In this document: piece after piece, positions 1 to 64,000 of the stretch
Position numbering within the stretch: the stretch's first letter is position 1
How the letters are laid out: every line of letters begins with the position of its first letter
Source: Phoronis australis
Lineage: Eukaryota; Animalia; Phoronida
Length of the DNA: 64,000 bases
Assembly (NCBI GenBank): GCA_002633005.1
Contig: NMRA01000070.1
Span: 277,575 to 341,574 of the forward strand
Direction: 5' to 3'
Position numbers and translations under genes: made by a program
The notes under the pieces: generated by a model
Told to the model about the DNA's origin: nothing
Database searches by the model: none
The model's input: only the letters and a program-made list of their open reading frames with translations

Positions 1-210
1 CGAGCTATGAATCAGCGCGGCTTTGCGTGATTTTGCACATCACATCATAAAGAGTTCCATAGCAACTCGAGTATGAGTGTCAGATTTGGGAGTCTACTCG
101 AAATACGATATTAGACACGCTTTTTTGAGTACGACTCCAGTGAGCACGATTTTGAGTATGAAATCTCGAGTATGAGTATGAGTCTGAGTACGGAGATTGG
201 AGACCGGGCC
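1..210. mobile_element. End of a MITE with GGGCCC terminus and CTCGAGTA/GAGTAT subrepeats (truncated by window start)
   Basis: The reverse complement gggcccggtctccaatctccgtactc matches gggcccggtctctaatctttgtactc at about 49486. Both have internal ctcga-rich subrepeats. Confidence 0.55.
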
Positions 211-606
211 CAGGTCATAGCTCGCATGTGAGGTAATTGACCCAAGAGGTTTTTGCCTCAAAATATGGGGAAGTGATTGCCTCACACGTTGCATTTCTTT
301 TACCCCTTGAGCGTAAGACCTCTGAGAGGAATGCAGGTGATTTTCCGAATACCCCTTGTGGCCATTTTGCTCCATGTAACTGTCATGGCAAGTACGTATT
401 TTAGAGCGGAATAATTTACCTATTAAATAGAAAGTTTCAAATTTCTTTCCTGTAGTTACATGTAGATTGTTGTTCTTTAAACGCTGAGGTACAGTAGGCG
501 GTGATGAAACAAAAGGCTGAGACACAACTTTTAGGACAGAGTGAACCCGTGTGCTCTGTGGTGGCTTGAGATTAACATGCAACCGAAACTCGCTCTTTAC
601 TTCAAG

Positions 607-750
607 GTTTCGACGTAGATCAGATAGATTGTCGCAAGAAGAAGTCCGCCGGCAGGTGCAATCCCTCGAACCGAAATTTCAACTGGATGAAGAGAAATTG
701 CGCCAAGACTTGTGGAAAATGTGGGAAACTGCCTGGTGGCATGAACCCAG
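607..750 (+). CDS. Internal exon of an ShKT (ShK toxin-like) domain protein
   Basis: Acceptor ttcaAG|607 and donor 750|GTgcag bound a 144-nt phase 1-1 exon. It reads (C)FDVDQIDCRKKKSAGRCNPSNRNFNWMKRNCAKTCGKCGKLPGGMNP, the ShKT Cys pattern ending C-x-x-T-C-G-x-C. The first Cys needs a T from the upstream exon. This is not the frame shown in the ORF track. Confidence 0.8.
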
Positions 751-883
751 GTGCAGTTGAGGTGTCCATTTCATACGTTGCACACCAATGTGGCGCTGTT
801 AAGATCTAAAAGTGCTCTTTGTTGTAATTCATCATCATTTCATGTAAAGTAGTATTAAGTAAAAAACAAGAGATCACGTTTCT

Positions 884-1468
884 GTCTATTACTGGAATTA
901 AAACTTACAAAAATTAGCGACGTTGCGTCTGGATCTCACGGACTTCAGCTTGGCTTGTGACGTTATCGATACTCTGGCCAATTGGTGGCGTTTTGGGTAA
1001 ACGGCGCGGCATTGACGTCAGTACACTATCCCATACGTGTGTCAAATCGAATCGTAAACCGCCTCTTTTATTTAAAGAGGGACTCTCAATGCACTCGTGG
1101 AGAGCTTCCTTTCCACCCCTTTTGAACCATTCTTCTTCGCAGTCTAAGATAGTAACATCATGCGTATTGAAATCATGTCCAGTAGGGCACGTGTGGCTAA
1201 AAATAGCCGAATCATAAGTGTCCCTGTAACTAGGACGACAATATTGTGACATACGCATTTTAATGGACTGTTTCGTTTCACCAATGTAACTGTCTGAGCA
1301 CTGGGATCCTTACACCTGACACCATAGACAACACATGATTTATTCACTTTGGGGGTCTTGTCCTTGACATTAACCAGTTGGCTGCGGAGAGAATTAAAGG
1401 GTGTGTGGATAATAGAAATGTCAAACTGCTTAAATGTTCTCTTGAGGCGGACAAACAGACCCTGGACG
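884..1468 (-). mobile_element. Penelope-like retroelement 3' fragment (GIY-YIG endonuclease, frameshifted), left arm
   Basis: The minus strand reads QGLFVRLKRTFKQFDISIIHTPFNSLRSQLVNVKDKTPK...VVYGVRCKDP/CSDSYIGETKQSIKMRMSQY...ILDCEEEWFKRGGKEALHE...PSLNKRGG. This matches a PLE thumb-linker and GIY-YIG C-terminus, with one frameshift. Confidence 0.85.
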
Positions 1469-1511
1469 TCAGAAATCACCACACGAGTAGCAGAACTAAC
1501 AGTAGTGGTTG

Positions 1512-2031
1512 CCTTTAATTCTCTCCGCAGCCAACTGGTAAATGTCAAGGACAATACCCCCAAGGTAAAAAAATCCTGTTTTGTCTATGGTGTCAGGTGT
1601 AAAGATCCCCGGTGCTCAGCTAATTACATTCATTTTTGTTGAAACGAAACAGTCCATTAAAATGCGCATGTCACAACATCTTCGTCCTAGTTACGGGGAC
1701 AGTTAAGATTCGGCTATTTTTAGCCACATTTGCACTATATGATTTCAAAACGGATGATTTAACTATCTTAGACTGTGAGGAAGACTGTTTTAAAAGGGTT
1801 GTAAAGGAAGCTCTCCATGAGCGCATTGAGAATCCCTCTTTAAGTAAAAGAGGCGGTTTACGATTCGATTTGTCACACGTATGGGATAGTGTACTGACGT
1901 CAATGCCGCGCCGTTTACACAAAAAGCCACCAATTGGCCAGAATAACTATGACGTCACAAGCCAAGCTGAAGTCCGTGAGATGCGGACGCAACTTCGGTA
2001 ATTTTTGTAAGTTTTAATTCCTGTAGTAGAC
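1512..2031 (+). mobile_element. Penelope-like retroelement 3' fragment (GIY-YIG), right arm, inverted copy of 884-1400
   Basis: It reads FNSLRSQLVNVKDNTPK...VYGVRCKDPRCSANYI/ETKQSIKMRMSQH...KEALHERIENPSLSKRGG. It shows clear reverse-complement similarity to the left arm along its whole length. Confidence 0.85.
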
Positions 2032-5000
2032 TCAAGCTTGACCTGTTTTCTCAACTGGGTGTCTCAAAATTTTCATGATTTTGATAAGACAATGTTCGGT
2101 ATTAAAATGTATTAAAATGTTTCGACCGGCATGATACTGACGTTCGTCCCTTTACTTGTTTTTAACCGTCAGTAACACAACGACATCTTAACACCTAACT
2201 TAATTAATGAATAATCGTTTGAAGTTTCACTCGTGAAGTGGGAAGCAAATTGCTTCACTTGCTGCATTTCTTTTACGTTCTATAACGGCGAGGTGAACTA
2301 ATGGTTTTGAAGTTTACATTTGTTTGCACATAAAATTAAATTCTTGCATCACCTGACAGCATCAAATTCGTCTGGATGAACCTTTGTTTCCAACGATTCA
2401 TTTTTAAATCTTAATTATAGTGTATATTGCATCGCTTTTACTAACGTATGAAATGTTGTGTGGGGCTAACACTAACATTTTGACACAAAGCCTGAAAGTC
2501 GAAGATCCGCATCGATCAGCAGTCCTAAAATTAATTTGGTTTAAATGTCGTGATTTTTACTCTAAAGCTTTGTTCAGCTATTGGTCAAATACCCCGTTTC
2601 ACATTTGAAAGCAACGCGCAGTGAGCATGTGCGGCCCTAAGCCGTAGACTCGAGGTAAAGAGTGAATGTATGTGAGTAAATGTGCGGTCATGATCATTGC
2701 AGGGGAGTATTCAAATACATGTTGGCGTTATGTAAACGGTTGGGGTTTAACAGCCTAATCATTCACCAAAAAGTCTTTCGTCTTTTTCGAAAGAATTGCA
2801 TATGGGCAACTACTGGTGTCGTCGTTGCCTGAAAGGGTAGGAAATGTATGACTTCGGTGACACTATTTCCCGTGCTACGAGTTTTCAACAGGTGAGATTG
2901 TGAACGAGGGTGGACTTAAATGAGACATGATTAGTTGTTTATAATAAGGTTTTGTCTTCTTGTGGGCCATGAAGAAACGTGTCATTAGATGTGAAAACAG
3001 TATAAAGCATTATTAAGCATGTCGTTTTTATGTTCTGTTTACTTATAGAAAACTCCCCCTATGGATATGCAGTGAATACGCTTAGACAACTTGTTTGCGA
3101 AGCAGAGCACTGTCACGTGAGGAAATGGAATGAAAGTGAGCAACATAATACATCGATGACTTATTGTTACATCCAAAGACGTGTCAACTTAAAGGAGCAT
3201 TTAAAGTATTTCACAGCAAATTTAATCACACGTTCCTATATAGAAGACGTTTTAAAAATGATATACATTTTGTTATTGTTTCTATGTTAACGCTTAAACT
3301 ATGAGCGCGTTCATAAATGGACCAGGCAGAAAGCGAAAAATTCCAAGACATTTTGTGGCAAGAACGTAGTTGATCACACAGGTTTTAGGCCGCCTTTTGT
3401 TTTCTCAAAACGGCACGAGTTGGATTCCATGGAAACGGACTGTTTCCGTCAGGTTTTGGTCTGATACCAGTTAAATTTTATGATAATTTTGAACAATGGC
3501 GTTGAGTTTTGCACGTATCGTTTCCAAATTAAAATGGGATTAACTTCCTCAATTAACGTGAATGTGATTTATATGTGTGCGGATGCGTGCGTCCGTGCGC
3601 GCGCGCGCGCGTGTGTGTGTTTACTCATTTTAAGAGTGAAGTGCTGTTCAGAGCAGGCAAAATACCCAGGGGAATAGTAAATTAAATGTCACGGATTGGA
3701 GCCATACTATGCACTTTAATTACCTTTGGGTTAATAAACAAAACAGTGAAGTCCAAGCTCATTTTACTTTAAGTGGGGGAATACAGGTGCCTTATTTTGG
3801 TTGATAAACCAAGCCAAATGGTTATTTGCAATGCATGATAAAGAATTACTGTTGCACAAGTCAATAATTTGTTTATACTGTTTTAATAAAGCGAGTCTTT
3901 CAATTCATCAAGATGTTAAACAATTCTCATAAACTTTGCCGTTAAGTTCGAATTTTCTGGCTGAAATTATAGAGGGATCAGATGCTAGCAAATGGTAGCG
4001 ATTTTCCCACCCATTGAGCCCGCACTGTATAATCGCAGCTGGTGCAACACTGATCAACACCAGATTTGTACAAAAGATGTTTCTAATCGTCTGGCAGTGA
4101 GTCTCACAAGCTTGTGACAACCACCTTAGTGCAAATTACATCCAATACTGATGCCTTTTTGGAACACTATTGCACCAGTGATGTACATGGTTTGGATTCA
4201 GAAACTTTTTGATTAATAATTAGTTTTGTTTAATAAAACATGCGCATTTTCTAACTTTTTTCCACTTTCACGTTTTCGTGAAACATTTAATCAACAATAG
4301 GCGTCACTTTAAATGTAACAAGGTGGTTACCGATCATGCCTTGCAGCGTTCATTGTTTAAGCGTTTAAGTTTCATGATTGTTGTGATGAAGTGGGCGGGA
4401 CCTCGAAATAATACCCAACAGGGACACAGGCGAAGTGCTCTTCGCATGTGAAATCTATCGTCAATCCTTCGATGCAGCATAAAAACCTGAAAATGTGGAA
4501 TTAGATGGAAATCACGTAGACTGTGTAAATATCCATTACCTGGCATTAACTCCGGTGCCAAGCCGGATGTCGGTTGAAATTTCCAAAGTCGACTTACTGC
4601 AACAAAAGTACGTGATCATTCTCCATTGTCATGGTGAGTAGTGCTTTGTTTGAATGTGAAGTTATTACATTGTGGTAGTATTTTGGTGGTAATAGTCAGT
4701 TTCTAAGGAAGTGGCTGATGGTGTAACCCGGCAGCCCGTACGCTCCCCATTGTGGTGGCAGTTGCCGAATTTGGCGGGCAACATTTACCACGGTTGGTGC
4801 GCCGGCAGATACATGGAGGCTAACTTCAGAAAAATTCTCAACGGGCACTATGCACCCTAGTGGTTCCCAACTCAATAGCCAGTTCTGTCTGGAGGACTTC
4901 CTTGGCACGGCGGGCGAACCCCCTAAATTCCAGCTAATACCCTGCTGTGGCAGTAACTGGTTCGCCTTTCAGAAAATTCACAAAACGACTGAACACGCAT

Positions 5001-5199
5001 GTAATTTAAAAATGTAACAACAGATATCAACCAGCAGTGTTACTTGTTTTTAAACAGTCTAGAAGCAAACCTTTTTATTCGTGTCCACAGTAGGCCTGCT
5101 CCACTGTGAACAATTGATGAACAGTCTTAAGCGGCTAAGTGAAATGATAAATGTATACCTGTCATTTGGCAGTTGTTGAAGTCTAGGCTAGCCTAAGGT

Positions 5200-5455
5200 C
5201 AATCAGTGCATTTATGTCATGTGTTAGTTGTCAGTTTAGTGCAATAGTATGTGATAAAGTCGTCTAGTGGCGACATGTCGCAAACGGAAAATGCAACATG
5301 TTCTTGGCTGTCACTTTTGAATGACCATTAATTGCCTAGGGCCAATCAGTTGTGTCAGTTGTACGTATAGTGCGATATTATGTGCAAAACTCGTCTACTG
5401 GCCACGTGCTGCAAGCGAAAGTGCAACATGTCATTTGGCTTTCACTTTTGAATTT
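5200..5455. repeat. Degenerate tandem duplication, about 130-140 bp x2
   Basis: The blocks aatcagt, gtgcaacatg/atgcaacatg and tcacttttgaat recur in both halves. Confidence 0.6.
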
Positions 5456-6469
5456 AATTCCCATTATTTTGGCCATGCGTCTTGTTTTTAGTTCTTTATA
5501 GGAAGTATGGTTAATATATGTATTGAGGTACGTTGAGGTCATACCACTCTAAATTCCAACTTTAACAGAAATCCTGCACGTCACAGTATCTTTTCATTTC
5601 AGCTATCAGTGAATTACATGATTCTTGAAATCACAGTGTGTCATTATGTGCTAGGAATCTCAATATGTTGACTTTTAGGGCTTGGAAATCCTCTTAATGT
5701 GCAAAGCAATCCGGCCAAACTGGCAAAAATAAAACATGTACCAACAGTGTTTGTTCAGGTTGAGTTAATATACATGTACTTGGTGTCGCTTTATATATTG
5801 CATCCATGGGTCAAATGAACCATGTCAGCTAAAATCAATGAATGACTCAGAAGTAGTAACACCTCTAGTGCATGGCTTGGTAGTGAGAAGTTCTGCAAAA
5901 AGAGTATGTTTCTCCGAGAGTGTCATAAATAACCCCACTGTCATTTTTCAGACCCCACAAGAACTGCTCAGGCGATGTAGAAGGATAGGCAGTTTAGGGA
6001 GCTAGACTGGCTGACACCACTGCAGGTTAAAGGTTTCCTTTCACGCTTGGCTGCCGTGAACCGTGCTGGGAAGTTGAAAATTATGAAGAGACAGAGGTTA
6101 ACAGTTTTCTCGAGGAAGACTTCAGATTTCAGCTTCGCCGGAAGATTGTGCAACATATGCCTAAGTGGTTTATCCACTTGTAATTAATGTGATATGGTAG
6201 AAACTGAGGCAGATGCAAAATGCAATAAAGCAGCACTTCTTCGATTTTTTCAGGCAAAGCATAAGTGGGTGTTAGTGAAAACAGGATATTTAGTCTGTGT
6301 TGTGGGCGGCAGTTCGTTGTCAATTTTTTAAAACTCTTTGTGCTCTCTTAAGTTTTATTGAGAGATGCTGCTGTTTCAGTTATCAAATTCAATTCACAAT
6401 ACACTCAACCTAACTTAACTAAAAAGCAATGACTTATCGCAATGTTGACATTAAGTACAATCCAAAGGG

Positions 6470-7030
6470 AAGGTCATGCATCTGTATTTTGAAAGATTAA
6501 CTTGTGGAGTTTAATACGCAAGCCAATTGCCTTTAGATCAGTTAACGCATTTAGATATCTGGGTATTTTATACGCTACTTTATACAAATTAATTGGATAG
6601 CAAGTGTTAAACCAGATAACAGTCACATTAAATATCATTTTTGACTTAACAGTGGTCCAACGTTGTATAAGCAGATTGACAAGTACGGTATACGATGGCG
6701 ATTTAAGCGAGGTCACCTGTCATTTGGAAAGGCTAACAATGGGAATGTCATACTTGTGCTAGTTCACTGGCATAGTCGTTTTTGGTTTTTGCCATGCTAC
6801 TTTGTGTTAATTAACTTTGTGATAAGTGTTTACTCAGATTCTAGTCGCATTAAATATCATTTTTGAGTATAAAGTTATCTAACATTGTATATATAAGCCG
6901 ACGAATTATGTGTTCGGTATGGGATGACGAGGTAAAAGAGGTCAACTGTATTTTGAAAGGTTAACAATGGGAGTGTCGTATTTGAGCCAGTTCAATAGCA
7001 TTTAGATCAGTTGCCGCATTTAAATACATG
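6470..7030. repeat. Degenerate tandem repeat, about 230 bp unit, ~2.5 copies
   Basis: aggtca..ctgt..tt.gaaag..taac occurs at about 6470, 6709 and 6938. cattaaatatcatttttga occurs at about 6626 and 6849. tttagatcagtt occurs at about 6532 and 7001. Confidence 0.65.
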
Positions 7031-8024
7031 TATCTCAAAGGTGATTTGGCTAGAGAAAACGTTGTTAGTCTTGCTATTAAAGCGACAAAAAGACTTAGTG
7101 ATTACAACGCAATACTATATTTGTAACTCAGAACTGTTTCAAAGTTTATCTACTGTATATAGTGAGTCTACTGAGAAGTCGTGGAAAAACTTGGGTGACA
7201 ATAAAATACTTGTGTGGTAGTAATGGTCGTGATACTGAAAGCAGTCTTTATCATCTTCACTTCTTTCACATGACCTCTGTAGTTGGAAATCTAATAATGC
7301 CTCCAACAGATGACTTTCTATAGTAAAGTAACGGCTGATCACGTGGGACCAGATACCATTGCCCTTTGGATGGCTACGAAGTAATTTCACTTTTTTGAAC
7401 TTTTCACAGCTAGTCGCGCACGCTTAGTCAACTATGCTCCACTGTCGCAGACGAAGTGATCCGGTTCCACGTGTCCCCAGTGCTTCGTAATAGTTACAGC
7501 ACGTTATATACAGACAGCACAGTGATAACAATAGCCAGACTACTCCAAACGGTGAAATTATTTGGGGCAGTGTCGTCTACGTAACGCCCCCAGAACCCTA
7601 GCCACCAGTGGTTTTTTTTTTCCTTTCCCTTGCCAACTGCCGTTGTTGGGGTCCCGTTATCCCTCATTTAACTAGCCCATACGTGTTAAAATGTGAAACA
7701 AGTGACCCTTACTGATCGTGTATCTGTGTAAAATTGAAGGTTCAAGCAAAACCATTTGTCTCACTTTTAGAAGAGCAAATGCCCAGATGCATGCTTTAAG
7801 ATTTGTCTTTTCTGAAATACTTTTAAGTATAAGTCTCTTCTTGGATGTCCTTAAACGCAATGTTTGGCATATTTTGTAAATAAACACAATGAATTGATAC
7901 TTTGCACTTTTTATTGCAAAGATCAAAATTAACTTGACTTTCGATTTCAGCCACATGTGGACATGAACACCAGGATCTTCTCCCTGTATTCGAAACTCGA
8001 CTCGGTAATTTACCCCCAACCCCC

Positions 8025-8150
8025 NNNNNNNNNNNNNNNNNNNNNNNNNNNNNNNNNNNNNNNNNNNNNNNNNNNNNNNNNNNNNNNNNNNNNNNNNNNN
8101 NNNNNNNNNNNNNNNNNNNNNNNNNNNNNNNNNNNNNNNNNNNNNNNNNT
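8025..8150. other. Assembly gap (N run)
   Basis: Run of n. Confidence 0.99.
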
Positions 8151-8219
8151 CATGATTGACCGTGGTACCAAACTGAGTGTACAGCCTCGCCGCTCATGTT
8201 TTATTATGTTTGATTCCAG

Positions 8220-8374
8220 CGTGCGTGGACCACGTCGAATGGGGATCGTTTGACTGCCAGGAGAATCGTCATTGGTGTAACGATAATCGCTATGAAGTTT
8301 TGAAAGCTGCGCTGGAATTTTGTCCGCTGACGTGTGGCTATTGCAATCCGTGTACTGAAACGGTTCGCTTCTAG
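8220..8374 (+). CDS. Terminal coding exon of the ShKT domain protein
   Basis: Acceptor tttgattccAG|8220, phase 1, joins in frame to exon 607-750 (...MNP-A-CVD). It encodes CVDHVEWGSFDCQENRHWCNDNRYEVLKAALEFCPLTCGYCNPCTETVRF*, a 6-Cys ShKT domain. AATAAA follows at 8581. Confidence 0.8.
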
Positions 8375-8580
8375 ACGAGTACTAGGTGGAGCAAACTGTT
8401 GGCTTCCAAGACTTCAATTCCGTTTGTTTTAGAATGACAACTGTTCAGTTGCCTAATTGCGAAGTTGCAATGTGTTTCAAACTTTTCAAACCGAGGTCGG
8501 AAGTTATATTCAACAGAGTAGTCCCAGTGTTAAATGAGATGCACAGATTATCTTTGCATACTGTGAGTCTGTTCAGAATT

Positions 8581-8586
8581 AATAAA
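8581..8586 (+). promoter_or_regulatory. Candidate polyadenylation signal of the ShKT gene
   Basis: AATAAA about 200 nt after the TAG stop, followed by GT-rich sequence. Confidence 0.45.
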
Positions 8587-8799
8587 TGGTGATTGTGACT
8601 GTAATCTCGGTAGTACTACAAATTAATCTCGCCATTAGCACAATACCTCTATTCCACACACACGAATGGCTTGAACATATCCAGTTACAAAGAATTCACT
8701 GCGAGGAGAATCCTTGCGACACTTAGTCACTGTCAGAACAGTTTGGCGTCTAACTGATCATACCTATCGTAGGCCGCCGTTTGGGGGAAGTGTCGCCCG

Positions 8800-9330
8800 T
8801 GTGACGCTCGTAGTTCATTATCGCAGAGACTTCGCTCGTGTTCTACGACCGACGTAGAATTTTTTGTAGGTCACGTCAGCTCTGAAGATGTTTCACGCTC
8901 GTATTTTCGCTCGTATTTGCGATCGTTTTTTTCTCTTGTAATTTTACGCCCGTCATTTTAAAAAAGTAGTTTCAGATTTAAGTACCTGCCCACTAGACCA
9001 CCAGTTGTTTTATGTTGCAATTGGTTTGTTACTCAAATGTTTTGAATAAAGGAGAGTGATTTACCACCATTTAGAAATTCTACAGTACATTAGTCCTCCG
9101 CCGAAAATCGTTTTGGAACTGTGGTCTTTGCAATGTCACATGTCACCTGCACGTGCTATTGGGAGTAAGAAAATGGAGCTTGGCTTAAATATTGAAAAGG
9201 CATGTTATAAAAACATTTTGACAAAAATTAGAAGCTCTGTGACATCACCTGCTATATGTATATATTTCACAAAACAGACCACTTTCAAATGCCTAGGATG
9301 TCTAAAACAGCAAGTCGGTCTTCGAAATTT
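8800..9330. mobile_element. Interspersed repeat (partial copy of the element at 27670-28470)
   Basis: gcagagact.cgctcgtgtt.tacgacc, aagtacc.g.cc, gagtaagaaaa and accactttcaaatgc are shared collinearly with 27700-28180. Confidence 0.7.
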
Positions 9331-11950
9331 ATTAATCCTGTATCCGCCCCTGATAATAACGCCACTGATGTTCCCCTTGGCAACGGATAAAGAATCCTAT
9401 CATCGCAAGGAATGTTATTGGACAAATTTGATGAACCTTTTGCGTAACTCTCTTTTCCTTCTTTCGATTGAATATGATCCGAGTTCGTTTTCAGAAGGAT
9501 TCGGAAGTTGGAGGTAACCATCGTCATAATTCAGTTGCAATCGTATGTTGGAAAACCCCAGATTGCTAAAGTTCTGAGCTACATGGCATATTTGATAGTT
9601 TCATTTAATTTAACAGTAAAGGTTTGCCCTGGAGGGTCGGCCAAAGGTCTGTCAGGAGTCGGGGGGGGGGGGGGNCGAAAATAAAGTCAAAACGAAGACA
9701 TGATCCTGCTTGAGTGACATTTTTATCACCTGCAATGTACACGGTCATCACAACCACGTCTATAATCTGTGTGTGCATGTGTTACCCAACTTTCGCCAGT
9801 TGAAGTTGTAGAGTTTGCGTACAGGTACATGTACATGCTCAACGGTTGCACGGATGGACGTCACTGAGAAGTGAAGGAGAACGCGACTCGATGGTTTTAG
9901 TTTCAAGTTGGTGGCACCACACGTTTTAACCACGGTTGGCTGCCTTCCGAATTTCATTGAAAATTGTATGCTGTACATTTTGTTTTTTTTCTGCTCGTGA
10001 AGGCTGCGGATCATGACATTTGTTTCTGAGTTATGTTCTGGCTGAAAGAATGCTGTATATGTAGCTGTTGACACCTTTTGAGGTTAAAACCGATTCCTCG
10101 CATTGCTTTTCTTAAAACTTAGGATAAATCTCCTGCTTTCTGTCAAAAAGCAGTTTGGATTTAGGTCACTTGCATCTATGTACTATGTAAAGTCTTGTTC
10201 CACGAAAAGTTTATAATTGATCTCTGGTCTGCCAAAGAATTGAACTAACAGTCCGTTACAATTACCTCAGTTAACATCTCGTGCCTCCATGACAATATAA
10301 GTCTACGTTGATATACCTTTACGCTATAGTCTTTCTCAGTTGCAGATATGGAGCAACACACATCATTGGCGCTCAACATTTTGTTTCTCCTAATTAGTCA
10401 CGCGTTTCTGAAATTATTTGCAATAGGCTATACATGTTACTAAAGTATTAAACACCCGGTGCCACATTGCCTTCTGGGTGATTTATATAGGCCATTTTTC
10501 AAATTAATTGTTTTCTGAAATTGGAAAAGCGAAAAGAATAGTTTGCGTTACAATCTTTGGCGAACCAGCAGTTGACAGCACTGTCTCCTTGTTGTTTAAT
10601 ATGTTTCATTTTTTTTTCAACATTCTACTGACCAAACGTGGGGGTAAGTTCATATAGGTATAAAATGCGTCTGTCGCTCACCAAACCCGATTTTGGCCAA
10701 TTAACATTATAGTAAAAACGACTTTTTCGTCAATTTCTCGTGACAAAATAATGCTATGTAACCCTTGATAACCGAAAACAACTTTGGATTTTTTAAAAAT
10801 CCTTTTTAACTGCTAAACGGGATCTATGCATTCTAGCGAATTACATGGCAATTGTGACAGGCAAGGACGCACCAAGGACCACAATGTTAAATTTGGGTGA
10901 TAGGGTGGTATGAATTTCTATTTGACTCCTGCTTTCATCGTTAACCATTTTTGGTGCATTAGCAGGTGACAAGAAGATTTGTCATCAAACAGGGTACATA
11001 CTTTTTACTGGCGTTGAGAGACGTCATGGCTTCTTACAAAAATAGCAATACATAAACAACTGGAGTGGTTTGCTTTGAATTATTCACATACCAATATATC
11101 AGGTCTGCTTCAGAGAATAAAAACTCCGAAACAGTAGAAAACGATACAAAAGTCCACACTAAAAAGGCACGGGAACTACCAAAATTACGTGAATGCATAA
11201 TTCATAGCGATCTAGTGAACCTACCCCATGGTTCTTAGTAAAGGGATCCACATTCTCAAAAATTGAAGCACACATGTTTAGGCTGGGTGCGCTCATGACG
11301 ACGAGAAGAAACATTTTAATGTCTCTCAATGAAAATTGCCGGTAATAGAGACTTCCCTGAGTTTATGTACGCTCAACGTATTAGTAAGAAAGGGCAAGTT
11401 CGTGAGTTGTTTTGGGGTAAGCTGTGCTGTGTGCGGGCAGTACGTACATGTACGATTAGGTTTCACGCTAAGCCCATAAGGGTTGCTTTCACTGACCTTG
11501 CGGGCCGTCGGAATTTCAAAGTTTTTATGCTTGTACACCGCCAAGGCCAGTGCCCTCTCAGCAGTCTTAACCCAGCCGAGCCGCCGGGGAAGCACGGAAT
11601 GTACAACACGAAATTTCGTATGCATGTTGGCATTCTACACTATATAGTGAAGGTAAACTAGTTGTTAAGTATTCCGATCTTATATTTCGCCACTTACACC
11701 CAACGGCACTATAATTGTAATATACATGTACATGTAGTAGCAATATATATAGTATATAACAATGTTTAATTATAGCCTCCAGCGACAAAACCACCCTCTT
11801 GATACCCAAACTAAAAGTGTTTTTTAAGCAAAATATTGTGTTTTTTACTTGCACACCACAGTCACTTGGCACCATAGTAGTTTTTTACAGTTAAAACATA
11901 TTTTCTGAGCTGCAGCAACCCCACCTTGTGGTGAAAAAATAGAGGAGTCA

Positions 11951-14900
11951 GTGATGTACTTCAACTTGGAATCCTGCTTAATCTCAAGAATAAGCGGAAG
12001 TAAGTGTTGCGTGAACTTGAAATTCCAAGATCAAAGAAAGTGATCTTGAGATTAAGCAAACTGCCAAACCCCGTACGTGAACTTGGAATCTTGCGTGAAC
12101 TTGGAATTAAGCGGCTGCCTGGCAAAAAATCACAGAACAAGGCGCTTGGGATGAAATCGTTACTGAGCCGGTAGGCTACGGACAGAAAAGATTTCTAAAA
12201 AATCTAAATAAAGCTTCTGTGGCCTGGTCATGAATACTGGTTCAGGGACAGGAATAAAAAATCATTTAAGGAATGTATTGTGATTACATGTCCCTCACTT
12301 CTTTACAAAAAATCGTGTGGTGTAAGAAATATTCTCTGACCGGTTACAGTATGTCATAAATGCATTTTCCACTACGTTTGGAACACCTCTGAATGCATTC
12401 TGAATTGTTTCCTACCCTAATCCAAGTTTAAACAAGCCACGCCCTTGCTTAAACTTGGAGTGATTGTTTATTAGCTATACAAAGTCACTTGGTGAACCAA
12501 ACAATTTCTGGCTGGTTAAAATATGGTGTAAGCACAACGTTTTGAGACTTTATTGAACACGTTAACAATTATTTCTTCCGAATTCCACGTTTAAGCAGGC
12601 CTTTCTATTTCCCCTTTACAAACGATATGTTGTGAAGTAAGCATCCCCTGAAAGATTACAAGATATTATGAACATTTTTTTTCTATCCCTTTAAATTATC
12701 GGCGATTATTTTTTACCCAATGCCAAGTTTAAAAGATGACTGTAGTAAAAATAATGCAGCAGTAAACCGGTTCTAATATACCCATAACACTCACATTTGC
12801 CCGAGTTGCGATCCAAACAAAACTGATTCACAATTTATTGTAAAAACACTAATGCTGACAGCAGTCTCTGATTGGCCGATATGTCAGTGGTTGACAGGGC
12901 ATCGACTGCTTATCACATATTTCTGCTCCATATTGGGGCATTGGTTGGATAGATTTTACATTGCGTTTTATGTATCACCGATTCTTATTATTTACTGTTT
13001 GCCAGTGTAGTAAAAAATTCTCCATGCCTTTTTATGGCACCTAGTTGTTCAATCTCTGCGAAAAAGGTGTCGTCCAAGAGGGCGGACATAGGACACCATC
13101 CGTTGCCCTTGCCTTTGTACAAAGCTGTATGCTAAATTAATTCAGAACAAAATACTATTCCCTGTAATAAGCAAACTTGGAATCAATGTCTTTTCATTTC
13201 ACAAAAAAATAAGTGGTGAAGCAAGCTTTCTCTCGCAGATTACAATAAGCTGTAAACGCAATTCCTGTTCTTGATACTACTCTAACACATTTTACCATTC
13301 GTCTTCTACATAATTTCAAATTTAACCAATACTTAAAGCAGTATGGGGTTTCACCTTTTTCAATTTCACAAAAAAATGTAATACCTTTAATGAGACACTT
13401 TCATAGACAAAAATGAAATCCTCGAGTTGGGCCCATTCTTTTTGGAAAGCTCAGGGGGTCACGGAAAACATGTTCTCCATGTTAGTGCAGGTGGACCGTG
13501 GTCTCTCACTGGAGATGATGTATGTTACAACGAAAATGGTCGATAGTTTTTAAAGATATTTAAAAATAAGAATGTGACTTTGCTTTAACAATATCTGCAT
13601 GGACAGGTCTAAGTTATTATTTTTTCCAACATAGCACCAAATTATAATACAACATAAAACATATTCTGTAAAGGTACAGAGGCTGACATACAGAGTATTT
13701 TTCAAACTAAATTACACAATGTCCAAATTTCACAAGGCTACTAAAATATTTCTTTCTTTTTCAATAGAATCCAATCCAACTCTAGCTAAATTTCAACAAA
13801 AAAAATCTTATTGCACAAGACCAGTCACAAACAAAAATTAAAGGACTGGACACAATGTCGACATTCAACTCTGACGAAAGTTCGACTACGTAAACTGACA
13901 AATTATTCTAGCAAGAAGATTATCCAAATTTGGCAGTCTTGGAGACTTCTGTTGAAGTCTGTCAATTTGTTGGCATCAGGTGATATATACTTACTTCTAA
14001 AATGATCCCTGTCCCCACCAAGGTTTGAACCCAGGACTTTCTGCTAACCCGTTAGTCAACACCTGATGTGATCAACATATGGCGTATGTGAAGAGCAACA
14101 GGTATACGACATCATTCAATGCGCAGTAAAAGAAAAGTGTTCAAGCATCAGGTTAAGGTTATGGGAGATCCTAGACAAATGTCTAAACTTGGTAAAGCTG
14201 AAAACATATCTTGCAAATGGCTGATAGGATTCCAATAAAAACTTTCAGATCTTGTACTTTATGCACTTTTTCTCCATCAGGCTTTTAGAGATTATATTTT
14301 GACTGATCTACTTTGGCATGGGAAGGCTAGGTAAAACAGGGACTTTCGGTAATTTCATGACAAACTCAAACGTTGATTAAAACGAAAAGGATTACTAAAA
14401 AAACACAATCGGCATTTTTCAGATTCCATCTTGAACATTTATATAAAAAGAAAATTGGTCATGTTATCGACTCCACCGTTTTGTTATGAATGTATTCTCT
14501 TTTCCCGAATTTTATTAAAATTATGGTCAATGGACCCAGTTAATGGGAGCTTGATATATAAAGTCATTATATACAGACTCTCTACTTTCATGAATTGAAG
14601 TAGTGTTTTAGAAAGTTAAATTCCAAAGTTTGTAGATATTTGTCAATAAGGTGCCACATAACTTTATGTCCTGACATTAAATTTTGGGTTACTCATGTTG
14701 TTTCATTACATGACAACTGATACTTCTGTCCTCTGATTGTCTGGAATACAGTTTGATAATTTTGACCCACCACCCTGTGGAATAACACTTCATTTACGCC
14801 ACCAGGATGTCACGCAAATAGCAATGTGACCAATCAGATACCCTAAAAATCATAAACCCTGAGAGCAAAGTAAGCAGACAATGTCAGTACATCAAACTTA

Positions 14901-17117
14901 GCTTTAAAGAAGCATCAGTAGCCATTTAATAAAAGAAAGTTAGACTGATCTATCAGGCAGATTAGGTTACATAGACCTGAGAGGGACATATGCTACATTA
15001 GTGATTCATTGGCAAGCAGATTCAAATGGTGTAACAGCAATGAAATGGGGGTCCTCCAACTTTGGCTAATCTGTTGACCTACAGTAGCACGAATGGTTAT
15101 CACCGATTCTGTGTAAGCGATAAAGATGTTCACTAACATGTGCTGTCAATGAGACCAGTTGTGTGTCCTTGATTTAGTAGCTTGAATGCGCTGCGTCAGT
15201 TGAGGGGGACTCTTCCGCTTATCTACGACTTTCTTGAAGACAGGAAGGTGCTTGGAACCTGTTTGAAATAAATAGAATAGTTTGACTTACTTTTAGGCAA
15301 ACATGATAATACTACATACACAACTCTTCAATAAAAAATACGCATTACTGACAAAATTGTTTTCATGTTGACGGCGCATAATACCTGTACATATACGAGT
15401 TTTTGAAAAGTGAACAGGGATCCAGATTTATTGTCAGTAGTTGAATGTTGAATCTATAAAACAATCAAGTAAATGGAAAATCTGTCATTCTCTGTTTTTA
15501 CATTTTGACAATAATAATTTAATTGTCAGCAGATTCAAACAAGATCACCTATCGCATTCAAGTATTTTATGTACTATACAGTGACGGATCTGGGATACCA
15601 TTAGGGGGGCGGCCCAACGTCTTGCCTCGGGGAATTTGGCAAAGCGCGATTGTATATGCACAGGGGGCCCGAAAGTCGTGGGAGCTGAGGATGCAGACCT
15701 TCTGTTCCGAAAATTTGTCGGTGGACTAAAAAAAAACGGGAACACGATTCCACCGCAATCTGGGATCTGAGTCCCCCCCCCATCCGCTACCGGTCCTAGT
15801 TAGTGAACTCTCTTCTTCTTCGCGCTTCACGCTGTTTCTGTTTCATTTTGCTGGCGGCAGGCAAGGGGGGAGGGGGCGGGCCCCCGCCTATGCTATAGAC
15901 AACTAAATACAACCTATAAATGAAAGCGTTGACGGAACAAACACGTTCCTGATAGAAGACAACCTTCAAGGACAATGACAACTGTATAAAAGGCTGAACA
16001 TCACCTATGGTGCATAACGAAAAACTAACATTAACACAGCTTAGATATGTCATTACCTCTGTATGCTCCTCACTCACATGGAAATATTTGTATCAATGTA
16101 TGCCACAATGTTTCAGTCCAGTTGTTAAATGTTATCAACTTTATTTAGAGATGTCGACAACCTGCAAAAGACGCATACATGTATGCATGTGTTACCTAAC
16201 TCAGTCTAACATGGTTGCTTTTCAAACAGCGAATGATGGGCGGTGGTTTCTAAGCTATTGTGTCAAATCAATTGGCATGGGCAGTATTATTTCACTGGGC
16301 CACTTTTGTCTGTCTTTACATACATTGGCGTATTGTTATGTGGGTCTGTACTGAACAGAGAAAGGCAAAAATATTGTAGGCCAGAAAAGTCTATTCATCT
16401 CTATGAGAACATTCAAAACCTGTCAACAGAACCTCAGAGAGTTGTATTCTGTTAACTTTTATCTGATTGCCATCAATATTTAGACCTGATGACATCACAC
16501 AGCATACCAATGAAAAACTAATATTCATTAAATTGCACGCTTGAAAATGAAAATGAAATGAGTATTTCCACTTTATTTGCCAATAATAACACTTTTACAC
16601 AACAAAAGTTATTTGAACTTCTTCCTTAATTAGATAAGAAAGAATTACAGATCCCTGCTTAGGCCAAGCTGGGAGCGATTGGCGATGTCATAAGTGAGAT
16701 ATAAATGAAAACACTACCTCCAATTACGAGCAAATTGCGAGTTCCAAGCACTGGCGTATACACGAGGGGTGAAGCGGCAGGTACAACGGTGCATGTCTTA
16801 ATAATCATAATCCTTTCCATTGCAAAGGTCCCAGGTTGCCAGTCATTTCAGCCCCTTGGTCACAAACCTAACCATCCCAGTCATACCACCTTTGGAAACA
16901 ATTACCAAGACCAGAATATCATGCAGAATGGGCAATAACAATAATCCAAACAGAAAAATAACTCACGACAAACGAATTCATGTCCAACATTCGAAATTTT
17001 AGTTAAAAGTCACACTAGATGTCGCAACTGCTTGCTTAATCTCAAGATCTCTTGCGTGAACTTGGAATAGAAATTTATTCTAAGTTCACTCATGATTCCA
17101 AGTTGAAGTACAACACA
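11951..17117. mobile_element. Non-autonomous TIR DNA element, ~5.2 kb, with subterminal repeats
   Basis: Left gtgatgtacttcaacttggaatc pairs with right gattccaagttgaagtacaacac (23-bp inverted repeat, 1 mismatch). gcgtgaacttggaat and gcttaatctcaaga repeat near both ends. No transposase ORF or TSD was recognised. Confidence 0.6.
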
Positions 17118-17144
17118 ACAGGGCTTGGCATTGGTTTATCAGTG

Positions 17145-19000
17145 GGTGAACTTGGAACCCTGCTTAATCTCAAGATCGTGTATATATGCGCGAACTTGGA
17201 GTTGAACATTCATTTGGTCAATCAGGTGAATTTTTTGTTCAGTGTAAGGACTTTTTGTAATTATTGGCCTCATGATCACCCGTTTTCTCCTCAAACGTGA
17301 CTTGTGTCAAGGAATCGGGGGAATTGTGTGAATGGTTGAATCAATTGATAAGATCCGCTAGTAGTTGCAAAAGGATACGTTATTTTATTACTGTTATTTG
17401 ATTTGATGCAATGCAAATTTTTATCAACGTGAACGTGATTATTTGAGTAAACTTGTCGAGTTTCCTCATGTATTCCAAGTTCACACATACACGAAGTTCA
17501 CGCACAGCAGTTTACAGTCAACCCTTATCAAGGAACCCGGGGGTTCTTCCATACAAGAGGTACGACGTGCTGGTCATAAGGGTAGCTATTTCGGATCCAA
17601 TCTCCCTGCGAAAGGATATGTTTCTGAAAAAACCTCTGCGGAAGAATGCATTTTCTTACAAAATTACCAACAAAACCGTTTGAAAACTTCGACAGACACT
17701 CTCAGAGTTTTTCAATTCGTATCAGTCATCTACTTTCAAAACTTTATTGTTCCAAATAAGAGGCGTAGTTACGACACATATGCACGTGAGTCGTAGACAA
17801 AATGAAAAATGTTAATTTTCTAATAGTAATAATAATAATAATAATAATAATATATTTATAACTTTTTTCTGAATAAAGTAACACTTTGGCAATTTACTCA
17901 AAACTGTAGTGAAATATTGAGTGTACATTACGGTGGCCGGTACATGACGTTTTTCTACTTTTGTGGTATTTTCCACCGTGGTGAAAGATGACTTCTCAAC
18001 CTGGTGAGAAGCACATTCCACAGTAACAGTAGAAAGTATAAATACATGCACGACTGTAACTTCGGAATTGCAATTTGAGCGATATCTTTAATTTCAGTCG
18101 GCTCGTGGAGAGTGGACTCCTGCGTTTCCTGGCGAACAGGTCTAACTCATTGCCTGTTTTATCTATGGCCTGAGTGTCGTCTTCACCCCCATCTCCAAAT
18201 CTGTCTTCATGATACTCGTCAAACTCCCTCTACGTCTTTTTAATGTCTTCCACTGATGGCATCAGCTGGCGGAAAACCAAAGGATCATTAACTTTTCTTT
18301 AAAATACATATTTACTCAATTATTTCCCAAAATAAGTGCTTGTTTAGTTAGATCTTGTGTTACAAAATTATTATACACGGTCAAAAACATCTAAAAGTGC
18401 AAAAATCCATTGTAGGAACAAACGGTTCGGCAGGACAGCCAATGACACGGGTTTTCGTACCTTTCTACAATATGCAATGTCATCTACGTTGAAATAACTA
18501 AAGTACACTCAAACCCACGAGTTTCGCAGTGAGAATTAACGGAACTAAACATGAAGTGAACAATCGGAAAACACGTTTTCACCTACGCAGCCTCAACCTG
18601 ATAAAGATCGCTGGGTCACTTGTGCTGAGTCTATTCATTCGAGTTGCAGTAAACCCAAAACGAATCCTCTCTGGATAACATTAGTGATACACAAGTAAGT
18701 TAGTTATACACCTGTATGCGTCTGGCACTCTTTTCTTTCGTTCTATAATGAAAGGCGGTATTTCTAATCCGACCAAATGTGTTTTAGGCCCCTGGCTGGG
18801 GCACAGGAAGAAAAACAAACAGTTTATCAATGGAGGTTGGGCTCCATGGGCTTCAGTTGTGTCCGATTCTCGTTTCAGGGTTTATACTTGAGATACCTGG
18901 GATTTTCCTAAGTGATTCAATGGTGCAAAGATTACTGAGATGCAATTTCGGTCCGACATTTCGGTGTTCACTACGCCTGCATTACACTCAGACTGACAGA
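17145..19000 (+). repeat. Left arm of a large inverted repeat (same TIR family terminus)
   Basis: About 17149-18040 is the reverse complement of about 32225-33026, and about 18845-19000 is the reverse complement of about 32020-32195. Confidence 0.9.
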
Positions 19001-19988
19001 TTAAGGATGCCCACTGGGGTCGCGGTGCAAGACAGTAATGCCGTTTTTGGGATTTATTGTTGTTGGAGTTCCACCCCACCACATCCCACCCACAAGACCG
19101 CCACTCAACCAGTACAGCGCTACCCTGGCCGGCCGTCTAGGCGCCGGCGCGGCGTCTCGGCATACCTCCGTCGACAGATGGGAAACGGTCAGGGCACAAA
19201 TTCTTGATCCTCTTCCAAATGACAAGTAGTTAACAATTTGCCGGTAGGCAAAATACACACAGTAGCGTGCAGAGGTTTGGGGCGATTTTTTTAATTGCAT
19301 GCCACTTCTCTAATCAAATGAATTCAGGACCCTTATACTAAGAAAAATAAAAAAGACGAAACATAACATAGACACTTTATTCAATTACAAATCAGTAATT
19401 GGATGACCCCCGATGTGGATCGATGCCTGTGCCCGTCGCCCCGTCGCCCCGTCGCCCTACCACACCCCCTTCTGAACGGTACTGATTTTACAACAATGAT
19501 TATTTTGAACTCTTGATAGTCGGTGGGCCAAATCTCATAGCGTTCACCCTTGTGAGTACTTTGGGGGGCAACCTAGTTTTTTCTATGTGGCTAGATAATA
19601 TAACTAAAAATCGAATTCCAAAAAGTTCCCACGTCTACACTTGCACATTTTTTTTAAAAAAAGGTGTTTTTGTTGCACAAAATATGATGCATATTCCTGC
19701 GACTTGATGGCGCTTTTCTAGTGAATTGACCAATCAGAGAGCCAGATTGTATTGTTGTGCTTAGTTACTTCAATATGAGACATTAAGTCACGGGTTTCTG
19801 GGCTCATAGACCTTCAGACTAGTTTCGAACTAAATAGCTTTACTTCTTGTCGGCCTTACAGGGCCTTTTAAAAAACATTTTAATAGTCGCATAATTTGCC
19901 TTCAGACATGTTAAGCTTCGGAGTATCGAGCTCCACCCTATTTATACTAATGCACTATGACTGGCAAGCTACGTTTAATTACATTCTT

Positions 19989-20653
19989 AATTACTCTGCG
20001 CGTGCAAGCGCAAAGATTTGCTGTTCTTCGTATCTTCTTATTACTCTGCGCGTGCAAGCGCAGAGTACTGTTGTTCCTGGGTTTTCTTCAATTTTATTAC
20101 TCTGCGCGTGCAAGCGCAGATTTTTACTGTTCTACGTATTTTATCTTCTCATTCTTATTCTTCTTATTCTTCTTATTCTTCCTTCCTTTTCAGATTGTTA
20201 TTACTCTTACATCCATTCACTTACAACAGTCATACTCACTGTGGTTAATATGATAATGAAATTTCGTGAACAGTTTGATGCCATATAGGTGCACCCAGAA
20301 CTTACACGGAATTTCGATCTGATCAACTGAACTGAATTTCTGGGTCAAAGGTCAATCAGTGCAAAAATGATTTCTGAGCTAGACATTTCATCAACACATA
20401 TATCATTTTCATTTATAAATTAAATTCAGTCACAAACTTTGGAGTAATTAGGTGCAACTGCGAGGTCATTAAGTGCACTTTTCCATTGATATTCTAATTT
20501 TTCACTCTTGCTCTTTCATAGTTACCAGGGACATCACTCTCTTTCACACGAAGGATGCAACTTTTATGCAATGTAATACGCCTTAACTTCACTATGCGTG
20601 TGCATACACCCCGCGCAGAGTTGTAAGTGCGCATACTCAATTGCATTCTACTT
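19989..20653 (+). mobile_element. Helentron-associated (HINE/DINE-1-like) non-autonomous element
   Basis: The 5' hairpin motif ttactctgcgcgtgcaagcgcag occurs three times, followed by an (ATTCTT)n-type microsatellite. The 3' inverted subterminal copy cgcgcagagt is followed by a short terminal stem. It interrupts unit 1 at a T-rich site, where unit 3 reads cttaattttagtc uninterrupted. Confidence 0.65.
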
Positions 20654-23119
20654 TTAGTCTCCGGTTGTTAATTTTCGTCTTCCATCCTTGTTCCGATTTG
20701 GTTATCCGTGGACTGCGTGGTAGCGTTGTTGCGTGGGTATGGCGATCAAATAAACAAAAACGTCCATTAATAAAATTTACAAACAATCGAGATATCAACT
20801 AATGTTTTTAATTTGCCTCTCCCATATTAATTGAGAAATCCTTGTCTGCGCCACGGCAGAAGTCGATCATGGGAACCACTGTTCAGCTACTTGTGGCATC
20901 TGCAAAGGAATTCACCATTGAACCTTGAACCTTGAACCTTGAACGTAATTTGGATTCAGCCATGCTATTTTTCTTAATATGTTATGGCTTGTGTTAGTAT
21001 GTTAGTGAAATTGTTAGTCGTTATTAGAAATAGCATTAGCGTCAGTGCAAATGTACCAGTAAGACAAGTAACAAACGTTTAGTCCAAGCGAATAGTATTG
21101 GATTTGATAGATACAAAGATCCATCCATTTAAAGTACATGTGTGTCATCACCTCCCAAATACTGAAACATCAGTTCAACCTAAAGTACAACAAAAATACA
21201 GTAAACACTTAAATCCTGTTACAATAATCTGGACAAAACACAGTTGTAACAGGTGGAGAGCTCTAGCTGCAAGTGTCAGCGAGACCAAATTGCATTCAGT
21301 AATGAAAGTTATATAACTCTATCGTCCCCTATCAATCGGGTTGGACCGCATCTCATGGGCGTGCCCTCACGGAAGAGGCAACTTCCTGGCGTCATTTTAG
21401 ATTTCCGTCTCTGGTGTTATTTTGGGTTGGTGGTCCCGTGACATCTTTCGTTCATTGCCAATGGTTGAGAGGTCAAGGTCCTGCTTGTTCAGGTTCTGTA
21501 TGACCCTCGAAAATAGCTGTTCAGATTTAGATCAAATGCCACATACTATGATTTGAACACCTATCACAACACGAAAATGAATTGATCATAGTTTACCACA
21601 TCAACAGTGTTCCTGTGATCACTTCCCGAATATTTTTTTTCATCAAATATATTTCGATTATTTTACATTGATACCATTGTTTTACTATCAATGTTTTGGG
21701 GTTTTTTTGCTAAATTTTATGGGATTTTTGAGTTTGAAGGCTTATATCTCAGAAATCGATGATCCGATTTAAGTAAAATGTTCGAATACTGCGATTTAAA
21801 CACGGTTCACAAAACGAAAAGGAAATGGTCACACTTTAGAATATTAACATTGTTTCTAACACCACTTATGGAATAATTTCGGTCTTTACCATGGCGAGGT
21901 CTCTTGGCGTCTCCGTGTCAGGAAAGAAGGCCCTTCTACACGACGTAGCCACTGAAGTTGAACAGGCATCTTGTTGGATTTGGATGAAATACCAACAGCA
22001 ACACCACCAACAACCGTCAGACAGAGCCTGATCAACTATGTTGTCCTGCCTACTAGAGATGGTCTTGGTTTAGGGACGAAACCTTAAAGGACAGTAGGAG
22101 ACCAACTGAATATGGCGGTTAAGCGCAGTTCCATCAAGTGTTTAAAGTAAGTTCATTAAATCAAATTCGATCTTGTTATTGATACAGTTGTTTTACTATC
22201 AATGTGAATTTGTCTTTTATGTGATGAAACCAGGTGTAAAAGGGTATATATGAACAAAGACAGATGTCTGAATGGCTGGCGAGTAGATTTTTCACTTTGC
22301 TTTTCCAAATTAAACAAGTGTTCGGTAAAGCTTTGATGGCTCATAGAGCTCGCATGCAGTCGAAACTTGTAGCTTCTAGGATGTTTATAACCTGAACAGC
22401 ACCATACCTTTTGGCCCTGTGTTATTCGTGTAAGTGGTACTTTGGAACACTGTCATTGTTTGCAACGTCAAAGTCCAGCGGTTCGACGAATGGTCAAATC
22501 GCTAAAAAATCTACAATGAGGTAAAAAGGAAATCAACCCATTGCGAGTAGTAAAAACATACGACCACAATTTTAAATTAGAAGTGAGAAAGAGTTGGCCG
22601 AAGTTATGAATTCCCGGTATTAATGGTTCCGAAGTTTTGCAAGCCCACAAATACATACTGTAAATCCAAAGAACCACACAAATCCTGAAGTCCATTAGTT
22701 CGAAAGCTAAAAGTTCGAAATTTTATGACACGAGGTTCTGAGCAGTGACTTCCAGCAAAACGTTCGGGGGTTTGTAAGCACGTGCCTGTTTGAAACCAGT
22801 TCTTCAAAGAGCCAGTGTCTCTGGGAAGGATCCAAACAAAAATTTTCAATGAGCACTGAGCTGTCGCTTTAATTTACATTTCCATATTTCGGTTCACCGC
22901 AACTAAAATTTTGCTGCTCTGCTGTCGTTGAGGTTTTGTGGTCTCATAGATGTTCGAACCAGTTTTGAACTAACTAGCTTTCTTTTCGTCCAGATAAGGC
23001 CTTCTTAAAAACATTTTCAATAGACGTATTTTAGGTGTCAGGACTTCAGAACCTTCAGAGTGCCGAGATGTACCTTATTTATACTAAAGCTGTGTGAAAT
23101 GCAAGAAACGTTAGCTTAC

Positions 23120-23830
23120 CTTCATAATTTTCGTCTTAAACCCTTCTTCTTCCGTTTTTGGTATCCGTGGGTCGCAGCATATCGTTCGGGTATGGGTATA
23201 GTGTGTAAATAGACAAAAACTTGTGTAATAAAACTTTCAAATAATCGACAAGTCACCTGTTTTCAATTTGCCGCTCGGATGCTAATTGAAAAATCCTTGA
23301 CCCTGTGCCGGCAGAAATCGACTACGGGAACTACTGCTCAAGTCCATCTGGTTGTGTGCAAAGGAATTAAAAAAAACACCATTCAGCATGCATTTTGAGA
23401 CCTTGAACTTCATTTTCGTTTTTTCATGCTTTCTTTCGTGGTATGTCAGTGCTTATATTAGTATGTTAGTGCAAGTGTTAGCCAGGATCAGAAATAGCGT
23501 AAGCGTCAATGCGAAAGAACCACCAAGAAAACTAACAAAAGTAACAAACGTTTAGTCCAGGAGAATAGTAATACATTTGATAGACGGGCAGATAAATTCA
23601 CTGGAATAAATGTGCGTCATCACAACCCAAAAATTTCTACATGAGAAGAAGCCAGAGTGCAATTAAAATGCAGCCAACATTAACATCTATTACACTGACT
23701 TGGACCCAAGTGGAGAACTGTAGCTGCATGTGTCAGCCAGACCAAAATGTTATCAATAACGAAAGTTAAACACTTCTGTTGTCCTTCGTGTATCTGCTAA
23801 GGCAGCACCTCATCGCCCGCGCCCTCACGG
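23120..23830 (-). pseudogene. Decayed exon of an unidentified membrane-protein-like gene (best-readable copy, unit 2)
   Basis: The minus strand gives LTFVIDNILVWL...GCILIALWLLLM*...FVTFVSFLGGSFALTLTLFLILANTCTNILI*ALTYHERKHEK...EEEGFKTKIMK followed by a GTAAGC donor. It has several stops and frameshifts. Confidence 0.45.
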
Positions 23831-23919
23831 AATAGGCAACTTGCTGGGGGAGAGGTCAGGGTCCTGTTTGTTTAGCTTCTGTATGATCTTTAATGTCTAC
23901 ATTTCTCTAACTTTGAAGG

Positions 23920-25093
23920 TTTATACCCCCAGACAATGCAATGCGCCCGCGAATGCATCGCAAATGGTGTGCTTTTAGAGTTCTTTATTTGTATCATAAA
24001 ATTGCCACTAGATGGCGCAAAAACGTACAATCCATCTAAAAACGGGAACATGCCATTTTTCATAAAAATCTGTCAAGGAACTTCAGAGAAACAAAGGAAA
24101 ACAGAACAAAATGAAATTGGCACTTGTAGGCACAGGGTCCGTTCCATCCGCCTGAAAGTCGTTGTCTGTTATCTTCATATAAATTCACTTACTAAATTTA
24201 ATAAAGATCCTGCAGTGGGTTTTGGAGAGACAGCTAGGGTGCAAAACAAAACAAAACTACCAAGATTTGAAAACAGCAAAAATAGCCACAAGGTGGTGCA
24301 AAATACCTCGATTCCATCCAAAAACAGGAAGATAGCGTCATCACAACAATAGATGCCTATATTCACAATTTTATGAAAATCTATTGAAGATCTTTGAAGA
24401 TACAGAGTTAAAGGTAAAAAAACTAAAATTGCCACTAGGGGGGCACAGCAATAGTCAGATCTGTCCGAAAGTCGTCGCCATCCGTAGTCAACATCACATA
24501 AATACACTTGCTAAATTAAGTAAAGATCCTGCGAATGGTTTAGAAGATACAGCCATAAGCGCAAACAGAACTGCCACTAGGAGGCGCCACAGTAGTCGAA
24601 ATCGCCGGAAAATCATCTTCAACCGTCCTCTTTATAGTAAGCACATACATGTCAATTTTCACAATCATCCTTTGAGCGGTTTGGTTGATAGGGGGGTGGG
24701 CGCAAAAAAACAGACTCGAAAACAGTAAAAATGGTCACTAGGTGGCGCAAACTAAGTTGAATCCATCAGAAAACGGGAGAATAGCGTCATCCCATTAATA
24801 GGTGCCTACATACCAAATTTCACGAAAATCCGATGAGGACTTTTGAAGACTCAAAGGTAAGCGTAAAAAACTAAAATTGCCACTAGGGGTCACACCGGTA
24901 GTCGGATCCGTCCGTACGTTCGCTCATGCCGTCCCATTCATGAATGGAACATATGTGTTAAATTTCATAAACGTATGTCAAAGGGTTTTGGAAATAGACG
25001 CCGGACGGACGCCGGACGGACGCCGCACGGACGGACGGACGGACGGAGATGACGGCATAATGCGTCCGCATATAAATATGTGGGCGCATAAAA
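23920..25093. mobile_element. HINE/DINE-1-like element with internal ~150-bp tandem repeats, (GGAC)n microsatellite and terminal hairpin
   Basis: There are seven monomers, most carrying a ccactag.tggcgc-like motif. (GGAC)n runs over about 25002-25046. The hairpin atgcgtccgcatat-aa-atatgtgggcgcat is followed by an A run. The left boundary is approximate. Confidence 0.7.
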
Positions 25094-27234
25094 ATGTCAA
25101 ATATACTTTGATATAAAAACCGTTCACACAGCGAAAATGAAATGATCATATTTTAGACCACTAACACTATTTCTGAGATCACTTCAGGAATACTTTCATA
25201 ACATTAAATTCGATCTTGTTATTGATACCGTTGTCTTACTATCAACGTGCCTTTGTTTTTTGTTTTTTTTTGTTTTTTTTGCTAAGTTTTACGGTTTTTG
25301 AGAGACTGTGCCCTGAAACCAGGTATGAAACAGTGTACATCAATAAATACAAATGCCTGAATGATTGGCAAGTAGATTATTTACTTCGCTTTTCCAAATC
25401 AAACACTCAAGTATTTGGTCATATTGTGATGGCACACTGGAGTACACACATGTTGTCGAAACCGGTAACTTCCAGCATGTTGACAAATGAACTGGTGTCA
25501 GTAGTGTTAGTAGTTTTGATTTACAGCCACTAAAAGTATAGTGCTTCGCTGTCGATGACTTTGAATCACTTGTTGGTGTCATGGACCTTTGGATTAGTTT
25601 CGAAATAAATGGCTTTTCTGTCTGTTTGAATTCTGAACCTTCGGACTTACAGGGCCTTTATAAAAACAATTTTCATTTGTCGCATAATTTGCCTTCAGGC
25701 TTCTGAACCTTCACAGTATCGAGCTCGATCCTATTTACACTAATGTGTTATAATTCGCAAGCTACGCCAATTACCTGCTTAATTTTAGTCTTCGGTAGTT
25801 AATTTCGGTCTTCCATAGTTCTTCTTCCGTTTTCGTTATCCGTGGGTAGCATCGTATCGTTGTTGCGTGAATATGGCGCGTAAATAAACAAAAACCGGCA
25901 TTAATAACAATCGAGGAATCAACTAATGTTTTCAATTTGCAACTCGAATAGTATTACTAACTGAAAAATCCTTGTCAATGTCACGGCAGCCACTTCTCAG
26001 CTCCATCTGATTGCGGCATCTGCAGAGGAATTCAAATAATACCATTCAGCATGCGATCTTGAACGTCATTTGGATTTTTTCATGCTGTCTTTCTTGTAAT
26101 GTCAGGACTTGCGTTAGTATGTTAGTGCAATTATTAGTCAGGGTTAGAATGAGCGTTAGCGTCAACGCGAATATACCAGCAAGACAAGTAACATACGTCT
26201 AGTGCAAGTGAAAAGTAATAGATTGGATGGATGGAGAGATCTATCTATTAAGTACATGTGCGTCATCACCACCCAAGCACCAATACTTGAGTACAACCAA
26301 GAGCACGACTAAAATACAGTCAATTCTCAATACTTGAAATTAATTGCAAAGATCTATATACCACACAGAGTTGTCAAAGGTAGGGAATTGTAACTGCAAG
26401 AAACAGCCAGACAAAACTGATATCAATAACGAAAGTTAAATACCTCCATCGTCCTTCCTGTATTGGGTAAGACAGCATCTCATGGCGTGCGCCTTCACGT
26501 AAGAGGCAACTCCCTTGATTTTTTTTACCTTTCCGACTCTGGTGGCTCAGCGACATCTTTGGTTCGCTGCTAGTGTTGGCGAGGTCAGGGTCGTCCTTGT
26601 TTAGGTCACGTTTGACTATAGAAGAAAAAATGACTACATTTCTCTAACTTTAAAGTAGGTGTTCAAGTTGATGTATACTTTCAAATACTATGATTAAACA
26701 CTGTTCACAAAACTAAAATGAAATGATTATATTTTAGAACATTTACAGTGTTTCACTCCTGAAACATTTTTTATCAAACGAATATCCACTTTGTTATTAA
26801 TACCGTTGTCTTACTATCAATGTATCTTTTTAGCAGAAATTTACGCTTCTTGGGAAACTGGGCCTTGAAACGAGGTGTGAAACAGTGTACATGAGAAAAG
26901 ACAGATGCCTGAATGACTGGCGAGTAGTTTTACTTCGCTTTTCCAAATCAAACAAGTGTTTGTTCATATTTTGATGGCTCAAACGAGTACACGCATGTAG
27001 ACCGAACCGGTGACTTCCAGCTGAACGGATAGCTCTTGGCTCTGGTGTTATTCGTGGTCCTGTAGCACCATTTGTAAACTGCTCACGACGTCAGGTCCCG
27101 CATGTTATTGTAGACTGGTCAGTCCTGTCGTTTGACGAATGGCCAAGTCGGAACAAACAACTACAAAAAGGTAAAAGAAAACCAATTCTTTAGAAGCGAT
27201 AAAACAAATAGTACCTCATTGCCCTCAATTAACA

Positions 27235-27392
27235 ACAACAAGTGAGATACAGTGAGACACGAAGGTATGAAATCACGGTCGTCATGGTTCCGGACGGACG
27301 CCGGACGGACGCCGGACGGGCGCCGGACGGACGCCGGACGGACGGAGATGACGGCATAATGCGTCCACATATAAATATGTGGGCGCATAATA
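27235..27392. mobile_element. Short copy of the same HINE-like element
   Basis: (GGAC/GCCGGAC)n followed by agatgacggcataatgcgtccacatataaatatgtgggcgcataa is nearly identical to 25000-25093. Confidence 0.75.
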
Positions 27393-27669
27393 ACACACTA
27401 GTTAATCAAAATCCAGTAGTTTGACAAAAGCGAAGTCGCTTACTAAGATCTTCTAATTAGCCTATACAAATACCAGTTTTCTGCTCAGTGGTTTGAAACC
27501 AGTTATAAAACCATGCACAGGAATACTTTTAATAGATCATACAAGTACAACCATGTAGTCGAAAGCTAAAACTTCCGGGATGCTTTCAGATGAGACACAC
27601 CATACCTTTTGACTCTGGTTTGTTTGGTTCACAGTTATTCGGATATCATCGTGATTCGTTCGGAAGTTA

Positions 27670-28470
27670 GTGCCGCCCGTAATTACGATCGCAATTACAG
27701 CAGAGACTGCGCTCGTGTTTTACGACCGTAATCGTTAAATCCAATGAGATATTGGTTTGTAGTTTACGTGAGCTCAGCAGAAATTCTACGCTCGAAATTT
27801 TACGCTCGTATTTTTCCCTCGTAATTTTAGCAAGTAGCCGTTTGATTCAAGTACCAGTCCACGAGATCACCAGCATTTGATATTGTTTTGTGGTGCAAAT
27901 GGTTTGTCATCCAAGTGTCTTGAATAAGTAATGAATAATTTACCATCAACATTTGGAAACTCTACTGCATTACCCCAAAAACCGATTTGAACCAATGTTT
28001 TTGCAATTTCATATTATCTGCTCGCACCGTTAAGAGTAAGAAAACGAAACTTGGTCTAAATACTGAAAAAGCATGGTAATTTTAACAAATGAAATAAGAC
28101 AACCTGCTAGATATACATTTTGGCACCTCAGTAAAACGGACCACTTTCAAATGCATGCGATAGCTAGGGCAGCAAGTAAAAAAAATTCAGTCAGTCATCG
28201 ATATTTTTCAATCTTTTGCTCTGATAAACTTTGCACCTGAGATTTTATCTTCTGAACTCTTCATAATAGGTGCAAAAATACAAGCGTAAAATAACGTACA
28301 TAAAATTACAATTACTAGTGTAAAATGACGAACGTAAATTTACGAGCATACACATGTACAACTGCTTCAGAGCTCACGTGACCTACAGTCCAATTTATCA
28401 TTGGATATCAGAATTACAGTAGTAAAACGCTAGCTTTATAATAGTCTCGGTCGTAATTATGAGCGTCCAT
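27670..28470. mobile_element. MITE-like element with degenerate long TIRs
   Basis: Left cgtaattacga...cacgtgagctc-type sequence pairs with right gagctcacgtgacctac...tcgtaattatga. A second partial copy lies at 8800-9330. Confidence 0.55.
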
Positions 28471-29369
28471 CAAAATCCAGTGGTTTGACAATTGCAAAAT
28501 TACTCAAATAAAATAAAGCAATTAAGATTACATGAAATTAACCCCCGAGAAAGAACAGAACATATTTGAGCTGAACTGAAAACTTACAGTGTATGAATTT
28601 TACAACGTAAAGTGTAAATTGAATTGGTTAGGAAAATGAAGCAACGCCGCTGCAAAGAGGAAAACTATTAGAAAACTGGATTTCTTACAGTGCTGTTGTT
28701 GGTGAATGTATAGGATTGTATTCTGTCGGTCAACAAACAAAAGTAAGTGTTTTTATTCATAATAACTTAAAAGAACTAGTGAATACCATTCAATCATTCC
28801 CCATGTTGTCCTTATAATTGCCACCGAACCTGACTTGCACCATTTTTTCGTTTTAGACGACCTAAAAACTTCAAAAGCAGAAAATTTACCGACTGATTTA
28901 AATAGACTAAAAAGTTCAGAATACATGCCATAGTTAGTAAAATTGATCATTTAATCCCAAACAGCTCTTAAAAAGTTCTTATTACTTCAATAGCGTTGTG
29001 CGTGATTGCGATAATGCAAGCACAGTTTTTGTGAGATCTTTGCAAAAGCATACCCTCCTTTCTGCGAATTTGACCACACTACAAAAAGATGCTCTAAACC
29101 GTGCGGCCAAAACATATCGATTTTTAAATCAATATCTTTTGGCCGATGTAATTATGATAATATCAATCAGCTCAGTGCACATTGTCGAACTTTGTTTGGA
29201 TCTTTTTGGGAGGCACTGGCTCTCCGAGGAAGTAGTTTCAAACAGGTACGTGCATATAAATTCCCGAACATTTTGCTTCAAATTACTGATCAGAACCTCG
29301 TGTCACGAAAGTTCAATTTTTAATTTTCGGAGTTATGTAGTATCTTTTTAGTGCCGGACTTGTACTAGC

Positions 29370-29604
29370 GACGTACCTTGGGGGCCAACATAGCCCACGT
29401 CATGCAGTGCTGTTCCCCAACACCACATCACGATATTAACGGTTGAGTGATTTACGGCGAATCATTTTCAATACCAAACTCGTTCTTAGAATTTGGTAAT
29501 GTTCAACCTACTTCATATTCATATCGTCGCTATATACTGTGTTCCAACCTAATATCATCAACCAATCACAGAAATGAGGAAATAGTGTGCAAGTTCCACT
29601 TTAA
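29370..29604. mobile_element. Interspersed repeat ending in TTAA; second copy in a Nischarin intron
   Basis: accttgggggc..acatagc...caacctacttcatattca...gcaagttccactttaa is shared with about 47930-48170. Confidence 0.7.
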
Positions 29605-31169
29605 ATCACTAGTCTCTGGTGTCATAGACCCTCAGACTAGTTTCGAAATAACTAGTTTTACATTCTGTCTGATTTGTGAATCTTCGGCCTTCACAGGGCC
29701 TTTTCAAAATATTTTCATTTGTCGGATTATGGGCCTTTGGACTTGTGAAAGATAGAAGTATCTACGTATTGCACTGTGACACGCAAGCAACATTATATTA
29801 CCTTGTTAATTTTAATTGTGGTTGTTGATTTTCGTCTTCCGTCTTCCTTCATCCATTTCGGTTATCCATGGCTCGCAACTTACCGTTGGGGGTATGGGTA
29901 GGGTGTAAATATACAAAGTGCATTAATAAAATTTATAAACAATCGACAAATCAAAGATTGTTTTCAATTTTCCACTCGGAGACTAATTGAAAACTCCTTT
30001 CTTCCCTAACTCGGCACTCATCGATCACGGGAACCACTGCTGGTTGTGGCTTCTGCAGAGGAATTCAATTGACACCATTCAACATGCATTTTGTGACTTT
30101 GAACGTTGTGTTCATTCATGCTGTCTCTTTTATTAGATGTTAGGACACCTGTTAGTACGTTAGTGCAATTGTTAGTAGGGGTTAGAAAGAGCAACAAGAA
30201 AAGTAACAAATGTCATGGGCAAGCGAATGATAATAAAATTGATAGATGGATAGATCTATCCATTGAAATGCATGTGCGTCGTCGACCCATGTGTACAACC
30301 TGCAGTACAATTCAATACAGACAACATTTAAAATATATTACAACGAACTGGACACCACATTGTCACGGGTAGTGAATTGTCATCCAGACTAAAATTTGAT
30401 GAATAACGGAACTTACACACTTGCATCATCCGGCATGTATCGGATAAGACATCATCTCATTCTGCGCGCTCTCTCGGAAATTGCCACAATCTGACACAGC
30501 AGGCCGTTCAACTCAAAGGAAAATTTTCTATTGGTCATTCTATTACTCCTCGGAAGGGGTTGTAGCTCTTTCCCGTAAAATATGAGCACCTACAGACCGT
30601 TGTATATCAGTAATTTTTTAAAGTATATCTGAAATAATTATCAAGTTACAACTGCTGGAGAAGACATTTACAAATTCAACCAAGCCATCGAAGTGCAACA
30701 CCCAGATAACCACGTCGTTACACCATCCAAATCAATAAACCCGTCTTTTAGAAATTCTGAATACTGAAAGTGTGTTCTCAATGGAAGTCATATGTGATCC
30801 TGCAGTGAAGACTCTGGCGAATAGATCTTTGTGGAAACTGCATTTCAATGGGATACCTTTAAAAACCGCATGTGGGCTACGACGAAGTCATGACACAGGT
30901 CATTCATCGGTATTGTTTCGTGGACCGGAGATTTGCCTTAAAGGCGGTGGTACCTCAAGCAATTGACTGGCAGGCAGGTGTTTTTGTAGCAAATCCGTCA
31001 ACTTCAAGAGCCATGTCTTTCGATTTAGAGAACTCGTATTGCTTTCCACTACCAGGTTCTACCCAGTGGCGTATTTAGGGGGGAGGGGCATCACGTGACC
31101 TATAGTTTGTCTAATAATACTGACCGGGACTTTCTGCTAACAGAAGGTTAGCAGAAAGTTTATAAAGTA

Positions 31170-31370
31170 ACACTGGATTTCTAAAAATAGGATTCATTTT
31201 CTAAAATGGTTTTGAATTTCTAAAATACCTTTGAATAGGATTGAATTCATATAACAGGATTGAATTTATAGAGTTGCATTGAATTTTCAGTAGGATTGTT
31301 TTTTATTTCAACTAAGAGTGAATTGATTAAAGAGCATTGAGTTTACAAAATAAAAATTTGTATTTTTAAA
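31170..31370. repeat. Degenerate ~21-bp minisatellite
   Basis: Recurrent ggattgaattt/ttctaaaat units. Confidence 0.5.
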
Positions 31371-31583
31371 TAATATTTGCCTCTTCTGCTGCCCATATAA
31401 ACAACTCCTTTCATGCCAAACTCATTTCCCAGACTGAATTTTGTGCTGCGTACCTGCCAACTATCCAGTTTTTGGCTATCGCAGAACGGTCGTGCTTTTT
31501 GAAGCTTTGTCCTGGTCTCGCCAACTGTACTTCAGTTTGACACACGCGATGACGAAATTTACATATCATTATCGGTATATCAG

Positions 31584-32030
31584 CATAGGCGGATTTAGGG
31601 GAGGCCCCCCCCCCCTTGGCTGCCGCAAAAAAAATAAAACAGCAAGAGCGTAGGGAAATGTTGAGTTTATTAATTAACCCCGGTAATTAAAATTATACGG
31701 GTGAAACAAGATTTCAGTGTGTGCAGTTTTAGTGTTTCGGTGCTATACGCATCTACAATCGTGGTTTGCGCAAATCACGGCTTACAGACGGACAAAATGT
31801 TGCCCCCCCCCNNNNNNNNNNNNNNNNNNNNNNNNNNNNNNNNNNNNNNNNNNNNNNNNNNNNNNNNNNNNNNNNNNNNNNNNNNNNNNNNNNNNNNNNN
31901 NNNNNNNNNNNNNNNNNNNNNNNNNNNNNNNNNNNNNNNNNNNNNNNNNNNNNNNNNNNNNNNNNNNNNNNNNNNNNNNNNNNNNNNNNNNNNNNNNNNN
32001 NNNNNNNNNNNNCCCCCCTAAATCTGTCAA
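31584..32030. mobile_element. hAT-like MITE spanning the assembly gap
   Basis: TIR cataggcggatttagggg pairs with ccccctaaatctgtcaat. A related end lies in inverted orientation at about 15800-15893. Confidence 0.55.
31812..32012. other. Assembly gap (N run)
   Basis: Run of n flanked by poly-C. Confidence 0.99.
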
Positions 32031-33026
32031 TCTCTGAGTGTAATGCAGGCCTAGTCGGGACACCGAAATGTCGGATCGAAATTGCATCTCAGTAATCTTT
32101 GCACCGTTGGCTCACTTAGGCAAATCCCAGATGTCTCACTCCAACAAGTAAAAACCCTGACAAAGTGAGAATCGGTCACAACTGAAGACCATGGCATGTG
32201 TCACATCTCTGTTAGGCCTACTCAGTAGTGAGTGACGGTGGAATGTACTTCTCACCTGGTTGAGAAGTCATTTTTCACCACGGTGGAAAGTACCACGAAA
32301 GTAAAAAAACGTCATGTACCGGCCACCGTGGTGTGCACTCAGTGTTTTACTACGACGCGCGTGCATATATGTCGCCGGTGACTACGCCTCTCATTTCAGT
32401 TGGACGAACAACAAAGTTTTAAAGTAGACTGACTGATGAATTGAAAAACTCTGGGAGTGTCTGTCGAAGTCTTCAAACGATTTTGTTGGGAATTTTGTAA
32501 GAAAATGCATTCTTCCGCAGAGGTTTTTTCAGAAACGTATCCTTTCGTAGGGAGATTGGTTCTGAAAAGCCGCAACGGCAGTGAGTGAGCAGCACAGTCG
32601 TAGCCTACCTCTTGTATGGAAGAACCCCCGGGTTCCTTGATAAGAGCTGACTGTAAACTGCTGTGCGTGAACTTCGTGTATGTGTGAACTCGGAATACAC
32701 GAGGAAACTTGACAAGTTTCGACTCAAATAATCACGTTAACGTTGATAAAAATTTGCACTGCATCAAATCAAATTACCTAACGTATCCTTTTGCAACTAC
32801 TAGCGGATGTTATCAATTGATTTAACCATTCACATAATTCCCCCGATTTCTTGACACAAGTCACGTTTAAGGAGAAAATGGGTAATCATGAGGCCAATAA
32901 TTACAAAGAGTCCTTACACTGAACAAAAATTTCACCTGTGATTGACCAAATGAATGTTCAATTCCTAGTTCGCGCATACATACACGATCTTGAGATTAAG
33001 CAGGATTCCAAGTTGAAGTACAACAC
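32020..33026 (-). repeat. Right arm of the large inverted repeat, ending in an intact TIR next to the Nischarin promoter
   Basis: It ends with gatcttgagattaagcaggattccaagttgaagtacaacac. It lacks the ~800 bp equivalent to 18040-18845. Confidence 0.9.
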
Positions 33027-33029
33027 CCT

Positions 33030-33159
33030 CTACCACGACGCGTAGCGGCCAATGTTATAAACTACAATACTCAAACAAACATGGCGAAGAATCGAATTGT
33101 TGCAGTCGGTCTCGACATTTATTTTGACAAGTTAGTCATGACAAGATGAAGTAGGAGTT
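33030..33159 (+). promoter_or_regulatory. Probable Nischarin core promoter / 5' UTR with an upstream ORF
   Basis: CCAAT lies at about 33049 and the YY1-like aacATGGCG at 33078-33086. The uORF at 33081-33149 (22 aa) ends 10 nt before the main ATG. Confidence 0.5.
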
Positions 33160-33249
33160 ATGGCTTGCTTCAGAAAAGATGCAGACGATTTCAACTTTTC
33201 TAATTTTGTCACTGTTATTGGAGCAGAAGTGACAGACGAGAAGTATACG
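33160..33249 (+). CDS. NISCH: Nischarin coding exon 1
   Basis: MACFRKDADDFNFSNFVTVIGAEVTDEKYT then GT; aligns with the Nischarin N-terminus (V.G.E...YT). Confidence 0.8.
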
Positions 33250-36200
33250 GTTGGTATATGTCGTGAGATTGAGGCACCTGTGTCGTGACATCTTGAGTTG
33301 ACTAGGCAATGACCATCGCATCTGTTGGCCCGTCTGGTTCGGGCCAACAGAGGCGATGGTCATTGCCTAGGAGTTATGCTGAGAAGTAGAGCGAACTAGA
33401 AGAGCACAATCCCTCTTGTCAGCCTCACTGTTGTCGTAATAGCCGAGATTGCCCGACCTCGGGAATCGAACCAGCGACCCCGATTTAACCAATTTTAACC
33501 GGCGTGCTGACCATTCAGCTAATAAAGTAATAGGCAATTGCCCGTTAGCGAGTGGCTAACAGAGGCTCATATGTGATTCACCAGAAGCACTTTCACAATA
33601 TCCCCCCTTTCCTATCAACAAGCGCGCCATCAGCCAGGTGTACCTTACAGTTACATGCCTGTACATGCACCTTACATTATGCCTGTGCCCTACCAACAAG
33701 CGTGCTGTCTCAGGCCCCAGGGTTTACGAAGTGCTTCATCGGTATATCATCAGTTTGCCGACTACGCCAATTGTCGTAATAGCCGAGATTGCCCGACCTC
33801 GGGAATCGAACCAGCGACCCCGATTTAACCGGCGAGCGTGCTGACCATTCAGCTAATAGGCAATTGCCCGTTAGCGAGTGGCTAACAGAGGCTCATATGT
33901 GATGTAATGTTCCACATTTGGCACCACATGATGTTGGCACATGCATGTGTTCAGAGCACTGAACAGTTCAGTTAAGAGGATACCAAGCATGGTTTTGGCC
34001 TATTAACAGATTCTGAAACTGACTTTCTGAAACAAGATAAGACTCTGTAAGCCTTGGCAATGCTCAAAAGTTTGGAGGTAAATTTGAAAACTGTTCAAAA
34101 GTCTGCTTAAGCAGGCAAGCGTGACCTGCTAAGAACCACAATATGTAGTCTGATATAGGGAGTATGAGTCTTACTGATTCCAGATTTTATGTTTCTAGAT
34201 TGATGCCAATGATGCATTTAGCAGATGACAGAACGAGGATTGGTTGAAATCATCAAGATAGGGTTCAGTATCAAGGGTAGTTAGAGTATTTCCCACCTAG
34301 GTTTTAGTCAGAGGAGTCTGATAACAGTTAACCATTTACTACAAATAGGATTTGAGGTCTGACTATTGGATCGCAATTTATCACTTTTTATCTTTGGTAG
34401 TTATTTGGCATTAAATATTACTTAGGCTGTGTAACTAGCTATGAGCGTGTCTAAAATTTTGATAACTGTTTGCATGTTATGATTACATCAGGCACAGTTT
34501 CATGGTTGCTGCTCGTAGGGATAACATTTTCTTGAGAAAAATTAAAAGATCAGATCATAGTGTTAGTAGTTTGAAGTTAGGACTGAATTGATAGCAAGAT
34601 GATGAACTATACCTTGTCACTAGGTGGCGGTAGCGTAGTTGTTGGACAGCTTTTTGCATTCTTGCATGGATTTAATTCAGTGCGATTTTTCCAGACTGTT
34701 TGTTACGGAATTCCTTTCTGCCTTCATGCTGTCAGTTGCCATTGTTCTGTGGTGAGATAGTTTAAGCAATTCATGCTAGAATGTCTGCCTCAAAATGTCC
34801 GTGAACAAAAGAAATATGTTTCTTCCCTGTCAACTCGTCTAGTGATGCACACCAGAGTTAGAAACTAGGTCAAGCAACAGGCGCTTTTGTGCTCTCACAA
34901 CTGTGAAGAGTTGTATGTAACATGTTTCGTATTGGTCAAATGCCAGAGGTTGGAGTTTGTGGATCACTTTTAATGCCACTGTGAATGGTGTTCTGGTGTC
35001 ACAGACCACTTTCTTTACAAGCATGTTTGCTCTTCCAAGTCAAAGCCAATGTATCCTTATCCTTTGAAATTGGTTATTACTCAAAATTGAACTGGCATTC
35101 TCTATTCTACTTTTGTATGTCAACTCAAGTTTAAATTTCTACTACTGTATGCTTGAGTACATAGGGCTTAGGCGATTAACTCTATTAATCTTATTTTGCT
35201 GGTTACGACCTTGCTCAGTAAGGCTAAAATTTTGAGTCTGAACTCTAAAATTTGAGTTTTTACTTGGAATCTTAAGTTTTCATTTGAGGTTTTACTTCAA
35301 CTCTCTAGGGGCCATCTAGTGGTACGAACTTAAACTAGAAACTCAAATACAAAACCATAGCGTACTCGAGTACTTTAAAATGGACACGTACGGTATCTTG
35401 AATTTGCATGCATGTTAGTAAACTGACCGATGATGGAATTTTTGGGTAAAATCAGGCAAGATCGGCGAAATTTATGCCAGATGTGGTTGTCTGTGTCCTA
35501 TGTTCGTTCACCGCCGGAAGGACTTGAGTTACGGAACGATGTTACGCCTTCACTTAGGCATTTACGGGGGAAATCAGAGGAAAAATAGTGCTACAACCCT
35601 TCAGCAGGGGATCGTTGCACCTTTACGCTACATTTCAGCATAACGCTGTGTGGTAATGACGGCATTGGCTTCATAGTTCATAACTGATTTTGATTTTGTA
35701 CTTTTGTTTGACTCGACAGAATTCATGTACGACAATCAAACCACTATCTAAACCATCTGATTGCCGCATACAACTTAGTAAATGATTAGAAGTTGTGTAT
35801 GAGAGTTGAAGTGTGAATGTGCAGACAGTGCTTTAGAGGTATGTCTTTATGCTGTCTGATAAAAGTAACTTCAGTGTGTTTAAAATTTGTCAATTCGAAC
35901 TTGTGTTAAAGTATTTGAAAACATTGCCCGTTTTCATCAGACTTTTGTGAAATTTTCAGATATACACAATTCGTGTGACACTTGGAAAATACTTCTGGAC
36001 AGTTCAGCACCGCTACAGAGAATTTCTGGAGCTACACGAAAAAGTAAGTTTTACCGACTGAGTAAGATTTTAATCAGTTTTCAAACTGCACGTTATTGAT
36101 TCTTCACAAACTTGTGTGACAGTTTTGAGTAAGTTTGGTGTGTGACTCAAAATAATTTCGGTTACGAGTTTTCAACCTATAGGCATCTTTAGATTTACTG

Positions 36201-39200
36201 CGTAGTGTATGGCAATAGTGGTCCTAGTCAGGTAGTCCCGTAGAAACCTTAACCCAGAGATGCCTCCATGCAGTTAAACAGGTCTTTGCTTTCATTCTAT
36301 CAGATGTTAAGCAGAGGAGTCCTTATTCATTAGCGCCACCTAGTGAATGAAAAGTCTTCCATTTCTGGAGACAGTGGTGTTGTTACCTCCTTTAATCTTG
36401 CTGGTAATGGTACTGAATATTTCAAAGACAGTACAAATTACGAAATAAGTCACCAGCGTTATTCCCATGTTGTTTATAATTCAGTCACTCATCCTTGAAA
36501 TAATGTCCATTCAGTTTATTTTTACATTACATTCTGCTTTTTTGCGTAATGTTTTAGCAATTTCCTTGACTTTCTCACTTGTTTTCTGTTCCACAGCTCG
36601 TTTTGAGCCATGGCATCAAGAAAAGTTTACTCCCTGGAAAAAAGCTGTTTGGTAACCAGTCGGAGGCCTTCGTTAAGAAGCGACAGATTGAGTTGGAAGT
36701 CTATTTACAAACACTTGTTTTCATCCTGCAGAAACTTCCGCCCATCTTGGGTCACTTCCTGGACTTCAATAAATATGTAAGAATATTATATGTTCATATT
36801 ATTGAATTTATGGTAAACTAGTGCTTACCATCTAGGTCAAGCCATCACAAACCCTATCCCACACCTAACCTGAATAGGGAACAAGTTGAGGAAAGTTTTG
36901 TATGTCACATTTCAAGTATCTAGTTTCAACTCCAGGTGACAGGTTACCTACCTCGGATATCAATCTTGTCTGTTGTTAAGCCTCCCTGCAGTCTTCTGTC
37001 TTGCATTACTACTTACACCATTGTTTACCACGATGAATATATTATGAAGAACACGTTTGTCCCGACTTAACTATTGGTCTACAATTCAATTACATTTTTG
37101 CAGCTAGTTTTTGGTGTTTATACCTTTGGAGGAAAATAATTCTAACTAACCTTTCCCAGGGAATTCAATTTCAGAATCAAAAACTGCTAAGAAATCTCTA
37201 GTTTCAAAATACGATGTTGCATTTTATTTCAGCCAGTGTTATATAGATCTACAAAGTCAAGACAAATGCAACATTTGTGCTATTCTGTGAGGAAAGAACT
37301 TAGATATGTGCTTGTGATTCAGAGATTTGATGATGTCAACAGTTATTGGAGCTATTGACAAAGACAGTCACTGTACAAGGTGTTGTGAAACGAATCGCGT
37401 TTCTAATGAAGTGGTTTTAATCAAAGTTCATTTTTCGATGTAATGATAGATTATAGTAGCCTAAAATTTGGTGGTAAAATTGCTAATTATACTATGCCTA
37501 CTGCAACTCATGTTGGTGATGCTATTGGCTATGGTTATGACACTATTAGCAGAGTATGCAGCGTGTATAAGCTGATGGACATCTGTTTGTGATGTTGCTG
37601 GAGAAATGAGTGTGACATGATTTCAGTGTGTCTTGTCTACTGGAACTCTTATAATGATGATGATGCCTGTGGTACAGTTTTGTGTTCGCTCCGTCAATTT
37701 TTTATCAAAAGCAATTGGATGTAGAGCTTACACAAAAGACACAATGTAAAACCAAATTTATTACAAACATGAACATTATATTTCTCCATGAATGATAGGA
37801 CTAGTGTCAAAATTGTAATCGACTTCTCAATTCCAGGAGATTCATGGCATCACTGCCAGCCTGGCTGAGGAACTCTTCAATAAAGGAGAGTGGTTACTGC
37901 ACACGGATGGACTATACCAGTTGACCCCTCTCCACTTACATGCCATCACAGAGAGGCTGAAGCTAGCTGAGCCCACCTGTGGTGAGAAATGAGACATACT
38001 TTAAGTCTCCAACAGGGGGTGCTGGTGTTGCATTTGTGACAGTTCTGCTGTGTGTTGTGCTGTGCATGCTTTGAGAAACTAGTTTAGAATTGACGATTGA
38101 TTTTTAATCACAACGTTCTTGGTTTTTACCTATTTCCCATTGATTTCCTGCTGCTGTCTTTCTTTTAATTTCATTCACTATGTCCAGTCTGACTGATGAA
38201 ACTAGACAGTTTTATGACACTTTGTGTCTTCTTCATTTTGGAAGCGATTGCACTTGACATGTGTTTTCATCTCTGTTGCTAGTGTAATTGTATGAGATGT
38301 ATTAAAAAGGTGAATATATATTTTCCAAGCTCAAATTTCAGCTGGCTAAAACAAGTACTGAAGTGCCCCACTACACTAAGATGTAGAAAGTTCAAATAAA
38401 ATGTAAGGACAGGCAACAGTAGGTATAAAAAATTATGATTTGATATGACAAGTTTGATGTTAACTACCGAGATATTTTCCTAACACCCAAATGTGGTAAC
38501 CGGGGTACTGAGCTTGCTTTTATGGTTACTATCAGGAAAATTTCAGAGGGCCTTCCCTTAGGTAATCAAACTATGCCACCCACCAAAAAGCCATATGGTC
38601 TCAGTTAATGTGCACAAGAAATTTGTTGCTGCAACAACTGCCCAGGCATCCTCTACACTCCTTTGTCATAGTAGACTAAACGAATACATTGGAAAAATCT
38701 GTTAAAGTCCTCTAGTGTCTGCAATAGTTTTGCATCATTTTTTTGTCCCGAATGCGATGCAAATGTCATAAATGTATTCATTTAAATTTTGTGATATTTC
38801 ACATGAAAGTTGTGACCATTTTTCACTTATTTCACTCAAAAATAATGACCAATTTTGTATTCATTTCAAACGAGACTTATGTAGTTTTGAACGGTTTATT
38901 TTTCTATTTTCAAAATCAATTTTGTTAATAGACTTGAACTTCTCTATCTGTACTTTTGTCGAGAAATTTGACAAATTAAATTTACTCTTTTCCATCATAC
39001 TGTGTGGTGTGTAGTTGGAGAACTACCACAATAAAGTTTTGTGACCTGTCGATTGATAGTGGAAGCACACCACTTCAGAGGGGCTGATTAGGTTTCAAAT
39101 CAGGATAGATAAGGGCTGTTGACCAGATATATCATCAGATACTTCTCATTGGGAAGTGAGATGATTTTTAATATTTCGTTCACAAGGCTTGGCTACGATA

Positions 39201-42200
39201 GGTTCCATAAGCACACTGAAATTGGCAACAGTCAGTTGCACGGGTCCTGGATTTTGAGTACCAGTTTGATGGCTGTTACACAGTGGGCAAAGTTGACTCT
39301 CAAAATGTGGCAAACCTGTTAATGACCCTAAAATTTTATCTCTGTATAAGCAATCGTTGCCTTGAATGTCCTAGCGTTTTTCTGTGTCTCCCCAGTCTAT
39401 GCATGACGTTGCCTCATTTTTTTGCAGAAAGTGGAGATCCCAAGCACGACATCGGCCATGTGCTGGATTTTCTCACACGGTTGCGCCACCTAAGGGTCAT
39501 TGGAAGTACTAACACTGTGGAGAAGAGCAATATCAACATGAATGATCTGGAGTTTGACTTGAGTCACTTCAAAGGGTTGCAAGTATTAGAGGTTGGTTTT
39601 AAGTGCAACAGTGTTGGTGGTGAGGATGCACGTACTCTCAAGAGGGGAGTGTATGAGTTAAACATTGAATAAAATTAGGTTACCTGGCTTTTGTAGGCGC
39701 AATAATCTTAAAGTGCCATGCTGTCCTAGTGAAGTCAATAACCTGCCGTTGAAGCAATGAATTAATTCCATTTGGTGCATGGCTGTGTAATTGGGAAAGC
39801 CAGCTGGTATTTGAAAGCAACAGCAGCAAGGTGTTCCATCCAAAAACATGAATCAGAGCTAGGTGGCGCTACTTGTGGCTTTATGTTATGTTAATGTTTT
39901 TAATGCTATACTGTCGTTTAGTTTAGAACACCAGATTTCTCCATTGAAGTCTTAATTTTGGCAAAAGTTGTAAACATTTCAAGAGAATCGGAAGAAATGC
40001 TGCTATGAATTGGGAGAGATTGAAAAATTTTGACAGAAAGATATTTGGACATATTTCAATTCTTTTGTTTTTCTTTCCTCATTAAAACGCTTGGAATTCA
40101 TTAAGGTGCTAGGGAAACAATGTTATACCTGTTGATGTATTCACGCGATAACCTTAAGAGACCTATATAATCTCCCAAAGACTGTCATCGTGGGAAACAT
40201 CCTTCCCTGAGCAAGTTTACAAAAATAGTTGTTTTAGCTGTGATTAGCGAATATTGAGTTTCCCATTGTATGGAATATGCTGCAGCTGTTGTTGACGTTT
40301 TTCAGCTGCACAACTGCAGTGCTGCTAAAATCCTTGGTCTGGACACCATCAAAAGAAATCTCAAGAAGATCTGCGCACATCGATCTGTCAAAGCTGTTAA
40401 GGTAGTTCATCCAGCACTGATTTCGTCCATCGACTTTTTCATATTTGTTGTGTGCAGAAGATGTCAAGGCAATTGGCTGGCACATAAGTTTGCTTTTTTC
40501 GGTATGAAAAGATAAGTAGGAAACTTCCCAGGTTAGAATTGCTGTGGTTTTGCAGCCAGCAATTACTAAGGACTGCTTGTGTAGGAAGTAAACTTTCAAT
40601 TATACTTGTTGCAAATGTGGGGTGTGTTTCATGGAAAGTGATAAAGAGTTTTGTTTCACCTTACACCCACATAATTATTTGTGAAAAGTATTTTAATCTT
40701 AATTTGCAAAAAGTCTCTGAAAATATACCCATAACTAGAGGTTAGTAATGGTTTAGGTGTTGCTAAACTCTGAGGTGCATAGAAAAATTTGTTTAATAAT
40801 TATAGCAAATGTATATGCAAGACCAAAATTTAAACTAGAGTCATTTTTCATAAAACAAACCCCTTGCCTGTGTTCCCTAGTTGCAAGAATCTCATCAGGT
40901 CTAAAATCACCTGAGAATTTGTGAGATATCACCATGTGTTATTACTAGCATATTTGGGAAAATCTTACATATACGCAGCGCATGCCTGGTCTTAACATAG
41001 TATCAAATAAATGTGTATACCATCTGAAAAAAATCATGTGTACTGAGCATTCAGTAGCTATCAAGACTGACATTTAAGCTGCCTTCATCACATAGTTCTT
41101 ACTAACACTTCAACGTTTCTTGTGAATTAACCCTTGTGAAAAGAAGCAAGATTGTCACTAGCTCACCACGATTCATCAAGTGCCTGATGAGGTCATGTCT
41201 ATATGTCTTGGAAATTACTCTTTGCATATGTATATTTCCAGGAAATTACTCTTCGTGATCTTCCCGATTGGGTTCCGTTCACTAGGCAACAGGCAATAAA
41301 GTCTTGTTATTTGCTTTAAACTTGGTTTTATAGCCCACATTCAGTTTTGACCGGCGTTTCTGTCAATGTGGTGTAGCTCATATTATTTCAGTTTCATGAC
41401 TACGACTAAATCTACTGTTTTGTATTTCATAGCAAAATATGTCAAATTGAAATGCAATGCCAGCTTTGCTGTACTACATGGTATTTTAACAGTAATGTGT
41501 AGTTTTAATCATGCATTAGCTGGACAACAATCTGGTTTTTGTGGTACTGAGGGGAATTATGCCCATCGGTTTATATTCGGAAAATCTTCTAAAAGATATT
41601 ATGTTGAAAATCTGATGAATTGTTCTAAAATGTGTATTGATATGAAGTTTTGTTGATTTTGGTAAGACGTAATATTTTTTGGGATTGTGATTTCACTCAA
41701 ATGACTATCATCTAACGAGACATTGCATGTTGTGACTTGGTTGGTAACTAATAGTATTTACCTCAGTACAAAGGACAGTTTTAACACTCAGTCTCTGTGT
41801 TTGCTAAATGCGAAATACATGCTGACAAATAAGATTCTTACTAATGACATACAACTTCATACATTAAAAACATGTTTGTTTCAAGCAGTTTCTGAAAATA
41901 CACCGTGGGTTATATTTGGATTCATTTCACATTTTTGAAAGGCTGTTTGTAAATGCTCACCCATGGGTCTAGTTTGGGAAATTCCGGTTAATGCAGTCGA
42001 CGAAAATGTGTCGTGAATAGCCATGTTTCACCAGTGACTGAATGTGGGCTTTGTTAGGTAAGCCTGTGTTATGTTGGGTTATATTCGGGGCATGTGTGCT
42101 TCACATTGCTTTTGGCTTGATGGGTGTACAGTAAAGATTCTTCCAATTTGGATTAATGATAATTGGCGGAAATTCTGAACATTTTGTCAGCAATGCTGGA

Positions 42201-45200
42201 ACGTGACGCATGTACTGCACAATCCATGGTAGCAATGAGGCAGTGTTCAGTGTTTATGTCACGGAATTTCACAAAATATTTTTTCTGTCTTATTGTGGCT
42301 TTAATTGAAAGATCTTTGCTGTACATGTACAGTACAGTTCACACATGAATGTCTTACGCGTGGCTACGTTTGATCAGGCAAGCTAATGCTGTTACCTCAT
42401 TTGGATTTTCTCGCTCCCCTACTTACCATTGCTCGGTTACCTTGAAAAAGACTACTCGTGAGTTGGCTTGTCAAAACAACTTGAACAAGCGTGTTGGGCC
42501 AGACACCTTTTCCAACATCTTATTCCAAGCTTTGACAACTTTGCCTTTTGATAACCAATGCTGTGCAAGCTTGAATATGATTCAAGCTGACTGTCTTTTA
42601 TTGGTCAATTCTTGTTCCCACTTATGATCAAAATAAACACGTCCCGTGCCTTGATCAACCGTGACCGCGTGGCTCCCTCGGTACACTTAGGTACGCTGAA
42701 ATAAAGACACCTGCCATATTGTTACCAAGGTCACGCAAGCTCGTTGTGGAATCTTGATGAAGTTTGGCCCAAAAAAACTTGTTATTGTATTGTCCAAGCT
42801 TGAATAATAATATTGGCCAAGGTGGAGTTCTTTTATGCTTAATTAAGCTCGCCTTGCTGGGAGATTGATCGTCTTACCGCCTCCTTCAGGTATCTGGTCA
42901 CTGCCGTGTTGCCACCGTTTGACAAAATATTCATGAACTGGACTAGGATTTTCAGCAGGAGTGTAAAGTGATATCTTTTAATTGGTTGAATTATTTTGAG
43001 CCTTGAATTTGGGCTAAGATTTTTTGACACATAAGTGAAAGATATCCGCAATTTTCATTTCTGGCTCATATGACACTGTAGTGTCAAAACTTTGTTGACT
43101 AGTGAGGGCTTGTGTGCATGTGAAAACTGTCGGAAATCCAAAGAAGTTGATAAGATATGTCAGTTAGCGACATTGATGGGAGATACGACAGGTAATTACA
43201 TTGATTTCATTTCTCCTTACTTGATGAGGAGTTGCACTGATATCAAACGATGGGCAAACGGAGCTGGGAATGCTTGCAGTACTCTGTAGAGAGTGTTCCT
43301 ATGATTTCCTTTCTGCCAAATGTAGTAATTGTGCTATGGGTGAGTGTTGGCATAGTTGATCTTAGAGAAGTCATAGACTTGTGCTAAGGAAAGGGACTCG
43401 TTAGACACTCGAGGAGTGACGTCTTAGACAGTGAGATGAGTGTACAGTGACAGAGTTTCATGAGTTTTATTCAAATGTTGTGTTACTGTAAAAACGTAAT
43501 GTAATTTAAAAGTGAGGCAAAGGATACAATAGGCCAGAGTCAATCTTCCAAAGGTGACTCCCATTGGAATGTTGTTACAATGCTACATGAGGGAATCGCT
43601 TTTTGGAAAGCGAAACTAATTTTCTCAATACTTTTCTCACACTGGCAGCGCACAATAAAATATTTAACTCCTAATAAAAGAAAGTTATTGCGTTCAACAT
43701 GCTGGATAGGCACCTCACTGTCTTACACGGTCATGTCCCTGTTGCTCATTAACAAATATGAATTACATTTATTATGCTTAACAAACTGGTAAAGGTGTAC
43801 ATTACCTGAACAAGTATCACTAAAGCTAAGACTGCATTGTGTCCTGTTTAGCAGGCTAAAAAAATTTAAAATTGGTCTTTTACGGTTAGTCTTATCATAT
43901 TCCTTACCGTGATAGAATTCTATTTCGGTTACTAACAACTCAAATCATAGGCAATTTGTACATGCGCCATTTTTGAATTCACAAGCACTTTCTTGAGAAT
44001 CTGATGGTTTCGATCATTTTGTTGACATAAAATCCTATTATGGTAAGGAATATTATGAGACTGGTTTTTTTGAAGTACAAACTGTAATTCAGTTTTCGTT
44101 AATAACCGGCTAAACAGGGCAATGGTTTGTCTTAGGCTGAACAATTCTGTGCGTGCACTCCTGTTTTGTGCTATAAACTGTCTTATCTTCTTATTTAAAA
44201 AGCTAACTATTGATTTAGACCAATTTCTGTCGTGATGTTCCTTACTCAGATTAGAAATGATTTCTGCATGAGGCTTGATACCACAGTGGGTTTGACTTGG
44301 TGGCTTACTTATGTGCCAAGCATGATGTTACTCAATAAGTTGATGAACTGTTAGCTCTTTCCAAGTCTAATCTGAGGCCTAACTGCAGTAATTGATCTAA
44401 ATCAAACGTTAGTTTTTGACACAAGGTGGGCTTAGCACATTTAGTCTGTTCATACAGGTGTTTTATATGGTAGCAGGTTCAGTGTCGTCATTTAGGCATT
44501 TAATGTCGGGTCCACGTATTTTGCCTGTGACCATAAATTTTATGGTTCGATATCAAGCTTTGCTGATCAGTGGCATGTCTGATGCTGTTGTTAATTGCTT
44601 AATCTCTAATATTCAGGATCTGTTGATACATGAGGACACAACGTGCTGGAATCCATTTGATGAAGACGGTGTGTCTTTGCCTGAATGGAGCAAGGTGTCA
44701 TGGTTAGATCTGAGTGACAATGATGTTGGTGAAATGGATGAAAGTCTGGTAAGTGGGTGCAATATGTAGGTTGAAGTAAAAAGACGAAATTAGTTTATAG
44801 ACCACTCTCGTGTTCCGTGCATTTTTGTGCACCCGAAAATTTAGATGAAGTGATTCGGATGAAAACATCACTATTTAGAAATGTGCCTTGTGCGTTTGAT
44901 TTGAATGATGATTGGGGATGAATTGAGAATAATCAAGCATTGATTGTTGTAAGAAAATGAGATTAAGAAAACGAAAACTAAAATATTTGACGTAACTAAG
45001 GTTTTATATTTATTTTTATTTATCTTTCTTTATTCCTTATAATTGTGCTCAACACTGCACTAATTTTAATATATGTTTTAAACTATATTTAAAAATACAA
45101 ATTTCTGTTTATTTTTATTCATATATTAAAATCACACCATGTTTAAAATCTCCCAGTTAGGTTTTCTAACAGTGACTCATGCTTAATTTCTCATAATTGC

Positions 45201-48200
45201 ACTGTCTATAAACTGATAACGTGTTCGTCGGTGGCTTCCTTGTCTAGATTCTCCGGTGCAAGCTTTTTTCAAGTAGTTGGTTTTAACTTGACTTATTTAT
45301 CACGTTATCTGACTTTAAGAAACTGCTACCACGGGTGGAGTATCTAGACTTCCATAACAACCGTCTGGAGGGTGTTGCCTACCTGAGTCATCTGAGCTGT
45401 TTGACACACCTGGACCTTTCCAATAACTGCATTCACCTCCTGAGTGACCTTCACACCAAGCTGGGCAACATCAAGAGTCTCAACCTGGCTGGGAACAAAC
45501 TGGAGAGTCTCCAAGGTATGTGCCCTAGGCTGTAACGCCACCTAGTGAAAGGATGGTGAACAACACGCAGAAATCTCGGTGTGGGCATGGGTGCGCATGG
45601 CTTAGTTTGAACATTTATCACATATCGTAGAGTTTGTGTCCTGTCATTTAGATGAGTCCGAAACAGCAACCATGTGGTCTCTGAGTAAGTAAATTGCTTA
45701 CCTGTCTCATGATCAATAGAACATGTTTATTCTATGTGATGGCAATCCAGAGACCGTGGTACACATGGTTGGAGGGGAATATCTAAACCATGTTACTTAT
45801 TAACCCATATATTGTGTGGGAATGAGCTGGAAAAATTCGAACACTTAAACGGCATTTTGTTGTTTTCTTTGACGCCATGTAGTCTTGCATCTGTCAAAAA
45901 ACTCAAACTTGAGTGTAATACATCATTCTGTTCTTGTGGTTGCAGCAGCCATAAGCCCCATTGACATTTCTCAATAGATGGAGCAGTAGGCTGATTCATT
46001 TCTCAACATCAGCCAGTCGGAGTGTTTGAAATGTTATTTCCCAACCAATTGGAATGTCCCAGTGTTAGTTTTGTCCTGTTAACTAATGGTAAGCCATGTT
46101 ACATGGTAGTTTCACAGTGCTACCCCTCGTGACACTGGGATAAAATGTACAAATATGTTTAGATAAGACTAATTTATGAGCATTTAGGTAGAATTTTAGT
46201 AATTTTGGACACATTACAAGGGACAAGAACTCTAATTTTTATTATACAGATACTAAGTAGCAACAAAGCAACATTTTTATTATCATTTTCAAGTTGTACT
46301 TGACGAATAATTCAAATTTGTTTGCTTGTTAAATAAAGTGCTGCAGTTAACATATTGCATTCCTTTGAAATTTTTGATCATTCACAACAATTAGAAGCCC
46401 GTTAGGAATGGAGAAAGATGATTGTGGCTATTGCTTTTGTCTGAAATTTGGAAAATTTAAAAATTGGCTGGTAAAATGTGTGGAAATCATTATGCTGAAG
46501 TGGTTAACCATGGATGTGAGGTTTTTAAAATGTTTAAACTGCCGTTGGAAATCCTCTGTTGGTGGTAGGGGATCTGTTAAAAATGGTTCCACTCTTTTGA
46601 ATGTTAACTCTAAATCTAGGCTGTGAAAGTTTCAAAGCATTTGTTAAGTCCAACTTCTTCCTATTCGAAGAAAAATAATAATTGCAAAAATTGTCATTTT
46701 TCAAAAGCTCGTAACTAAAGGTGAGAATTTCACCACCTGTTGGTTGACGAGAGGTGTATAATGTAAACTTTGCTAAAAATGAAATCAGAGTTTCAACAGT
46801 CTTAGCTAAGACCAGACTTATGAACTTGGATGAAACGAGTCCATGATGTTTATTTCTTGAACATTTGTATGTATCAAAAAGTCAGATACCCGATAGTAGA
46901 GTGTCGCTTTTGAGTTTACCTTCCAGCCATAATTTTACTGTTCTAGGTATAGCTAAACTCTACTCGTTAGAGTACCTTGATGTTGGCAACAACGAGATAT
47001 CACAGATCTTGGAGATACGCCATGTGGCCCACTTGCCGTGCCTGGAGAATCTCAACCTGTCTGGTAACCCAGTAACTGTTGTCCTTGACTACAGGATAAA
47101 GGTGCTTCAGCTATTTGGAAACAGAGCTAACGAGGTAGTATGCTGGGAAACTTTGTTGATAATTTGAACTGGCCGGCAATACAGTTACAAAGTCATTACC
47201 TAGTGGTCCATGTTTCTTGCTTTAGCTTGGTTCAAGAAAGTACATGGTAAAATGTATGTGTAGCCAGCATAAAAATGGGGGTGTTTGAGACGTGTCTTAT
47301 GGATTACTCTTTGGTTGCATAGACGTTAGTAGACACATCGATGATTTTTGAAAATCGATAAGGTTCAATACACAGAGTATGTGCCCATATTCATTCTGGT
47401 CTTTGAAAACAGATACATTTAGAAAATTAATGTGGTCAGTAACATGTTCCGTCTATCTAATTGCCCACAGGTCAGTCTGGACAATCAAAAGATCAATGAG
47501 CGTGAGATGGACACTCTAGCCGTGTTGATGGCTATACAGAAGGCTAGAGAGATAAAGGAGAGGGGCAAGAGGACGCAGTCACGCATGGTGAGCTGCCATA
47601 TCATATCTCTGGCTCAAATTTACACGTTCCTCTCCCGAAGCTTATCCAAAACTATTTAACCAAACAAATTTTATTGAATAGTAGGCTTGGATCATTATTA
47701 GTAGGCCACTGACATTTTAATATGTTTTACGGCTATTGTAATGTTTACTTGAATACATTAAAGATGTATTTGCATGCTCCTAAGCTGCTAATGTATAACG
47801 GGAACTAAGCGACAATGTTGTATGCACATCATCTACACTAATTAAAGTGCAGTTGTATTCACATGTCTGACAACTTGTAAGTGTGAAATCAAAAAATTCT
47901 GCCAATAGGTGGCCTTTGCATTAATGGTGTACCTTGGGGGCTCACATAGCTCTCATCATGCAGTCTTATTCCCTAACATCTGGCTACGATACTTGCTGGA
48001 CATGGTACAGTGATTTGCGGTGGATCATTTTCGCCAAAAAACTCATTCTTAAAAACAGCTGGGAATTTTCAACCTACTTCATATTCACATCGTCACTATA
48101 TGTTGTGTTTTTAACTAATTTGACTAAGCAATCATAGAGATAAGGAATTTGCCTGCAAGTTCCACTTTAAGGTATCCTCAAATTTGAACAAAATTAATGA

Positions 48201-51200
48201 CCAAAATTGTCATATTTTCCTATTTTGGGCTTGGAGGGGGTACATAGTCCACATAGTGTCTTAGAATTTTGCGGGTGACTGTAAATCATGGTGTCATTCA
48301 CGCACAATAGGCCTTTTGTGATAAGCAAGGTCAGTGGAAAGTAGTTCTATGTGAGCCCTGCTCTTAGTCACACGGCAGTCACAGTTGGACTGTCTAATTA
48401 AACACAGTTTAACAAAGGGTTTTTGATCCTGGTTGAGAAGATAATTATTTTATTACTCCCTGTACATTATGAATAGCTGAGCCCAGAATGATTTTCAAAC
48501 TCTGTATTGCCAAAAATGTTGAAAAATTTTTCATCATGTGTTTGTTGATGACAGTCGTACTAATTTGAAGACATTTTACCGTTAGTAGTGATTTGAAGGC
48601 AAGTTCTTGTATTTAACCGCCTCGTTTACTTATTTTCAAAGTCTGTAAAAAGTATTTTTATTGCTTGAGACATTATGGACTGCTATCAATTCTTCTCTTT
48701 TTCAAGGGTATTTTTCATTGGGTTTTATTTCTTTCTATTTTAGTCCGTAAAGTTATTGTGTATCAGATAGCATAATCCTAAGTAGCCATGTTGCTCGGTT
48801 AAAGGTGTCATAACGTCTTGTTACTCTCCAGTATTGGAGATTAATTTAACTCCAGTCATTGACTTCCTGTTTGATTTGCAGCAGTCTGTAGAAGTAAACA
48901 TTGAGGAACGAACAGAGAGTAAAGATGCTGCTGCAGGTGATTTTCATGATTGTTTCTGATCTTGTTAAAAATTCCGTTATGATCCGTTGTTGTGCGAGCC
49001 GTGTTGTCTGCGGCTGATAAGTTCTGTGATAATAGGTCTTGAGGAATGAGATGTCACTTTTGATAGCTGTTGAAAGAAGTCAATTCCTATGCACCACACA
49101 TTTTGAATAGCTTTCCTACACTTAAATGTCTGTCAGAAAATTTCATGCTTAACCCCAACGTCATATGTAATCCGAACTGGCGGCCTTTAAAAGATCACGA
49201 CCATTCGGCATTGTTCTGTTGCAGGGACCTCTGATGGCGAAACCGCAGCGACTCAGTCCGAGGTTGGCACACTACAGCTGAAGATTGAGTCAATCAGAGA
49301 GAAGGCTGGCGAGGGTTGGTTGCAGACATTGAACGCCCTACAGAATACACCACCTGTCAAGGTGCAGTCCATTGGAAATGCTGATGCCAATTTAGTCAAG
49401 ACTGAGTACTAAGTGATGGCCTGAGATTGTGGTGTTAACAAACATGGCTTTGGTCACTTACAGGGGTCTTGGATGTTGAGAACCAGGGCCCGGTCTCTAA
49501 TCTTTGTACTCGAAACGAACTCGAAACTATTTTTGGCAATTTCTCTGCTCCTTTTGTGCGAACTTAAGATAATTGGTTATCAGACTGTGCTCGAATACAT
49601 TATAGTTTATGCATAGGAGTTTCTAGTTCAAGTTTGCCCTTGAAGACCCTTGTATTCGTGCTACAAACTCGAGTAAAAACTCGAAATTTCGAGTTCAAAC
49701 TCGAACTTATTGCTTTAATATTGGGTTTACAAACTGTGAACTAAGGGCAATAAATTATCTACGTAAGTTATTGTGTACTCGAGCATAGAATAATNNNNNN
49801 NNNNNNNNNNNNNNNNNNNNNNNNNNNNNNNNNNNNNNNNNNNNNNNNNNNNNNNNNNNNNNNNNNNNNNNNNNNNNNNNNNNNNNNNNNNNNNNNNNNN
49901 NNNNNNNNNNNNNNNNNNNNNNNNNNNNNNNNNNNNNNNNNNNNNNNNNNNNNNNNNNNNNNNNNNNNNNNNNNNNNNNNNNNNNNNNNNNNNNNNNNNN
50001 NNNNNNNNCAGTTTACACCCACGAACAAGCAAAATGCATGGCACAGTTTACACCCACGAACAAGCAAAATGCATGGCACAGTTTACACCCACGAACAAGC
50101 AAAATGCATGGCACAGTTTCTATCACACCATCTCCCTTTATCAACTTTGGAAAGTCCAGTGGCACAGCAAACTGCTTCAGTTTATGAATCAAATGCTTTT
50201 AAAAACTATTGGAAACATTATGCTGTAATTCTAGAAGAAGAGGGAGTGACCCGGGCATTACTTTTCGAGTGGAAACTTTATATCATCATTGCTCGAATAT
50301 TATAGGTTTGTTTTGACAGCGGAATGTCTCAGTGTGTGCCCCCTCAGTTGGAAGGCCTTAGTGTCTGTCTTAAGGCTATCGATATTATTTTTGTTTGAAT
50401 TTCAGGAAACTTCACTTTTCTGAAAATAGAAACCCAGTAAACTTTTAATTAGTCTTTAACAGTGTAATACACTTAAGTTTCATCAAGCTTTGCTTGTGTG
50501 CAGCATGTGAACATGTTTATATTTCATCTAGTCTCTGTTCCGTGCATTATTTATCGTTGATCTCTAAACATTTCAGGTTCATGATTTTGACTCCCCGTAC
50601 GTGTCACCCAACCTGTCTCCTGGACCAGCGCCACCTACCACCATAGTTCTCACACATAACAGGTGCGTGGCTTTCCCCATGTTGTAACTAGAAGGAGGAA
50701 TATAATGTTGCAACCTGTGCACAAGTCAACACACTCTGTGTGTCGTGTCTCTACAGTTGTATAACTTTTCTCCAAGCTGGTTTGTCTGGATAAACTTAAC
50801 TTTAAATGTGCCAGTTAGAGACCTAAGGATGGGCAACTTAATTTGCAAGATGGTAGTTTTAAATGTGAAATGTTATGCATGAGCAGTATTAATAGCAAAA
50901 TACTGTAGATAAAGTCACGACCTTGTGGGCGAAACAGTGAAAACGTTTAAAGATGCAACTATCTCAAATATAACATTTTTGCTTACATTCAGATTTTAGC
51001 CCAGTTGTTATTCTTGTTGAGTGTATGCGTATCGTGCATGATCACATTGATGCATTATAAATGTTGCCAAACAAAATGTTGACTGGCTTATAAACCTTTC
51101 AATGAAAATATTGAACATACATTCAACAGCAGGTGTAAATTTTAAGATGGGGAATACTGTCTTTTAGTCTACGTATTTTTTTGAAAATTAAATAATTCAT

Positions 51201-54200
51201 GACTGCTGAGTATCAGGCAAATAGCTAAGTATTTGTATAAAAAAGTTATGGTCAAATTTTATTGCCATGTTCTCGTTCTTTTGCATGATTTCGTATTCTG
51301 TAGAACACAAAGACAAGACCAAGTGTTTGTTTTTACTTGACAATTGACCTATCGTCAGGACCTTGAGTGACAGCTTAACTGACCGTCCATTTAGAACTCA
51401 TCAGTCTTGACACACCTTCGTTTCCAAGCTGCCATTTTACCCGACAAACAACCCGTTGCCGAGTAAAACTTATTGTTTGTTAGTCGACATTACGCAAGGG
51501 GGCGGAGCTTGTGATAGGTCAACTACAATGCTGCTTAACATTTAGATCAATCACACAAGAAAAATGTGATTTGATGTATTACTAAAATAATCCCTTAGTC
51601 AATCAACATGCAATGATGAAAGATTTTACCTCGCACTGTATTTCTTTAATCTGCTACAGGGTGGCCCAAAGCCAGCCTCCACTTGTGCTGCCAGTTCTGG
51701 TCCATGGTCTCCTCCCAGTCTCACTTCCCAAGATGGAGGATGCTGGGTTCATGTCCTACATACAGACACTAGCTCAACAGACTAACCTTGACCAGGATAA
51801 TTCATTTACGGAAGTGATTTGGTGCCATCTTATTTATCAACCAAATCCTACGATAGCATTCCCGTGTTGCGTGGCTCTGACAAAATCCTCGCTCCATCTG
51901 TATGAACTTGTGGACAATGACGCAGTAATGATGCATAGAGAGATCCCACGCCTCAAGTTCCATCATCAAATAAGTCTTGACACAATCACACATGTTATTA
52001 CGGGTATGAATGATGTGTACATGAAGGTTTTCTCAAGGGCAAGTAATGTAGTTCTCATTTGCCTCGACTCCAACCCACCGTTTATGGATCTGATGATGCG
52101 GTTCAAAACGAACCGAGGATGTGACCACGTTGAGTACTCATGCGAAAGCGATGAGATTCAAAGAGTTCTTGAGAGCCATACTGAAGCAGGCGATGTTTTG
52201 TTATATGCTTTGTGTGTGTGTTCACTCGCAGAGAACAGTGATTCGCAGAGTTGTCTCAGTAAAACAAAAGAGGTCTATGCTGTAGTGGTTACGAACACGA
52301 AGTTGTTTCTGGCTAGACACAACTATTTCCGCCGTGTCGGAGATGTGTCTTCCATCTTGGATGTTGTAAAGACATTTTCATTGGAAGGAGATGTTGAGAA
52401 TGTGGTAACATTTTCTGCACCAGAGGGTGCTTATCAATCTGTTAAAGTATTTTTCGTAGACACTAAAGGTGGTTCTAAGGTAGACCTTATGTTATACATG
52501 GCAAACAATTTGCTCAGTTTTGGTTTTGCAGAGTTTTTTAAAATCTCCGATGATCAAAACATGGGCAAAAGCAATGTGCTGGAATGCGAATCCCATGCTG
52601 AAATTACGAGTGGAGCGATGCCTATTGACAGACTAAATGATCAACAAGACTTGGATCAGCAGTCGAGCAGTCAAGTTAAGCATGTTGAAATTTGCACAGA
52701 AATTAATACCGTAACCTCCACAAGTGCAACTGAAAGTGTCGTAGTTCCAGATAACCAGTTGGTGGCTGAAAAACATTCGCCAGAGGAAGTCACGCCACGT
52801 GTAAGTCCTCAAATCAGTCCACTGCCTGCAGCTGACAGTGGTGATGGTCTGAGTTTGAGCGATGCTGTCGTGTCTACTTGTGGTGCTGACACCTATACCA
52901 TGCCTGACAATTCTGGTGTTGATAGTGCCACCAAAGTGTCTGATGCACGTATTAGCAAGGATGACTGGGCTGTTATTGACACCATCACAGCTGCAGGAAG
53001 TGATATTCGTCACGTTGTGAGCACTGATATGCCCTCTAGCGTTGTTGAAGGCCAATTGTCCTCCAGCGTAAATTTCAACTCTGCATCCATTCCACCCATT
53101 GTTGCAGAAAATCTGTTTGAAACGGGTATTCCTGGTGAACCTGTTGATGTCGAACACGTTAAAAAGAGGCGGTCGCGGTATAAGCGAAACAAGAAAGGTC
53201 TCATGTCTCCTGATAGCATCAGTACGGCTAGTTCGGGTTCACTGAACAGCTCCCCGACAAGCACCCCTGAACGGACCATTGTCAGCAGGTCATTACAGCA
53301 CATACAAGAGGCGCGTAAAACTGAGACGTCCGCTCAACTCCGTGCTGCCTTCAGCAAGACTGAGCAAGAGAGTAGACCCTCATCCGGCAGTGCTTTAGAC
53401 TCTGATGTAGATGTTGTAGACACCAGACAGTCCAGTGACGGTCCTGTGAGAGAAGACATGAGCTCCCTTTATGCTCTCTTGAAAGAGGATAGCTCACAAA
53501 CTGTCAAACACTTCCATGCTATGCCAAAAGATAATCCGTCTCCAGAGAACATTCCTGTTGTCACAACCTCCACTATGTCTCCAGGTGCACCCTTAAGGTT
53601 AAATATAGCGTCCCCACCAGTCACTTTGAGTCTTGGCTACCCCAGCCGCGAGCTCTTGGTTCACCTGGGAAAATGCAATCAAAGCATGGATCTTATTAAC
53701 CCTTTGACAAAACAGATGAATGGGCTGGCCTCAATGACTGGAGAGGAGGTGATGAATTTCTTCCACAGCGCCATAGTGCAGATTGGCTCCGAGGGTGAAG
53801 AGCTATGCCATCTGGTGTGGGCCTGTGTGATCCCATTTATCCAGCCAAAACAGGAGATCATCACGTGTGTCATGCTGAGCACACGAGCAGTGTACTTTGT
53901 GTCCGACAGTTTAGTTTTGACTGGGCGTGTGTCTACAACATCGTTCCGCAGCCACACTCGCAACAAGTCGGATTCTCTTGTGAGTGAGAGGTCAAGCACA
54001 TTCACTGGGAGTCAGAGCTACTCATCCACGCACCTGGGTACTCGGGCCGGAGTGGTGAAACCGTATCACATCTTGCAGCTGAGTGATCTGAAGCACGTCA
54101 ACGTGGGAATGTTCGATCAGAGCTTCCGTTTGGCTGGGGCCACTCCGGAGTCTGTGTATAGCTGTGTCACGCGAAACCATGAGCCCACGGAAGCGTTTGT

Positions 54201-54933
54201 AAAACAGCTGTCAAAAGTGTTGATGTTATATTCTGCCACTCCATCTCCGGATCTGCAAAGCAGCGGCGAGGATTTCTACAAATCTTCCCGAACAAAACGC
54301 TCATTGTCGGCCGTGTCAAAGGGCGAATTCGAACACCCAAGCCGTGTGAAGTTTCATTATGCCAACGAGGACTTGATCATCGATCTGACCTACGTTATCC
54401 ACGAGCGCACAGTGAGCGCCAAGACCAATGTCGAGGATACGAACATTTTGTTGTATCTGCTCCTGTTCCAAATGGAGGTGGGCTCTTCAAGTTCTCCCGG
54501 CGAGTCGTCACGTCAGGCGAGGGCGAAGCCTCGCACACTGGTCGTCACAGACTATCATCTGACTCTACTCGACGAGGATCTGGTCAACTATCCTTTCCCA
54601 GACTTTGTAGTGGCGCCGCCCAGCGTCCAACACTATAAGGTGTTGGAGATTCGTAATGTAGAGTACTTGAAACGTGTCGTACTCAGTGATTTCAAGTCAC
54701 ACGATTTGACGCTCGTCTTTTCCGACTTGACCGATGAAATCGTTGTTGACACGTCTGTGGAATACTTTGGCGCTGAGACAACATCGGCATCGTCGAGTCT
54801 TCCAATAAGGGAGATCTCGTGGGTTTTGGCAATTCAAAGCCTTAGAGACAAGGACAGGTTGCTGAAGCTGGTTTCAAGGTTGTGGAGTGAATTTCACGGA
54901 GACAAACAACTGTCAGTTCAAGTGAACGAGTAA
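33160..54933 (+). CDS. NISCH: Nischarin (PX domain + LRR + C-terminal region), 14 coding exons, 1647 aa
   Basis: All 14 exons have GT-AG boundaries and splice in frame (4944 nt). The sequence matches Nischarin motifs [74 protein letters not shown] and DYRIKVLQLFG. Confidence 0.95.
33302..33370. repeat. Near-perfect hairpin (31-bp arms, 1 mismatch, 7-nt loop)
   Basis: ctaggcaatgaccatcgcatctgttggcccg-tctggtt-cgggccaacagaggcgatggtcattgcctag. Confidence 0.9.
33432..33903 (-). mobile_element. TRIM (miniature LTR retrotransposon) with a tRNA-derived Pol III promoter in its LTRs (Helenus/TRIMp3-like)
   Basis: Direct repeats lie at 33432-33597 (TG...CA) and 33772-33903 (about 20 bp short at its outer end). 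On the minus strand, the PBS TGGCGTAGTCGGCA (33756-33769) lies 2 nt after the LTR end and is complementary to the tRNA-Ser 3' end. The PPT GGAAAGGGGGGATAT (33598-33612) abuts the other LTR. Both LTRs contain A box TAGCTGAATGG and B box GGTTCGATTCC. Confidence 0.88.
35960..36043 (+). CDS. NISCH: Nischarin exon 2 (PX domain)
   Basis: ttttcAG|[28 protein letters not shown]|GTaagt. Confidence 0.92.
36597..36776 (+). CDS. NISCH: Nischarin exon 3 (PX domain)
   Basis: ccacAG|[38 protein letters not shown]...HFLDFNKY|GTaag. Confidence 0.93.
37837..37981 (+). CDS. NISCH: Nischarin exon 4
   Basis: ttcc[23 protein letters not shown]...LKLAEPTC|GTgag. Confidence 0.93.
39428..39591 (+). CDS. NISCH: Nischarin exon 5
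   Basis: tttgcAG|[22 protein letters not shown]...FDLSHFKGLQVLE|GTtggt. Confidence 0.92.
40306..40401 (+). CDS. NISCH: Nischarin exon 6
   Basis: ttttcAG|LHNCSAAKILGLDTIKRNLKKICAHRSVKAVK|GTagtt. Confidence 0.9.
44617..44748 (+). CDS. NISCH: Nischarin exon 7 (LRR start)
   Basis: attcAG|DLLIHED...WSKVSWLDLSDNDVGEMDESL|GTaagt. Confidence 0.92.
45320..45515 (+). CDS. NISCH: Nischarin exon 8 (LRR)
   Basis: ctttaAG|KLLPRVEYLDFHNN...[22 protein letters not shown]|GTatgt. Confidence 0.92.
46947..47134 (+). CDS. NISCH: Nischarin exon 9 (LRR and LRR cap)
   Basis: ttctAG|GIAKLYSLEYLDVGNN...DYRIKVLQLFGNRANE|GTagta. Confidence 0.93.
47471..47587 (+). CDS. NISCH: Nischarin exon 10
   Basis: ccacAG|VSLDNQKINEREMDTLAVLMAIQKAREIKERGKRTQSRM|GTgagc. 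Confidence 0.92.
47930..48170. mobile_element. Intronic copy of the 29370-29604 repeat
   Basis: Collinear similarity ending in gcaagttccactttaa. Confidence 0.7.
48882..48936 (+). CDS. NISCH: Nischarin exon 11 (55 nt, NAGNAG acceptor)
   Basis: tttgcAG|cag...QSVEVNIEERTESKDAAA|GTgatt; supplies the phase 0-to-1 change needed to reach exon 12. Confidence 0.7.
49225..49361 (+). CDS. NISCH: Nischarin exon 12
   Basis: ttgcAG|GTSDGETAATQSEVGTLQLKIESIREKAGEGWLQTLNALQNTPPVK|GTgcag. Confidence 0.8.
49486..49790. mobile_element. MITE with GGGCCC terminus (same family as 1-210), running into a gap
   Basis: gggcccggtctctaatctttgtactcgaaac, with repeated actcga motifs. Confidence 0.5.
49795..50008. other. 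Assembly gap (N run)
   Basis: Run of n next to a minisatellite. Confidence 0.99.
50009..50119. repeat. 35-bp perfect minisatellite (at least 3 copies, probably continuing into the gap)
   Basis: cagtttacacccacgaacaagcaaaatgcatggca starts at 50009, 50044 and 50079, with a partial copy at 50114. Confidence 0.92.
50577..50662 (+). CDS. NISCH: Nischarin exon 13
   Basis: tttcAG|VHDFDSPYVSPNLSPGPAPPTTIVLTHN|GTgcgt; the phase 2 end matches the acceptor of the last exon. Confidence 0.72.
51344..51522. mobile_element. Small MITE
   Basis: Terminal inverted repeat ttgacctatc / gataggtcaa. Confidence 0.5.
51660..54933 (+). CDS. NISCH: Nischarin terminal exon (3274 nt)
   Basis: ctgctacAG|51660 enters the 1106-aa ORF frame. 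It contains C-terminal motifs such as CVMLSTRAVYF, VNVGMFDQSFRL and EDLVNYPFPDF, then TAA. Confidence 0.92.
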
Positions 54934-55117
54934 ATTGAGTTCTTTTTTCTTTGTTTGTGTCTGAAATTTTTTTGACAGTAAGATAAGGACCAGTGATGTG
55001 CTAAACCTGTTTCGAGAAGCTGATTTCGTGTGGTAAAGTCTCCTTGAATATTGAAAAAAATTAAAAGTCACTATAAATAATGAAATCATGAATACAGACA
55101 TGCGCACGAAATATCGC

Positions 55118-55123
55118 AATAAA
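55118..55123 (+). promoter_or_regulatory. Candidate proximal poly(A) signal of Nischarin
   Basis: First AATAAA after the stop; alternatives lie at about 55765 and 56249. Confidence 0.35.
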
Positions 55124-56856
55124 GAGTTTCTCCTCCGTCTACATATACTGAGGGTGGCGGATGTTCCTGGGAGAGACATCTTAATGTGACACCGTTCAAT
55201 GACACCAATTAAACCGTCTTGGGGATCGTTTTTGGACATTAGCCCTCCGTCCCGGCATCTTATTTTTTGGCTTCATTTAGACAATCAGACGTTTTGAATT
55301 ATTTTTCGATGTAGACCCCATGTAATCTACTTATCATTAATATTGATTAATTTATCGGTGCATTGAATGGGAGAGTGGTCCCGTTCGACTAAAGTTACAG
55401 ATAGTACAGCGAGATTTACATTATAACTGTGATTACCAAGACCAACTAGAACGTCATCGGGAGTGAGATGTGTTCATGTATATCTGTTGCGTGTCAAACG
55501 AAGTCGGTGCAATAACATTCAATTATTTCCGCCCTGTCCAGCAAATTGATCCGCCGTGTATAAGCGTTTTTAATAATCCCGTCTTGTGCGTCACTCCGAT
55601 GTAAATTAGTTGAACAGTCATAGATTCTCCCTCGAGTGTCAATTAACTTCAACTATAACCTTTGTTTAATGTCGATTCTCGACTCTGAAGTCATTTAACT
55701 GTAAGTGCAAACTGGAACTCAGAGAGCAACTTGGACTATCGGGCAATGTTTATCAATGGAACTTAATAAACGTAGTTTGATTTGTGATAGTTTATTGTTG
55801 AATTGAACCGGTTTTGTTGTAGTCGCAGCCTTGTATCCTGCACAGAAATATTTTCTATATAAATATTTACTGATAGATGTCTCTGCTGGACAACTTGTTT
55901 GCCAGTCACGACATTATGTTGTCATGTAGCGATCCACGCTATTATGTCTCATTTGTAGTTAGCAGTGCAACAGTTTGTCGAATATTTTCGTAGGCTACTT
56001 TATGGTCTAATAATAGAGCGGTTTTGTTGCTCAAAAAGGTGCAGTGTACTATCCAACTACCATTTAGAATTGTTATAGGCAACGACTGTCGAGAAACAAC
56101 GTGTAACGGTGGTGGCGCAGTTGCAAAGTGTTAATATTCGTTATATGATATGCTATTTGGAATTGCTTAAAACCCAGCATGTTTTCTTACCTCTTCAATC
56201 GTGTTCCATGTGAACTGGGATTCCAAAAGATTCTTAATCCCAGATCAAAATAAAATGATTCATTTATGGCACCTCTTGTAGAAATTTGACTGGGTGATTG
56301 GGGGTTTGGTCAAAAGCCGCAATGATGTCGAGGTATAGTTCTGCTCGTTACAGAATAGCCTTTTATTGTGGTTTGTATTATATTTCCATGCTACTTTGTT
56401 GTTATCTCGGATTTCAGTATTAATTATTACGAAGCTTAATTCATAATTTGTTTTTGTCTTCGGTTTCTCGCGTTTCGTCACGAGAGTTGTCTGCAGTTGT
56501 CATTGTACTGAATTCTTTGTCTGGTTTTCATAGTGTGATATTTATTGTCATTATTATAATTATTATTAGTTCACGTTTAAAGCTGTATTTCGCCGCTATT
56601 TCGCTGTCGGAGTTGAATTCTTATCAAAATTAAGGCGCTTTGGAATTTCGTCTTCACTGGTCAGGCGATGCCGAGGTGATCGGTTATCTTAGTAACAATT
56701 TCTAATTGTAATACAATTAAAGCTTTAATTGTGATAAATTGAAGACTTGTAGTTTTTATTCTTTGTATCGAGATCTAACAGTGTGAATACTCGCTGTGAG
56801 TGTACTGTGTATCACGTGTCTGACCTTACAAACTGCCTGATTAATGCTAAAAATTA

Positions 56857-57058
56857 CATGCGCGCACCCGGGGGGGCGCTCGAAAGAGCCTCCAATTTCG
56901 CGAAGTAAGTAAAAAAGGTCCGCCTTCGAGCGACCAAAAGTCCGAGATAACTGGACAAAAGACCACTAAATAAGCGCGAACGCACACTTCACAGTGGTGC
57001 TCCCGTTTTTATTTATTTTTTTTCAGTCCGCCCGCTGTTTTGTTAGGGTGCGCGCATG
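56857..57058. mobile_element. MITE, 13-bp perfect TIR, apparent 5-bp TSD
   Basis: aatta|catgcgcgcaccc ... gggtgcgcgcatg|aatta. Confidence 0.75.
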
Positions 57059-58913
57059 AATTATCGGCATTAATGCGCTCCAAAATTGAGCTCAGATGGT
57101 TCTCCGGAAGAAAAAGGAGTTTGTAATAACATTGAACGTTTTAGAAATGGCATGATAGCAATCATTTGAAAATCTGGTTAACAAACTTCGTAACAGATTA
57201 TGTTTAAACAGTTACACATTCAAGATGGACGAAATCGTGTATTGCTTGGGATTGTACTCTACGCGTAAAATGCCGGCTTTGTGGCAATCAACTTTGAGCG
57301 TGGGCCACCAATAATAAGAACTGCTACTTAACTTCTTCAAGCCTCGAAATCACCTTTGAAGTCAATTTTATGACTGTTACTGAAGCAGCCCGTGTCAAAA
57401 TTTAGCATCCAATTTACAAGCCTGAACACACAAACCCTTGAATTTACCTATACCTCGAAAGTTTCATCACGCACGTGAACCTGATTACCATTTTTGAGAT
57501 GATGGTCTGAAGTTTACCAAATTTGGACGCTTTGCTAACGTCCCACTGCACTGATACAGTGTACGGGCAATTGTATGCTGAATCGGAAGTTTTTCAGCCA
57601 ATCAGAGGACATAAGTATCCGCGGCCGCGTAATGATAAGCACTGTTAACTTTTACCGAGGTTAACATGATGGTTTTCAGACCCTCAGATTGTGTTAACCT
57701 CGTCATTAACACCTTGGGGTCGGAAAACCAACGTATTCGCCGAGTGTGGACGTCAATAATTGTTTTATTATAGGATTATATCCTCTCAGAAACTCATAGA
57801 AGGAAGCTACATTTGGTGTTTAGATCCTATTTCGATCACTCATTCGGTCAATCACCCACCGTTTTCTTTTTCATTTTTTTTTTTTACTCAAACACGTTGT
57901 TGAAAGAATGTTTTCCAGCAGATACTCGGAAAGGACAAGGGAGCAATCGATTATATACTTGGAAGACACAAAGTTATACAACGGTCGTTTTAATGACGTG
58001 TATTGAATGTCGGTGAATCAGTTTGCTTTTGGAAAACAATCTTTTGTGCAATAATAGCGTTACAGGGGAAACTGCGATGCCTGGATGGAAATTTGCGATA
58101 ACCGATTGGTTTATATTTTACGGTTATTTAAAGACACGTGTCAATGAGGTCAGAATCCAGATGACAGTCTTTAGACTTTCGAGTCTGATGTTATTTTGGT
58201 GTCACGGTGGTTTGGATCAGAAAGACACCGGAATCAAATGACGATCACTTCTCGATTAATTCGTAAACAAGTGTTTAAAGGAGTTTAAATCGGCGTTCCC
58301 CTAGCAGCATTCAATTGCATGAGCCGTCACTAAGAATTGCATGAGCGATTAATATGGAAATCATTGACTCCAAAATATTGATGGCTGATCATATAAATCT
58401 ATACTCATATTTGGACTGACAGCGGGTTTGTAACAGATTGACGTACTATAATTATAAATTAAACATCCTTTTGATGACGTAGATCAAAAACAAGAATTTT
58501 GTCGCCGCACCTGCAGCAGTGTTGTTGACTATACATACAAGCACAGGGACTTGCTGTTTAACACGAAGTAACATTAATGTTGCGCCAACGTTTGATTTAG
58601 GCAACGAAAATATAATCGAACTCGTGTTGTTCCGAACTCGCATTAGTAATGATTCCGAGGGTCGAGAAGAACTGAAGGGATGTTATTGACCTGGGCCTTA
58701 TGGCCTGGCGACTGGTTCAATGATTTCTGCTGCCGAAGCAGCGTGGTCGTCTGGAGAATTCCTGGCGTTCTGTTGCAACACGTCTGTTTAATCAACGCGT
58801 AATTTTTCTTAATCAACGCGCACTATTGCTTGTTCAACGTCTACTTTTAGTCAGCTCATGTGGTCCAATCACGCCCGTGCTCTCAAATCTCAAACTTTAC
58901 GGAAAATTTTCTA

Positions 58914-59126
58914 CATGGGTGCACGCGGGCACCCAGCCTTCAATATGGGGGGCTCGAATTCCAGACTTTGTGGACCCTTTGGTAACAAAAAAGCGGGCAG
59001 ACTAAAAAGAACGGACGCACCTCTGTGAATTGCACGTTTGCGCATGTTTAGTGGACTTTTGCCTCATTTTCTCGGATATTTTGTCTCTCTGAGGCGGACC
59101 TTTTTGCCCACCTGGGTGCGCGTATG
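58914..59126. mobile_element. Second, inverted and more diverged copy of the 56857 MITE, nested in another inverted-repeat element
   Basis: About 58980-59126 is the reverse complement of 56860-57045. It is flanked by ttaatcaacgcg (x2, about 58788-58820) and cgcgttgatta (x2, about 59170-59202). Confidence 0.65.
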
Positions 59127-62100
59127 TGGGTGCAAAACAACTTTTGATTAAGTTTATCAAGCAAAACTCCGCGTTGATTATCCAAAATTACGCGTTGATT
59201 AAGCGCATTTCAACGTGCAGAAAGATACTCGTTTAAGAATCCTTTGGCGCTTCATAATTAAAGGACGAGAGGTGGAAGAGCAAATACGATCTTCCGTGAA
59301 TGGTCCGAGTTCTATCGAGGAAAAGCGTGAACTATAAAATTTGGTGTCGCTCCATTGTCGATCTAAATTCAGTTAAACTATAGACTTATCGTTAAACTTG
59401 CGACATGCGTTGATGAAAAACTCGTATTGAGAGCAAGAGTCTATTATTTTAGCAAAGGTCCTTCGTGACTGTTTCAGTTTTTGAGTCGATTTATGCCAAA
59501 CAATAAAACTGGCGAAAGTGTCACCAACTCCACATTTTATGAATTGGCATAGGTTTGAGGAGTTTGATGAGGCAATTTTGGTGTTACTAATTTTACACGA
59601 TAATACGAAGCATGTGAAGTCGCTCCACCCTCCTCAGCAGATGTACGTCTCGCTTCCGGCGGCCATGCACGTCATGACAAACTATAGGGCTCCGTTTCGT
59701 ACACTCGAGACATTAGCAAGTGCATTGCAGCAAAATCTTTGCTTAAGGAATGGAAACTGTAAAAATATATCCGATAATTTAAGAATTCTATACCATAACT
59801 CAACACTCCAGCCTCACTGACCAATCACTTCCGTCAGTGGCCACCATTTCACTATTACGTTGGTTGCGTTACTAAAGTGTCGGTCACACTCGCGAAACAC
59901 GTGGTCTCGCATGATCTCGCTTTTCTCGTTCTCCCGTAAGTTTTACGAATCGCACGTGCGCATCACTACAGACCTACGCTTTTCCCCCTTCCCTTGTTTT
60001 AACAAGTTCAAATCATAGAATGAGTCTACCCTTGTGTATTTTCAACGTAAGTTCGGGTTTAATTCACGTTTGGCAGCCAACTTGGAATATATTACACAGG
60101 ATTATTGCCACAAATACTTTTAAGTCAATTTTGAAATTCTAAATTCGGAATTCTAATTTGTGTTCCTTTTGTAATAAAGCTCCAGAGTCGCTGTTACACT
60201 TTTTCTGGGAATGTTGCCCTGTACAAGATTTTTGAAAGGAATTCAGAAAAGTACTTCATAAGCGCAACACTTAGCTTCCCAACTGTTTTTCTTACAAATG
60301 TGTTATTCTTGGATTTAATGAGGCAAAAGATTTTCTATTTAAATTTTGCTGTTACTAGCCAAACGGTAAATTTTTCTAGGGGAGATGTCACAAAAACATT
60401 CCTAATATTTACAGATTTGGGACATATGCTCAGGAGCACTGAAAAATTTATTGTGTATAAAATTTTGCTTATCTGGGAAAATTTTATTGTTAACTCCATG
60501 TAGCAGTTGCTTACTTTATACGAGAATGGTCTTTCCTGAGGTGCGCATGCGCGTGCGAATGGGTGTTTTTTATTGATTTTGATTGTACTTGTTTATCAAT
60601 TACAATAAATATATATGTAAAAAATGGCAGCCATTTTGATTGTGCATCAGAAGTAATCAAGTTAAAATATTATCCATGAAATTCTATTTTTATTGCTTAC
60701 TTCAAGAAAAAAATTATGTCGAAAAAGGCAAAATTTGGAAATAAGTTTTGACTTCGGCTTAACCGGTCTGCGTTGGAACTCTTTTTTGTGGCATTTTGAC
60801 TAAATGACACTGAAAGAGTTTCGTTTAAAATTAATCTGAAAACAGTGCATGGAGACTGTAAAATTCACACATTTAAAATTTATCGAAGCTCTTAAAGCGA
60901 TATGCACAACGAATAAAAAAGAAGTCACTGCTCCGCCCCAGTTTCTCGTCACACTTAAGTTTTTCCTTTTGTATATCTTGTTCACAGAAGTGTAAAAATC
61001 ACAATTTTATCGATGGTTTGTCTACGAAGGCAACTTTGCCACACCGGGAACATACTCATTGACCCAAGTGCTTCAACAAATATTTTCTCCATAAGGTACT
61101 TGGCTCGAAACACGTGTAGGAACATTTTTGTTAATATAATGTGCCAGTCCAAAGTACACGACTTGCCGCTCCACGCGTATTTCTAAAAATAGACATTTTC
61201 CAGCGCCCATCATTCACAAATGAATACAAAATTAAGTAGAATCCCATATCACTTGATTTTTAATCTCCACGAGAACTTACAACCCATAAATGAATAATTA
61301 AAGCTTAAAATACAATGTTTTACAATACAATGCAATACAATACGAAACAGGACCTTATTTTAAGATGTAATCAAATACAAGATATACAAAAATCTTGTCA
61401 AAGTGTTCAGAAAACACTGACGTCGTCATTGCAGACTGGAGTTCTTCATCGCGTAAAATTAATTCCATTTAATTAGCTTTCGGTAATTTTACATAGACAT
61501 AATTGCGCGAAACTGCGGGACCATGCTTGGGTAATTAAAAATCCCCTATAATTTTTCCGATTTATTACACGAATCTAAAATTAAGACACCCACAAGCCGT
61601 GGAGCGATATGACGTGGCATCTGGAAGCTGCTCAAGGCATTGTTTGATACACATAGGATTTACACGCTTTCACACCAAATACTCTAACAACAGAAATAAA
61701 GAATTCTTATAAAATGTGTGCTCGTCATTGTAAATTCTCTAGCATCCAATCCATACATCCATCGTCACTAACAACCTGCTACTGATGAAACTCAACATGT
61801 GCAGAATACTTGTTGATTCCAGAAACCTATTACGTGCAACAGGATTAAAGGTGTAACTAAACATTCTTTGACAAAGTTATGCCCTTACGTTAGCTGAATA
61901 ATGAATGAAATCTGGCGACCTTTTTTAATAAAAAATGTGGTTTTCACGGAGTTTTTCTAGAAGTAACATGAAACGAAAAAATGATTTTCTGTGATCAGCC
62001 ACAACTCGTAATCGAACTTGCAATCACCGCGGTCGCAGTTTAAGGCTCTGCTGCCAAACTCAATCCAGTTCGATAAATGGTAGAGTGCTTTAAGCGTAGG

Positions 62101-63178
62101 TGTAGGTAAATACCACAGATAACATCATCACTGCTCAAAAATGGAATTAACAAAAAGTACCTGAGCAAGAGGAAAGCATAGAACAAATGAATTTTTATAG
62201 CAGAAAACAGTAATGGTAGAAAACAGCAATGGTAGATACACACGCGTGCACGCATGCGCACACACACTTAGCTAGGTATATAAATACACGAGTAGAAAAA
62301 CTCCTAACATGTGGTTTGATAGATTGTGGAATATACTTTAAGAGTTGAGCTGATTTTATTCGCGGCATTCAGCCAGGACCACATGTCGGTGCGTGTAAAG
62401 GAGAAAGAAAGACCAGCTGTAATTGCTGGGTTTGTTGACTAATTTTGCTGAGAAATCGATGGTTGTCTGGAACCATAACATAAGACTCTCACTTGATGAT
62501 TTCATTTTGAACAAAAATGACGATAGCTACAACACTCCATCAAAACTCAGTCGAGCAGACAAAAGGAAATCCATAGTACAAACCCACGCAGCTAGTCCCG
62601 TGAAATCTCTAACAAAAGAATGAAAGGGTCACGTACGGCGAGAGTTCTGTGTAGCGATCAATAACACATGTATTTGTCATGTTTGAAAGGCATTTGACCA
62701 CCTCTCTCCGGCTTATGTGGGACTTTATCTACAAGACAGTGCATTAGGCCAAATATCTACACAACTGCATAGTTTATCTCGGTTAAAGTAAATATTTTCT
62801 GGAAAAAGAAACCCTGTAGAATATCTTCTTTAACATGTTACACGACCATGTCTTTTTACCAATTTTCTAAATTATCATTTTCTTTTTGTTTTATGCAACT
62901 TTTTTATGAAAATCATGAAGGTCCTACTTTTGATGGCCCTTATGCAAAACTGGAAGATTTTGAAAACAATTCCTCACTGCATGTTGTAAAGTGCATAAAG
63001 AATAGTATGGAGATGCTTCATGTGAATCCGACCAGCCATTTCAGAGTAAATCAATTTTGAACATTTTTTTCTAGGGTCCTGTATAACCTTAAATTGACCT
63101 AAGCAGCGCTGCCTGGAATTTTAACGCATTGTATAGATAAAACTACTACAAGAGTAACCCATTTCTGACACAAACCCG

Positions 63179-63511
63179 ATGCGTGCATCAAGAGATAAAT
63201 GTTCAGCTACATGTAGAAAAACAAAGCAACATAGCAGACCCGTTTCAGATCGCTGGCTCTTTCGATCGATAGACATAATTCTGTCTGATACGTGTACCAA
63301 CTATCTCAAATACGCCTATCTAACCGACGTGAAAGAGCCAGGGGGATGTGAAAACTTCATGCAGACTACTTCGCATAAAATTAGTGACTTTCCAAATTAC
63401 TACACTGCTTCTATAATAATTTTGTCGGAGGCGAACATTATATGCCCACTGACGTGTGGGAACTTCAATCATACAGCCAGTCCAATGACTTTTAAACTGG
63501 AGAACGATTGA
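63179..63511 (+). pseudogene. Degenerate ShKT-like coding remnant
   Basis: The ORF contains RDKCSATCRK and CTNY...GGCENF...ICPLTCGNF, which resemble ShKT C-terminal motifs with some cysteines lost. Flanking frames contain stops. Confidence 0.35.
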
Positions 63512-64000
63512 CATTCGTACATTTACAGTAACGTTCACCTCAGAGGACGGGGAATTTGAGGCTACGACATTCATCTCGTAAGCCAATGTTAGCACATTAT
63601 ATTACTAAGATCGGGTCTAGTTATCTCCACGTGTAACCATATGCGAGTATACTTTCAGGAAACGAATAGCATCTTGGACATCAAAAGCAATGCCAAGCGA
63701 CCGTTTACGTATTCATGCTTTCCTTTCTCGTAAACTGTTGGTCTCTTTGCTGAACTATTTTTGAGCGGATTCACGAAATGTTGCCAATTTCCACGGCGTT
63801 TTGACTGGAGATCTAGGCAAAGATGGTATCTTACTTCTATGTGAGCCGATTCGTGGATGAGACGGACTCGCCACCTGGCGTTGGTCATAAGCCAACATTA
63901 GATCATGTGCTACTGCGAGGATAGGAATGTATCTGCGAGGACAGGAATGTGCCTCTTCGCTGAGCCGAAGCGCACCGTTTCTTCACTATATTTGTTAATT

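Follow-up and report, generated by a model that had tools for sequence, protein, structure and literature searches.

A Helenus-type TRIM in a Phoronis intron carries an antisense mirror of the tRNA-like 5′ half in its LTRs

Helenus elements, TRIMs whose LTRs contain tRNA-type promoter boxes, pose a puzzle: Pol III transcription would have to start in one LTR and stop in an identical one, and the first strand must still be transferred. The question arises at a locus in a 64,000-nt stretch of Phoronis australis DNA (contig NMRA01000070.1; this whole stretch is referred to as the window). An initial annotation had described there a miniature LTR retrotransposon with a Pol III promoter in each LTR, had likened it to Helenus and had considered it a possible new family or host. 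We find that the element is a 5′-clipped, multi-copy Helenus-type TRIM and that the U3 part of its LTRs contains an inverted copy of the tRNA-like 5′ half, an arrangement that recurs in most published LTRs of non-insect animal Helenus when these are scored by eye.

The element occupies positions 33432–33903 on the minus strand, has a length of 472 bp with 20 bp clipped, and has no coding capacity. Read along that strand, the remaining 132 bp of the 5′ LTR (33772–33903, outer 20 bp missing) are followed by a 2-nt spacer, a primer-binding site (PBS; 33756–33769) complementary to the 3′ end of tRNA-Ser, a polypurine tract (PPT; 33598–33612) and, directly abutting it, a complete 3′ LTR of 166 bp with TG...CA ends (33432–33597). 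The non-coding internal region between the LTRs measures 174 bp (33598–33771). All coordinates given earlier for these parts hold, as does the observation that the LTRs differ mainly by small indels: the 128 aligned letters are identical throughout, and the LTRs are distinguished by three indels of 8, 10 and 4 nt. This identity indicates that the insertion is young or was recently converted. No target-site duplication (TSD) is readable, as had been noted, because 20 bp are gone from the outer end of the 5′ LTR, and the first 4–6 letters of the 3′ flank are absent from the 127 nt beyond the clipped end. An exact-match contig (33874–34247) overlaps this end by 30 letters, one below the bridging threshold.

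Each LTR contains a tRNA-type box A and box B on the minus strand. In the 5′ LTR these are TAGCTGAATGG (33845–33855) and GGTTCGATTCC (33802–33812), the latter 43 nt past the box A start; in the 3′ LTR they lie at 33511–33521 and 33462–33472, with box B 49 nt past box A. Searched with patterns that we take to represent the consensus of both boxes, the 64-kb window yielded no A+B pair besides these two, and none occurred in any of 200 shuffled windows; this result upholds the boxes described initially. The PBS is identical to the opening 14 letters of the antisense template for human tRNA-Ser given in the accessible part of PMC3299991, and the proposed tRNA-Ser-type PBS is thereby supported over 14 nt of human sequence.

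Other copies were surveyed at 80% likeness in contigs of four DNA runs, X1–X4, from one sample that is possibly the source of the window; the window itself holds no second copy. One X4 contig (record 25; 2,492 nt, depth 5.3 vs 4.8 for single copy) matches 33432–33629 and then 33693–33897, in order and with 179 other letters between, and carries the arrangement LTR-PPT...PBS-LTR; X1 record 1 agrees. The match begins exactly at 33432 and is flanked by 1,902 non-matching letters, which places this copy at a different locus and fixes the outer boundary of the 3′ LTR. The X2 run adds variant contigs, 19 of them at the spacer between LTR and PBS, 34 at 33752, 11 in the PPT and 114 at 33843. The existence of other copies, on which the earlier reading depended, is borne out by a second locus with the same arrangement, TSDs excepted, and by dozens of variants. 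X2 depth is 31 over exon 1 of the host gene, ranges from 691 to 20,862 in bins of the core and climbs as high as 200,454 in the LTR, values that do not represent a copy number. In most other copies the end reads TACA and follows a C (variant at 33775); judged by a loose end at 33899, they begin with TGTAG, the start seen in many animal Helenus. A contig joint from 33773 to 33525, considered as a sign of a tandem array, was read as one LTR aligned on the other. Two scans of metagenome contigs with exact patterns gave 0 matches; a pattern of LTR end plus PBS matched seven times in viral contigs, with no tRNA, and these matches were taken as chance.

According to the accessible part of Kojima 2024 (PMC10886601), which is the basis of all statements on published Helenus made here, Helenus elements have two LTRs, a length of 311–1263 bp, no coding sequence, a box A of the form TRGCY/YGG, a box B with GGTTC, a PBS complementary to a tRNA 3′ end and a PPT; TSDs of animal Helenus measure 4 bp, and most Helenus sequences are not functional tRNAs. 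Our element has the two LTRs, the size, the lack of coding sequence, both boxes at motif level, the PBS, the PPT and interspersed copies, so that the likeness to Helenus extends to every feature examined, and we hold this identity to be very likely. Priming by tRNA-Ser is not new, because Ser-TGA and Ser-GCT are already among the primers given for Helenus of bivalves. The family is absent from the published Helenus set: exact-word searches of the supplement, in which line breaks can hide some occurrences, gave 0 matches for five of six motifs of the element and 0 for its PBS, while the sixth motif, a generic box B, matched 13 times. Reading through all 76 LTRs of non-insect animals likewise gave no matching family. 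The earlier assignment of the tRNA-like part to tRNA-Asn(GTT) fared differently. ARAGORN reported 0 tRNAs in the window, an Rfam search yielded no tRNA match at E ≤ 10, and the anticodon-like GTT loop is not the same in both LTRs and has other letters in most of the remaining copies (about 78% of X2 contig depth differs at 33825 and 33826), which leaves the label unsupported.

Membership in Cassandra or Ajax, two other TRIM groups, was rejected since Rfam gave no 5S rRNA match and a tRNA-type box B is present; the nemertean Ajax, in contrast, has a 5S internal promoter, a tRNA-Leu PBS and 5-bp TSDs (PMC10886601). A retrozyme or hammerhead core was also dismissed, as there was no Rfam ribozyme match and the CTGATGA of the core is altered at 33752 in 12,886 of 13,282 X2 depth. 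Three Helenus families from Lingula differ from the element in their PBS and in lacking the mirror described below.

The element sits antisense in intron 1 of a Nischarin gene (33250–35959, plus strand, GT..AG), 183 bp from its start, where some 180 bp had been stated. Coding exon 1 (33160–33249, plus strand) splices in frame to exon 2 at 35960 and matches an Owenia protein, and the assignment to Nischarin is given by the Pfam family PH_NISCH_C (E 2e-46). The last 1,107 codons form one open frame without introns (window 51610–54933). Identity to relatives is 47% at best; among named ones it amounts to 43% for Owenia, 42% for Lineus, 38% for Solemya and 30–33% for vertebrates, and a protein search using the first 500 residues returned no match. 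A quick tree of the last 480 residues, built from 44 rows of about 165 proteins with no named brachiopod or phoronid among them, places the protein in a group of support 86 with annelids, nemerteans and molluscs and outside the mollusc and nemertean subgroups of support 99; the tree does not resolve its position further. The host is a lophotrochozoan, and a Helenus-type element at this locus likely marks a new host lineage. Of the two kinds of novelty suggested initially, that of the family thus stands, whereas that of the host is only likely.

Several other repeats lie in the window. A near-perfect palindrome of 69 bp (33302–33370; 31-nt arms, 97%) is found 61 bp from the 3′ LTR, and its X2 depth of about 190,000–200,000, compared with 31 for single copy, marks it as an abundant repeat in its own right, which may be a MITE. 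The palindrome matches the LTR U3 at 12 of 13 letters, which was equalled in 32 of 2,000 shuffles, and one contig joins a piece of the LTR to the palindrome. Past the clipped 5′ end, at about 33970–34270, lies another high-depth repeat family, whose loose ends at 34218, 34256 and 34272 are sharp. An inverted repeat pair of 677 bp (32350–33014 and 17149–17796, 87% identical) has one copy that stops some 150 bp in front of the start codon of Nischarin. A further inverted pair (868–1400 and 1512–2047, 87% identical) contains broken frames that presumably resemble the endonuclease end of a Penelope-type element, and a Pfam search on these frames gave no match. At least four diverged copies (66–73%) of a repeat some 1 kb long, which contains short tandem units of the GACG type, lie in the region 19780–30480.

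A further feature of the element lies just upstream of box A. In the 5′ LTR, 31 nt of U3 (33864–33894, minus strand) form an imperfect mirror of the 30 nt that follow: 33894–33864 and 33863–33834 can form 23 pairs at −27.2 kcal/mol (z −3.73; 1/200 shuffles). The mirror has as its core a 24-nt near-palindrome (33852–33875, minus strand) that forms 11 of 12 symmetric pairs; among the 126,688 24-mers of the window, 67 attain this level. The centre of the near-palindrome precedes the first T of box A by 8 nt and probably falls close to the point, about tRNA position +1, at which Pol III would start a tRNA-type transcript. The GTTAGC/GCTAAC hairpin reported earlier is one part of the larger inverted copy; since the right half of the mirror is the tRNA-like 5′ half, the small U3 hairpin represents a mirrored D-arm. 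A reading of the region as a hairpin followed by a free U-tract was abandoned when the T-run turned out to be paired inside the mirror. In the Nischarin-intron copy the mirror folds equally well on both strands (−27.2 vs −28.7 kcal/mol), so that this copy alone gives no strand signal.

The U3 antisense copy is also present in the 3′ LTR (33538–33568, minus strand), where it is the predicted partner of the RNA 5′ end. When an RNA of 33863–33538 is modelled and folded without constraints, its ends pair with each other, the expected number of pairs being about 10 of 12 (z −2.66; 1/100 shuffles). In the model, this pairing is retained when the RNA ends as much as about 10 nt further on, and it drops to 0.4–1.3 pairs if the RNA extends 50–75 nt into the 3′ LTR (two of three starts). 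Sequence variants among the other copies bear on the stem: on the element strand, the variant at 33843 closes an A/C mismatch and those at 33834 and 33880/33554 convert C-G to U-G. Among the variants listed, three well-supported ones keep or add pairs and one seen in a single contig (33508) breaks a pair.

The same arrangement can be traced in the published LTRs. We counted as a mirror an inverted copy of at least 20 nt that ends in the box A start and has at least 80% pairs, G-U allowed; scoring was by eye, unblinded and done after the pattern had been noticed, and related families are not independent. On this basis, a mirror is present in 53 of 76 published LTRs of non-insect animal Helenus (Kojima 2024, PMC10886601), namely in 33/51 from bivalves, 3/3 from nemerteans, 2/2 from the coelacanth, 2/2 from sturgeon and paddlefish, 13/14 from ostariophysans, 0/3 from Lingula and 0/1 from a ctenophore. 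The 23 LTRs without a full mirror are nevertheless repeat families, and the mirror is therefore not needed for all Helenus. Both Ajax LTRs, Ajax-1_NGe and Ajax-1_LiLo, likewise show by eye a mirror with 11/12 and 12/12 pairs, followed, as in our element, by a tRNA-type box A. The longer 30-nt match was traced in four published LTRs, LTR-11_DR, Helenus-1_CGi, Helenus-1_LiLo and Ajax-1_NGe. No mirror of at least 20 nt that includes box A was seen in 26 LTRs from rust fungi, taken from one part of the supplement, where shorter hairpins occur in two or three.

By eye, the letters of the mirror vary among families while the pairing is kept and the centre stays 7–8 nt before box A. The central tetramers are self-complementary (AATT, TTAA, ATAT, GATC, GTAC, CATG, TGCA, CCGG, TCGA and ACGT among others), with an odd central base in a minority of published mirrors. 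Departures are mostly G-U, which is far commoner than A-C, and a mismatch at the sixth pair recurs in at least nine published families and in the Phoronis element. The element resembles animal Helenus in size, boxes, tRNA PBS, PPT and lack of coding sequence, and, as judged by eye, also in the inverted copy that precedes box A and in its register; mirror families of this kind include Helenus-1_LiLo, Helenus-1_CGi, Helenus-2_PiNo, Helenus-2_MyGa, LTR1_LCh and LTR-11_DR. It differs from mirror-bearing Helenus in having TATT where its relatives have TTT. The accessible text of Kojima 2024 (PMC10886601) makes no mention of a hairpin, palindrome or inverted repeat, and the accessible parts of PMC13570524 and PMC6934838 do not describe a mirror; the biv-TRIM hairpins of the latter are located in the inner domain and were set aside as a different thing. 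We found no earlier description in the literature searched, which left most subscription journals and the Repbase reports outside its scope, and the mirror is apparently a feature not reported before.

What could the mirror be for? Pol III likely transcribes the element from the tRNA-type boxes in the 5′ LTR, and tRNA-Ser likely primes reverse transcription; PPT priming and integration would then be provided in trans by a Gypsy helper, a step that we infer from Kojima's animal Helenus. An RNA starting at the mirror centre would have its first 30 nt at the 5′ end, and the antisense copy of these would occur only close to the 3′ end. The two RNA ends could then form a panhandle, which would keep the short 3′ repeat adjacent to the strong-stop cDNA and permit first-strand transfer. 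We consider this explanation as a whole, including Pol III, tRNA-Ser, Gypsy and the predicted end pairing, to be correct with a probability of roughly 70%. The specific role of the mirror as an end-to-end clamp for strand transfer, which draws on the modelled fold, is a more tentative proposal to which we assign somewhat less than an even chance. A local hairpin loop does not need a self-complementary centre, and this symmetry points to pairing between distant copies. Related pairings are described in the accessible parts of work on other elements. Cassandra of plants (PMC7215508) is also a Pol III TRIM with short terminal RNA repeats and predicted LTR-LTR pairing, but it is 5S-derived with validated Pol III transcription, and its whole-LTR pairing is linked to tandem arrays, with no mirror centred on the start. 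In Ty1 (PMC3592414), a comparable 5′-3′ RNA pairing between CYC5 and CYC3 is needed for reverse transcription; Ty1, however, is autonomous and transcribed by Pol II, and CYC5 adjoins the PBS and not the RNA 5′ end.

Transcription of the full length by Pol III is awkward in one respect, since the Nischarin-intron copy has no run of at least four T on the element strand, while several published LTRs have T5–T6 after box B. The mirror might act as a terminator in the 3′ LTR only: because the long hairpin forms locally only once U3 has been transcribed, Pol III would pass the 5′ LTR and be halted by a weak T-run of the 3′ LTR. In human cells, T4 terminates only with a hairpin 0–10 nt upstream (bioRxiv 2020.09.11.294140, accessible part). 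Most other copies apparently have T4 at 33828–33825, 6 nt after the stem end, if both variants share molecules, and T3–T4 just before box A is the single conserved T-run of the published mirror families. This run is, however, itself paired in the mirror, and here it reads TATT, with no T4; moreover, a local hairpin would require no self-complementary central tetramer, and the small U3 hairpin would form first during co-transcriptional growth. We regard termination as an unlikely role, although neither it nor the dimer site and neutral relic considered next need be exclusive. Dimerisation or packaging, with two RNAs paired through the palindromes of their 3′ LTRs, appears improbable to us: it requires pairing through the centre, as the mirror allows, the self-duplex of the 24-mer is far more stable than its hairpin (−32.2 vs −10.5 kcal/mol), and palindromic interstrand contacts are known from Ty1 (PMC3592414, accessible part), but it leaves unexplained why the centre lies at the tRNA start position in every scored family.

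Function may also be absent altogether. The mirror could be a neutral relic of an old inverted duplication, its symmetry maintained by quasi-palindrome correction of DNA, with boxes that may be vestigial and transcription by Pol II or by read-through. The equal folding of both strands, the location of the copy in a host intron, the absence of the mirror from 23 of the 76 LTRs and the unvalidated status of Pol III transcription in Helenus (PMC10886601) are compatible with such a history. DNA correction, on the other hand, predicts Watson-Crick symmetry and neither the excess of G-U nor the recurrent sixth-pair mismatch seen by eye, and the boxes are intact and canonically spaced; we judge a relic to be improbable as well. 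Least credible, and in our view very remote, is an ordinary tRNA-SINE duplicated locally, with a PBS and a PPT that arose by chance. A pair of nearly identical tRNA-like units, 330 bp apart and without a TSD, might be read in this way. Against it stand the 14-nt match to a tRNA 3′ end just 2 nt from the LTR end, the PPT abutting the other LTR, the TG...CA ends and the recurrence of the arrangement at a second locus (X4 record 25, X1 record 1). A tRNA-SINE was expected to have a single 5′ head with an A-rich or simple-repeat tail and no PBS or PPT, and the element has both of the latter and no tail.

At its most modest, the Phoronis element enlarges a class described in 2024 by one family and probably also by one host lineage. 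A wider reading would unite most animal Helenus, the Phoronis element and Ajax in one Pol III class, in which U3 is antisense to the first 30 nt of the RNA, has been preserved as such in fish, coelacanth, bivalves, ribbon worms and the present host through compensatory change, and clamps the RNA ends together. We hold this to be possible and rather doubtful. If it is true, replication works with almost no terminal repeat, and lineages thought to have arisen separately are joined. In both Ajax elements, the mirror and a tRNA-type box A lie upstream of the 5S part, which suggests that Ajax derives from a mirror-bearing Helenus; under the wider reading it would be a promoter-swapped Helenus. Multiple origins have been argued for Helenus (Kojima 2024, PMC10886601), and the mirror is relevant to the choice between a single origin and several origins of animal Helenus and Ajax. 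It makes exact predictions, namely a start at its centre, 5′-3′ pairing and rescue by compensatory change, and these can be tested outside Phoronis, in oyster or with zebrafish LTR-11_DR, for which 5,575 LTRs are given in the accessible part of PMC10886601.
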